This document shows, one piece after another, positions 1-64,000 of a DNA stretch of 64,000 nt (its first letter is position 1; every line of letters begins with the position of its first letter). Below the pieces are notes generated by a model. That model saw only the letters and a program-made list of their open reading frames with translations. It was not told the DNA's origin and searched no databases. Both the position numbers and the translations under genes were made by a program. Source of the stretch: Oopsacas minuta (taxonomy: Eukaryota > Animalia > Porifera). The stretch is taken from contig JAKMXF010000343.1 of the NCBI GenBank assembly GCA_024704765.1, positions 1,079,349 through 1,143,348 of the forward strand. Direction: 5' to 3'.

Positions 1-1357
1 TCAACACTTGGAGCAGAATCTACTCTTATTGTCTGTATGCGTTTCATCGATAACGATTGCATAAAGGAAGAATTGCTTTTCGTTGATTATTTTGAATGTC
101 GTTGCACTGGACAAGATATCTCCAAGATGGTAGATCCTATTTTGACTCACATCAGATTAGTTTAAGCCAAGTTGTTAGTGTTAGTACAGATGGAGCTAGA
201 AATATGACTGGTAGAGATACTGGATTCTGGGGATGTTTTAAAAAGGGAAGTACCGCAGTGCAGTTTTATCCATTGTATGCTTCATAAACAGGTGCTAGCT
301 GCTAAAAATCTCCAGCCTGAACTCCATGAAACACTTAACCTTGTCATCAAAGTTGTGAACTTTGTCAAATCAAGTCCTTTGAACGAACGTATACCAAAAA
401 AACTATGTGAAGATTCTGAAGCAGAACATGACGTCCTCCTTTTCCACACAGAAGTTCGCTGGCTTAGTAGAGGAAAAGCTCTTGAACGAGTATATTCTAT
501 TTATGATCAGTTATGTGAATTTCTAGATCAGAAACATTTCTTCGAGACAGAAGAGTTTTCATCGATCTATTTCAAACTGAAATTAGCTTATCTTACTGAA
601 ATCTTCTCTTACTATAACCTGAGTAATCTTAGGTTGCAGGGAGATGGGATTTTTCTTCAAGCGGCTATAGAAAATGTGACTATATTTCAAAATAAGTTGA
701 AATTCTTTCGTTTACGCATACTGAGCAACCAATGGAACATGTTCCACGTGTAGAAGCAATTCTTTCTCTTTCACCACATCTTGAATTTAAATTTACTCCC
801 CTTGTCGAAGAACATTTGATGAATCTAGTTACTGATTTTTCCAATCGCTTTTCGGACGTTCCATCAATCCCTAAATACCTGCTAACCTCGTTGGATATGT
901 CACTGGAAGATATGATGGACTTAGACGACATCCTAGTAGACGAGTTGTTATATTTACAGGCAAATGAGGAGGCAAAAGCTAAATATTCTTGTGCTAACAA
1001 AACAAAATTCTGGTTTTTAGTGAAGGGGATAGCACAAAATATTTTCAAAACAGCTGAAAGATTGCTTTTGCTTCCATTTCAAACAACACATTTTTTGTGA
1101 GAAAACGTTTTCTTCAGCAGATTTTCTTAGGTCAAAACACCGCAGGCGACTTGACTTCAGGGAAGATTTAAGGATATCAGCATCAAGTTATAGTTCAGAT
1201 ATTGAAATATTAGCATCTAATAAGCAATTACAAGGTTCACATTAATTACTGTTAATTTGAATTAAAAAAACTAATTCCAAAGTATTTGGGGAGAGGGGGG
1301 ACCAAAAGGGAGAGTAAACTTCATGGGGGGAAGGCCAGAAAAGGTTGAGAACTACTG
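1..1357 (+). mobile_element. hAT (Buster/Charlie-type, ZBED5/FAM200-like) DNA transposon, 3' part, transposase broken by frameshifts and a stop
   Basis: ORF pieces 96-287, 277-753 and 732-1100 carry hAT motifs: STDGARNMTG, HCMLHKQVLA, LLFHTEVRWLSRGK, KLAYL. The reading ends QLQGSH* at 1245. The right TIR AGGTTGAGAACTACTG ends at 1357 and is followed by GTATACAT (NNNTANNN, Buster-type target site). The 5' end is outside the window. Confidence 0.9.
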
Positions 1358-2409
1358 GTATACATTACTGGTACAATCCAGTTTAATTTATTCGAATTTA
1401 TAGTCTAAATATATTTCCCAATTTCTGTTAGAGCCATTGTTTTGATAATTTGTTGATTCTACATGTTCCGTTTTCTTTTTAGCAGGGTACAATGGCAGAA
1501 ATATTCCTACACTTTATTTTACATTTTTGCATTACCTATGTTAGTTGTTTCAATTTATCGAATTTCCATAACTCATAGAAAATAATGTCCAATAATGTAA
1601 TATTTATCTCCCTGGGGTGAGGAAGCTCGGAACTTTCTCTAACATTACATAATTTCTGAAAAAAAGAACCATTTCTTCTATGTAATTGGCAGGATCAAAA
1701 TTTTTACCCTAAGATTCGGACGTGTTTGAGGTTGAAGCATGATTCCGAAATTTTAACGTAGACCTAGAGCCCTTTAGTGGCTATCGAACCAAACCGCCTA
1801 TATAATTCTCCTTGGGAGCGTTACATAATCTTTATGGTATATTTAATCTATTTAATGCATTCATTAGACAATATTCTAGCGTATATCTTCAAATATTTGT
1901 TTCATGGTGATAAATTGCCTCTAAGGTGATCATTGCCTGAGCCGTATTTCAGGTACCAAGAAACCCCAACTCCCTGAGACTTGCTCTCAACAGGCATATA
2001 GGAGGTAATCGAGTACCGTGACTCCGAATTTCGCATTTTCAAGTTTCTCATATATAAATTTAGTGTTCTATTTATGAACATAAAGTATATTATAAGTTAT
2101 CTCTAATATAAGTACGTGAAAATTTAATCAGCACAATATACAATGAACGAACTAATTCATGATATGAGAGATAAATAATGCAGTAAGAAAGACAGGTAAA
2201 ATCGGAGAACTTTGTTCAATTTTGTTCAATCAGTGCCTGTTTCTCGTCAAGACAGTGTAAATATTGTGAATTTAAGGGAGATAGAATAAACCAATATAGT
2301 TGTCGATATAACAAAGAGTATTTGCCCATCAGATAGTGTAGGGAATAGAAAATAGGTTCGAACTGAAGAGAAATCCTAGGACATCAAATATTGAAGAAAT
2401 TTGGTCAAT

Positions 2410-2831
2410 AGAGCCCAAAGAAATCATTAGACATCTTCACATTTATCCTGAAATAAAGGAAGTAATAGAGAGCAAAGGAAAAATCAATCAAGAGAGCTTA
2501 AGAAATTGTGTATTCCAAAGCAGTGAACAGACATCAGATTGTGACGTAAATCGGATAAAGAGACCACATAAATAGTCAGTCATCTACATATTTGTCCTGA
2601 AATATAGGAAGTAACATAGAGCAGAGGATATAATCAGTCAAGGGGGCTTGCTTTAGCAATTGTGACACTCCAACAAAGTCAACAGACACCAAATAGTGAC
2701 CTAATTCGTCTAAAGTGCCCAGATAATTCATCAGACATCTCCCATTTGACATGAAATAGAGGAAGTAATAGAGAGCAAAGGATATAATCAATCAAGAGAG
2801 CTTATTTCAGAAATTGTGCATTCCAAAGAAG
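2410..2831. repeat. Three diverged tandem copies of an approximately 150-bp unit
   Basis: The core GAAATA(A/T/G)AGGAAGTAA(T/C)A(G/T)AGAGCA(A/G)AGGA..AATCA(A/G)TCAAG recurs at about 2451, 2599 and 2753 (periods about 148 and 154 bp). Confidence 0.7.
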
Positions 2832-4051
2832 CAGGAACGTTGCCACCAGATTTTACCTGGGGGGGGCAAGAAATTACCAGGGGGGCACGAAGTTTCCAAG
2901 GGGCAGGGCGATGGGCAAGGTGTTTCACGGGTTTAGCAGCAGCATACCCAGTGGCGGATCAATAAATTTTTAGTTAGGTAGAACCATCCAGCAGTGCAGT
3001 TGCATCGTGTGACTTTGATATATGGGGGGCACACATTCAATCTGGTTGTCAACAAGTTCTAGATGTTTCCTACCAGATTGAATTTGGTAGCCCAGATTTC
3101 AAAGCCTTTGGGCGCTGTAAGCAACCAGTAAGGTCCAAGAGCCAAACAAATTGAAAGAAATAACGTTTGGTCTGCAATTTCCCCAGAAAGTTGTTTTTTT
3201 CTGGTCGAGTAATGAGTAACTCGGAGAATATTTGGGGGCCCCCAGTCACATAAGCACGACGCTACTGCAGCTGGGGGTTTGATGTGCTGTAGGTCTTCCA
3301 GTCGTGACGTGGCGTAACCCTTGGACAATAAGTTATAATAGCTACTACATTGATTACCTTTGCCAGTACGTGGCAGTCCACATAGGTTTGAATCTTGAAA
3401 CAATTTATCCTAACTGCGTAATACACATTTGGCTTAATTATTTTCCGATTGGCTTTGTGCTTTGCGTATATGAATAAGATGGATACATTTCAGGGTACTC
3501 CCCAGGAATTTGTTAAGGTGTATCGGTTTATGTGTTATGTTTCTGGAGGAATTTTCACCAGCCATAGCTCAATTCCAAAGTTATATTTTAGGATTAAATA
3601 GTGAAATCTTTAAACAAACAACGAGAAGTTATCAATAATCATTTTATCAATGGAGGGATCGGCCGAAAGTCGTACGATAATCCCTGATGATATTATAACT
3701 TGTATAATCAATTCTAGATTGACTGTGCCGACTATACTTTAGTATAGTGTCCCAGTATTGAAATTGGTGCCTATAATTTCTTTAACAACTGAAGGTATAC
3801 CGGTCCGATACGCCAAAACGGCCTGGGGAAAACACTGCACTTGCTCAGGGTATAAACATTCAAAAATATTACCTAATTCGATAGATCAATACAAGCTATA
3901 TCCCTTATTTAGGAGTGAGATTAAATAATATTGAGCATAAGATGTGAGCCCTAAATTTTCCAGTTTGCAATTTAAGCCAAGGGGTCCGGTAGCATGCCCC
4001 GGGTCACAAGTTTACCAGGGGGCATTGCCACCCACTCTGGCGGAGGCCCTG
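2832..4051. mobile_element. Old non-autonomous hAT-like element (CAGG termini)
   Basis: Starts CAGGAACGTTGCCACCAGA and ends TCTGGCGGAGGCCCTG. It is flanked by an 8-bp near-duplication CAAAGAAG (2824-2831) / TAAAGAAG (4052-4059). Subterminal runs are GC-rich; no transposase ORF. Confidence 0.5.
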
Positions 4052-5250
4052 TAAAGAAGTAATTATGCCCAAGATAGTTACATAATTAGTTTCCCGGTGG
4101 TTATTTATCCTGGTGAAATCATAAGATATCAGAGATTAACTCACCTTATTTGCTTACGATTTAATTGATGTTCTAATAGCCTCTAGCTTTGTGCTCCATT
4201 TTTGGCAATTTGTAATTTTCTTATCCAATATTTCTTGCATACTATCCCATCTATGGATTGTAACCTACGAGTTTACTTGTGGCACCATTATGACTTAACT
4301 TGGCTCTATTTCAATAATTTTTCAATTGCATTCGCAAAAATCTATATACCTGTGTCGCCTACCATCGAAACATTCGATTTAGTAGCTTTTATTCTTGCAT
4401 GATTATAATGTATCGTAACATTACAACCAGATATTGACCCAACCACTATTGAATAAAAATGTACCTCAGGTACCCATACTCCAAAATAGTTACATGAGCA
4501 ACAGGCAAATTGAGTAATGCATATATTTAAACGAGTGTGAAGTTAGTTTCGTGAATGTGAACAAAATATTTCTTCCCGTGACATTTAGAATACATGATGG
4601 TCGACGGTAGGTAAAATTAATAGCTTAAAGCACTACCTTGCTTAATTAGACATAAATATTTCTGACTTTCCAAGACTCGTTACGTCTCACACTGGATTAT
4701 TAACTTAGTCAATCTTCTATCAGTTGGAAAAGCTGAAAGAAGGAGGTGTAACCAATCCAGCCGCCGTATTCACTAAGCATACTTAGTACTTAAGTACTAA
4801 GTACGTACTTAAGTACTAAGTATGTACTTAGTTAAGTACGTACTTAAGTCGTATTCACTAAGAGTTAAGTACGTACTTGAGTATGTACTTAACTAAGTAC
4901 ATACTTAAGTATCACTTATATTCATGAATTTGTGAGTTTCTGATGGATTGCTTTACAGAATTACTTTCAATCATTCAGGAATATATTTTCAAAAATTTCA
5001 TGGTTTATGCATGATCTCACGATAATATTGTGGTTTACGTTCATGAAATACTTCACAAATAATGTTACAAGGAATTCCTCGAACGCTTATGATATAACAT
5101 ATCTGTTACTAAGGAATGCATTACTTTGTATGTAATGTTAAATACTATCATTCTGAATTATACATTCCAAGTTACACTAATGACTGTTTTGCTAAATACA
5201 ATTATGATCAAATATAATATATAAATATTCCAGTATTTTAATATAAACAA

Positions 5251-6296
5251 ATGGCACAGATGATTCCACTATTTCTCGCAGAAGAAGAACCCTCTTCCTC
5301 AATGGCACGTCAACGAGTTTTCAGGGATCTCAATGATCCCCTAGATTGTTATGATGATATGGAACTTGTTCGACGTTTCCGTTTCTCTAGAGTTTCAATA
5401 TCTAAAATTGCAGAGTTGATAGCTAACTATTTGAATTTCACCGAGCGTTCTTGTGCTGCTTCCCCTCACTTGCAAGTTGGTGTGGCACTTCAATTTTTCG
5501 CTTCTGGAACGTTCCAGATAATTTGTGGAGATGGGATAAACGTAAGCCAAGCTTCTGCCTCTCGTTATATCCGAGATGTTTCTCTGGGTTTGCAAGCTAT
5601 ATACCATCAGTTTGTTAGTTTGCCTGCTGGTCTCAAGAGGGTAGAAGTCAAAAACAAGTTTTATGAAATTGCTCACTTTCTAGGCGTAGTAGGATTAGTT
5701 GACGGAACACACATACGAATCCAAAGACCCTCGGAAAATGAAGCAGATTATATAAATCGGCATTTTTACCACTCAATTAATGTCCAGGCTATTTGCCAAC
5801 CAGATGGAATGTTTAGTGATGTATTGGCATGTTTTCCTGGGTCTGTTCACGATTCACGGATTTGGAAGAATTCAGGTGTTGGGATGCATGTTGAAATACC
5901 TTTTCAATAGGGGAGCATATATTAGGAGATAGCGGTTACATGATGAGGCCATATTTACTCACTCCTTATCGCCAACCAATATCTACTCCCCAATTTAACT
6001 ACAACTATGCACATAAGAGGACAAGGGTTATTGTTGAACAGACATTTGGGCGATGGAAACGAAGATTCCACTGTCTTTATGGAAAGCTCAGGATGAGTCC
6101 AGATAAAGTTTGTTCCATCATAGTTGCTTGTGCAGTATAGCATAACATAGCAATACAGTGGAAACAACCTCTCTTAGAAGATGAAGTCTCCGATGATTCC
6201 TATCCGGATGATGTTCTTGACTTTGAAGAAACTGTTGGGCATTTGGCATCAAAGCATTACAGGGATCAATTTTCTATTCATAATTTCAGCAACTAA
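5251..6296 (+). pseudogene. Harbinger (HARBI1-like) DDE transposase pseudogene
   Basis: Motifs RRFRFSR, LQFFASGTF, GLVDGTHIRI, HSINVQAIC, FPGSVHDSRIW, then LGDSGY and RVIVEQTFGRWKRRF. One 1-bp frameshift near 5893 (GAAATACC) and one nonsense codon TAG at 6138-6140 (VLHNIA context). The natural stop is TAA at 6294-6296. Confidence 0.9.
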
Positions 6297-6374
6297 ATTC
6301 ACATAGCATATATGTTGTGATGTAGATATGGAAACATTTTGCACAGTTAATGATTATAAGGTAACATGGAAATT

Positions 6375-6488
6375 GTAGTTTTGAAACATCTAAGTAGGGT
6401 GTTGGTCTTTGTAGTTTTGAAACATCCAAGTAGGGTGTGGGTCTTCGTAGTTTTGAAACATCTAAGTAGGATGTTGGTCTTTGTAGTT
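6375..6488. repeat. 3 x 36-bp tandem repeat between the two Harbinger genes
   Basis: Unit GTAGTTTTGAAACATCTAAGTAGGGTGTTGGTCTTT at 6375-6410, 6411-6446 and 6447-6482, plus a partial copy; 2-3 mismatches per unit and no spacers. Confidence 0.9.
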
Positions 6489-6550
6489 GGGATATTTATT
6501 TGTGAAATGTATCAAGTATCGCACTTGAATTGGGAGCTAGTTGTTGCATT

Positions 6551-7323
6551 ATGAAAACTATAAATTGGTGGCGGTTATTGATATTCCAAAGAAAGAGTAT
6601 GGACAAGGTCGCAAAGTAAATTGGAAAAGGAGGAGGAGTATACACTCATTGAGGCAATCCAGGATGCTGGAGATATATTGAGAGGTACTGCTGGTCATTG
6701 CGCGGAGATAAACAAAAAAAAAGACAAGGCTTTGGAACAATGTTATGAGGAAAATCAATTCCATCCATGGCAACTACCGAGATGTGAAAGATATTAAGAA
6801 GAAGTGGAACAATCTAAAAGGTTCCGCAAAAGCCCGTGTGGATTCCAATCGAAGGGAAGCGAGGAGGACAGGAGGAGGGCCAAATGAAGCTGGTGAAGTG
6901 GAGGATGAAGACATCCGGATCCTTAGCTCCGACAGGGAAATATCCACATCTGTGACGGAGAGAGTATCACTGATGTTCTCAAGTACGCCAGCGTTCTCTG
7001 GAATATGTGGTAGTGTTGATATGTTTCAAGCCCCAACAACATTGCCTTCACACACTGAGATTAGCGAAAGCAGAGAAGTAACACCAGTGTTTGAGGGACC
7101 AGAAGTTACTGTAGTTAACAGTCGTCCAGAGGGAAGGCGTAGGCGTAAGAGGAGCATCGAACAGTCAACAAAGGTCTCTGATTTACTTCCTCTGCAAAGA
7201 GAAGTGCTCCTTAAACAGGTGGAAGTATTCTTGGCTCAACTACAGCTGATTGAAGAGCAGAGGGAGTATTATCGTCATAAAAAGCAGAGACTTTTAGAAA
7301 AAGATCAACAGCAGCAGCTTTAG
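6551..7323 (+). pseudogene. Harbinger Myb/SANT-like DNA-binding protein (second ORF), frameshifted at its 5' end
   Basis: Restoring two frameshifts in A-runs gives RKVNWKKEEEYTLIEAI...INKKKRQ.WNNVMRKINSIHGNYRDVKDIKKKWNNLKGSAK (Myb/SANT Trp pattern), followed by a C-terminal coiled-coil-like tail. The true start is uncertain. Confidence 0.8.
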
Positions 7324-8449
7324 ATATACGATTTAGTCACATTGTAACATCATACAAAATCATAATTTATAGTGAAAGTATGAATTAATCAAAGAAAACG
7401 AGTGATTGAAGTGATTACATCAATGTTATCGATAAATATAATATGTTTGGAAACTTAAAATAGAGCTTGAATAACTTAAGCAACCTCGGTAGGTTACTTA
7501 ACTTTTGTACTTAAGTACATACTTAAGTATAAGCTTAAATCTTAGTGAATACCAATCTTAGTGAATACGGTTTAAGTATGTACTTAGACTTAAGTACTAA
7601 GTACATACTTAAGTACTAAGTACATACTTGAGTATGCTTAGTGAATACGGCCCCAGAATACAAAATACAAAAATGAAACTTCATTATTTAATGCCTCTGA
7701 ATCGAGTAAAAAAAGAAAGAATAATATGGGAATTTTAGTAGAGCTGTACCTGATATTAAGTTACACTCCGTTTTCAGACATACTGCCCTGATATTTTACG
7801 TAATTGTATATCACAGTAAGAAAAATAATTTGTATTAAAATTAAAGAAATATAATGGTAGTTTCACTTATGTTCAATAGTAATTAGAGAACTTTGGCATC
7901 CAATTTCAAAATGCGAAGTGTCAGAATATTCTTTCTGAAACAGGATAGCTGGGCAGGGATTCGGGAATAAACGGAGAGAAACTTTAATCCTGGACAACCA
8001 TGGTATTGAGTAGAATTATACACACATTAACCACAGGATGTAACTGTAAGTAAACATGAAATGTATTTGTTGGGGAAATAGGGGGAAATAAAAGAATTTA
8101 CAGCCATGGATAAAGTAAACTCATCTCACAATGATTACTAAAAGGCTTACAGCCATATTTGTCACATTCATGACTATATAGTTGCTTGAGAAAGATGGGA
8201 AGATATTCTTCCCTTTTGAGAATGATAGCTCAGCAAAAGTATGTCTTTAGCATTCTTTTAGATATGATGTCTTGTGCTCACTTTGTCTTATGACAAGGCA
8301 CAATCATTATTTGTGTCTTTATACTGGTACTAGATTGCACATATTGTGTAGACAAGTATCAGTGTGGCTTATAATGACCAAGAATAAGCAAAATGACATC
8401 ACAAAGATAGTGCTCAAATTGTTTCCATAGTCAGATCGCTCAAAATGGA

Positions 8450-8990
8450 TTATGCTGTTTTCGGTCGTACAGTACTTCAATATCAACTGACGTCTCAACT
8501 AGTTGTGAAATGAAATCGACTAATCAATCTGACTGTAAGTGCTTGAAGTAAAGTCTTGGGATAATCACCTTGCCTATGTGATGCGGTGCGTTGTCTTGTA
8601 TGTGCTATGCACCTTTCTTTCGTGTATTTGTGTAAAGCTCCTCCACAAAGTTAGGAAAGGCTCAAAATTTCTGAAATTTATGTTAGTGAAATTCGCCTTG
8701 TATTAACTCGAATTAGAGGCCCTATTTTTATCATCAATACGTCCCTAAAGCATAACCGAAGCCCCACCTCCATTAATGATTTTTGGGGACATTGAAGGAG
8801 ATATCTTTAGACTTTTCTTGCCAAACAATTTTTCGACCATCACAGCCAAATATACTGAACATTGTTTCGTCAGAAAATATTCCATGTTTCCAACTACTAA
8901 GATTCACGATGTGTGTTTGAAATATATAGCTAACCCCTTCTGATTTTTCTGTGAAATTAAGGACTTTTCGCAATCCATACGAGTCCGATA
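8450..8990 (-). pseudogene. Decayed Tc1-like transposase remnant
   Basis: Minus-strand fragments IFSDETMF..DGRKIVW (8773-8973 ORF), GGGASVML(W)GRI near 8760 and IQDNAPHH near 8590. No TIRs located. Confidence 0.6.
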
Positions 8991-11900
8991 ACCATAACCT
9001 TCCGGGTTGAAAAGATGAGTCAGAGTTCTCAAATTAGAGGTTCGATTTCATTTAACAATCGACTCGTGCTGGCGTTTACTTCGTTATGCTATTCAACTTG
9101 GACGTCTAGTTGATGGAAGATTTTTTATTATCCCAGGAGTTTCCATTTCAGTAGGGTGTAATGAAGATTGGAACAATTTATCATTAATAACTGGGAATAT
9201 TTTGGATACCACTTCGCCCTTTATTCCATCCGACGGCTACCTCACGAAGAGAGGTGGAAATTTCCCATATTTTAGCATAAAAGCTAAAACGATGAATGAA
9301 AGGGAATTAACTATGCAAACATGCTGACACCAAGTCTTCAAATATATATTATTTTTTCTCACATAAAAACTATGGTTAAACTAGAGATACTAGTTTTTCA
9401 TATATGGGCAGAACATGTACAAAAATCTCTCTGCAAGAATTTCAAATACTTTTTGCCCACTTAAAGTAAACTGGAATGATTTAAGTATAACTTGTTTTCT
9501 ACTTTGTTCTCGTTTCAGGGGATATGCACTAACCCGGAAAAAGTAACTCAACTATACAAAATATACAATAATATCATGACTATAGGCAAAAATAATTGCA
9601 ATTCATATGATTTGATGCCTGAAAGAACTATTGGACAATGTTAGTTTCATCGTTTCAGACTAAATATAGGAAGATTTCTTAAATTATATATTATGAAGCC
9701 ACACTTTGCTCATTAAATAGATCATGAGCTTATTTATTATTTGAAAACTAATTACATAAATATATAAGTGCCGCAATTCGGATGGTAGATAATTCCAGTG
9801 ATCTGAATTAACCCACCATGAATATTTCGAATTGTTTAAATCAAATATTGTTGAGTTGTTAGCATTATTATGTTTGTGCTACTTGTGGCAGAAGTGGCAC
9901 ATCAAAATTGTCTGCTCCACTTAAGATGTGGGGTTATGTTTGCCAAAATCAGCTTTATTTCCAACTATACAAACTATTACATGTAAGTTTAGAGAACCTC
10001 AATTGATCTTCATATTATATCGCATTCCAGTTAAGTGCCTCTTCTGCTACATATGTCTCAAACATTAAAACGCTAACAAATCAATAAGATTTACTCTAAA
10101 CAACCCTAAATATTCTTACTGAGGTAATACAGATCTGTAGAATCCAAATCTGCTATCAGAGTTGCGGAATCCAAGGCTGTTCTACAGGAATAATATTGCA
10201 ATAGGGGCTATCGACCACATTGACTCCGAAAATATATTCAGTTTCTCTTCATTACCTCTTTTTTGACAAATCGTCGTTGTAAATTTTGCTTGTTTTATCT
10301 CTATTTAATTGGAGATTTCTTCTATGACCCTAGGAATTCGATACTTATACCAGGGGTGTAGTGGAAAGGGTACGCAGGGGATACCATCCCCCACTAATTT
10401 AGCCCAGACATATTTGTTTTGAAAGAATTAATAAATCCAATGGGTACCTTGTGGGAAAAAGGAATTCCAGGCAATTTCCATGGGAAATCTCACATGGAAA
10501 TTTCCACATAGAATACTGTTAGATAGAGATGGGAATGGGAATCAAAATTTCATTCAGACGCCAACCATGGTGGGATATCACATATGATATACGAGTTGTA
10601 TTTTAGTGCTCCTATAGGGAGATGCCCTAATGGTATAGATGTGCGACGAACGTACGTATATACGTCCTCGCGGCCCTGCGATAGCGCTCGGTTAGCATGA
10701 AAATTAGTACACATATACATAATATGTCTGAGTATTGTTACTCTGGCATTGATTTTTTCTATCTTGAAATGGTTACAATTTTGGTAATTGACTATATTTC
10801 ACATCTTTCCACGTAAAATTCCTTAGCATGCTAAAGATTTGGTTCCAACAGGTTGTCAGTGGTAATTTGGTACCTAGAGTTTGAGAGTTACTAATCCACA
10901 GAATATTGATATAATCATATTTTCACACCTTTTGCTAACTTGTATATTAAAGTGATGGTAGAATATTTTGTATTACAAACTCTACTATTTTATAGCTCCG
11001 CTATGTCGTATGGAATTCTTTCAAATTTTTATCTTCATGATTATTGTTTAATCATATTTTTTACGTCTATTTCAAAATGATTCTAGAAAGTTCGGTTTAA
11101 CTCTGTCAGAGGTAATCGAGTGGAAATTTTCAAATCACACACTCAATGGATAATTATTCATGGTATTAATTAGAATATTATACATTTTTGCGTATATTTC
11201 AAATTGATGCGAGAGATTTCGTCTCAATAGTTAGACAAGGAGGGCCAGGGGGAAATGGCCCCTAATAAGCACACAAACAATTAACCCTGAGTTGCACTAC
11301 CAGTATGTCGGCAGGTCATTTTGATTTCAATGGGTATTTGGCTAAGTGAGCTTCCTATACTAATTTTCCAGGACTACACCCATGTTTATACCACATATAT
11401 GTGTTCTATGCTAATTCTTTCGACAAGTGCTACATTTTGGATTTTTGCTAAGCGATTAGGCATGACATTCAAGCAATTAGAATTTCTATGCCTCCTGCTA
11501 ACCTTATCGTATCAATTTTCCACACCTACCTATTATCTCTTTAAAACATGCTAATAGTTGCCTAATAATTGTTCTGAATAACTATAGTAAACTGGTTGAG
11601 TATTTCCAGAGATAATACCATAAAACGGTACGCCATCCCAACATTACTTCACTGAAACGACAATATTCTGTTTGGCTAGCATTCTGAAGATATTTGTTAG
11701 GATATACATTGCCAATTATTGCAAGATTTCAAAAACACTAACGCGCTACTCGGTTGCGAACATCTCGAGCAACATGATACTGCCATAATCTTTTTATACT
11801 CGATTACCCCAGGATAACCATTGTAAGCATGTTTCTACCACAATTTTGAAATTTGTTTACTTTATGTTCCTAAAACAAAGAAATATTCATAATATGTCGT

Positions 11901-13259
11901 TCACAATATCATATTCTGAATCTGCGTACTCAATTACCCCAATACAATGTTGTTTTGCTGTTGTTATGTTGTGTAATATTAGGTTCTGGACTTTATGAAC
12001 TGAACTTATGTTTCTATATGGAAGCATGACAGGCGTACACAGACACAAATTGAGATTTCTTAATATTGATAAGACCCAAGTATGGAAAATGGGGCGGTTT
12101 ACAGTGGCGTAGTTCTATTGTAAGTGTGAAGTCACATGGCTAACATCTTAGATATTAATAGAATCACATGTTTATTAGAAAATATACATGTATTAAAAGT
12201 ATATTGATATACTTTATCGCAGAAGTTCTTTTCAATTTTACAACAACATTTTGGAGCTAATCAATTGGGGACCTTCAAACGTTACATAACTCAAAATTCC
12301 CTAAATTTTGACCCCTTCTCCTCTCTATGTCATGATTTTTCACTGTTTTGTAATTCAGAAAGAATAGACTGTCACACTTCGCATACCACCCCCTCCTCTT
12401 GTAGCGTTACATAACGTTTGAACGACCGTCTGTGTTTGTGTTTGTTCGTTGTCAAGCAATGATTTCTGGAATGCTATTTAATTCGAATTTCTCTATACTG
12501 AGATATCACACAACTATGTTTTTTCTTGTTTACAAAGAAAGTAAGCTTTATTCAATAAAATATGGCAAACTATATCGAATACGTATGCCGAATCTGATTT
12601 TCACACTTTCCAATTAATTATGTGTAAAAGTATGATTTTATAAATATCAAGATGTCAACAAAAACACTAGTATTCGCCAAGCCGCAGCGCGAGCAAGCTA
12701 ATCGTGCTTGTAATTATTTTATTATCTAGGAAAAATATGTGAATCAATTACATCGGCCCCGCTTTTACCGTTAGCACAGGGCCCTTGGTATGGTATCGTG
12801 TGAACTATAAATGAAAATCAATATCATTAACTAAGTTTCCTGTATTTTACAAATGAGGAGATCAGTATGTAAATATCAGTTTTTGCACTAGCTTTTCTTT
12901 TCGATTGTCTACTTCCAGCTTTTGAATGGCTTTTATACCCATGTTTCCCCATTCTTTTAATTTTTATTTCCCTTTTCCTGCTCACCTTAGAAAAACTTCT
13001 TGCAATTATTCATTGAATATCAGCCAATCAAAACTCTTGCCATTTCTTGTTGTGTTTTCGACTGCTTGCTACAGGTAAGTACCTCCTCATTCACTTCTCA
13101 GTGAAAGTTTCTTATTACTATTCACCATTTTAAAGCCCTGATATCCAATCACTAGCGTGTCCTCGATTTTGGAATTAATATCAAGCGATACAAGGATATT
13201 TATACATATAATGTAACATTTTGTAATTTTCAGTTGTCACGTTACTAAGTAATAATGAG

Positions 13260-13510
13260 ATACTACCATGGATGGTGCATATTTGTCATGATCCACTTAT
13301 AGCTCGATAGTCACTAGAGTGATGCTTAAATATTCCAGCCAATGTCTACTGCATACCTAACTTCCCATACCCATATAATATATTCTGATACCATTTGTCT
13401 ATTCAACATTACGCAATCGTGAATGGGCCCATATTTAATCGTTATCAAGAATAAGCAATACGAGGTATGATATCTTATCAAAATGTATTACAAGGATATG
13501 GTAAGTTTGG
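13260..13510. repeat. Central hairpin of a decayed copy of the palindromic element family also at 36000-36650, 56585-56950 and 58111-58841
   Basis: CATACCTAACTTCCCATACCCATATAATATATTCTGATA (about 13353) is inverted against TATCAAAATGTATTACAAGGATATGGTAAGTTTGGTAT (about 13476-13513). It matches the inner arm motif TATACCCGACTTTCCATACCCTGATAATACATT of the 58.4-kb copy. Confidence 0.5.
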
Positions 13511-14710
13511 TATTTATTAGGCATACTCTAAGCAGACATAAGTATTTTACATTATCTGTATATTTTACAATATCTATATATTTACAATATCTGGTGAGTC
13601 AGTTGCGAAACTTCTCAAAACCTCAGGAAACAAAGCTGAACATTTTCGTTCTATTATCTATTCCTTCAATATTTAATCTACTTAATTTTATTGTTAATAA
13701 TGATTTGGCTTTCCTTTTAGCCTTTCTTTCCTCCACTCTTCTTAGGAGACTTTCGATAGGCAATTTGCAGTAGCTACCGGTAACATCTCCCATTTCCTTG
13801 ATAGACTTTTGGTTGAATTGATCTGTCGAGGACCAGATTTACAAGATTCCCCCTATGGGGTTTAGAACTGGTGACCGAGGAGGCCCACTCTATTTTCCCC
13901 AACCATTGTGTAATACTATCTATCTAGTAATGCGTTTAAGGCTACATAATTTCATTCGAAATATTTGACCCATATAATTGCTCAAGTCACAAGCAATCAT
14001 ACTGAATTTCCACATGTACGACAAAAATCGGGTGAAATATGCATTTTCACACATTTTAGGGCCATTACTAGACCATGTTTTAACATTGTTCAAGTCAAAT
14101 TTCAAAATAACACTGAACTGGCTCTATACGTACACATATTTTACCCAAGGATTTATTTTACTCTAGCTTCAAAACTGACCGAGTAATGGCAGTTGAAGAT
14201 GGGTACAGGAAGATTTTTGCTGAATACCACTCTTTGCTAAATACTGACCTGGCTCTAGGCGTGCATAGAGCCAGGTCAGTAATTCTAGAATATTTAGAAT
14301 TAGAATTGAAAAATTTCTGTTCTCGAAAAGATAATATTGGTACATTTTGGAATTCTAGTCAAAAAGTGCCAATTATGATATTATCGAGAACACTAAAATT
14401 GGAACTCAAATATATTATTCATTAACTAATCCATAGTAATGGTTGAGGAAAATATAGTCAGAGAATAGGCTATAGTGACGTAGGCTGTGGTTTGCTAATT
14501 TGACAAAATCGGAGCATAATTTTCAGGATCAATATTAGCAAACATCTCACATGTGTTGATATAATATTCGTTTGGTATTTTGATGTGTTCGACGGGGTAA
14601 AAATAATTTGGAAAAACCAATTATCGGCACAAAAAATAAGTTACACCCTGCAAAAGACAAAAGATATCTATCTAGCTAACAAATTTACAAAAGGGATATC
14701 GTTATATACA

Positions 14711-16396
14711 CTATAGATTATATGCAATGTAGATTGGGTCAAGCTGATCAGATAGAAAAGAGTCCTTAAGATGTAGTCTCTGAATTTCTCCCCTAGAATT
14801 GATAGGGATAGTTTTGGGGTCAACTATTACAACAACTCCAGGGATTACATAGTGTTCCTCAACTAGAGCAGTTGTAATACGTGGAACAACAGATAATGGA
14901 TCTTTGTCTTCTGATTCTAATTCAGCAACAACAACTAAAAGATGATCACCCTCAAACACTGCACTAGTAGTGATAAATTTGTGGCAACGGTTGACAGAAT
15001 TTTCCAAGTCCCTCGGGTAATAACGAGCTGAGTCTAAGTTGAGTGATCCCTCAATAGAACCTACTATGAATAAATGGTATACAATCTGCCCCTCTTCTTC
15101 TTCTTCTCCCTTTATTATGAATCCGAGAAATCCTGAACGTGCATATTGCTGAAGAATTGTATCGCTGCCCTGAATGGATGCCTGAAAATGTTCCTTATGA
15201 ATTTCGGCAGAAATGTCATCACCAATACCATCAAATCCTACGGCATTGTGCTCACTAATTACCCATATCTCTCCTAATTCTCCTTCTCCTAGCAGAGTGC
15301 GAGTATTAGAGTTAACTATCACGACAGTTACGCCTGGTAGCAGGCGGCCTGAAGATGAGAGCAAAATAGAATGAGGAACACCCCTTTCAACGACCTTAAT
15401 TTTGTCTAGTTTCAGTGCTCTCGCATCTAGATAAAGTTGAATTGGTGTAGGTTGCTTAAGACCCTGTACACAAATGGCAGAATTAACCCGACATCCAAAA
15501 GATGTTGATATTGCACGAAAACTTAGTCCTAACCGTGCAAATAACACAGAAAAAGGAGAAATTATATTCATTCTTGGTCTTTCTTCCCCTACTACAACCA
15601 AGGATTGTAAGTTTGAAAGATTGATCCCTTTTGATATAAGATTTTGTGTTGCACTACTTAAATCTCGCAAACAAGTTTCAATGACTGAATAAGTGCAATA
15701 GGTTTCGATTGCTTTATGTTGCGAGAGAACAAAGAACCATAAAGAAGGATTCTGTAACAAGTCTGTAGGGTGGATTAGAATGGTATGTTGTCCTGAAAAG
15801 ACACTACTCAAAAGGTATATCATTAATCCAAGACCTGAAGATGGTTCTAAAATGAGAACTGAAGAGTGGTTAGGGTTTAGTTCGCATGTTTGTTGATGTG
15901 AGCGACAGAAATGCAAACAATTTTGGTGACTGACCTTTGTTCCTGTCAATACGCCAGTGTCAGATACAGTGTAATCAATGTATGCAATCAATTCAGATGT
16001 AGGAGGGTGGTACATCTTTTCTAATCTCTTTCGCCCTATATCTTCGATATCCAAAAGAGGGGGCCAAGTTCGTAATTCGAAATATGTCGAAACCTCCTTG
16101 GACCTAAGTTGACGAATAGTGGAGTGAGAAGTAAGAATGGCAACTGACTTAGATCTTTCTAAGATATGTGAGATCGTAGGAACTAGAGAGTTATAATTCT
16201 GGGAGGTAACATTCCTAATCACCACAGGTATAAGGCCAAGAAGAAGTGAGCCATAAAATCCAGCAATGAGATCGAGGCCCGGGGGAAGTAGAAGTGCAAT
16301 AATATTTCCGCTGATAAGCTTTCCCTTCTCTGAAAGGTAAGCTGCAACTCTCTCTGATTTCTTTAAGAGTGATCTTCCTGTATAACTCAAGGAGAC
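14711..16396 (-). CDS. DIP2: DIP2 homolog, terminal coding exon (second AMP-binding/FAAL-like domain to C-terminus)
   Basis: The ORF matches recalled DIP2 motifs: PPGLDLIAGFYG, RTWPPLLD, AYIDYTVSDTGVLTG, EERPR, STSFGCRVN, LGEIWV, IPINSRGE and the diagnostic end DQLDPIYIAYNL*. Acceptor TTCTGCAG|GTC at 16397/16396, phase 0, 562 codons including the stop. Confidence 0.97.
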   Translation of the reverse strand, partial: VSLSYTGRSLLKKSERVAAYLSEKGKLISGNIIALLLPPGLDLIAGFYGSLLLGLIPVVIRNVTSQNYNSLVPTISHILERSKSVAILTSHSTIRQLRSKEVSTYFELRTWPPLLDIEDIGRKRLEKMYHPPTSELIAYIDYTVSDTGVLTGTKVSHQNCLHFCRSHQQTCELNPNHSSVLILEPSSGLGLMIYLLSSVFSGQHTILIHPTDLLQNPSLWFFVLSQHKAIETYCTYSVIETCLRDLSSATQNLISKGINLSNLQSLVVVGEERPRMNIISPFSVLFARLGLSFRAISTSFGCRVNSAICVQGLKQPTPIQLYLDARALKLDKIKVVERGVPHSILLSSSGRLLPGVTVVIVNSNTRTLLGEGELGEIWVISEHNAVGFDGIGDDISAEIHKEHFQASIQGSDTILQQYARSGFLGFIIKGEEEEEGQIVYHLFIVGSIEGSLNLDSARYYPRDLENSVNRCHKFITTSAVFEGDHLLVVVAELESEDKDPLSVVPRITTALVEEHYVIPGVVVIVDPKTIPINSRGEIQRLHLKDSFLSDQLDPIYIAYNL

Positions 16397-16907
16397 CTGC
16401 AGAAGGAATTACTATTAACACCAATTAAGTAATATTAGGAGTGAATAAACAAAAAATAACAAATAAACACCAATGTATAAGATTATGTAAAGTGCACGCC
16501 ACACGGTTGTCAGTTAATTATCTTTGTGGCAAAATATACATTGATAATCAAATGTGCAAGACTTGGTCACAAGATTCTAGGTTAAATTCAACTATATCAG
16601 GGTTCCGCAACTATATTTTCTGGCAGCATGCGGTCCGAAGGGACATTTGTATTGCATGATAACTCAATGCAAAATTGTATTACATGTGGCCTGTAGTATT
16701 ACATCGCATCAAGTGGTATAACTCGTCCCCCGAGAAAAATCTAGCAATCCATATAATATAGATTGCTAAGATCAGATATACAGTTATTTCATTTTGAATA
16801 AGGTTTGTGAATTTCCATTGAAGCAGTACTTAACATTTTGACAGTCCACCATGGACAATGAGTCCATATAATTCAATTTTGATAAGCCCCACTATTCGTC
16901 ACCAATA

Positions 16908-17021
16908 TAGTCACGGCCGCTTATAGTGAACCGCAAGGAACCCGAAATCTAGTTCAGAATAATTAGACCTCATTAAAATGAAGTTTCTTTTTAATATGAA
17001 CCAATATAAGCGACCTGACTG
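16908..17021. mobile_element. Small Tc1/pogo-type MITE
   Basis: TA|TAGTCACGGCCGCTTATA ... TATAAGCGACCTGACTG|TA; imperfect TIRs with TA flanks. Confidence 0.45.
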
Positions 17022-18204
17022 TACTAATACATGACTATTTTCCTCTATATACATAAGTCAGACATATATGCATTACATAGCAAATAATTCCAGATGTTGG
17101 CATGAACTTTGATCTAATAATATATTTCTACGATTGTCCAAATCATTCTTCCTAGAAAAGAATTATTTTTTCAATTTTGTTTGTCATAGTGATGTACAGT
17201 CAGGCTCGCTTATTCTGAGCCAAGCCAGCGACCTCAATAAAATATTTCTCATTTGTATAATATCAGTTCAATAAGAACAAATTACTGATTTAGTTGAGTG
17301 ATAATTCGGGAGAAGAAGAGTTAGGAGCGTGCTAGATAAACAATGAATTACCACTTGGATTGAGCCACTCTTTTATACGTAAATATTGTTAGTATATAGT
17401 AACAACTTTGATTCTACATTGCCGAAATGTACGAATAACATGTAGTTATAATTCGAATCTTCCTTTTGGATGTTGATTCATTGAGCATATTCAATAGAAG
17501 TATGGATTGAATTGGGAATTCAGAGGTAGTAATAACATGTGCTCGTAGTGCTATATTATTAATTATGACTGACGTCTTAATTAATGATATAGCACTATTA
17601 CTTGTAGATGTTTGGAAGGATCGTACGATCTTAAAGAGTAAGAGCCTAACGCGCTACCCACAACATAGGCTTATTGTGGAATTGAACCATTATGTTAATG
17701 CACTGAAATATTGAGGTCAAATCGCAACGATAAAATTTCGGCTCATTTCGCTAGCATCTGAAATATCAGGTATATGACATATAATGACCTACGAAGCGGA
17801 ATGTAACTGTATTTAACAAATACATACAAAATGTATATTGCCAAAGCAGGTAGTCAATCAGAAAAAATTCCAAACAGAAGTATCCGAAACAGTTCTGATA
17901 AATAATTTCTGCATTCTATAAATCCCTAGCTCGATTGTAATCCCAAACCAGAAGCGTAGACAGGGTGCCGGAAGTGGCGCATTTGGGCCATTTGTGTTTT
18001 CTAGTAAGCCTTTATTTAGAAAAAAGTGCATTCATTCAGACGTCAAACATTATAATATGTGAAATCATCTTAAGATCTTTGTAAACCAAATATTAATAAA
18101 TATTATACAGAATTTGGCTCGTTCTGGAGTTAGAATAAGTACTAGGGATGACACAGCTTTGGGGGTATTCAATTACATAGCCAAGTATGCATAAGGCGTA
18201 ACTG

Positions 18205-21200
18205 CACAACATGCGAAATTTTGAAACGAGGGGCGTAAGCACCGAAATAGTTATCCCTATATTGACTTAGTATTTCATGTTAACTAATATTTCTCAGACT
18301 TTTGCTTTGGGAAAATTCACATTCTCAAGATGTTTTCATTTTTGTTGTTCGTTATGCTCCCAAATTTTTTCAGCCTGCCACCTTATAGAAGAAATTTCCT
18401 AACCAATATGTTCAACAACCCAATCATAAATTACGAATATCTGTACTTATATGATAGATTTTACTCACCTTGAATAGTATACACTGATTCGTTTTAGTTT
18501 CAGTGTTATATTCGATATGTTTACTTGGTGGCACCGAAATTTTTAAGTATCCTACAATCGAATAGTTCCCTTGAGTAACATTTCTCAACTTATCTGTTTT
18601 CACTTACGTACATGTATTTGACCACAACTAAACTAGGAATGTTAGACAGTAACCCATAAAATTATTGATTGCATAAATTTAATTCAAATAATATATTTTA
18701 ATCAATCATCTGTATTTCAATTGACTAAGAACACATCACATCAAATTCGAATATACTAAATTGATTGTACATTTCTAAATGGCAGAATTTCATATGCAAG
18801 CAATTGAGTCAATTTGTCGGATATTCTTTCGGAAATTTGATTCGACCAAATTGAGACCCATTAATGAGGATCGTAAAATGTTTTTGTCAAACTTTATTCA
18901 ATTCAAATAGATGAGGAAATGAAGTGGTCATTTATCCCGAAAATGTAATGTCAAGGTTGTGCCAAGCCACTCTCTCGTCATGTTGAAGATATTTCTAGGT
19001 GTAAACTCCCTATTCTTTGCACAATAGAAACTGAAGAAAGAAGAATAATGCGTAATCATCTTCCATATCTTGAGAGCCTAAAATGAGAACGCAACTCAAT
19101 TTGAAGAGTGTATCGATATATCTGAATCTGATTTCCAACCATCAAAACCAACAAACAAATTCGCTTGGAGACCAACCTTTAGAAGTGTTCAAAATGCTTT
19201 AGCTCTAACATTATTTGTGATTCCTGTACACCATTCAACACTGTCCAGAATATACTAAAATTCTTTGAACAGAATAAAACTATTGCTGAAGAAATTCTTA
19301 CAAATTTTCTGCGTAAACGGGAAAAAGCCAATTCAGTAGAAATAAAGGTTGACAATCTGCTGCGAGAGATTATACAATGGGCGTTTTGGTAGCAACAAGT
19401 CCAAAACATTGATGTTAATAAAATTATTGATTTAAAGCCACATCTTGCTATTTCTAACCGTACACTCATAAAATTTGCCAAAGTAATAAGAAGTATGGTG
19501 TGAAACTCCTAGCCTACGTCTATCATAAGTCAATAAGAGGACCACTTCAGATCATTTTACCCAAACAACCCTCATGTTTGAGCAAAAATCAGCAATGTAT
19601 CAGAGAGAAGTAAGGGTTATCGTAAAGAAAACACCACAATTGTAGATTGTACTGATATAGGAGAGTTATTTCGTAGGGTTGAATCGACCCGAATAACCGA
19701 CTCTGTGCTATACCATTGGGGTTGTGATCATGAACAAGGATTACAAAAGTTTTAGTCCAGCCTACCTATGAAATATCTTTCTCGATAGCGCAAAAGGTAG
19801 CATGCTAGTTGCAGTATCTGATGCCCCAGAAACACCTCACAATTTGCAACAGATATTTAAACATATCCCAGAACTGAACTTAGAGAAACAAATTAATGTG
19901 TTTATATCTGACTTGAAAGTGATTAGCATGGGATGTGGAATAAAGGGGGGAAATGCAAATTCCCCATGTCCGTGTGGTACAAATTTTCGTCCATTGGGCC
20001 AAGCTGGATTTCCTAAACATGAGATCATTATCAAGAGATGTTCGAAATTCTACAATCAAAGTACTTTGAGATCGATGCTATTGCAAACCAATTTCATGGT
20101 GTACGTTCACTTCCACTGTTAAAATTTTGTAATCCCCTCATTGCCTTTCCAATAACAGTTGTACATATTCAGCTAGGTGAGAGAGAGAAACTATTTGATC
20201 GAATGGCGAGAGGAATCTTAGGAGAGTCACAATATAAAATCTTTCCAAAATGAATGTATTTATCCTCTGGTAGGTCCGCCACTTCAATTCCACGGAGGCC
20301 ATTATACAGGGAAAGATAGTGCAAAGCTAATCGACAATTATATGAATCGATCTCAACAATTTCCAATCTCTCAATCTATGATCCCTTTTCTAAGAGGTAC
20401 ATGAATTTAAATTCACGAAGTAATTGGAAAAGCCATGAAAATAATTCCATTAGTGATTTCAGAAAGCAGTGTAATCTCATGCGAAAAGAACTAATAACAA
20501 ATTGCAAACAAAAATATAACAATGAAAATGATATCATGACTTTTTGCGCTAAAATCAATAAATTCATAAAACCACACCGAAAATTCATTTTTGTAATAGA
20601 TCACCTTGAAGAATTCTTGGATCAAGTGAACTGCAATCGAGAAACTGCATTAGGGGCTCTGTATTTTCTCGGAAGAAGTTCTAGAAAGTAGCTATCAGAA
20701 TTTTATTGAATACCTTGCTAACTTTCACGGAGGATTTAGATTACTACGTGCTTTTGTAGCTTCTAATGCTGAACATTGCAACTAGTATATCCAAAAAACA
20801 TAGAATAGAACAAAATTACTAATGTGAATCATCAAAATTAAAGATAGAGATTCTTATAGATATACGTATTTAGTAGCATGTGATATAAGTCTATTATTTT
20901 GGTAAATAATGAAACAAATGAAAGTTGAAAATAATGTAAAATCAAGTTTGCAAACAAGATGAAATTATATGTACAGTTGTAACAAATGGATAATTACTTG
21001 GCATATCCTTTTATAGTAAAATTTGCGATACTTATAGCAATTCGGAATAAAAGAAAAGAGAATATGGTATATCAATATAGAAGAGATCTGAGAAGTAAAA
21101 ACGAATTTCGTTGGCAATTATTTTGATTAAACAATCTCCCACTATGTACATTATTAGTTAGGATAGGAATATCTGTTAAAGATCCTATTTCCTCATTTAT

Positions 21201-21735
21201 AAGTAAAATATTCCAGATATATAGCTGAGCTATCGTGAAGTGCAATTTTTTGTATTACAAAAACTCCATACCCTCATTCCAAAAGTGACTCTCATTAATC
21301 CGAAAAATGACCTGTCTTCGAAGATAGTTAAGTTGATGCATAAAAACTGTACAATAGTATAGCTGAGCTATATGTAAGTTATTTGTATCTGTAATACCAA
21401 AGTAGTCGGAGTCACACTATAAACATATCGGATATAACTCAGAAACTAAAACAGATCAGTGTATACAGTTCAAGGTGAATAAATCTATCATATAAGATAC
21501 ATCTGCGTAATCAATGATTAGATTGTTGAACATATTGGTTAGGAAAATTTCGTTTATAAGGTGACGTGCTGGAAAAATTTGGAGAGCATGACAAATTACA
21601 AAAATGAAGTATCTTGAGAATGTGAATTTTCCCAACGGGAAAATTCTGAGAAATATTAGCTAACGTGGAATACTAAGTTATTATAGGAATAACAATTCCA
21701 GGGCATACACGTCCCGTTTGAAATTTCGCATGGTG
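18205..21735 (+). mobile_element. Decayed Chapaev-type (CMC) transposon with approximately 330-bp diverged TIRs, in the last DIP2 intron
   Basis: 18205-18530 is the diverged reverse complement of about 21410-21735 (CAC..CATGCGAAATTT ... AAATTTCGCATGGTG). Internal transposase relics are listed separately. No clean TSD. Confidence 0.7.
18779..20760 (+). pseudogene. Chapaev-like transposase pseudogene (many frameshifts)
   Basis: Relics occur in the expected order: MAEFHMQAIESICRI (H-x7-C-R), CQGCAKPLSRH, WGCDHEQGLQK (first D), FISDLK..PCPC (second D), VHIQLG, QFHGGHYTG, IDHLEEF, SEEVLESS (E). These parallel the intact ORF at 41665-43659. Confidence 0.75.
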
Positions 21736-22772
21736 AGTAACTAGCAATTATTGGGCTACGGATGCTCTGGTCGATTCAACAATGTAGTTTCTATACTATA
21801 GAAACGAAGAACTTTCCAAATAAATGTATTGCATATTTATAGAACAATAGAAGCATTATTGGCTAAAAGTTTAAGAATGTGAAAATGTGTTTAGTAAGCA
21901 TATCTTTGGTAAAATATGCAATTATTTGAGTATTTCACAAATTGACTAGACTGAAATGACCATAATTCCAAAGATAATCGAGTTTAGAGCGTATATTTAC
22001 AAACTATGTACACTCCATGTGCCAGATTTAGCATGACAAATTTTAGACTTTTGTATCTAAACAGATATTAATATCACTCTACATGTTATCAAAGATAGAC
22101 CAATTCAAGGCAATTTCGCTAACTAATATTTACTGATCAATAAATTGGCACAATTTGAAAGAAATTTGCTCTACTTGACTGAAAAGATGTATACTACAAA
22201 GTTAAAAAGGATTAAACCTATTCCTTCACACTGAAATGAAATTAATACATCTCATATTTGTAGAGCAGAATGATGTAGAGATTTTAAGGAGATTGACATA
22301 TAGGTAACTGTGTGAAAACGTAAAATATCAATGTGATCTACGTGTCCATAATTATTCCACACGCCCAGAATAAATGTCTTTTTATCAGCCAACTTAGGTT
22401 GATATTCGAAAATATTACCAGTTATGGAAAGGTGTGAAAACTCATAACTTACATTCCACATACATTTTCGAAAAATCAATACTACAGTTGGAATCCTAAA
22501 AAGACTTTCCTTACCACAATTGTTGAGAGCCTCTATCAAATTATCTAACTAACTTCGACTGGACGCTATTCGACCCCCAAAGAACATGCCCCAATAAATT
22601 GAATTCTTTAGAGCTCAAAGACTTCTTTCGCTAGATATCAGTGTATACAAATTGTGAGGGCTCTCCGCCAATTTAGGCTCGGCTCCATTATCAAATCTTA
22701 CTATGGATTTCACCCATAAGCAAATTACCGATATTTCAAGCCTGATTGTATAAAGGAAGTAGCATAACAAAC

Positions 22773-23292
22773 CTTCCCTTTAACATCAGAAGTTGAATAC
22801 AGAGGAAGATCTCCATATTTTGTTCCCCTCCACTCCAAAATTTCTCCCATACCTTTGTAATTGTTTCCGATTTCTCGATTAGGTGTAACAGGAGTTCCTT
22901 GCATTTGAGCTAATTTCACACTTCGCATTAATCCTCCAATCGTGAAAGCTGGGCCCAATGATTCAGGATGCCTCCGAAGAACGGGGATATTCGTAATACA
23001 TTGGTGCGGGCACATTAATATATGCTCCAGTTTGAGGGTTCCATCGAGATATCGTGTTTTAGCTTCTGGGATATATATTGAACCGCGAATCTTTGGAAGA
23101 CTATTTGAAGTAACAAGCATAACCCCATAAAGTGAGATGCCATGGATAGTCTCAACTGCTGACACAACTGTGTTCATCCATTTAAAAGCAATGTCATCTT
23201 TTGAATCATCACGTACCTCAGCAATTGCTAAAATACGCTCATCATTGAGAACTGGGACGGAAAAAACAGCAACTCTGTTCTTGAATACAAAT
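22773..23292 (-). CDS. DIP2: DIP2 homolog, internal coding exon (end of first AMP-binding domain and linker)
   Basis: Reads (R)FVFKNRVAVFSVPVLNDERI..FKWMNTVVSAVETIHG..LMCPHQCITNIP..EILEWRG..DVKGK, collinear with DIP2 FVYRGRIAVFSV..QWMSRVLQAIDSIH..LMCPHTCVTNLP. Acceptor CACTTAG|A at 23293/23292; donor AAG|GTTTGT at 22773/22772. In frame with both neighbouring exons. Confidence 0.93.
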
Positions 23293-23470
23293 CTAAGTGA
23301 AGAGATAAATAGAGAAGTGACAATGAATAGATCATCATAATTAGACTAGTGAATTCAATAAACAAAGTATGAGTTGTCTTATACATAAATTTGTAAATGT
23401 AGCTTACACACTGATATTCTTAGACTTGCTATGACGAAGAAGAAATTAGCAGCAAAAATAAAATAAAAAC

Positions 23471-24428
23471 GTGTTCAATTCAATCGTATATTAGGCCGAC
23501 TTTCCGTAGAGCTTGAGAAAAAAACATCTTAGAATATTCGAAAGTACAGCGTTGGTGGATTACGAAAATGTCATCAGAATTGTAAAAATATATGTAGTGA
23601 CTTAGCATTGAGGTTTGAAACAACTTTCCATTCGTGTCTACTATAATGTATTATTTGACCGCCTTTTCATTATTATTGTGATACAAATTTTCTTCCACGT
23701 ACTATTGAGGACTGGTGGATTATGTGTTTAAAATTTCTTTTGAAAATATATATAAATTTTGGAAATATGATATTTTGAAAAATTCAGTGAAGAAAATAGA
23801 CGAGGGTCAATTCAGTCACTAATTTGACTCACTTATACTCATCAGATTTCAACGAAATTAGTATCATTGGGAAGAGGAAAGTTGAACGTTTTAAACAATT
23901 TGTTTTGATTCTAAAAACATGTACTCGTAGTACTGTTTTTGATTAATAATTTTGGTGTCAACGACTCCCTTGAATTTACCCATCTAAAAGTCACAATTCG
24001 ATTCTGAAATTTTATATGCATACTTTTGGTGATATGGACGTGTATGAAAATTGAATTTCATTAAATATATTTACATCTCGTGGAGCTAGAGGAACTCTAA
24101 TTTTAAGTCGGGAGTGAGAGTGGTAGGTGAGCAATCATGTTCTACAAGAAGTAGGGTCAGTTCAAACTCATGTTCTTACCCTAAATCCGAACGAATTTCG
24201 ATTATTTGTATGCCAATCGATATTTGAGACAAAGACGTCTATAACAATATCAATATTTTCGTGAAACACTAAAAATTATCGCCAACAACAGCCTGTAAAA
24301 TCGATAAATTCTCATGGTTTTTGTATATTACCAATTCTAACTTTGACATCAATTCTTGAAGTTATTTCTCATCACAACCCTTCAAAATTTATAGATACCT
24401 TCTTTCGGAACTCATAATTCAATTTCCT
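23471..24428 (+). repeat. Left 958-bp inverted arm
   Basis: Reverse complement of 27333-28290. Coordinate sums are equal at both ends (51761), so there is no net indel. Spot-checked blocks are identical; only two mismatches were seen, both near the outer tip. Confidence 0.95.
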
Positions 24429-26028
24429 TAAACAACAGTGCGTCGCTAGTACTTTTTTCCATTTGGTTGTAGTATATTTTGAAGGGTTCATTTCTATTTT
24501 GATTTAATGTTAAACTTAATTCTTGTACATACATGTGAATACGTATGTAACTAGTAACATTTGCGTCAATCTTATAATTTTTTTCTTTGGAACTAACGTA
24601 TCAATTTTTATCCAGCACCTAAATCTGCTTATTGTCATATGGTGATAAGTATTTGAGATCTAAGTATGACTGTAGCTTAGTGTTCAATAACAGTTTCATC
24701 ATTTTGTAATCTATATTTATACTTGAATTTGAGTTACGAGACGATATGTTTCTTGTTGTGGGCATCATCTACCTCTGATTCAACCTTGCATACAAATTTG
24801 GAGGTGTTGATTTCATTAATTGTATTGATAAAGAAAATTCTGAAGAAAATTACTTTATTTCTTCAATACATCTGAAGGTCAGTTGTGGGTAGATGGTGCA
24901 AAATTCTATGGGTAGTCTAATGCTAGAAATATATCTGGATTTTGCAATCCACTGATGCATGTTGTATTGATTAGTGTTTTCACTTCATTCATGTCATCAC
25001 ATGTGCTTATAGCAATACTCTGTTGAGTGTAGTCCACTGTTAGTTTTGTCGTTGGTTCTAACACAACCTGGTCATAGTTTAGGTGATCAAATGTTTGTTA
25101 AAATATGTCTGTTTAAGTGGAGAAACTTTGAGTATTTTCATTAGTTGGGTATTGGAACAAAGAAAGGAATTCGATACTAATGATATTACCAGCTTACAAA
25201 TATTTATTCTGAATACCTTGTTCGTGTTGAATTTTGGTTAAGGAACCAATTCCCCTTCCCCAGGCGCACAATCCTAAGTGTCATGTAGAAAGTGAGCAAG
25301 TTGTGGATACATTGTTAGGGGTCAGCTCTGGAGTAAACTTTGAGATTAAAAGGTGTGAATGTGGGAAATTTTATCTCGAAATCACTTAATGGGATAGTTT
25401 GTGCATTACTGATTCGAATCATAGAATGTCATCAATCTATATTTGAACGAATGTGTTTTAGCTAAGTTTCATGATGTAAAACTTTGTGTGTTTTGAAGTT
25501 TACCAATTCAATTGATTTTCGATTTTCAGTTATTTTGAGATAATTTATTATTTAGTAACTATGATTTGCTTGAGAGGGCTTCGAAACTGATTAGGTGGGA
25601 GGCCCACACAAAGTAGCACGGTTCTGGCTAGAGCAGAGTGTACCTTTGTAAATTGTTTAGCGATAGATTGTAAAATTATTCTGAATGCTACCTGCATATT
25701 TACCTCTTTGACCATCTTGAGAAAGGAATATTCTGAGAGTGGTATATAATAGTCATCATCTGTGATACTACACAACAAGTAATCTGTATCAAATCTGCTT
25801 GAGTGTAAGTTCATTACAAAGAAGTCTTTAAATGTAAGTATTTGTTGAGGCAAGTTGCAATGGGAACTATAACAATTATGATGATATGACTGCCTATACG
25901 TACCAATGATCTAAGCAAGTGTTATATAGTCTTACGAGTATAGTTTATGCAATTTTCACATCTTAAAACACAATAATTATAGTGAACCAACTGAGGAAAT
26001 TTGAGAAAAAACAAAATATAAATATATA

Positions 26029-27288
26029 CAAGGTGGCTCCAAAGTTCTGATACAAAATCACGATTAATCTACAACCATTGGCAGGAAGTATTCTCAATGG
26101 TTTACTCTTCTATGACATACCTTATGCGGTTCCTAACGAATATTATTTCAAGTTAGTGTATAATATCCCGAAAAATATTACCATTGACCATGGAATCTGA
26201 GAGGTCAGCAAATAATTATTTGCATATGTCGGGGAAAAGTCTCTCAATTATTTTGAAACTGCTGAAGATTGCAAAAGGACATAGGGAATTTTCTACAGGA
26301 CGATAAATCGATATAAGGAAACTGGGGACACTGTAGACAAGCCAAGATCTGGTCGTCCGTGCTCTGTAAAGACCCCAGCTCTCAAGAAAGTGATCCGAGA
26401 ACGGATTCGGCGGAACCCACACAATTCGATGAGGAAATGGCCCTGGAGCTCAATATATCTCGCCGAGCAATACAAACTGTTGTCAAAAGGGACCTAGGAA
26501 TGCGCTCTTTTAAACGCAAAATGTACAATTATTATCTGGGTCGGTAAAAGGAAAGAGAGTGTCCCGGAACAAGAGCCTACTTGCTCTACACGGTATTGGG
26601 CTTCTCGAAAATACCCTTTTCTCAGATGAGAAATTTTTCACCATTGAAGAGGCTACAAATAGTCAAAACGACAGAGTCATCTCGACCTCAGTTTCAGCGA
26701 TTCCTGATAGGTTCAGATATATGTCGGATGAAGAAACCGCTGTCGGTGATGGTTTGGGCTGGGGTCTCTGCTGTTGGTCGGACACCACTGATTTTAATCG
26801 CCCCAGGAGTGAAAATCAATACCAAGAACTTGTATTAGAGCCTGTGGTAAAAGGTCTGAGCTAGACCATGTTTTCATTTTGTCTTCCAACAAGATGGTGC
26901 TCCCGCCCATACGACCAATACGACCCAAGATTGGCTGAAACACAATACTCCCAATTTCACATACAAGGATGAATGGCCACCATACAGTCCCGATTTAAAT
27001 CCCATGGACTATTCTATATGGTCTATCTTCGAAAACAAGGCTTGTTCTGTGCCACACAACACAGCTAGCTCTCTAAAGATTACCTTGTGACGAGATTTTG
27101 AGAAGATACCCCAAGAAAGTCTGCATGGCGCAGTAGAAGGATTCCTGAACAGACTCAGGGCTGTCATTTCCAAAAAGGGTGGGTTTATTGAATTCATGAC
27201 TAGGCAATCTCTTCCAAATAGTATCTAGGGCAAGCTGAAAGAATATTATAGACAAAATGATTTTTATCAGAAATTTGGAGCCAACCTA
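26029..27288 (+). mobile_element. Tc1/mariner DD37D (maT-type) transposon, degenerate, inside the foldback element
   Basis: TA|CAAGGTGGCTCCAAAGTTCTGATA ... TATCAGAAATTTGGAGCCAACCTA|TA. Transposase relics at 26226-27203: KPRSGRP, LFSDEKFFTIE, VMVWAGVS, FQQDGAPAH-(37 aa between D and D)-SPDLNPMDY. Several frameshifts and stops. Confidence 0.88.
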
Positions 27289-27332
27289 TATCAAAATCAT
27301 AGAAAATTAGTTGCAACCTCGCATGTTTTTGG

Positions 27333-28290
27333 AGGAAATTGAATTATGAGTTCCGAAAGAAGGTATCTATAAATTTTGAAGGGTTGTGATGAGAAATAAC
27401 TTCAAGAATTGATGTCAAAGTTAGAATTGGTAATATACAAAAACCATGAGAATTTATCGATTTTACAGGCTGTTGTTGGCGATAATTTTTAGTGTTTCAC
27501 GAAAATATTGATATTGTTATAGACGTCTTTGTCTCAAATATCGATTGGCATACAAATAATCGAAATTCGTTCGGATTTAGGGTAAGAACATGAGTTTGAA
27601 CTGACCCTACTTCTTGTAGAACATGATTGCTCACCTACCACTCTCACTCCCGACTTAAAATTAGAGTTCCTCTAGCTCCACGAGATGTAAATATATTTAA
27701 TGAAATTCAATTTTCATACACGTCCATATCACCAAAAGTATGCATATAAAATTTCAGAATCGAATTGTGACTTTTAGATGGGTAAATTCAAGGGAGTCGT
27801 TGACACCAAAATTATTAATCAAAAACAGTACTACGAGTACATGTTTTTAGAATCAAAACAAATTGTTTAAAACGTTCAACTTTCCTCTTCCCAATGATAC
27901 TAATTTCGTTGAAATCTGATGAGTATAAGTGAGTCAAATTAGTGACTGAATTGACCCTCGTCTATTTTCTTCACTGAATTTTTCAAAATATCATATTTCC
28001 AAAATTTATATATATTTTCAAAAGAAATTTTAAACACATAATCCACCAGTCCTCAATAGTACGTGGAAGAAAATTTGTATCACAATAATAATGAAAAGGC
28101 GGTCAAATAATACATTATAGTAGACACGAATGGAAAGTTGTTTCAAACCTCAATGCTAAGTCACTACATATATTTTTACAATTCTGATGACATTTTCGTA
28201 ATCCACCAACGCTGTACTTTCGAATATTCTAAGATGTTTTTTTCTCAAGCTCTACGGAAAGTCGGCCTAATATATGATTGAATTGAATAC
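27333..28290 (-). repeat. Right 958-bp inverted arm
   Basis: Reverse complement of 23471-24428. Confidence 0.95.
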
Positions 28291-28603
28291 TTGTTCAAAT
28301 TTGAATTGGGGTGCGAACATCTTCTTCGTCTTGCTATGCAACGTTGACATTAGAAACATGTAAAAGATTCACAGCGGAAATTTGACATTTAAAGTAGTAT
28401 TGTTGAATAAATAATAAATGTGTTATCCTAAGGGATAAAAAAGGATGAGCTATGACAATATTTGGTTTCAATCAGTTGATTCATAAGGTGAATACATTTG
28501 AAATGAACATGAGCTAGGTATGTCAAAATAAAAGTGGATTAAGTCATTTATATAATTTTGCGCTTGCAACAGGTGTACTTGTCTTAGAAGCGAATATCTA
28601 GAT

Positions 28604-29659
28604 AAGTGGTTTCCAACTTCGGGATTTCGACCACCATGGGGGTCGCCATTGCATCCTTTAAGGGTCATTTCGTAGACTAATGCAACAACAGTATATAAAT
28701 TCTAGGAAAAAGTAGGAGGCGTATTGAAAATAGCGAGGCTCCATAAACGATGACTAGGCCATATGTAACTATTTGGGCGCCGCAACTTCTGGCATACCCT
28801 CCAACCTTTTGACACATTGATTCCTGGATGGAGTCCAAATATTCCTCTAAACCTTGTGTAAAATGCCTGGAGTTCTGAAAATGTTTCTCGCTCGCAACGC
28901 TCGTTCGACTAGAAATTCAATTTCTGTCATCATTCTAATTATTCCTTGACACATTTAGTATTAAATTATCTGAATTCTAAACTATTTAGTTCGTTCTGAA
29001 TCAACAAAAACATGTTAATACTAGAAAGGTACTTGTAACTAGTACGTAGAACTGATCCAATAATGATTAATTATTGTTTTTATGACATTATAACACAATA
29101 GAGCTGAACACTTTGAGTCAATCCCTCGAGGTCAGGAAAGGACAAGATTTCTGGAAGGTTGTCAGGTATGCACTGGACTACTGGGCTTCAACTTGTTGAA
29201 GGGTAGTTGACACATAATTTCTTCACAAATCGTTGTGCTCATACAGTGGCGGTCCCAGGGTGGGCCAACAGGGCACTATCCCCGGGTTTGACAGATTCTC
29301 AGACCACCAAGAGCCATTATATAATATGATTTCGCACCGGATTTGCCCCGAGTTTATAATCTTGGCCCCGACCTTACCCCAGGCATGCAAATCCTGGGAT
29401 CGCCCCTGTGCTCATATAATTAGACTTCATAATATAATTATATATGAAGTGATAGTAATTACGTAAAATCCACATATTTATGGTATGGAATATTAGCTAG
29501 AGTACAGATTTCTAATCATCGTAGCATAGGTCCACAAAAAATAGCGGCACAGTGGCCCAGTGTCCCAAAAAGGAATTAAAGAGTCAATAGAAACAAGGGG
29601 CCGAATTCCCTCAATTCTAAGTATAAGGGGTCACGGGGTAAAAAGGTTGGGAACGACTG
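28604..29659. mobile_element. Non-autonomous hAT (Buster/Charlie-type) element
   Basis: (A)AGTGGTTTCCAACTT ... AAGGTTGGGAACGACTG with a perfect 8-bp TSD ATCTAGAT (28596-28603 and 29660-29667). Confidence 0.85.
29244..29408. mobile_element. 165-bp hAT MITE nested in the preceding element
   Basis: TIRs CAGTGGCGGTCCCAGG / CCTGGGATCGCCCCTG; perfect 8-bp TSD TGCTCATA (29236-29243 and 29409-29416). Confidence 0.88.
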
Positions 29660-31629
29660 ATCTAGATAATACATAAAAATTTAAATAATCAGAAAATTTG
29701 GTTTTCCAACTCGTTGAATGCAGCAACATGCACCAGAATACACAAACAAACATTCCATGGAAACATGTATGCCAACGATAAACAGGTTTACATATTCTTG
29801 TTATCAAAAAAAGGTTTGCTAGAAAATTATGAATTACGATAGCCTACCTTACATAAGGCCTGCATAATGAAGAAACTTCGCACATGGATGAAGTAGTAAG
29901 TGCAAATGCTAAGCAACAAAAAGTTTAATTATTATTGCAATAATTATGGGCTGGAGTGGTTAACCGGATTTAGTGGGTGATTAAAACCTTACTAGCAGAA
30001 TTCATGTATATACAATATTGTCATCTCAAAATATTCTCTCATTTTTATTCTCTTTTGGCCTCCCAACTATAATTACTTCTTACATCAATGCAAAACGGTT
30101 GTCCCAAGAGAGAAGGAACATTCGCTGAAGTAGCGAGTGCCAGGACTAAGTTGAAAGAACGTGCTGTTCTATGTTTTCTTTATCGATGTACAGAATATTA
30201 TTCATCAACAGCAACAGTCAAGCGCGCCCGCTAAGAAACAGTATTTGCAGTTACGGTATCTAGTTTTCATAAAAATGTTCACAATATACATCCAAATCTG
30301 CTGGCAAAACATTTCCCATCATCGAATCTTGCATTATTAACATTGAGGATTGTGGCTTAAGAGTTCAAGTTATACCAACTGATAATATATAATAATAATT
30401 ATCCATTGAATGTTTTATCTACAAACTGTTGTCTCCAAATATTAAGTCAGAGATTAAAGTACTCCCCTTTTGATAAATAGAATTATATTCCTCACTTTCG
30501 AGTTTGTCCATATTATGAAGAGTATTCGCAATAGTTAGCTAAATCAGATTTTATAAAGAAATGCAATTTCCAAATATTATAAATGAAGGTAGGTCACCAG
30601 ATAATAACATCTACCGCTAACAAATTGACAACGCAAATTAATGCTATTTCTTAAATATTTTTATGGCTTCTGAAATGCTAAGTATGATAGTACGTGCACA
30701 TAGTTTTCTTTAGTAAATCTCAATATTATAACGAAGTATATGTGGTAGGAGAAATATATGGCTTTCAGAAAAGTTAAAGAGGGTACAGTGTTGCCGTTAG
30801 GTACATGACAAGTGCACATGTATTCAATGAGACTAGACCAGGGGGGTCACTAGGTAAAGGTACTAACCCATAGGGTACTTGATTGAAAAGATCTTTTTTG
30901 GACCTACCTACCATCACCCCTCTGACACCCTATAATAAGTGCTCTTTGAACCCCAAATGTATCATTCGCGACATCTTAGTACTGTTTAGTTTTAGTATGT
31001 TTTTTGTCCCATTGTAAGTTAATCTTTGGTTCTCAATAATCTTCATGTGTGATATAATTAAAGTGATTTGTAAAATACTAGTAAACAGCTAAATTATGAC
31101 AGTTGCTCTAAATGATTTGAAGGGCAGTATTCAAAACAGACCCTAAATAATATATACGTGAGTAGTCAATCAAATTGATCTGTTTGCCATTAAATTACAA
31201 ATTTATATGAACACAATGAGACTGCCAAATTTGTTGGTATATCATGAATTCGAAAGCCAAATAGTTATATATATATTTACATAGGCTGGGATGTAAAATG
31301 TGTTCACCTTCCTTGATAGGATTAACAAGAGGATAATACTATCAAAGAAATAATACCCCCGTACTCTTCTTCAGTCCCATTGAATATAAGTATATAAATA
31401 TGTGTACTTGTTATGTACCTGACTGTCCCATTTGGAACCTCCACAACTTTTCTGAAAGCCATATATTTTCTCCCATTACATAAATTTCGTTTATAATATT
31501 AAGATTTACTAAAGAAACTATGTACCCCTACTATAATTCATATTTAGCATTTCAGAAGATAAAATAATATTCAAGAAAATAATATGAATTTACGATGTTA
31601 ACATGTTCCGTAGCATAAATACGTATCTA

Positions 31630-31813
31630 CAGTATAGTCTCGTTAATGCGAACACGGTTAAACCGTAACTCCGGATAAGAGGTACAAATTTTCCCAATTT
31701 ATCAGTCCCTTCGATGTCTTTTCAATGTAGTATTAATTCGGATAATACTTACTCAGGACAAGAAGTACGGATTATGGCATTCCCCTGGTATACGTATTAA
31801 CTAGAGTCTACTG
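31630..31813. mobile_element. pogo/Tigger-type MITE
   Basis: TA|CAGTATAGTCTCGTTAAT ... ATTAACTAGAGTCTACTG|TA; 184 bp, no coding capacity. Confidence 0.7.
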
Positions 31814-33747
31814 TATATTCAATTCTTACAATTCTCAGTAATATATTAGTGTATTACTAGCAAATATTTATCAAATCAGGAAATTTCAATTGTTTGGTGA
31901 ACCAGTAATTATTTGTAATTTATCCAGAACATAATGGAGGCAATTGGGCATGCCCCAGATCTAAATAAATTGGATCCGGTGCATGTGTACCTACTGCTAT
32001 CACTAGGCCCATAGAGACGAATCCCCTCTCCAGGTCAGTAGCGTAGAAAAGATTTCGGAGCACTGGTTCAAAATAATGAGTCGGACCTAATCATTTCACC
32101 TAGAACTATCAATTTTCTGGAGTTTTGGACATGCATTGGAAATCTTTAGAATTTTTTGTCCTGATAAACAGAATATTACTCAGTTTACAGCACTATTGAA
32201 CAATATTTACATAGTTTAAAACATGTAGCCAAATTCCAGTGCTACATTCTCATTTGTAAGAATGATTTCGGACGCTTGTAACTCTACACTCATCAGAAAG
32301 GGATTTACAGTAATGATATAATACTTAGGTGCAAACAAAATATATTTAGGACATTATATGAAGTTGTCCTTTCAAGATTTTTTCCTACCTAGGTAGTCTA
32401 AAAAGAAATATAGTTACACGTGCACGGTATTTCCTTGAATCAGGACCGGCGCAAGAAAAAGGCACCAAGACTTCTGATAAGAAATTTCCCCAACCTCTCT
32501 AGAATAAGTTCTTTGATGTAATTAAAGACTCATTGACTATGCAACAAATTAGAATAATTATAGTTTCCCAAATTCTTATATATATTGTATATTTGCTGCA
32601 TTAGTATAGGATTCGTGAGTGAAACCTAACTTAACTGTTAAATTCCGTAGTAAGCGAGCTATTATATGAACGATGCCTGATTGGAGGTAAATCGATTTAA
32701 ATGCTAAGCATTTTGCTGCATTCTTGGGTATAATAAATGATAAAAGGGATTGATTTGTGGCACCAGTACAGCTTGCTGAGCAGAGCACTAAGGTCCATTT
32801 GGAATGGAAACTTGCATGGGCCCCGAACACCAGCTCGCCCTTGAATAGAATCAGCGAAGTTTGGTAACTAAAACATTGAACATACCAATATATATCATTA
32901 TTTATGCATTCATGATGCGATTGTAACTTACAAAATGATTGAAATTTGGAAATACGGACCTAAATGTACTTCTCATAAATAGTTAACTAGCAGAATTCGT
33001 GTATACCGTATTTCCTTTAATAAGACCAGGGGCTAGAATAAGCGCAGGGGACTAGCACGACAGGAAGCTGAATTAACGTTAATTTTATATTCAAATAAGC
33101 AAAGGGTATTTTCCTGCACGAAATAAATAAGCCCCCTCCGGTGACTTATGCAGGGAAATATGGGATAAAATTTTCATCATAAAAATACCTTAGGAATACT
33201 GAATATATTGGTGGAAAATATAGTTTTCGATAATGTTTATCTCCTAGAAGTTTACTGGACAAAGCGGCGGTTAGCCGGCTAACTGAATCCAGCCTTCATT
33301 CATACAACTTATTCAGGTTAAACCTGAAACGATTTTTATGTTGATATTCGGGATCAGCGAAAAATATCACGTCGTTTAAATGGTCACTCGAATAGTATTT
33401 GAGAATAATTTTACCTAGTAAGGCAAGAATGTCTCGTGAATGTGGTAACATTCCATTCTCAAAAATCATAAGATGTGATAATGTATTTGTAAGAAATATG
33501 TGAAAAAAATAAAAATTGGAGGCCTTTGTAGACAAGCGAGAAAATCTTGTTGAAGGTCATTTAGAGGGCCAATCCAAATGGCCTTTTCATACTTTCGCTG
33601 ATCACAGATATCGATATGAAATTCGTGTGGGTCTAACCTGAACGCGTTGCATGAAATTGAATTTATTCAAAACGTGTCATAAAATGGCACTTGAGAGTGG
33701 CAAAAAGAAAGTCATTGATGATGGATTATAATGGAAATTTTATGGTA

Positions 33748-35059
33748 CAAGGGTTGTTCAATAAATAATGAGACTTTGTTTCGTAATTTATATAGTAAAC
33801 CTATACTTATCATAATTGATTATTAAATGTTTCGATAAATTCCCCCTTTAACTTCATGCATCGTTTCCATCGTTCTGGTAACTTTTCCAGCCCAGTCTTA
33901 TAGAATTCTTTAGGGGTCCCATTTCCCACTGTTATATTTCATACTCCAGCCGTTTGAAATCCTCAAATCTCTTCCCTCGAAGAGGTCTCTTCATCTCTCC
34001 AAACAGTCAGTAGTCGCTGGGAGCCAGGTCTGGACTATACGGGGGATGAGGGAGGCATTCGAATCCTAAGTCGTCAATTGCAGCCATTGTCTTTGAGCTT
34101 ACATTGGGCCTTGCGTTGTCATGTTGCAGCGATAGGCCACGTGTCAACTTGCCTCGCTCTCACGTTTAATCGCTTGACGCAATTCTTTCAATTCGTCAAC
34201 GTAATAATCACTGTTAATGGTGGTCTTCTCAGGCAACCAGTCGCGGTGTATAATTCCTTCCTTATCCCACAATACTGTTGCCATTCTCTTCCCTGCTGAT
34301 TTAGCGGCCTTTACCTTGATAGATACAGGTTCATCACGTCTCTTCCACTGCTTCAATTGAGTTTTGCTCTCTGGTTCATAATAATGAAACCAAGTTTCAT
34401 GCCCCGTTACTATAGGAGCCAAAAAGTCTTCTTCTGCCTTGTATCTTGAAAGTAATTCTTTGCTAACTCTAACCCTTTCGCCCTTTTGTTCTTTTGAAAG
34501 AAGTTTTGGGACCCAACGCGCAGTTACCTTCGACATTTCCAGATCTTTAGGGATAATCGAGTGTAGTGTAGCTTTGGATACCTACCCTCTCTTCTAGCCT
34601 CTCGCAGGGTTATTCGTCTGTCCTCGTCCAAAATTGTTTGGACCCTCTCGATATTACTGCGGGTTTTTGAGGAAGTCGGATGACCTGGACGAGGGTCATC
34701 GTGGAGTTCCTCATCGCCATTATCCAAACGTTAGATCCATCCACATATGGTGGCTTTCGAAGGATATTCATCACCAAAAATGTCCTGCATTTCACGAAAA
34801 ATGTATGAGCCAGCTTCCCCTTTTTCCACAGGTGCCAAATTATTTGTCGTTTTTCCTTCTTTGCTATAATCCATTAGTTGATCAAAGTAGCCTATACAAA
34901 TAAAACTTTATACTGAAGAATATGCCAGTAGAGTAAAGAGTATATTGTACCGAAGTTAGACAATCAAGTTAGGCTTGTAATCTGATATTAGGCTTAGAGC
35001 TGTATTAACTAGAATATGAATTCGATACATTAGTCTCATTACTTATTGAACAACCCTTG
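33748..35059 (-). mobile_element. mariner (DD34D) transposon, full length, frameshifted
   Basis: 28-bp TIRs CAAGGGTTGTTCAATAA(A/G)TAATGAGACT; TA on the left, AA on the right. Minus-strand motifs: DDPRPGHP, KVTARWVPKLLS, VTG(H)ETW (first D mutated), HDNARP-(34 aa)-YSPDLAPSDY. Confidence 0.92.
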
Positions 35060-35999
35060 AATTAATATACATACAGGGAGTGATCTATGAAAAATGGTCG
35101 TTTTACTATTTACTTCAGGGTCACACCATAGATTGACTGGACTACTGTATAAATGTGGAATTCTGAGAATTCTTCTTGAATAATCATCAATTTTGGTGCT
35201 AAATATGAAAAACAAGATTTCATACACTTAGCGAAATGATGAAATGAAATATTTGCGTTTCTCAAAAGAAAATTTTCATATATTAACAAACAACTTATGG
35301 TTAGAGGACATTTGCATTCGAAAGTATACAATAGGAAAGAGGGTTATCAGGAGATTCGCTGTCCCGAGCTACCCCGATTTATGGAGTTCATACAGTATAT
35401 CTGAGTTTTACTGTGTTAACTACATGAAATATTGAATTGTTGGTTTACGCAGTAGAACTCAATTAAAAATACTGTGTTATGTCATGTTAGATTCACTTAT
35501 CAAGTGGACATTATGATGGTTTCATTTAGACATTGACTCAAGGGATGGCAAAATGTTGGCTATGGGGAAATGGGACGAAAAGGAATGCCGAGGATGTAAC
35601 TTATAAAGCAAGGGATGGCGCCATCCCAGAACTCAAATGAAACCCTGCAAATAAATAAATAAAATAATGTTAAGTACACATGTTAAACTGAGAAGTATAA
35701 AGCTGACAAATTGAAGTGGTAGATCTAGGAGTAATACAGGCACCACAGGCACTACTCCTAGATCCACCGCTGCAAATTGTCAGCGTTATACTTCAGAACC
35801 ATAAATGTGAAACAATGGATTTTTCTATTTGATCAAGCAAATACAGAACCATTAAGTAATTACTCCCAAGAAGACTCATCTCTTAATTTTCCACAAGTTT
35901 AAGTTAGAATATTTGCAATATACCCGAAAATTAACTGTATATTAAATTTACTCAAAGGTACCCATATTATCAGCAAGATTGGGCAATAATCTTCAGAGA

Positions 36000-36650
36000 T
36001 ATCATATCAAAATGCAAAATCAGGGTATGAGAAGTTGGGTATGTATTATAAATTGGCTATCTTGATATTACTATAATTGCAACGATTATCGATTTGTAAG
36101 TGAATATTGACATAAAAGGGTAATCCATGGTTTCAACTGCAACTCAAGAACTAGCCAATATTATCATGACAATTTTTTGATATTTTGTAAGCAAATATAT
36201 TTCGAATATTTCATAATTGAACTTGGAAATCAAAGATCAATATTTTGCGTTCAATAGCTTGACATTTCTAGATAAATCATCCTATTTGGAGATCACAGGA
36301 CGTATTTTGACCTGAATATTTTCCAGATGTGGAATGTGTGATTCATCAAATCATTTATGTGATTGATCAGAGCATATTTGTCAAACCTGATGATCGCTTC
36401 AGTATATTTGCTAATAGCAAGATATATCGACATGGAATTAGCAACAATGCGCATTATTTATCCCTGGTCCAGAAAATCATTGTACTTTCAAGTCCTTGTA
36501 TTACATAGTTCAGGATATATGTTTATACGTTCGGAATTGATTGAAGAAACTAGAAGAACCCAGGGCTAATTATTTTGAGCATGGACAATTTTCAGTCTTG
36601 GATGAAAATTCAAACGAATGACGAAATTATAACGTCATTTTCACCTTTCG
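36000..36650. repeat. Decayed copy of the palindromic/long-TIR element family
   Basis: AATCAGGGTATGAGAAGTTGGGTATG (about 36018) matches 58540-58565. CAACTCAAGAACTAGCCAAT..TTTTGATA..GAACTT.GAAAT..AAGATCAATAT (36140-36245) matches 56590-56700. Confidence 0.55.
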
Positions 36651-37087
36651 GATTTTCGAAAATCACATTATTAGCTATTGCTCAACCAATATAAATTGTA
36701 GATGGTTGAAATTTGAATCATAGGTACTCCACAATATGCCAAATATCATGATGTCATCACATTGAACAATTGCAAACTCATTATGAAATTATTGCGTTAT
36801 TATGACTGTATAAAATAGTTTACCAAAAAAAGCCACTTATGAGCCCCAGTAAAACTACAGAAGGCTATTATATGGAATTTGGATGGACTATGGAGAATAA
36901 AAATTAACCCTGAAGCACGTAGTCCCAAGTATATCCCATTACGTTGCGATTCATAAGCCCTGACAAATCTAGCTGTTTCATACTTAGGCTAATACAAGGG
37001 ACAACGCTCGAGGATACTTCTGCCCATCGTGCAGCGAGCTTGCAACGAAGCGGACCAGTCTACGTAATTTGAATAAATAAACATTAT

Positions 37088-38330
37088 ACACTAAGTAGAA
37101 TTACTTTTGGAAAGGTAAATCGCAGCTGATTCCTTTGAAGGCGTACCGAGTGTTCAATAAATTCGCGGAAAAATATGTTTCCACTACAGTGAACTGACAA
37201 GTTGCTATAATAAATGTTCAAAAGACTCCCCATTAGCATCAATACACCTTTGACAGCGATGTAACCACATGTCAAATAGCTTAAAATAGCTACTTACTGG
37301 TATATACTCAACTGCCTCTAAAAACGCAGCGATTAGCTCAGATTCTGATTCAAAACGTCTGCCTTTTAGTTGTCTTTTTAGATTCTGGAACAACCAAAAG
37401 TCACAAGGGGAAAGATCTGGGCTATAAGGTGGATGTTCAATCACTTCTAAGCCTGATTGCCTAAGAGACTCTTTGCTACTTCTGGCTGTGTGTGTGCTGG
37501 AGCATTATCATGATGAAATTTCATCCCACGGATCCCAGACTTTGGTCTCAACGTCTCCACTGCTTGGAACACTTTAGGAAGGCAACACTCGGTATACCAA
37601 GCTGCAGTAACTGTATGCTTCGCTGAAAGCATCACAAATTCAAGAAGTCCTCTCGTGGTGAAGAAAATTGCGAGCATTCGCTTGTTGACCGCCATGAATC
37701 GTTTGGGAATTGGGTCCGATACCTCATCTTCAAAGATCCATTTAGAGCTCTGTTGCTTCGTTTGCATGTCATAGAAGTAGACCCAAGTTTCATCACCCGT
37801 TATTACTTCTGAATGCCGCCGAGAATCTGCTTTCGAGTACTTTAGTAACATAGAACGACAAAATTGGATCCGACGATTTTTCTGCTCCAAAGTTAGCAAA
37901 TGTGGGACTTACTTGGAACAAACCCTTCTTAGACCAAGGTGTTGGCGTAGGATTGTTTCTATTGTTCCCGATGATACTGATGCATCGTGAAATAACTGAC
38001 GGATAGTAATTTGTCTGTCCTCTCCTACCAGTTCTTCCACCTTGGTGATACTTTCATCGGTGGCCGCCGTAATCGGGCGTCCGGTTCGAACATCATCATC
38101 CAAGCACATGCAACCCAAACGAAATCGGCTGCGCCACTTGTAAATGCTTGTTTTGGTTGGAGGCTGTTCTCCAAAAACAGAAAACATCTCAGTGATGCAC
38201 TCCATAGCGTTTATTCCACGTTTATAGTTGTAAAACATTATGGTACGAAAATCCCTATTATTCAAATTCTCCATTGAAAATTCAAAATTTGAAATGACTT
38301 GACTAAATTGAGTGTAACAGAAAAAGTACA
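37088..38330 (-). mobile_element. mariner (DD34D) transposon with nearly intact transposase pseudogene
   Basis: MENLNNRDFRTIMFYNYKRG..DDDVRTGRP..RRVCSK*(W)VPHLL..ITGDETWVYFYD..HHDNAPAHT..HPPYSPDLSPCDFWLF..IDANGESFEHLL*. One nonsense codon (37909-37911) and one +2 slip in a CA run near 37490; restoring it gives DD34D. The 5' TIR was not clearly located. Confidence 0.88.
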
Positions 38331-39356
38331 CTACTTAGAATGTTGAAATTTTATCTACTATTCATTCGTTAGCTATACTACTTATGGTAAATTAACATTA
38401 ACGCTACTAAATGAACTTCATATAGGTTCCGCGAACTTATTAAACACTCGGTATAGGCAGATACGCCTTCCATACGTAGGCGTACCAACAGATATGCCTT
38501 ACATAAGCAGATATACCAGCCCGATATGCATTCCATAAGTAGGAGTACCGACCCGGTATGCCAAAACGCCCTGAGAAGAATCGTGTTCAGAAAAATGCGG
38601 TTGGAATTAGGGAGGTCTACTTTGATGAGGATGTTTAAACAATTCAAAAAGCTGGCAATTAAGTTGAATTTCGTCATTGGTTTAAATCTTCCTGCAATAC
38701 CCTCATATGCCAAAATCAGTTATGGGGTTTCCAATTTCTGCACTCAATTCTGGGTATACAGACAAAGCGCGTAATAGCCATGAGTCACAGAGGGCGAAGA
38801 GGAATGATCGACAGCGATAAGAAATTCTGCACAGACGGGTTCGATCCGGGAATGCTAAATTTGTGTCGGGATATTAAAAGCACATAAAGAAAAGCAATAA
38901 ACAAACGTAAACTATGTATTAAATAAAAATATTGTTGGAGGAATCTGACCGAAATTTCAAGGTTAGAAATGGGGGTTCGTTATAAAAGAGTGGCTGGAAT
39001 TCAGAATACTAGTGGAAAGAAATAACTGAAGAGTAAGGGTGAAGGGGAAATATATAAATTTTAACCATAACTATGAGTTTTGAAAATTAATTCAATCATT
39101 ATATAAGGTGTTATAATTTCAGTACAGCCAACAATCTCAGAAGTCTTAAGGTTAGCTGTATTGTACAATTAAATATACGCATAGTCTAAGGGCAATGAGT
39201 CGCTCAGGATAGATCAATAAGTCAAAAACCATCACAATATTTAGAAAAGCTAGCAAAATTACAATGTATTACGTATTGCTGAAATGAAATCCCAGGCATG
39301 CAATATATTTCTCCATGTCATCTAAATAAAGATATAAAATATGCTAAAAAGCCAAC

Positions 39357-39771
39357 CTAGGGGGATCGACGGCCAAGACAGTAGCAGTAATATCTTCTCT
39401 ATTATGTCTTCTGCCAGCAGAAAGTATGAGTCCTTCCATACTTCCGCAAACAAATACAAGTCCACCAGCACCAATAAACCCCAGTAAACCTGACCTAACA
39501 TAAGTACCGGTACCAATGGGATTTTGACCTGAATCCAATAGACGTATCTGGAAAATATTTTCTGACTTTCCTTTAAGTCCCCAATATTCAGATCCGCAGG
39601 TTAAAGAGCTTACACAAAGTTCGCCAATCTCATCAGTTCTACATAGAACTTGTGGTCCAGCAATCTTGACTACTGCAACTCTCGCACCGGGGACAACCTG
39701 GCCTACATCTTGAAGAGTTAATGAAGTGTACGAGCCTTCTTCTTCAACTCTTACAATACCATAACTCAGCC
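39357..39771 (-). CDS. DIP2: DIP2 homolog, internal coding exon (first AMP-binding domain, C-terminal part)
   Basis: GLSYGIVRVEEE..LTLQDVGQVVPGA..LCRTDEIGELCVSS..RSGLLGFIGAGGLVFVCG..GRRHNREDITATVLAVDPP(R), collinear with DIP2. Acceptor CTTCTAG|GG at 39772/39771 (phase 1); donor AG|GTTGGC at 39357/39356 (phase 2, completing AGA with the next exon). Confidence 0.93.
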
Positions 39772-41391
39772 CTAGAAGATAATGAACTTGACAATAAAAG
39801 AATGATAGTCGAAAAGTTCGCAAAATAAACAAAACTATCCATTCATATTTACATTTTCGGAGGTTGTTTCCCAACCCAAAAGATAAACTCTTGGGATATA
39901 GTGCCTACTCAAATATCCATTGTGTCGGTCACAATTAACCACTTAAGCGATATATTTTGAAGGAATTCATATCAAGCTAACGCGGCAATAAAATGAATCC
40001 AACTTGTATTAAGATATAGGTGATAAGTGAAAATTCCTAGTCTTACAAGTGGACACTCAGTCGTAGAAATGAACACCATTTGTCCATAGCAAGAATGTCT
40101 CAGAAATGTGACAAATTCCATAATAAAAATGTTTCCCATCACTATTGAGTGACCCTTTTTCGGACGACGATATGCTAGCTGGGTCAAAAACACGAATATT
40201 AGATCCCTAACTTGTTATTCGACTCAATTTGGCTAAAATTGTTATGTCCCAATGTACATTCCCAATCCAAAGTTTTCGTACACCTTAAAAGGCCATTGAA
40301 AAAATAGTACAATCCCAAGTAAAATATTTAGTAGTACTGATTTTTATTTATATGAGATATTGTATTTTGATTTCAGATTCCTATTTTGCTAATTAGAAAA
40401 GACCATTGTATAACTATCCACCAAAAATAGCTACATCTAAGATTGATAATTATCAATCATTTGCCATCAAGTACCACTTGTTTCTATCTTATACCATGGT
40501 TGCAAATTGAAAAAGGTGGTACATAGTGACACTTGATGATAAGTTTCAAACAAATCAATATATTGTCTGAAAGTTTCTTGAATAGTGAAATTAACTTTTC
40601 AAGAAACTTTCAGACTATATATTGATTTGTCACGATTCTCAAACCAAAAGTGCCATAATTCATACAATGTGAGTGTTTGTATGAGAGTTTGAAGTTCGTG
40701 CATCGAATTTAGTAAAATAAAATTGAAAAAATAAATGGACGATATAATAAATAAAGATTAGAGCTATGTATTTACTCTATATTCATAAAGGCAACAATAA
40801 ATCTGCATATGAGAAAGTTGAAAATGCGAAATTCGGATTCAGCATACTTGATTACCCCCTAAATTTCTATTGAGAGCAAGTCTCTAAGCATATTTCGAGA
40901 TTTCAACCAGTGTTAAATAGATACCTTATACATGCACAATCAATGAAGTCACAATACGTATGTTTAACAGAGCACCACAGGCGGGATGATTTTGCCTCGG
41001 GGGCTAGAGCTGGCCCACAGGCGGGGATTGCTGACGCCTGATCTAAGAAATCAGATTTGAAATTCTCCGAAAAATGCAATTCAATATAAAAGGAGAGAGC
41101 AATTTTATGATTTTAGAAGTAAATTCTAGTGGGTGGCAAATATGATGAATATATTCAAATTGAATTTAACAGTATTCTAGTATCAATAGTGGGAAAAATA
41201 CAAGCGGAACTCCGGTATTTACCCCTTTTAAAAATTGATTCCCTGAATTTGCCGCTTGCAGTGAATTCTGATAAATTTCTAACAAAATGAAGAATAATTT
41301 TTGGCATATTTCCACCCACATTCACCAAAAATAAGTCTCTATTAATAATTTATAGTGAAATCGGTCTCGGCGGAATTCATCTTGATTTTCT

Positions 41392-44227
41392 CACGGGTCT
41401 CTCAGAAAATCATATTGATCGAAAAAACGAGGTCCTTGAGATTTTTCATGATTCTTGTGTAGAATTTTGCGTAGAATCCGATTCTGTTGCCAAAAAAAAT
41501 ATTTCTCACACAAATTTTTGAGTTATTTTATATTTTTTTGTAAAAAAAAAATTTTTTTAGTTCCCATTTTTATATGTTGTCGGGTTGCTAATTTATCATA
41601 TTAGAATCATCGTTATCACTCATACATTGAATATAATACATCCATCAGTCACATATAGAATAAATTAAGTACTTATATAATTAACGAAATTAATTTCCTT
41701 GACAGCATTTAGTAGGTTTTCGCCGTAATTTTCTAGAGACTCGCTACATTGATAATTTCTCCAAACTTTGATGAATCGAGAATGAGCTGATTCAGCTGCC
41801 TGCTCTGAAACGGCGCCCAATCCCATACCAACTGGAAGGAATTTGGTGATAAATGGGATAACATGTCTGCACACTATATGGACTTTTGTTGAACAATTCA
41901 GCCCAGTTAATTTGAATGCTTCTTCAAATTGAAATATCGCCAGTTTGTAATCACCTTGTATCTTTTGCCCAAAACATGTCCTCACTACCTCTGAAAATCG
42001 CTTTAAAGCAATGCTGGATGAGTTGCTAATTGGAAAACCAATCTGCTCAACCATCAATGTAATTTTCCGCATTGCATTACCTTCAAATGCGCCTCCATGA
42101 TAAGAACTTCGAGATATGTTATTGTGCTTCAGTAATAATTCATGTGTAACTAACTCTTCTTCAGACATTGTAGCCACGATCGCATTGTACAACTTCTGAC
42201 CAACCCCTAACAAAAGATGTAACTCGGGAATATTGAACATCTGCATGTAGTCAACCATCCATACACCAAGAGCCTCCATATCTTCTACACCATCACAGTC
42301 AATCGCATGATTCTTTGAGTCGGAGTTATATTCTTCACACAATTTTTGGTACATCTCTGCATGATGTGCTGATGATCTTGATTTGAATTCGACATGATCC
42401 AATCCACTTTTAGCATCCCATACACACCAAATGCATGGGTAACGTCCAAGCATAATACCCAGACAGAGAGCAGCGGCTTTGAGATCAAAGGTAAAAGATA
42501 CGTTGTACTCATGAATAAACTTTTGAATTTCCGGGGCATTCAGTATTATAGAAAAATTGTAATTATTTTCAGGAGCACTTGATACCCATAAGAAGATTAG
42601 ATTTCGCACAGAATTTTCCAGTTGTAGACACATGACAAGCTTAGTGAACCCACAACCATAATCAAGGCCAAGCTTAAAATTGAAACTGTAAACTGAAGAT
42701 TCTCCGCTAATGTTGTAGACTTTTTCTATCAGTTTGTCGATGTTGCAACAGCGTACGACCCAAGTCTTTCTGATATCAGAGGAATACTTCTCTTTGCTCC
42801 ATTCCAGATCTAATTGGACGCATTCGAATATATCATCACAATATTGTTTCCGTTCGTCGTAATAGTCCTTCATTGATGGACAGGCCACGCCAGCATCCCT
42901 TATTACTTTGGTTACAGCTTTTAGTTGCTTGTTACTCATTGCTCCGCCAGTGCATTTTATCTGTGCGATGTCAGAGAAATCCATTTTGGGCATTTTGTGT
43001 TGAGGTAACTGGTCCAAATTACCAGGAAGCATATGAATTGGATGGCCTCCCGATGGTCTAGGTAACGTTATACGCGAGTCCTCACTTGCACTGCGGAATT
43101 TTCGTAAGATTTCGGAACATACGACAGGTTCAATAGAACGTTTTCGTGCTAAAAAAAATTGGCTATTATTTACCAAAGAAGTTTTTGAGCAAGTATGCGG
43201 AAATCCGGGACTTATTGTGTTTAAACACTTACTACAAAGGTTAAGAACCTTTTTGGGAGAGTTGATCGCAGGACGTCCAGGTTTTTCGTGGAGAATTTGC
43301 AAAGAAGCACGATTTCTAGGTCCAAATCTCGAACTTTCCATGCACATTACACAGGTATTGACTGAACTACACGTATTCAAGCGAGTATTTCGTATAATTG
43401 GCCAATTGAATCGAACAGGAATTTCCCTTGAAGTATCATCATGCATTGATCGATTAACCAAATAGAGCTTGCAAGTATTGCACAAAACATTTGGCCGATT
43501 ATCGTCCATCGGATCGATTGGCTCGAAAAACTTCGAATATTGCTCACCCAAATGAGTAGAAATAAGGCTATTGTTTTTAATAGTTATCTTCCCAACTTTA
43601 ATACAACACCAACGACAAATTTTGTCTTTTGCAGACTCGTGCTTACTCATAAATACCAACAGTAGAAATAGATATCAGAACAATTATGTATCAGAAAAAT
43701 TATATAGAAAATGAGTACAAGCATTCTTTAAATAGTTTTTCTATGCAAACAGATATTCGTTAAACACCTTTAATTACTAATTATCACTGAATGGAAACTA
43801 CTTAAAAGTATTCAAAGGACTCGATTAGGTGATTAATGACGTGCAATCAAACTATTGTTACTATTGTTAAACTATTCGAACCTGATACCATACAGAAAAA
43901 TGAATGACATAATAGAATAGAATAAAACCGAAATACTATTGAAAATTCTAAGTGCATGCAAATGTAATCAACAATGTCTAAGCATATCATAATAATATCT
44001 GATTGCCAATGGTGATGCATCTGCCATCGCTGTCATGATGAGAATCTAAAATATTCAAATTGTAAAAAATTATTTTTTTACAAAAAAATAAATTTATCGA
44101 AAAAATTTGTGTGGGAAATATTTTTTTGACAACAGAATCGGATTCTACGCAAAATTCTACACAAGAATCATGAAAAATCTCAAGGACCTCGTTTTTTCGA
44201 TCAATATGATTTGCTGAGAGACCCGTG
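41392..44227 (-). mobile_element. Chapaev (CMC group) DNA transposon, complete, potentially autonomous
   Basis: TIRs begin CACGGGTCTCTCAG(A/C)AAATCATATTGATCGAAAAAACGAGGTCC. They are near-identical for about 130 bp and imperfect to about 165 bp (41392-41555 vs 44060-44227). Single long ORF inside. No perfect 4-bp TSD (TTCT / AATT). Confidence 0.88.
41665..43659 (-). CDS. Chapaev transposase, 664 aa, uninterrupted
   Basis: N-terminal Chapa-type Zn motif H-x7-CRWC..RPNVLCNTC..W..C..C..C..GRP and a second CSKC-x9-HTC motif. Catalytic core LGLDYGCGF (D), FTFDLK..RYPCIWC (D), IPELHLLLG, YHGGAFEG, TKVHIVCRH, SEQAAESAH (E). Confidence 0.88.
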   Translation of the reverse strand: MVFMSKHESAKDKICRWCCIKVGKITIKNNSLISTHLGEQYSKFFEPIDPMDDNRPNVLCNTCKLYLVNRSMHDDTSREIPVRFNWPIIRNTRLNTCSSVNTCVMCMESSRFGPRNRASLQILHEKPGRPAINSPKKVLNLCSKCLNTISPGFPHTCSKTSLVNNSQFFLARKRSIEPVVCSEILRKFRSASEDSRITLPRPSGGHPIHMLPGNLDQLPQHKMPKMDFSDIAQIKCTGGAMSNKQLKAVTKVIRDAGVACPSMKDYYDERKQYCDDIFECVQLDLEWSKEKYSSDIRKTWVVRCCNIDKLIEKVYNISGESSVYSFNFKLGLDYGCGFTKLVMCLQLENSVRNLIFLWVSSAPENNYNFSIILNAPEIQKFIHEYNVSFTFDLKAAALCLGIMLGRYPCIWCVWDAKSGLDHVEFKSRSSAHHAEMYQKLCEEYNSDSKNHAIDCDGVEDMEALGVWMVDYMQMFNIPELHLLLGVGQKLYNAIVATMSEEELVTHELLLKHNNISRSSYHGGAFEGNAMRKITLMVEQIGFPISNSSSIALKRFSEVVRTCFGQKIQGDYKLAIFQFEEAFKLTGLNCSTKVHIVCRHVIPFITKFLPVGMGLGAVSEQAAESAHSRFIKVWRNYQCSESLENYGENLLNAVKEINFVNYIST

Positions 44228-45194
44228 AATTCTTTGGAAAATAGTAGAGACTTCAGAGACTTCGTCTTGGCATTTTCTATTAACCAAATACAACAAAACA
44301 CTTTCCTATGTATGTAGTATCATGCATATTGTTACTCATATCATAATAACTAATATTCAAATCGGGGGAGAGGGGAATCCCAGGGCCCCCCCTCTGTATG
44401 AAACCCTGCTTTAATAGAAATTCCTACTTCTAAGTTACAAGGTCTGAATTTCAAGAATGAAACTTGTTTAATTTGATAAACCGCAGAACAAAAATTACGA
44501 TCACCAGAATCATGCCAATAAATATCACCATTATAACGAATGCTCTTGTCATTCGGATTATAATTCTGCATTTTGTATTTCTATATTTTAGATATGCTGA
44601 ATCTAATGAGATAATTGAATTAATGATCTTAGATTGCAAAATTTAGTCTATTTCAAAATCTAAGCCCACTATTATAATTCGCGAAGAATGCAATTTAGCT
44701 AAAAGACGCACCTTCAGCTAGTTTTTTCAAATTTCCATTCCAAAAGACCCTCGTTCCAACCTAATTTGATTAATTCATGTAAAACTTTCCATGAATTATG
44801 AATTTTTTAAATAAATTACTCGACTAACTAAATACAACATCACAAAATATATGTATGTAGCACACACGTGAGAAATCCAAATACCGTATTTCCCTGCCTA
44901 TCCCAATAAACTACATAGTGAAATCTAGAGAAAATGAATAGATGGGATAAAAGTATATTTTTATGATTACTAATCATAATATTCAGAATTTGCCGTAAAC
45001 TTGATATTTTAATGTTTTCCAGTGATAATCATATAGTCTAAGGCGGCTGTAAAGATTTGGATCGCTATCTATATAATGTATGGAATATTTTCGATTTAGT
45101 GCCGGAAACTCGGGAATATGCATTGACATCTCATAGCAATAATTTAGGGCATGTTAGTAGCCTTCTCGCTATATATTCTTTTCAAACTTTAGTA

Positions 45195-47556
45195 CAGTGG
45201 TGCCCAACATACGCCTCGAGTAATAATTTCATCCGGCCCGCGTAAGCATGCACTAAGACTTTTGCACTTTGCAATATATACTAATTCTTCATGAACAATT
45301 CCTAAGCCACATTTCGGTAGCAACCATACTGGTTGTCGAATTTTAATATATATTGACATTTTGAGGATTCTTATTCATTTTCAATACACGACAGGGGCAA
45401 GTGTTAGTAATAATAATCCTTAGCGGGTGTATAAATATAAACTAGTATAATTCTAAGCTTATAATTGAAATTCAGATACTGCGTTTACTCATCTCCTAAA
45501 TTACCTGTAGAATACATCTATCATTTATATTAATGGAACCTTGTTCTAAGAAAAGAAAAGTTGGCATCGAGGGTAGAAATTTCAACGACAGCTGGACCAA
45601 GAAATACTTTTTACCAACTCCAAAACAAACCAACGTGCTTAATGTGCAAGCAGGTCATCGCAGTGATGAAAGAGTACAACATCCAAAGACACTATAGTGC
45701 TAATCATCAAGATTACAAAGCATGCTCAGGGCAGATACGGAAGGATAGAGTACAATCATTAATAAGGGAACTTTCGGTACAGCAAAATATTTTTACAAAT
45801 ACTAATTCTGAGTCAGAAAAAGCTGTTCGTGCAAGCTTTGCCATTTCCGAACTTATTGCAAAGAAAATATAAGCCATTTACTCATGGTGAATTTATCAAG
45901 GAGTGTGTTATTACTTTAGCGCTAATTATGTGCCCAGAGAAACAGAAGTTATTTGAGAACATTAGCCTTTCAAGAATGACAATTAGCCGTAGGATAGAGA
46001 ACTTATCAACAGATTTAAACCTTACTTTAGAAAAACGTGCGAGTTCGAGTACTATTCTCTTGCCCTTGATGAGAGCACAGATGCCACTGATACTGCCCAA
46101 CTTGCTGTTTTTGTAAGAGGAAGCGATTTAAAATTTAACCTTACAAAAAAATTGGCGAACTTACATAGCCTTCACGATAAAACAACTGGAGTTGATATTT
46201 ATATAGCGATGATGAATGGAATTGATGCTATCGGACTTAAGTTGAATAATTTATGTGGGGCAACGACAGATGGCGCACCATCAATGATTGGGCGGGAAAA
46301 GGGCTTCGTTGCTCCTCTGGAGAAAGAAAAGATCAATTCAGGAAGTAGTACTATGAAATTAGTCAAAGTGCATTGTATAATTCACCGGGAAAATCTCTGT
46401 TCAAAGTCATTAAGAATGCAGGGTGTAATGGAAATAGTAGTGAAAACTGTCAACTTCATTCGTGCTCGAGGACTCAATCATCGACAATTTCGAAAACTTT
46501 TAGACGAAATGGATTCTCAATATGGAGACCTTCTTTATTATACGGAAGTACGATGGTTAAGTAGGGGTGCGATGCTTCGACGCTTTTATGAACTCAAAGA
46601 AGAAGTATTTCATTTTATGGAGCAGAAGGAGAAACCAGTTTTTCATCTCAATGATCCATTATTGTTGTGTGACCTGACATTTTTGGTCGACATCACTCAA
46701 TATTTGAATAATCTCAACTCAAAATTACAAGGAAAATTCTGCTTATTTCACAATTTGTTTGACTTCATTTGCGCTTTTGAAAGAAAGCTCGAGAAACGGG
46801 GAAAACAATTAATAGAAGGAAATGTTTATAACTTTGAAACCTTATCAAAGCATTCCCCTCCAGATACAGGTGCATGCGCAATCGAAATCAATTCCCTGCG
46901 CAAAGAATTTGAGAATAGGTTTAAAGATCTTCGTAGCAATATTGTAAACTTCGCTATATTTTCAAATCCTTTCTCTTTAGAACCTATTGAACTCCCCGAG
47001 CATCTCCAGCTAGAATTGGTTGACATGCAATGTAACCAGGACTTGAAAGCAAAATTCAATGATGTCACACTGATAGACTTTTATCAAAAGTATTTATCAT
47101 CATCAGATTACCCCAATCTTATCAAGCATTGAAAGATGATGGCTTGCCTATTTGGGAGCACATACATATGTGAACAACTGTTCTCCCAAATGAAGCTAGT
47201 AAAAAGCAAATGCTGAACTGTTTTAACTGATAGACATCTCGAAGATAAATTAAGAATAACTACTACGGATATAGAACCAAACATCGACCATATAGGTAGA
47301 CATATGCGTTATCAATCGTCATCCATGTCAAAGTAATATATTATTGTCTATACTCGTATTAGTGTTGGTATAATCAGTATTCGGGTTTCTTATTATTTAG
47401 TATCTTTGATCATTTTCTGTACTCTGCCAATATTTCATTTGTGTGTTCCCTTTTTGTAGCATTTCCACTTGGATATTCCAACAATTTTTCTCTAAATAAA
47501 TCTGAAATATATAAATTGGACCATGCGGCCGCAATTAAATCGAGTTGGGAACCCTG
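45195..47556 (+). mobile_element. hAT (GTF2IRD2/SPIN-Charlie-like) transposon, full length, frameshifted transposase
   Basis: CAGTGGTGCCCAAC ... GTTGGGAACCCTG with a perfect 8-bp TSD CTTTAGTA (45187-45194 and 47557-47564). Fragments: PTCLMC..KEYNIQRHY, GEFIKEC, ISLSRMTISRRI, TTDGAPSMIG, HCIIHRE, YTEVRWLSRG, FGSTYICEQLFS. Confidence 0.92.
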
Positions 47557-47597
47557 CTTTAGTATAACCATGGTGTAAAATTTCCTAAATGAGAGTT

Positions 47598-50500
47598 TAG
47601 TGGTGCCTGTCTTGTACAACCACCTGGCGTTCCGACAAATGTAGTCGTAAAAGACTGGTGGTCGTTGATCACAGGTTTGCTATAGCAGAATGTTTTTATC
47701 TATGCATTAACTATCTATCAATTCAATGTGTGCACAAATGTAATACTACAATGTTGCGAGTTAATATGTTGGAAATATTTTCATTTTACCTACTAATACG
47801 AATTATGTTAGTTTTGTTTGTAAAATCAACTATCCAGTGTACTTTGCTTCAAGTTGCGTATCTTTAAATTCTTCACCAAATCTTCAGCCTTGATCATTAT
47901 CTCAAGGAGACTTCCTTCATTATTAGAAAGAGAAAACTTCTTCAATTTTCCAATCATGACACCTGTTTCTGTCATGGAAATACTTTATCTGACCTTTCTT
48001 GCTGATCTTCGTCGCTATCCTCATTTTCATCACTATATCTTTCTGAGTCATTTAAATCCACCCCTTTTCCTTTTTCTACAATCTCCGTTCCCCAGTCATC
48101 TTTAGAGATAGCAAAGGTAGCCAAGTTATCATCAAAAGTAGTAAATTGAGATAACGTTATGCCATCTAGAATAAACTCAGTTTCTGTCCTAATCTCTACA
48201 AAAGGTGAAGCTAAGATATCAGATTCTGAAGCCTCAATTTTCCTTTGGAAACCACACTTTGTGAAGCATTTTTGAATAGTGCTGATTGGTAAGCTACTCC
48301 ATACATCTTTAATCCATAGAATGGCATCCAAGATATTAACTAGCTTAACCAATTCAGAAGCTGTGTTACATGCAACCATTCTGCTAATCAAGTGCTTTAG
48401 CAATCTCTTCCTGTAGTTGATTTTACAGATTGAATTATTCCAGCATCTATTGGCTGCAGCTTCGAAGTTGTATTAGGTGGCAGAAAACCAATCTCAAATT
48501 GCTTGCCTCAACGTCGGGATGTGAACTACAGTTATCAACAAAGATCAGAACATTCCTGTTTTCAAATCTGAATTTCTGGTTTGTTCTTTTTACCCAGTCT
48601 ACAAGCATCTTAGATGTCATCCACACCTATTTATTTGCTTTATAGTGGATCCCAACATATCTTTGTGAATACCTTTGAAGCACCTTGGATCAAGTGATTT
48701 TCGTATTACAAGGGGTTTTAACTTTTCTCCTACTGCACTAGCACAAAAATGGAAAGTCAAACGGTCTTTTGACTTCTTTCCACCTTTACAAGCATCACCT
48801 TTCTCAACCATTGATCTATTGGGGATGCTTCGGAGGAACATACCAGTTTCATCTACGTTGAATATGTTATTAAGTGAGTATCCCTCGCACATTGAAGGGA
48901 GCCTGGCAGATCAATCAGATATAACATCGTCACTTACATCTGCAGCTTCGCCACTCAATACACAGCTTTTCACACTGTAACGTTTTCTCCAGCTTCCAGC
49001 CATCCATTTGAAGCCTTAAAGCCATCTTCATTCCTTTCCTCGCTGAACATGAGAGCTTTCTCTTGAATCAGCCTGCCAGTGATTTGAATGTTCTTAGACC
49101 TCGCAATCGTAAACTACTCCCAAACTAACTCATTCACATCTATGAATGCACAATTTCAAACCTTAACATACTTTCTATCGCTACAACATACTCCTTGCTT
49201 CCATGTTTCAATGATCTTCTCCTAATATAAACTAATGCTCTGGATCTGTGTCTTTCCAACACCAAGACTCTCTGCTATACTCTTTGCTGTTTCCATTCCT
49301 TCCTCTGATCTCTCGATAACCTTTATACGCTCTTCTAATGACAAAATTTTCATTTTCCTACTCGCCAATTACACAACTCAACAAGATTTCTCATCAGAGA
49401 TCACATACATTTATCTTAGCATACTTTTGAATGCTGAACTCGAATCTGCAATCAGAATTTCTCTAGCACGTCTAGTTATTCTGAAATCCAATATCCATTT
49501 TTTCAATAGTATAGTATTACCTAGTTACTAAATTACTATATGAGCATGCCTATTTTGATTCAATTATCTGGAATATAAATGAAATTACTTATTTGAATTC
49601 AAGTAAATCAAATTATAAACATGCATCGTAATTGTAGAACTCATCCCGACAATTTCTGTTACGTTTGTGGTCTTTTTTTGCGTAAAATCACAAAGACGAC
49701 CAATCACAAATCAATTAAAGAACATAAACAAATTGTACTTCGAATGTCCACTTGGTGACCAAGACAATTCGTGAGCACCACATGTTATATGCACTTCTTG
49801 TTCAAGTGGACTACGTGATTGGTTGAACAAAAGGAAAGTTTCAATGCCATTTGCAATACCCATGGTCTAGAGGGAACAGAAAAATCACCTTGATGATTGT
49901 TACTTTTGCCTTATCGACATTACAGGATTCTCAGCTAAGAATAAGCACGCTCTTGTTTACCCAGACTTGGATTCTGTTCGCAGGCCAATTCCACACGACA
50001 TCTCATTACCAATCCCAATTCCCAAGCCACAGCAAATTAAAATCGGCTCTGATATGGTGGAAGATGTTCATGCAGATTCTACAGATGCTAATAATGTCTC
50101 GGAAGATGAATTACTAGAGCCACAAACATTTACACAGGGAGAATTGAATGACCTGGTCAGGGATCTAGACTTATCTAAAGACAAAGCTGAACTCCTTGCA
50201 TCCAGGCTCAAACAGAAAAACCTACTCGACAAAGATGTCCTACTATCCCACTATCGCAAGCGAAATTTCGATCTCGCTCAATACTACACCACTGATGGTC
50301 CACTGTACTATTGTAATGATATCGAAGGACTCTATGCAAACCTATTACAAGAACATTCTTCCTCTGATTGGCGCCTTTTCATCGACTCGTCAAAACGGAG
50401 TTTGAAAGCTGTTCTGTTGCATAACGGAAATCTAGAGCCTGGCGTTCCAATTGCTCACTTCGTCTATCTCAAAGAAACCTTCGTCAATTTGCAGGAAGTT

Positions 50501-51952
50501 TTGGAGGCAATACAGTATTGAACACATATATAGAATATCTGCGGTGATCTTAAGGTAATCGGACTATTGATGGGCTTGCAACAAGGTTTACAAAGTATTA
50601 TTGTTTCCTATGTCTATGGGACAGCCAAGCAACTGGTGAGCATTATAAAAAATGTGATTGCCGAAGAGAACCTATGAAGTGAGGAAAAGCAATATACAGC
50701 ATTTGCCATTGGCAGATCCAAACAAAGTCTTTTTACCCCCACTTCATATTAAACTTGGATTAATGAAAACATTCGTTGAAACAATGGGCAAAACAAATTC
50801 AGCAGGATGTCTGCATTTGGTAGGCAAATTTCCGAAACTAAGCGAGGCAAAGATAAAAGAGGGAGTATTTGTAGGACCACATATCAGACAAGTATTCAGA
50901 GATCCAGATTTCGAGAAGACATTATCCGAATTAGAAATGAGTGCTTGGAATTCTTTCAAATGGGTTTGTGAAAACTTTTTGGGCAACAAGAAGTCGTCCA
51001 ACTACAGAGAAGGAGTGGAAACCTTGCTTAACGCATATGAGAAGATGGGCTGTCACATGTCGCTAAAACTTCACTTCTTGCACTCTCACCTTGATTTTTC
51101 CCTGAGAACCTTGGTGCTGTAAGTGATGAACAGGGTGAGAGATTCCACCAAGACATACAAGAGATGGAAACACGATTACAAGGTTTCTGGAATGAGGGCA
51201 TGATGTCAGATTACTGTTGGAGGCTCTTCAGAGATAATCCCAACAAGATATATAAAAGGAAGTTGTACTCTCAACACTTTTAATTTAGTTAGCTACCTTT
51301 ATATTTCTAGATGGATATGTATTTCCCCTTAGATTATGAGTAGTTGATACATGCATGAATGTGAATAATTATATGTAAGAGCTAGGATAATAACTGATAT
51401 TATCTTGGCATTAATCTAAAACATCGAAACGTTGATTTATTTCAGATGGCTATCATGTAAGAATACAAAAAGACAGCCACTACTATAATATAACAGGAAA
51501 AATTTCGGAAATACATAAAAATCGTTGACTTGTAGATGGAAAAAAAACTGGAGGTGCTGGAAAGAATCTAAAAGCAGATTTGAATTCAGCGTAAAAAACT
51601 AGCTTAGAAAATGTTAGTCTAATACTTGATGAGAAAATGAAGTCAAATTTTGTTGACCTGTGTTATGTATGCTAGTATTTGAATTTACATATATACATAG
51701 GTTGTCGTAATGATCATGTAAATATTGATTCATTACTGGCGAATATTGCATAAGTAATTGTTTTATAAATTTATGGTCGTTGGTTACAGGTAAATTTGAC
51801 CTGAAACTGCAAAATCGTGGTCGTTGGTCGCGTTCTACAAATAGTCGCTCTTCGCAGGTCGGAATATATAGTAAACCATCCGTGCCGGAGAAATCAGTCG
51901 TAAAAGGCAGGACATCGCTCATGGCAGGGGTCGTATAATACAGGTACCACTG
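47598..51952 (-). mobile_element. pogo/Tigger (TIGD-like) transposon, decayed, interrupted by a Chapaev3 insertion
   Basis: Imperfect TIRs (T)AGTGGTGCCTGTCTTGTACAACCACCTG (47598) and CAGGGGTCGTATAATACAGGTACCACTG|TA (to 51952). Minus-strand relics: RKMKILSLEERIKVIER (CENP-B/psq HTH), FNVDETG..KGGKKSKDRLT, NILDAILWIKDVW..TIQKCFTKCGF. Confidence 0.85.
49372..51662 (+). mobile_element. Chapaev3 transposon (pseudogenised transposase 49621-51283)
   Basis: TTA|CACAACTCAACAA ... TTGTTGACCTGTG|TTA: CAC..GTG ends, 3-bp TTA TSD, about 100-bp imperfect TIRs. Motifs: MHRNCRTHPDNFCYVCG, WRLFIDSSKRSLKAVLLHNGN, LPPLHIKLGLMK, KLHFLHSHLD, SDEQGERFHQDI. Several stops and frameshifts. Confidence 0.88.
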
Positions 51953-53938
51953 TATCTATACTTCTATAATATTCAATCTCGATGATTTGTATGCGTAAGT
52001 CCAGAATTATTTGTGGATTCTGGGATGTCGCATAATTATTTTTTTATCGTGTTTATGAATGAAGTAAACATAATTCAATATGATTTCAATAAATGTATCG
52101 AATATTTTGAATCTGATTTTAGCACTTTTCTTTTATCTAATTTTCCTATATATAAAATTGTTGTTTTTATGAATATAAATTTAACCTCAATATATACGCT
52201 TCTACTAGCTCTTAACTGATATATGTGGTTCTATCGACTACAGTTATAGAAAAAGTATTCAACTACCACAATTTGTTGTGTATACTAATTGTGTCATATA
52301 TTTATACGTTTTCAGTTTTTTCATAATATCGGAATGAAAAAATGTAAAGATCAAAGTTTTTACTGTCAGCATAAACTGTAGTGAGATTTTTTAATTTTGA
52401 ATTCCATGCGTTTTTAGTCTAATTTATAGATAATGAGCTATTAATATGCAACGGATCCATCCTATCAACAAAGATTTTGTCATTAGGCGAAATTTGACTG
52501 GGCACATTTAGTATCTAAATATAGAAATTACCTTATCCCCAAATTTTCTAAACATTCTAACATTTATCAGATTATCTTTATTTATTTTGTTACAACTCCT
52601 GCCATATGTGGAAAAAGTGGCAGAGACAAGAAGATTCATAGAAATTATTCCAACATTATTTCAAAGCCTAAATATCCTATATAATTTAACGGTAATTTCC
52701 TAATAATAACCATGCGTTATATTTATCTCTGCCATATGTGCCACAAATTTAATACAGAGCATAATTCATCTTAAAAATTTCCAAATGTTTAGAAAAAGGG
52801 ATCTAGTGTAATTGCTATTTGTAGATCCTAAATATGCATAAGAGTTCACAAACAGAGAAATTATTTGACGAGTGAGAAGTTGGCTGAAAATTCGATCAGC
52901 AGTACCTCAACCATTAATTTAACTTCCCATGGCTATAATGTAAATATTTTGGACATTTTTGAAATTGAATTTATATTTTTATAATTTTATTATTTCTGAT
53001 AGAAATTTGTAGATCTAACTAGTAATAGTTCATATATGAATTTGGTATACTCAAACTAAATCTTGTTTCCTGAAATCATGGTCATGTACTGCTACTGTAT
53101 GGACTTTTATGTGTTTATAATATCAAGTAAATATCCAATACTTTACGTATGGGATATTTTGGCTTGAAAATTGGCTTGTTTGAGTCGAGTTTATATTTGA
53201 TTTGTACGAAGCACACACATGTAATGAAATATTCTAATCCATTCTAACTATAGTAAGTCTCTAGACCCCCAGGCTTTGAGCTAGAGACTGTATTCATGTG
53301 AAATTTACTTAGAGGTAGCAGCAATTTCGTATGGTAACCTCCCAAATTTGATTTGTTTCCTACAACTGGGCGCCATTGTCCGTATATGATGTTCACATAA
53401 CTGCGGAATGGATATTGAAGTGTTCCAGTTAAGCAATATCAGACATAAGAAAGTGGTCCCGTTAAACTTTCACTTTACTAGCAGAACTAAACTAATAGCA
53501 CCAAAAGTGGACCATTTAAACCAACCTATCATGCGTCTACTGTATTCAGGTTAGAGTTGGTTGTGTTTTATCGTACAAATATTTGAAATTCTTGAAGGGC
53601 CTAGTGAGTGTAGATACACTTGTGTATCGCTTCGAAGGTAAGAACGATCGCCCCCTTACTTAATCTAGATTATAATCCCGTTCCTTTGAGAACCTAGACT
53701 ACTTAAATATATCAATTATGTAGATTCAGGCGTACTCCTGAGGTCCTACCTATCGCTTATAATTTCTATACCAGATTCCTTATATATAGCTAATCTATAG
53801 TATAGTACAGTTTTTGTAAAACAAAAATCCCATAACCTTCTTTGAAAAGGTGACTTTCATTATTCCAAAAATGATCTTTCTTTACTTTTAGAAAAGCTAA
53901 TACATAAAACTATATTTATTATAGCTGAGCTATATATA

Positions 53939-55292
53939 CAGTATGTCCCGAAAGTTTTTTCCTATTAGATAAATACCAATATAATTAGTGTTACGTGTCA
54001 TAGGCGTTTAATTACTTTCCAATATAACCTCCTTTCAAATCTACACATTTTCTCATTCTTGCTGGCATCCCATCTATCAATTTTCGAAGTAAGTCCGGAT
54101 TGATATTAGACCACACTGTTTTGAGGTTTTTGTCCAGCATTTCTAGATTTGTCGCTGATGGCATCTCTGACAAGCTCTGTTTAACAACAGCCCACAAATT
54201 CTCAATCGGAGAAAGATCAGGCGAGTTGCCTGGCCATATTTCTTTCCCCCAACAACCAACAAGATTCAATTGACACCATTCCTGGCTCAATTTCGATGTG
54301 TGAGCGGGGGCTCCATCTTGTTGAAAGATTGATTTTGACATGTTTTCACAAAATCTCCTCTGCAAAACCGTACCTCTCAATCGCCTACGAGCAAAGGCAG
54401 CTTTACATGGCCCAGCTAGTATGTTATCTACATAATATTTTGCATTTACAGTGCATTTCTGAGGAAGAATGTGCAGTTCCGACACAGCATTAGCCGACAT
54501 AGCGGCCCATACCATCAATTTTGGAGGAAATTTCAAAGTCAAGATTGGAGGAATATTTCTAGCACTGGAGTCCCAAACCCGGTCTGTTTGTCTATTTGAA
54601 GGTGCGAAAAGATGAAAGGGAGATTCGTCGGAGAAAATTACATTTGCCCACTCCTTAGATGACCAATTGAGTCTTTTTTTACAGAATGTTAGTCGATGAA
54701 CCAATTTTTTTTCTGTCAATCTCGGATTTCGGGGCCGTTTGAAACATTTGAGACCTAGGCTTTCCTTCAAATAGCGATCTACTGCCGTCTTCGAAGTCTG
54801 ATGGCCACGAGCTGTTAATCTTTCCGCCAATTTTCGGGTTGACTGGTGTCTTTTCCCGATAGATTTAGCAATGACTATTTTGGCCACTCTTGTTACTGAA
54901 GAGGGCCTTCCAGATCTGTGTTTGTCTTCGAGACTTTCACCGCGCTTCTTCCGCTTCCACCAGTTATTGACGGTCTTAATTGACTTCCCGAGGTGTCTAG
55001 CAACATTCTTCTGTGAAATTCCAGCTTCTAACATTGCTATTGCCTTCAAACGTAGGATAATTGTTCTGGGATTCCCAAAATTCGACATCTAATTTCCAGG
55101 ATAAAAAGAAATTTGTAATTACAAAACAATTGGAGAAGAATATAATGCCTTTGGGAAAATGATAAGTTACCCTTCTCTAAATACACATATCAATCATAAT
55201 AATAATGTATATCTTAGTTAGTGAGATTATTTGAACTAAGGGTCTATAATATAATATGTAATGCAATAGGAAAAAACTTTCGGGACGTACTG
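53939..55292 (-). mobile_element. Tc1-like DD37E transposon, complete, potentially active
   Basis: TA|CAGTATGTCCCGAAAGTTTTTTCCTATT ... AATAGGAAAAAACTTTCGGGACGTACTG|TA: 28-bp TIRs with one mismatch and TA TSD; 1354 bp. Confidence 0.95.
54012..55088 (-). CDS. Tc1/mariner transposase, 358 aa, intact, DD37E triad
   Basis: HTH region with RSGRP, IFSDESPF (D), LMVWAAMS, FQQDGAPAH-(37 aa)-SPDLSPIENLW (E); no stops or frameshifts. Confidence 0.95.
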   Translation of the reverse strand: MSNFGNPRTIILRLKAIAMLEAGISQKNVARHLGKSIKTVNNWWKRKKRGESLEDKHRSGRPSSVTRVAKIVIAKSIGKRHQSTRKLAERLTARGHQTSKTAVDRYLKESLGLKCFKRPRNPRLTEKKLVHRLTFCKKRLNWSSKEWANVIFSDESPFHLFAPSNRQTDRVWDSSARNIPPILTLKFPPKLMVWAAMSANAVSELHILPQKCTVNAKYYVDNILAGPCKAAFARRRLRGTVLQRRFCENMSKSIFQQDGAPAHTSKLSQEWCQLNLVGCWGKEIWPGNSPDLSPIENLWAVVKQSLSEMPSATNLEMLDKNLKTVWSNINPDLLRKLIDGMPARMRKCVDLKGGYIGK

Positions 55293-56584
55293 TATGTTAT
55301 TTGTTTCATTATTTACCTTTATTAGCTTACTCATTATCTACCTATCAATGGTTGTCTCCAGGTCCTCCAGTGGGTCCTGGCAAAATTAAAGATGTATGGA
55401 GCAATTTACCCCCAAGTGCGCACGCATTTGACATCTAGACTTATAACATTACTTAAGTAAAGACATTTGCTCCTTAGTAACCTACATAAGAGATAAGACA
55501 TGAGATTTGACATTTCAAATGCTTCAGGCTCCAATAACGTTCCTTTTCATTCTTCACAATTACATTAGATTTGTATTTTGAGTAATCAGGATTGAATTTA
55601 ACCATTCTATATTAGGAAAATTGCTCAATGTGCAATGCAACGTCAAACCATTTCAATAAATTGTGAATTATACAAAGTGTCCCAGCATCCACTTTTTATA
55701 GTAAGAATACTGAATTTGATGCAGTTTAACGGTGAACTTTGTAAATTTTTCCCATTAAATAGGAGCGCGCCATTGGGTGCGCTCCTTCAAAAATGGACCG
55801 CCGCGCCACTTTCCGCTCCTGAATCATAAATCGAGCATGCTCCAGGTCCTGCTCCTTTTTGCTCTGCAACACAGCATATCTCTGAAGTTTAATATTACGC
55901 CCTAGGAGGGATGAACAATGAATGGAACAAGTAAGAAAGATAGAAATAGGCTTTGATAACAGTAAAAGTGAACATATATAATCTAACTTAGGGTGTATAT
56001 GTGAGTCCTTATAGCTTTATAACTTCTGCTGCCTACATGAGAGGTGCACAACAACTAAATACATCACCTCGGAACACTACGGATCAAGACTATACAAGGG
56101 TCATATAATCTTGTAATTTGATGTATTCTGTGAATTTTGATGAACGTTTCGGATTTATTGAACTAAATATCAATTTCGCCAACAAATCATTTCCTGTTAC
56201 CTCAAACAGTTGATATTGCCAATAATCTGTATGCGTTACTATAGTTTGAATGGATTAGAATGTTGCATTACATTTGTGTGCTTCTAGAAATCTAATAGAG
56301 ACCGACTAAATCAAACAAGCAAGTTTTTAAGCCTAAATATCTCAACATTTTTCGATATATTAACATAATATTTTAAACACACAAACTTCGATACAGCACG
56401 AATCTATGCCAATGACACCGGGATGAATAATCACTTTAAGTATACTAAATTAATATGTAAACTACAGCTCGTAGTTGGAATTTTTAATTACTAATACATT
56501 CGTGACTACTAATCTAATAGAGTCTCAACTCAACCAAGCCAGTCGAGTTAAAAGTGAATATTTACAGAAGTGGAATTAATAGGT

Positions 56585-56950
56585 TCAGCTGTAACTCAAG
56601 AACTAGCCAACTTCATCCTGGCAATATTTTGATACTTTCTATATGAATATATTTGGAATAATTCATATTTGAACTTTGAAATTGAAGATCAATATCTTGT
56701 GCTTTATATCATAACACTTTTCCAACATATCAGCCTATTAGGCGATCACATGACGTCTTTCGACCTGAAAATATATCTAGACGTGGAATGTATGATTATC
56801 ACATCATATTTATGAAATTTAATTATACCTTAGGTATCTTGCTAATATCATGAGTTTTTTCTTCGAATCAACTACAATGCACTTCTTATTTATTCCTGGT
56901 CCATAACATAATTGTAGTTTCCAGTCCTTATATTACATAATTTACTACAT
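56585..56950. repeat. Dispersed repeat homologous to 36130-36520
   Basis: GTAACTCAAGAACTAGCCAAC..GAACTTTGAAATTGAAGATCAATAT..GATCAC..GACCTGAA..GATGTGGAATGT..CCTGGTCCA..CCAGTCCTT.TATTACATA is collinear with the 36-kb copy. Confidence 0.6.
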
Positions 56951-57449
56951 GAGTAATCAAGCATGTTTACTCCGTATTTCGCACTTTCAAGGAAGCCGAT
57001 TTCAAATATGATAGTAAGCAACTCGTTGTGGATATTGGTTGTTTTAGGTGCATAAGGTGAACAATATAAAATACAGTCCAAAACTTGCTTCCACCGAAAT
57101 CTCAAATATGCTGCGTAATTGATTACTCGTATATTGCTATTGAGACTTGCTCTCAAGAGCAGTATAGGCGTAATCAAATACGCTGAGTTAGAATTTCGTA
57201 TTTTACGTTTCTCATATCCAAATTTATTTTTTTTAATATTAATATATCTTAACCAAACCATACAACTTGCCAATATTATCACCTAGTCAATGTGAGTATT
57301 ACGTCTTTTATGGCTGCCCTTTGTTCTCGAATCCTTGATTTGTAAATATTCCTTCATCTGAAAAGTTTTTTATCAACTATTTTATTAAAATCACTCATTC
57401 TTTCAAGTTTAGCATATTATGAATTGATTATGTTTTCTGGATTTTATTT

Positions 57450-58088
57450 ATGGCATCAAATAAGAGAAGAAAAGTAGATCTGGAAAATCAAACATTCATG
57501 GAAAGTTGGACCGAACAATACTTTTTTATTATGTGTGGAGGTGAACCTTTATGTTTATTGTATAATGCATCTGTGGTTGTAGCAAAAGAGTGTAATTTAA
57601 CGCGGAATTACACAACATTTGATTCGATTATTGTAGAAGCGCGAAGAGTTCAGATTCAAGCTCTGCAAGAATCCTTGGGTAAACAGCAAGATAATTTCAC
57701 AAAGCACGATACTGAAACAGAAAACATTACATGTGCAAGTTTCGTTATCAGTGAACTCATTGCCAAAATAATGAAGCCGTTTGCTGATGGAGTATTTGTA
57801 AAGGAATGTCTTCTACCTGCAGTTGACCTTTTCGCCATGAGAAAAAGTCTCTTCGCTAACATTAGTCTTGCACGAACTGTCACACATAGAATTGAAGGTT
57901 TATCATCAGATATTAAACTATCATTAAAAGAACTTAGGCAAAAATTTGAATTTTAGCCATTGCTTTGCATGAGGGTACTGATCTCAATGATACTGCTCAA
58001 GTTACTGTTTTGTAAGAGGAATCAATGCGGACTTTGATATCACTGAATTGCTCACAAGCTTGGTTCACTTAAAGGTTGCCGACCCCTG
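57450..58088 (+). mobile_element. Internally deleted hAT (GTF2IRD2/SPIN-like) remnant
   Basis: ORF MASNKRRKVDLENQTFMESWTEQYFF..PLCLL..KPFADGVFVKECLL..ISLARTVTHRIE, then DESTD-like relics. It jumps directly to a right TIR AGGTTGCCGACCCCTG (ends 58088) followed by TCCTAGGT. The left end was not found. Confidence 0.8.
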
Positions 58089-58110
58089 TCCTAGGTTAAA
58101 TAAGCAATGT

Positions 58111-58841
58111 CATCCGACGAATCCCAAGTCAAAATGACTTCATCTGATTGCTAAAAAGAGAATGTTGTGAAAGATGTGCCATTTTTCAAGCTCTGTCAAA
58201 TGATCAATATTACTTCATCGATTCTAGAATTAACATCAAATTGATCCGAGGATGTTTTCATACAAAATATCAAAAAATTGCCATACTAAAGTTCTCAGAT
58301 TCCAGAGTTATAGAGGTTACCATGAATATCACATTTTGCCAATATCGCCTACTTGACAATCTTTAAAGTTATGACCAATCATCTTGCAAACATAGCTATA
58401 CCCGACTTTCCATACCCTGATAATACATTTTTTGATATGATGTGTCAATGGATTATTGCACAATCATCAATCATGCCATATATGATCACTCTCAAGTTTA
58501 CATCATCATTGTTAGTGATATAATATCAAAGTGTATTATCAGGGTATGGAAAGTTGGGTATAGCATATGTTGGCAGGATGATTGGCCATAACTTTAAAGG
58601 TTGTCAAGTTATAGGCAATATTGGCAAAATGTGTTATCCATGGTCTCTGGTACCTGAGAAATTTATCATGGCAATTTTTTGATATTTAATATTACATCCT
58701 GAACATCTTTGGATCAATTGGTGTTAATCGACGAAACAATATTGGTCATTTGACAGAGCTTGAAAAATAGCGGATTTTTTACAACATATTCCCTTTTTAG
58801 CCAATCAGATGACGTCATTTTAACCTGGGACTCGTCGTATG
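58111..58841. mobile_element. Almost wholly palindromic (foldback) MITE-like element, about 730 bp
   Basis: Arms of about 330 bp (58111-58445 vs 58515-58841) are diverged reverse complements, e.g. CATCCGACGAATCCCAAGTCAAAATGACTTCATCTGATTG vs CAATCAGATGACGTCATTTTAACCTGGGACTCGTCGTATG. Loop about 70 bp; TSD not resolved. Confidence 0.75.
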
Positions 58842-61800
58842 GCAAAACTTGAGCTAATTATTAACTAACAACAATACATACAAACGGCCAAAATAAGACA
58901 AATTTTGTATCATGGTGAATAATATTATCGGCTATCAAGTGTAATGGACTTCAAGTATACCATAGTCCATGAAATTATGATCAGTGGTATGGCCATATAT
59001 TTCGAAGGTCACGGTAGGAGTTTGTATTACTGGACCGACTGCACTATAGTATAGTCTAGTATAGTCCCCAGTTCTGAGATGAGTGGTTCTGTTTTTTTTG
59101 TTTGGTTATGTATATGTAAACTCCCGGCAATGCTATTTGCGTTTCAGAGCCCAAAGTTATACCCAAAGTCACAGATAATCTAATGAGTGTAAACTTAAGT
59201 TAAAAACTTCCTATGACACATTAAGACACAATTATCACACTTTTGATCATTTATACCACCAGCAAAAATTTATTCATAATTTCATGACCAAAATACAGTC
59301 TAAAATTCATTAAGAAATTCTTCAGATAATAGCTTGTCAAAATTTTTGAAATCACTCTTTGTTTTCCCACAAATTAAAGAAATAGACGCCACTATCCAAC
59401 TATAATGTGAATCTAAATTGGCCCAAGTAATTAATATAATGTGCTACATATAGCACTAAATCATCGGAAATAATTCTTTGTTCTTTGATGTAAAATTTTA
59501 TTAGGTACAATAGGTACTTCTAGTGCTGTATGTATGGATTCATTGAATATCTAAGATTAACAATAGCTTAAATTGTTTTAGAATATTGTATGAATAAAAT
59601 ATATTTTAGATTATCATTTAAAAGATATGTATTTCCCCGATTATGTAACCTCTGAATAATCGTAGAAGATTGTTCTAAACAGCAAAAGGGGGTAATTCAA
59701 TACGTTGATTCGAATTTCACACTCTTGAATCTGTACCGATCAAAACTCCTCCAGGATTACCTTCTATTGATATTATTAAGTCAACTTATAATTACTCTAA
59801 ACAAACTGAACATTATATGGACTGGATGATCATAGTAAATTGTAAATGTATTGTTTGCTGAATTTATATTCGAGCGGAGCTAGGAAAAAATATAAATCTC
59901 AACCTGTGCAGATAGCTTGGTCTATTAATTCAATCCGTTTAAAAAGTAGCATTAATACTTGGAGACACTATGAAATGGTATCTTTAATCTCAATTCACAT
60001 GGTGACTCTAATTAATAGTGCCACCTTTTAAACACATTTGATTAATAGACTAAGCTGTAGCCCATGTTGTAAATTTTTATTTGATTTGGGAAGTAATTTC
60101 CCACAAAACTGAGAAGGTGAAGCACATTCACTTTTTGAAGAAGAGCCTGGCATGTCCGGCCCCTATCCTTTTGCTATGCCAACGTCGCAAAATGCAGCCA
60201 GAGGGCATGCGGCCAAAAAAAGCCCAAACTTACTGCTTCAGGATACAACAATATTCAAAATTATTCTATACTAAAAGCAATTATGTTCGGAGGTTCCCGC
60301 TGGTAGCAATACTAAAGGAACACTAAAATATTTATAACTTCGTTTTAACCAGTTCCCATACGAAAACGTGATTTAGCACCTTTTGGAGGCAAAATAATCA
60401 CACATCTTCCCGGTAGCAGGAGGTTAACCTAAATACACGATGTTGTCATCTCTTTTGTTAATAACACGTAGCATTAAATTGATTAATTTACCACATTAGT
60501 CAATGTCAAAAATATATTGTCCGTTGGGGACTTTGTTGGGTTTTGTGGATAGCTTATGACCTATGGTCGCGGAAAAACAATGTTGTGGCAAAGAATTTTC
60601 ATGCTACATCAGCAAAATGCAGCCAACTTGCACAATTTTACGTGAATCTTATTAATATGTCTTTATTCGTATTCAGGGACATTTTGCTGTCCGTCAAGTG
60701 GTCACTTAACCATTTTGGAGATATCTTTTCCCTAGCAGCGCAAGAATGTCTCAACATTCCATCCAATAATTGTTTTCAAAACAAACCTAATGACCCTTCG
60801 TTTGACGCCGCTAGGCGAGCTGATTCTAGTTATGACAATATCGACTTGTAAGACTATTTTTACTAGAATGACATCCTCTGTCCCTCAGATTTCTGAAATC
60901 ATTAAGTATTTTTTCTTGAATACAGAATGCTATTGTCTAATTTGTAATCATACTTAGCCATGATTTGATTCATTTGCCGTATGGTGTAGATCTTTTAGCT
61001 ACGTATTATTCCATACAGACGATAACATCGTGTTTTAATGTAAAATATGTAAGAAAAATCAAGAAATTTGAGAGACAAGGAGGTCGATCTAGCTAGGTCG
61101 CCCGTAGTGCGGTGAAATATGAATAATATAATCAAATGTTAAAACATGTAGATATGGATTTGAAAATTTAAAATTAAAATCTCAATATAGATTACTCCTG
61201 AATAATAGTCGAACGAAATCTCTATCTATTGAATAATATTCAAATGGTGTGAAACATGACTTGATGGGTTGAGGAGAAATTTTGAGAATGGAATGTTGTC
61301 ACATTCCTGAGGAATTTTGCGCTGTTAGGGAAAAATGCCTCCAAATAAGGTCAATATGTATATCAAACGGCTGTAAATTTGATGCTGAGCACGAATATGA
61401 CCATAAAAGGTTGATCTAAGAGCGATATAATTAGCTAACCTAAATCTACAACAGAAGTGATTACTATATGTACATTAAGTTTTGACTCCCGAATTTTTAA
61501 TTTTTGTGGGTACAAACTTAGTACTTTTTCTCTGTTAATATAGTTAGCATATGAAAAAACGCATCGGAACGTTTGTTGGAATGTGTTAGGGGTAGACCCT
61601 ATTTAGACCCGACTAATTTAATTAAATATATTCGTATCGTAAGTTGGATTTGAAGGATATTGTAGGTTAAGCGGAATATTAAGAGCACATTCTTGGTTCT
61701 AATCACTTATTTTAAGGTGGAATTTCCCGCTGGAAATTAGAAAAAATTCAGAAATTCCCCATTGTTTGATAATTGTTTATTAACTCGTGTGTTGCCAGTA

Positions 61801-61971
61801 TTATCACATTTTATAATCATAAAATCTTTCTCAAAATTATATCAAATAATGCAATTAATGATAAATACTATCCGCACATAATTTGACGTTCCTTATCGAG
61901 TTATTATAATCGGTTTACTATAACTAGAATGATTGACATTTGTAGATCAGACAGGCCTAAAAAAAATGTTA

Positions 61972-64000
61972 TATTGCAGTTGTTCATTTTTTGATCACTG
62001 AATTAGATTAATTTAGGTGTGTTGATTCTGAATATCTATTCAGGTTTTCTTATCAGGTCAGGTTTTTTCATAACCATAAGCTACATTTTCAGAAAAATTT
62101 CGATTTTTGCCAAAGATTCATCATGATTACATATTACAACAATAACGTTGTGTACATAGTATATAAATTCAAATAGTCTTATTTGCTCATTGGTTTTTAA
62201 CTAGTCTGTTATTCTTCTTTGTTGATATGTCGAAAAAAAGTGTTTCAATTCTCCAGACATTTTTTGTTATATTTGTGGTTTCTATACTCCGAAACCTCAG
62301 ATGCAGAATGTTACTGAATTTGTGAATGGAGCTTACCATGCGTATTTCAAAGTTAAGCTAGGCGACCAGGACAAAAGTTGGGCACCTCATAAGGTCTGTA
62401 AATCATGTGTAGAATTATTGAGGTCTTGGAGCAAGGGTAAAGAGAAACACCTCCCTTTCGGAATTCCTATGATTTGGAGAGAATCAAAAAATCATTTCGA
62501 TGATTGTTATTTCTGCATGGTAAATGTTATGGGTTGCAAAAAGAGTGACAGACACTTGCTGAATTACCCAAATTTAGAATCTGCTCTTCGACCAGTCCCT
62601 CATTGTAGTGATCTACCTGTACCAATATTCACAGAGTTTCTCGGACTCTATGATGATGAAGATGGTGCCAATCCGGAAGAAGTCAATGATCACGACTGTG
62701 AATATGATGTTGATTTTCAAGGTCATTCCTCGGAGCCTTCTCTCTTTAGCCAAGCGGAATTGAATTATTTAATTCGTGACCTTAACCTCTCGAAAGAATC
62801 TTCTGAGTTGCTTGCATCTAGATTGAAATAAAGGAATCTACTCCATCAAGGAACAAAGGTAACATTATATCGTTACAGGGAGCAGAGTTTCCAACAGAAT
62901 TCTGCGAAAAGAATGGTTTGGGGTTTGTCCAAATGTTGAGGGTCTTCTACTGGCAATGGGAGTTCCGAACTATAATCCAAGTGACTGGAGGCTGTTTATT
63001 GACAACTTCAAAAGGAGTCTGAAATGTGTACTACTCCATAATAGAAATATATTCGGTTCAATTCCTATAGGATATTCAGTTAACTCAAAGAGGAGTACAA
63101 TAATGTGAAAGAGATATTAGAGATTATTAGCTACTCTGCACATGATTGGGTCATCTGTGTTGATCTCAAAATGGTCAACTTTCTATTAGGACAACAATCT
63201 AGGTTCACTAAGTACCCCTATTTTCTTTGTTACTGGGACAGTAGAGATAGGAACCAGCATTGGATAAGGGAAAAGTGGCCTCCGAGAGAATGTTTGAAAG
63301 TTGGGGACAAAAATGTAATTAATAACCCCCTGGTACACACAAATAGAATAATTCTATCTTCTCTCCACATTAAGCTTGGTTTAATGAAGCAATTCATCAA
63401 AGTACTGGATAGAGACAGATATTGTTTCAAGTATATCCGGAATTATTTTCCAGAAATCACTGAAGAGAAGAAAAAGGCAGGGGTATTTGAAGGTCCACAG
63501 ATTCGCAAGTTACTTAGGAACAACAGCTTCAAAGATTCAATGAACGAGGAGGAAAAGAGAGCGTGGCAGGCTTTCTCTAATGTCGTTTCTAATTTCCTTG
63601 GTAATAAAAAGGCATCCAACTACAAAGAACTAGTCACAGAGTTAATCGACAGCTATCATGCTCTTGGCTGTAATATGAGTATTAAAATTCATTATTTGAG
63701 AGACCATCTTGATAGATTTCCGGATAATCTAGGTAATATGAGTGAAGAATAAGGTGAACGATTCCATCAAGACATAAAAGTGATGGAACAGCGATATCAA
63801 GGAAGATGGGACACACATATGATGGCAGATTACTGTTGGTGCCTAAAAAGAGATTGTCCTAACGAACAACATTCAAGAAAGTCAAACAAGAGAAAATTTT
63901 TAGATTGAATAGTGCTCATATTACATGTTTATAGTATCACTTTCTTCCATTCATATTAGTAACAATTATATCATTATTCTTAGTGAATGAAATATTGATA
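61972..64000 (+). mobile_element. Second Chapaev3 transposon (pseudogenised transposase 62227-63908), runs off the window end
   Basis: Motifs: SPDIFCYICG, GDQDKSWAPHKVCKSC, FGIPMIWRESKNHFDDCYFC, WRLFID, CVDLKMVNFLLGQQ, LHIKLGLMKQF, SIKIHYLRDHLD, GERFHQDIK, MMADYCW. Stops at 62829 and 63750 plus frameshifts. The left boundary (TTA|TATTGC..) is tentative. Confidence 0.85.

Follow-up and report, generated by a model that had tools for sequence, protein, structure and literature searches.

Introduction

Chapaev transposons (Kapitonov & Jurka 2007; DNA/CMC-Chapaev in RepeatMasker) are recognized by a set of published hallmarks, namely CAC...GTG termini, target-site duplications (TSDs) of 3-4 bp, and a transposase bearing C(2)C, LH and H(4)H motifs together with a DDE triad (PMC4079192). 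Chapaev-1/2 families from amphioxus, Nematostella and Hydra are held in Repbase. As to the wider relationship of the group, RepeatMasker and Yuan & Wessler assign it to CMC, and Kapitonov & Koonin to the Transib superfamily. On the protein side, Majorek et al. (2014; PMC3985635) equated the Pfam family DUF1280 with Chapaev transposases and grouped it with RAG1, and a 2026 preprint on the NZD described the ZAD-like first finger (ZFa) of the Chapa/NZD module. The Chapaev family, its hallmarks and its link with RAG1 are already in the literature. The original prediction for the present locus had called Chapaev transposition little characterised biochemically, and in keeping with this our literature search found no paper on the biochemistry or a solved structure of a Chapaev transposase.

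Here we analyse one such locus in the glass sponge Oopsacas minuta, found in a stretch of 64,000 nucleotides (hereafter the window), together with its relatives in the whole genome of 61.5 Mb in 365 contigs. In the supplements of the O. minuta genome paper, Chapaev and CMC are unnamed, and the entry 'Other (Mirage, P-element, Transib)' is given as 1.22%. Our analysis indicates that the locus is very probably a Chapaev-group DNA transposon of the autonomous, cut-and-paste type, and that it belongs to a family very recently amplified in this sponge.

Results

A complete element with one intron-less gene

The complete and intact element noticed at first in the window (Table 1) was confirmed by the genome search, in which at least 15 full-length copies share exactly the same boundaries at 98-100% identity. 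Between the two inverted ends, identity is about 97% over 128 bp, with 3 mismatches and 1 indel, so the initial estimate by eye of about 97% over 130 bp was right; over 166 bp it is about 92%. Other measures of the same repeat are similar: the inverted-repeat search returned arms of 108 nt each (41391-41498 and 44121-44228) with 98% complementarity, an alignment over 170 nt matches in 157 of 172 columns, and the genome search matched element positions 1-166 with 2673-2836 at 93%. The ends carry the CACGGGT heptamer and, 23 bp further in, a conserved A6 block, and both have the same layout, without a 12/23 asymmetry.

Table 1. Features of the element in the 64,000-nucleotide window (residues are those of the 661-aa transposase; n/64 counts refer to the alignment of 64 family members)
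Feature	Position	Strand	Remarks
Whole autonomous element	41392..44227	-	2,836 bp; CACGGGT...ACCCGTG termini; transposase gene on minus strand
Left terminal inverted repeat, 3' side of gene	41392..41557	+	near-perfect to ~41519, recognisable to ~41557
Right terminal inverted repeat, 5' side of gene	44062..44227	-	
Conserved subterminal block of ends	end positions 31-55		A6-GAGGTC-N-TTGAGATTTTT
Intron-less transposase ORF	41665..43650	-	661 aa + stop; ATG 43650..43648; stop 41667..41665
Chapa-like zinc module, residues 1-110	43321..43650	-	ligands H4, C12, C15, C57, C60, C94, C100, C103
GRP motif (residues 125-127) in disordered linker, then C-x2-C-x9-H-x-C finger (C139, C142, H152, C154)	43189..43278	-	
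RAG1/Transib-type core, residues 220-661	41668..42993	-	fold match
D330, predicted first catalytic Asp	42661..42663	-	strand 324-332, motif GLDYG; invariant 64/64
D389, predicted second catalytic Asp (DLK)	42484..42486	-	just after strand 383-386; invariant 64/64
C406-x2-C409, C(2)C zinc motif	42424..42435	-	aligns with RAG1 CTLC motif
H591-x4-H596, H(4)H zinc motif	41863..41880	-	aligns with RAG1 H-x4-H motif
E616 and E620 (SEQAAES)	41791..41805	-	both invariant 64/64

The element holds a single ORF within its 2.8 kb, whose coding part (43650..41668, minus strand) is uninterrupted. In this respect the original prediction stood, while its length of 664 aa did not: that figure comes from the ORF finder (41665..43659, minus strand), which counts from a TTG, and the ATG at 43650 gives the length listed in Table 1. 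The ORF aligns end to end with relatives of 650-700 aa, and a protein from O. minuta deposited at NCBI is 99% identical to it. In single-sequence searches the window protein had no match in Pfam, NCBIfam or PDB sequences, and a profile of five sequences likewise found no match among PDB sequences; the protein family itself is a large one, counting 5,544 representatives at E<=1e-3. A cluster look-up for ten of the relatives yielded neither names nor taxa.

Copies, age and activity of the family

The family has amplified very recently in O. minuta. Mean pairwise divergence among the full-length copies (at least 15) is 0.65% and the closest copies differ by 0.11%, which bears out the young age assigned to the window copy at the outset. 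The intact 661-aa ORF is present in 7 of 15 full copies, in two further copies it is nearly complete at 658 and 676 aa, and in 6 of 15 frameshifts or stops cut the ORF to 230-484 aa. Changes among the copies amount to 24 synonymous, 50 non-synonymous and 3 stops, and substitution is thus near neutral. Deleted derivatives are located at different sites, each with its own duplications; one rearranged derivative of 1,673 bp occurs as two copies at different loci with different TSDs, which shows mobilisation in trans. The genome also contains a second family, 68% identical to this one, in which 7 of 9 copies have CACGGGT ends and 4-bp TSDs.

These data bear on two alternatives to a living transposon family. 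An intact ORF is what a single-copy host gene domesticated from a transposase would show, with no other observation on its side; the locus is multi-copy, its copies are nearly identical and flanked by TSDs, and at least 15 full copies with terminal inverted repeats (TIRs) and TSDs lie at unrelated loci and decay neutrally, so that domestication is refuted by copy number and TSDs and its probability is negligible. A just-extinct relic, whose copies are intact only through youth and of which nothing transposes today, deserves more weight, since near-neutral substitution and the six copies already broken by frameshifts or stops are in its favour; seven intact ORFs, the difference of only 0.11% between the closest copies and a rearranged derivative that was mobilised after its formation argue against it, and we regard it as rather unlikely. 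The statement that the window copy is 'plausibly active' was drawn from youth and intactness only, and that the element is active at present seems doubtful to us.

Target-site duplications

Genome-wide, a perfect 4-bp TSD directly abutting CAC/GTG was found in 12 of 19 family copies, the chance of such a match being about 1/256 per copy; of the rest, three copies agree in 3 of the 4 bases, one has a duplication of 5 bp, and three (L001, L004 and L012) are without TSD. Each of the 19 family copies examined, that of the window included, has the CACGGGT / ACCCGTG termini, as has the second family, and the 4-bp duplications show no visible consensus in either family. The window copy is one of the three lacking a TSD, with flanks TTCT and AATT, and the caution expressed at first on this point was justified. 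TTCT is seen again 2 nt into the right flank of this copy, possibly by chance.

Two explanations for the missing duplication were tried and rejected. Recombination between copies is unsupported, as the half-sites of L001, L004 and L012 are not reciprocal, and a large flank deletion that removed the TSD does not agree with the joined flanks, which are collinear with an older copy of a repeat and match it in length. Compared with that repeat, the joined flanks hold no extra 4 bp, at an identity of about 70% at which a 4-bp event is not resolvable. Given that 3 of 19 copies are without duplication, a second, TSD-less insertion route might exist.

Zinc modules and predicted catalytic core of the transposase

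All motifs pointed out in the original prediction are present in the protein and conserved in 64 members of the family, that is, H4, C12, C15, C57, C60, C94, C100, C103, G125-R126-P127, C139, C142, H152, C154, D330, D389-L-K, P405-C406..C409, L477-H478, H591..H596, E616, E620 and H623. The N-terminus holds 12 conserved Zn ligands, among which the eight of the Chapa-like module are invariant or nearly so and fit the published one-plus-three pattern, the RAG1 NZD and Chapa models being compared by description. In the N-terminal model (pLDDT 82), residues 10-75 have a ZAD-like fold: ZAD domains take all six top places among 48,161 chains (Z 5.2-2.3), no other fold matches, and Pfam zf-AD is matched by 6 of 64 members. 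The NZD preprint describes the same likeness for the ZFa finger. The module would be read as two fingers, a ZAD-like one on C12, C15, C57 and C60 and, wrapped around it, a second site made up of H4, C94, C100 and C103. Further on, pLDDT is low at residues 112-132, and a finger and a helix are modelled with confidence at 136-173. A search for a fold like the nonamer-binding domain of RAG1 beyond the GRP motif found none in the N-terminal model, and the whole-model alignments that reach this region are all of high rmsd. It is conceivable that the N-terminal modules serve in DNA binding.

In the core, D330, D389, E620, C406/C409, L477-H478 and H591/H596 are each invariant or conserved in at least 63 of 64 members. 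Alignment of the HMM to RAG1 and RAG1L sets D389 opposite the DEK Asp of RAG1, and E620, which lies on helix 617-630 and is the predicted catalytic Glu, is paired with the second Glu in the SEGNES of RAG1. E476 of 'PELH' was rejected as a replacement for the second catalytic Asp, because its position is variable (E52, Q6, A2, others) and because D389 is the residue that the HMM pairs with the DEK Asp.

Likeness of the core to RAG1, RAG1L and Transib

Searched against PDB sequences, the 64-member profile matched, marginally, amphioxus BbRAG1L (E 4.9e-4) and RAG1 (E 0.014-0.033) only, and its alignment puts D389, C(2)C, LH, H(4)H and E620 in register with the RAG1 motifs. The AlphaFold model of the transposase (pLDDT 86) aligns with mouse RAG1 459-1002 over 413 residues (VIA Z 23.4, rmsd 3.6 A), and gives Z 22.8 against HzTransib, 20.8 against BbRAG1L, 13.8 against the P element and 9.2 against Hermes. 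In Foldseek, all 49 of 49 matches at E<=1e-3 are RAG1, RAG1L or Transib. The multi-domain core fold of RAG1/Transib is present, with Z 20.8-23.4 over 370-415 residues, in agreement with the Transib/RAG1-like core read initially from the motifs. The modelled fold suggests that the protein works like the RAG1/Transib enzymes, which concerns its manner of action and not its family membership. We know of no solved CMC transposase, and hence 'closest to RAG1/Transib' may partly mirror which structures are solved.

Probable placement in the Chapaev group

Every published Chapaev hallmark that was tested was found here, namely the CAC...GTG termini, the 4-bp TSD at the level of the family, and the C(2)C, LH and H(4)H motifs with DDE. 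In addition, Pfam DUF1280 is matched by 11 of 64 relatives at E<0.01, the window protein alone giving no match; one of these relatives, P0016, scores 29.6 bits (gathering cut-off 25), and its alignment with the window protein (E 2e-30) runs from end to end. Membership in Chapaev thus rests on the published hallmarks and the transitive link to DUF1280, with curated families compared by description, and the Chapaev reading offered at first is supported. Transposase_21 (PF02992) and DUF1258 (PF06869), looked for on account of CACTA/EnSpm and Mirage, are absent from the matches of the 64 members.

Two other placements have to be weighed against the Chapaev one. A Transib or RAG1-like (TransibSU/RAGL) transposon would account for the best fold matches being RAG1, HzTransib and BbRAG1L, for RAG1L and RAG1 as the sole PDB sequence matches of the profile, and for the nearest named ESM-Atlas clusters, which carry RAG1_RNase_H. 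However, 12 of 19 copies have a TSD of 4 bp and not the canonical 5 bp (found in one copy), the Pfam RAG1 families are matched by 0 of 64 members, 2.8 kb leaves no room for a RAG2-like second gene, canonical Transibs are without an NZD/Chapa-like N-terminus, and identity to RAG1 is only 12-14%, as against more than 30% for TransibSU; we therefore hold this placement to be very improbable. The element could also represent a separate lineage of the CMC/Transib assemblage, that is, a new subgroup which has the Chapaev hallmarks and lies outside the curated Chapaev and Chapaev3. The window protein lacks a match to DUF1280, only 11 of 64 relatives have one, and its identity to most relatives in the 64-member alignment is only 20-26%, all of which would fit such a lineage; nevertheless, its motifs, termini and TSD length, and by description its N-terminal zinc module, agree with published Chapaev proper, and the 4-bp non-TWA TSD, which fits Chapaev, sets the family apart from Chapaev3, so that a separate lineage is improbable. 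The Chapaev group remains the placement that we favour.

A possible mechanism of transposition

The 661-aa transposase may be viewed as four parts, namely the Chapa-like zinc module, the disordered GRP linker, the C2HC finger with a helical region, and the core. The core, of about 440 aa, has the RAG1/Transib multi-domain fold in the model, with D330, D389 and E620 as the putative triad beside a C(2)C...H(4)H zinc site. If the enzyme works as HzTransib and RAG1 do, a dimer of the transposase would bind the conserved blocks that lie subterminally in the 166-bp ends, and nick the DNA at the border between flank and CAC; the 3'-OH set free by the nick would turn the flanking DNA into hairpins and leave the transposon with blunt ends. 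Integration would probably proceed with a 4-bp stagger, in contrast to 5 bp for Transib and RAG.

Discussion

The present finding is itself of annotation level, and places a protein made of a Chapa-like module and a RAG1-type core in a glass sponge. To our knowledge, Chapaev transposases are the only ones that consistently carry the N-terminal zinc module of RAG1. The family is a reasonable candidate for a first study of Chapaev biochemistry. With a single exon, seven intact copies, 166-bp ends and a clear 4-bp TSD, it offers a practical starting point for three questions: whether Chapaev uses the hairpin-forming chemistry of RAG/Transib, what the function of the Chapa/NZD module is, and what causes a stagger of 4 bp rather than 5 bp. 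If the element were active, it could become the first reconstituted Chapaev, taken from an early-branching animal lineage, and could be used in experiments as a proxy for the ancestral state of RAG1 with NZD and core together.

Among the known systems, CACTA/EnSpm and Mirage differ from the sponge element in having CACTA termini and a TSD of 2-3 bp, whereas the sponge element has CACGGG and 4 bp. HzTransib (PDB 6PQN, 6PQX) likewise has ends that begin with CAC, and its core is alike in fold along some 370 residues (Z 22.8, rmsd 3.6 A), including the zinc-binding and helical domains inserted in the RNase H domain; on the other hand, its identity to the sponge transposase is 12-14%, and Transib has TSDs of 5 bp and no Chapa/NZD-like N-terminus. 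RAG1 and amphioxus RAG1L (PDB 6XNY, 6B40) are similar in that residues 220-661 superpose on RAG1 459-1002, with the DEK, C(2)C, LH, GN, H(4)H and SE..ES motifs in register, and in that the N-terminal zinc module of the sponge protein is probably of the NZD/Chapa kind. Unlike them, the sponge element has neither a RAG2-like partner nor a RING, and its TSD is 4 bp. The spacing between the two Asp residues is 58 residues in the sponge protein, compared with 107 in RAG1 by standard numbering.

Chapaev3 (Garfield, Merrow, Conan; PMC4079192) has a Chapa domain, CAC/GTG termini and the motifs found in the sponge family, but its TSD is a 3-bp TWA between A and T, while that of the sponge family is 4 bp without consensus. 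With Chapaev proper, the sponge element shares the CAC...GTG termini and the 4-bp TSD, a single transposase with the DDE triad and the C(2)C, LH and H(4)H motifs whose relatives match DUF1280, and a putative Chapa-type N-terminal module with a ZAD-like first finger and one-plus-three ('type I') ligands at the second site. It differs in its hexactinellid host and intron-less gene, and in what follows the Chapa module, where some Chapaev subgroups have a RING and the sponge protein has instead the GRP linker and a C2HC finger.

Family structure and copies in the genome

The Chapaev-group transposon at 41392-44227 is 2,836 bp long and carries one long open reading frame (ORF) on the minus strand. 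The ORF is uninterrupted as the original prediction stated, while its length of 664 aa, found also in the ORF listing, comes from counting an upstream TTG; from the true ATG at 43650 to the stop at 41667..41665 it encodes 661 aa. An inverted-repeat search gave arms at 41391-41498 and 44121-44228, with 98% complementarity over 108 nt, and beyond them a weaker stretch of 79 nt. Both ends start with CACGGGT, and their alignment shows 3 mismatches and 1 indel in the first ~128 nt, in agreement with the terminal inverted repeats (TIRs) of about 97% identity over about 130 bp estimated by eye; over 170 nt, 157 of 172 alignment columns match. The earlier description of the element is thus accurate.

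A search of the O. minuta genome (61.5 Mb in 365 contigs), 15.4% of which consists of DNA transposons according to the O. minuta genome paper, revealed at least 15 full-length copies with 98-100% identity and boundaries identical to those of the window element, as would suit the young element originally proposed, together with shorter derivatives and solo ends. The NCBI protein 'hypothetical protein LOD99_14221 [Oopsacas minuta]' is 99% identical to the window protein. Pairwise substitution divergence among 15 full-length copies averages 0.65% and is never below 0.11%. The 661-aa ORF is kept in 7 of the 15 and nearly full in 2 more; frameshifts or stops cut it to 230-484 aa in the remaining 6. 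Relative to the majority state, the ORF changes among copies (24 synonymous, 50 non-synonymous and 3 stops) are close to the neutral decay after insertion which is expected of transposon copies. Given its youth and its intact ORFs, the family may still be active. The flanks of the window copy, 41092-41391 and 44228-44527, match 13 and 26 other loci, respectively, at 68-87% identity, and the element is inserted within an older interspersed repeat.

Coordinates of derivatives, the second family, compared ends and other features of the window
Feature	Location	Strand
1,673-bp derivative, positions 1-1110 + inverted 1-578	L018 G000:C326:244692-246364; L019 G000:C99:462279-463952	
Left-left derivative, positions 1-1531 + inverted 1-832	L017 G000:C122:609583-611892	
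Second Chapaev family, 2,928 bp	L029:909-3836 (G000:C56:15353-18280) and about 17 further copies (L041-L060)	
Ends compared	window 41392-41446, 44173-44227; L029:909-965	
358-aa ORF with HTH_29, HTH_Tnp_Tc3_2 and DDE_3, Tc1/mariner-type transposase	54015-55088	-
219-aa ORF, start of DDE_Tnp_4, PIF/Harbinger-type transposase fragment	5251-5907	+
559-aa open frame with AMP-binding and DIP2-like AMP domains; probably one large exon of a host gene similar to Disco-interacting-protein-2	14714-16390	-

Target-site duplications and element ends

The window copy lacks a target-site duplication (TSD), as noticed before, its left flank being TTCT and its right flank AATT. Genome-wide, a perfect 4-bp TSD directly next to CAC and GTG is present in 12 of 19 independent copies, and these duplications share no evident consensus; three others match at 3 of 4 bases, one (locus L009) has a 5-bp TSD, and in three, namely the window copy and those at L004 and L012, it is absent. 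These three copies are as young as the remaining ones, and comparison of their half-sites showed no reciprocity between copies. The joined flanks of the window copy are collinear and equal in length with a 70%-identical copy of the older repeat, hence there is no sign of duplication or large deletion at this site. TTCT occurs again 2 nt into the right flank (41388-41391 and 44228-44233), possibly by chance.

Three non-autonomous derivatives (L017, L018 and L019) consist of the left end joined to an inverted left-end copy. The 1,673-bp form occupies two loci, each with its own perfect 4-bp TSD (CCGT at one, TGCC at the other), and was therefore mobilised in trans after its formation.

A second Chapaev family, about 68% identical to the window family in nucleotides, has TIRs of 420 bp (99%) with the same heptamer CACGGGT, and two of its copies retain an intact ORF of 667 aa. 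It is older and more spread out, since its copies are only 92-100% identical. A 4-bp TSD is present in 7 of 9 of its copies; with 4-bp TSDs in both sponge families, the end chemistry at the family level is thus CAC/GTG, the stagger being 4 bp. Between the two families the ends align over 80 nt and share, besides CACGGGT, a block A6-(C/T)GAGGTC-N-TTGAGATTTTT at positions 31-55; the A-run begins 23 nt past the heptamer at both ends, with equal layout. This arrangement of heptamer and A-run bears a superficial resemblance to a 23-RSS.

Transposase core

The window ORF alone has no match in Pfam, NCBIfam or PDB sequences. It belongs to a very large family, however: a 5-sequence profile matched 5,544 cluster representatives at E<=1e-3, of which 659 reach E<=1e-30, and many of the representatives are 650-700 aa long and align end to end. 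In an alignment of 64 full-length relatives (A3), the invariant or near-invariant positions are H4, C12, C15, C57, C60, C94, C100, C103, C139, C142, H152 and C154 in the N-terminal part, and D330, E361, D389, K391, C406, C409, L477, H478, G524, H591, H596, E616, E620 and H623 in the core. E476 of 'PELH' was ruled out as a catalytic residue because it varies among the 64 members. A fourth acidic residue, E361 (window 42568-42570, motif APENN), directly follows strand three of the RNase H domain and is invariant in 64/64. The 64-member profile matches amphioxus RAG1L (6b40_A, E 4.9e-4), zebrafish RAG1 (3jbw_A, E 0.014) and a mouse RAG1 chimera (E 0.033), with D389-L-K in register with D-E-K of RAG1, C(2)C with CTLC, LH with LH, GN with GN, H(4)H with H-x4-H and SEQaaES with SEGNES; we take the RAG1 residues to be D708, C727/C730, H937/H942 and E962 in standard mouse numbering.

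AlphaFold2 run with A3 gave a confident model (mean pLDDT 86.4), in which most of the core exceeds 90. In it, strand 324-332 contains D330, D389 directly follows strand 383-386, and helix 617-630 carries E620, an arrangement canonical for RNase H. A Foldseek search of the PDB gave 49 matches at E<=1e-3, all of them RAG1, BbRAG1L or HzTransib, and the next is P element transposase (E 4.6e-3). The comparison by VIA-align bears out the RAG1/Transib-like pattern first read from motifs: Z 23.4 with mouse RAG1 (rmsd 3.6 A, 413 residues; model 220-661 on RAG1 459-1002), 22.8 with HzTransib (3.6 A, 369), 20.8 with BbRAG1L (3.8 A, 408), 13.8 with P element (5.3 A, 336) and 9.2 with Hermes (5.5 A, 272), a ranking that holds among solved structures only, since to our knowledge no CMC transposase structure is solved. 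By this comparison the entire multi-domain core of the model, beyond the RNase H fold alone, is RAG1/Transib-like.

N-terminal zinc module

Residues 1-175 were modelled separately (pLDDT 82). Foldseek found no significant match for this model, and its best rows are ZAD domains (Pita 7POK, TM 0.52, below significance). In an unbiased alignment with 48,161 chains just 11 reached Z>=2; ZAD domains occupy the first six places and cover residues 4-75: M1BP 5.2, Grauzone 4.6, CG2712 4.4, Pita 4.1, ZNF276 3.0 and Serendipity-d 2.3. Pfam zf-AD is matched by 6 of the 64 relatives. A fold resembling the RAG1 nonamer-binding domain was not found in the model. The zinc module is followed by a disordered linker that contains GRP (125-127), then by a C-x2-C-x9-H-x-C finger and by a helical region. 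The 2026 NZD preprint describes the N-terminal zinc modules of RAG1 (NZD) and of Chapaev (Chapa) as having no solved homologue, and their ZFa finger as resembling ZAD (7POK); the N-terminus of the window protein is just like them in its ZAD-like fold match, and its ligands H4 with C94, C100 and C103 fit type I by the preprint's description.

Classification and proposed mechanism

According to PMC4079192, Chapaev elements always end in CAC/GTG, have a TSD of 3-4 bp, and are marked by a DDE triad together with the motifs C(2)C, LH and H(4)H; the window family has all of these, the TSD at the family level and the DDE roles as predicted. Chapaev3 is excluded since its TSD is the 3-bp TWA (PMC4079192). 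A canonical Transib or RAG-like element is excluded by the 4-bp TSD, the lack of a RAG1 match in Pfam, the single gene without a second one and the Chapa-like module, and a domesticated gene by the many copies and their TSDs. In addition, 11 of the 64 relatives match Pfam DUF1280; one of them, P0016 (29.6 bits, gathering cut-off 25, residues 209-345), gives a full-length alignment with the window protein (E 2e-30). DUF1280 was identified with Chapaev transposases and grouped with RAG1 by Majorek et al. 2014, who assigned Mirage to DUF1258 and CACTA to Transposase_21; neither of the latter two domains is matched in Pfam among the 64 relatives. As a Chapaev, the family belongs to the Transib superfamily in the scheme of Kapitonov & Koonin 2015, who treated Chapaev and Chapaev3 as its clades and defined the Chapa domain, while others, PMC4079192 among them, place Chapaev under CMC; the modelled RAG1-type fold fits both views.

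By analogy with HzTransib and RAG1, the transposase would bind the conserved blocks that lie subterminally at both ends, nick at the flank/CAC border and form hairpins on the flanking DNA; the element, now blunt-ended, would then be inserted with a stagger of 4 bp. The Chapaev family, its hallmarks, the Chapa domain and the link with RAG1 are already published; what is added here is a very young, intact, intron-less and multi-copy Chapaev in a hexactinellid sponge, with its ends and TSD defined.
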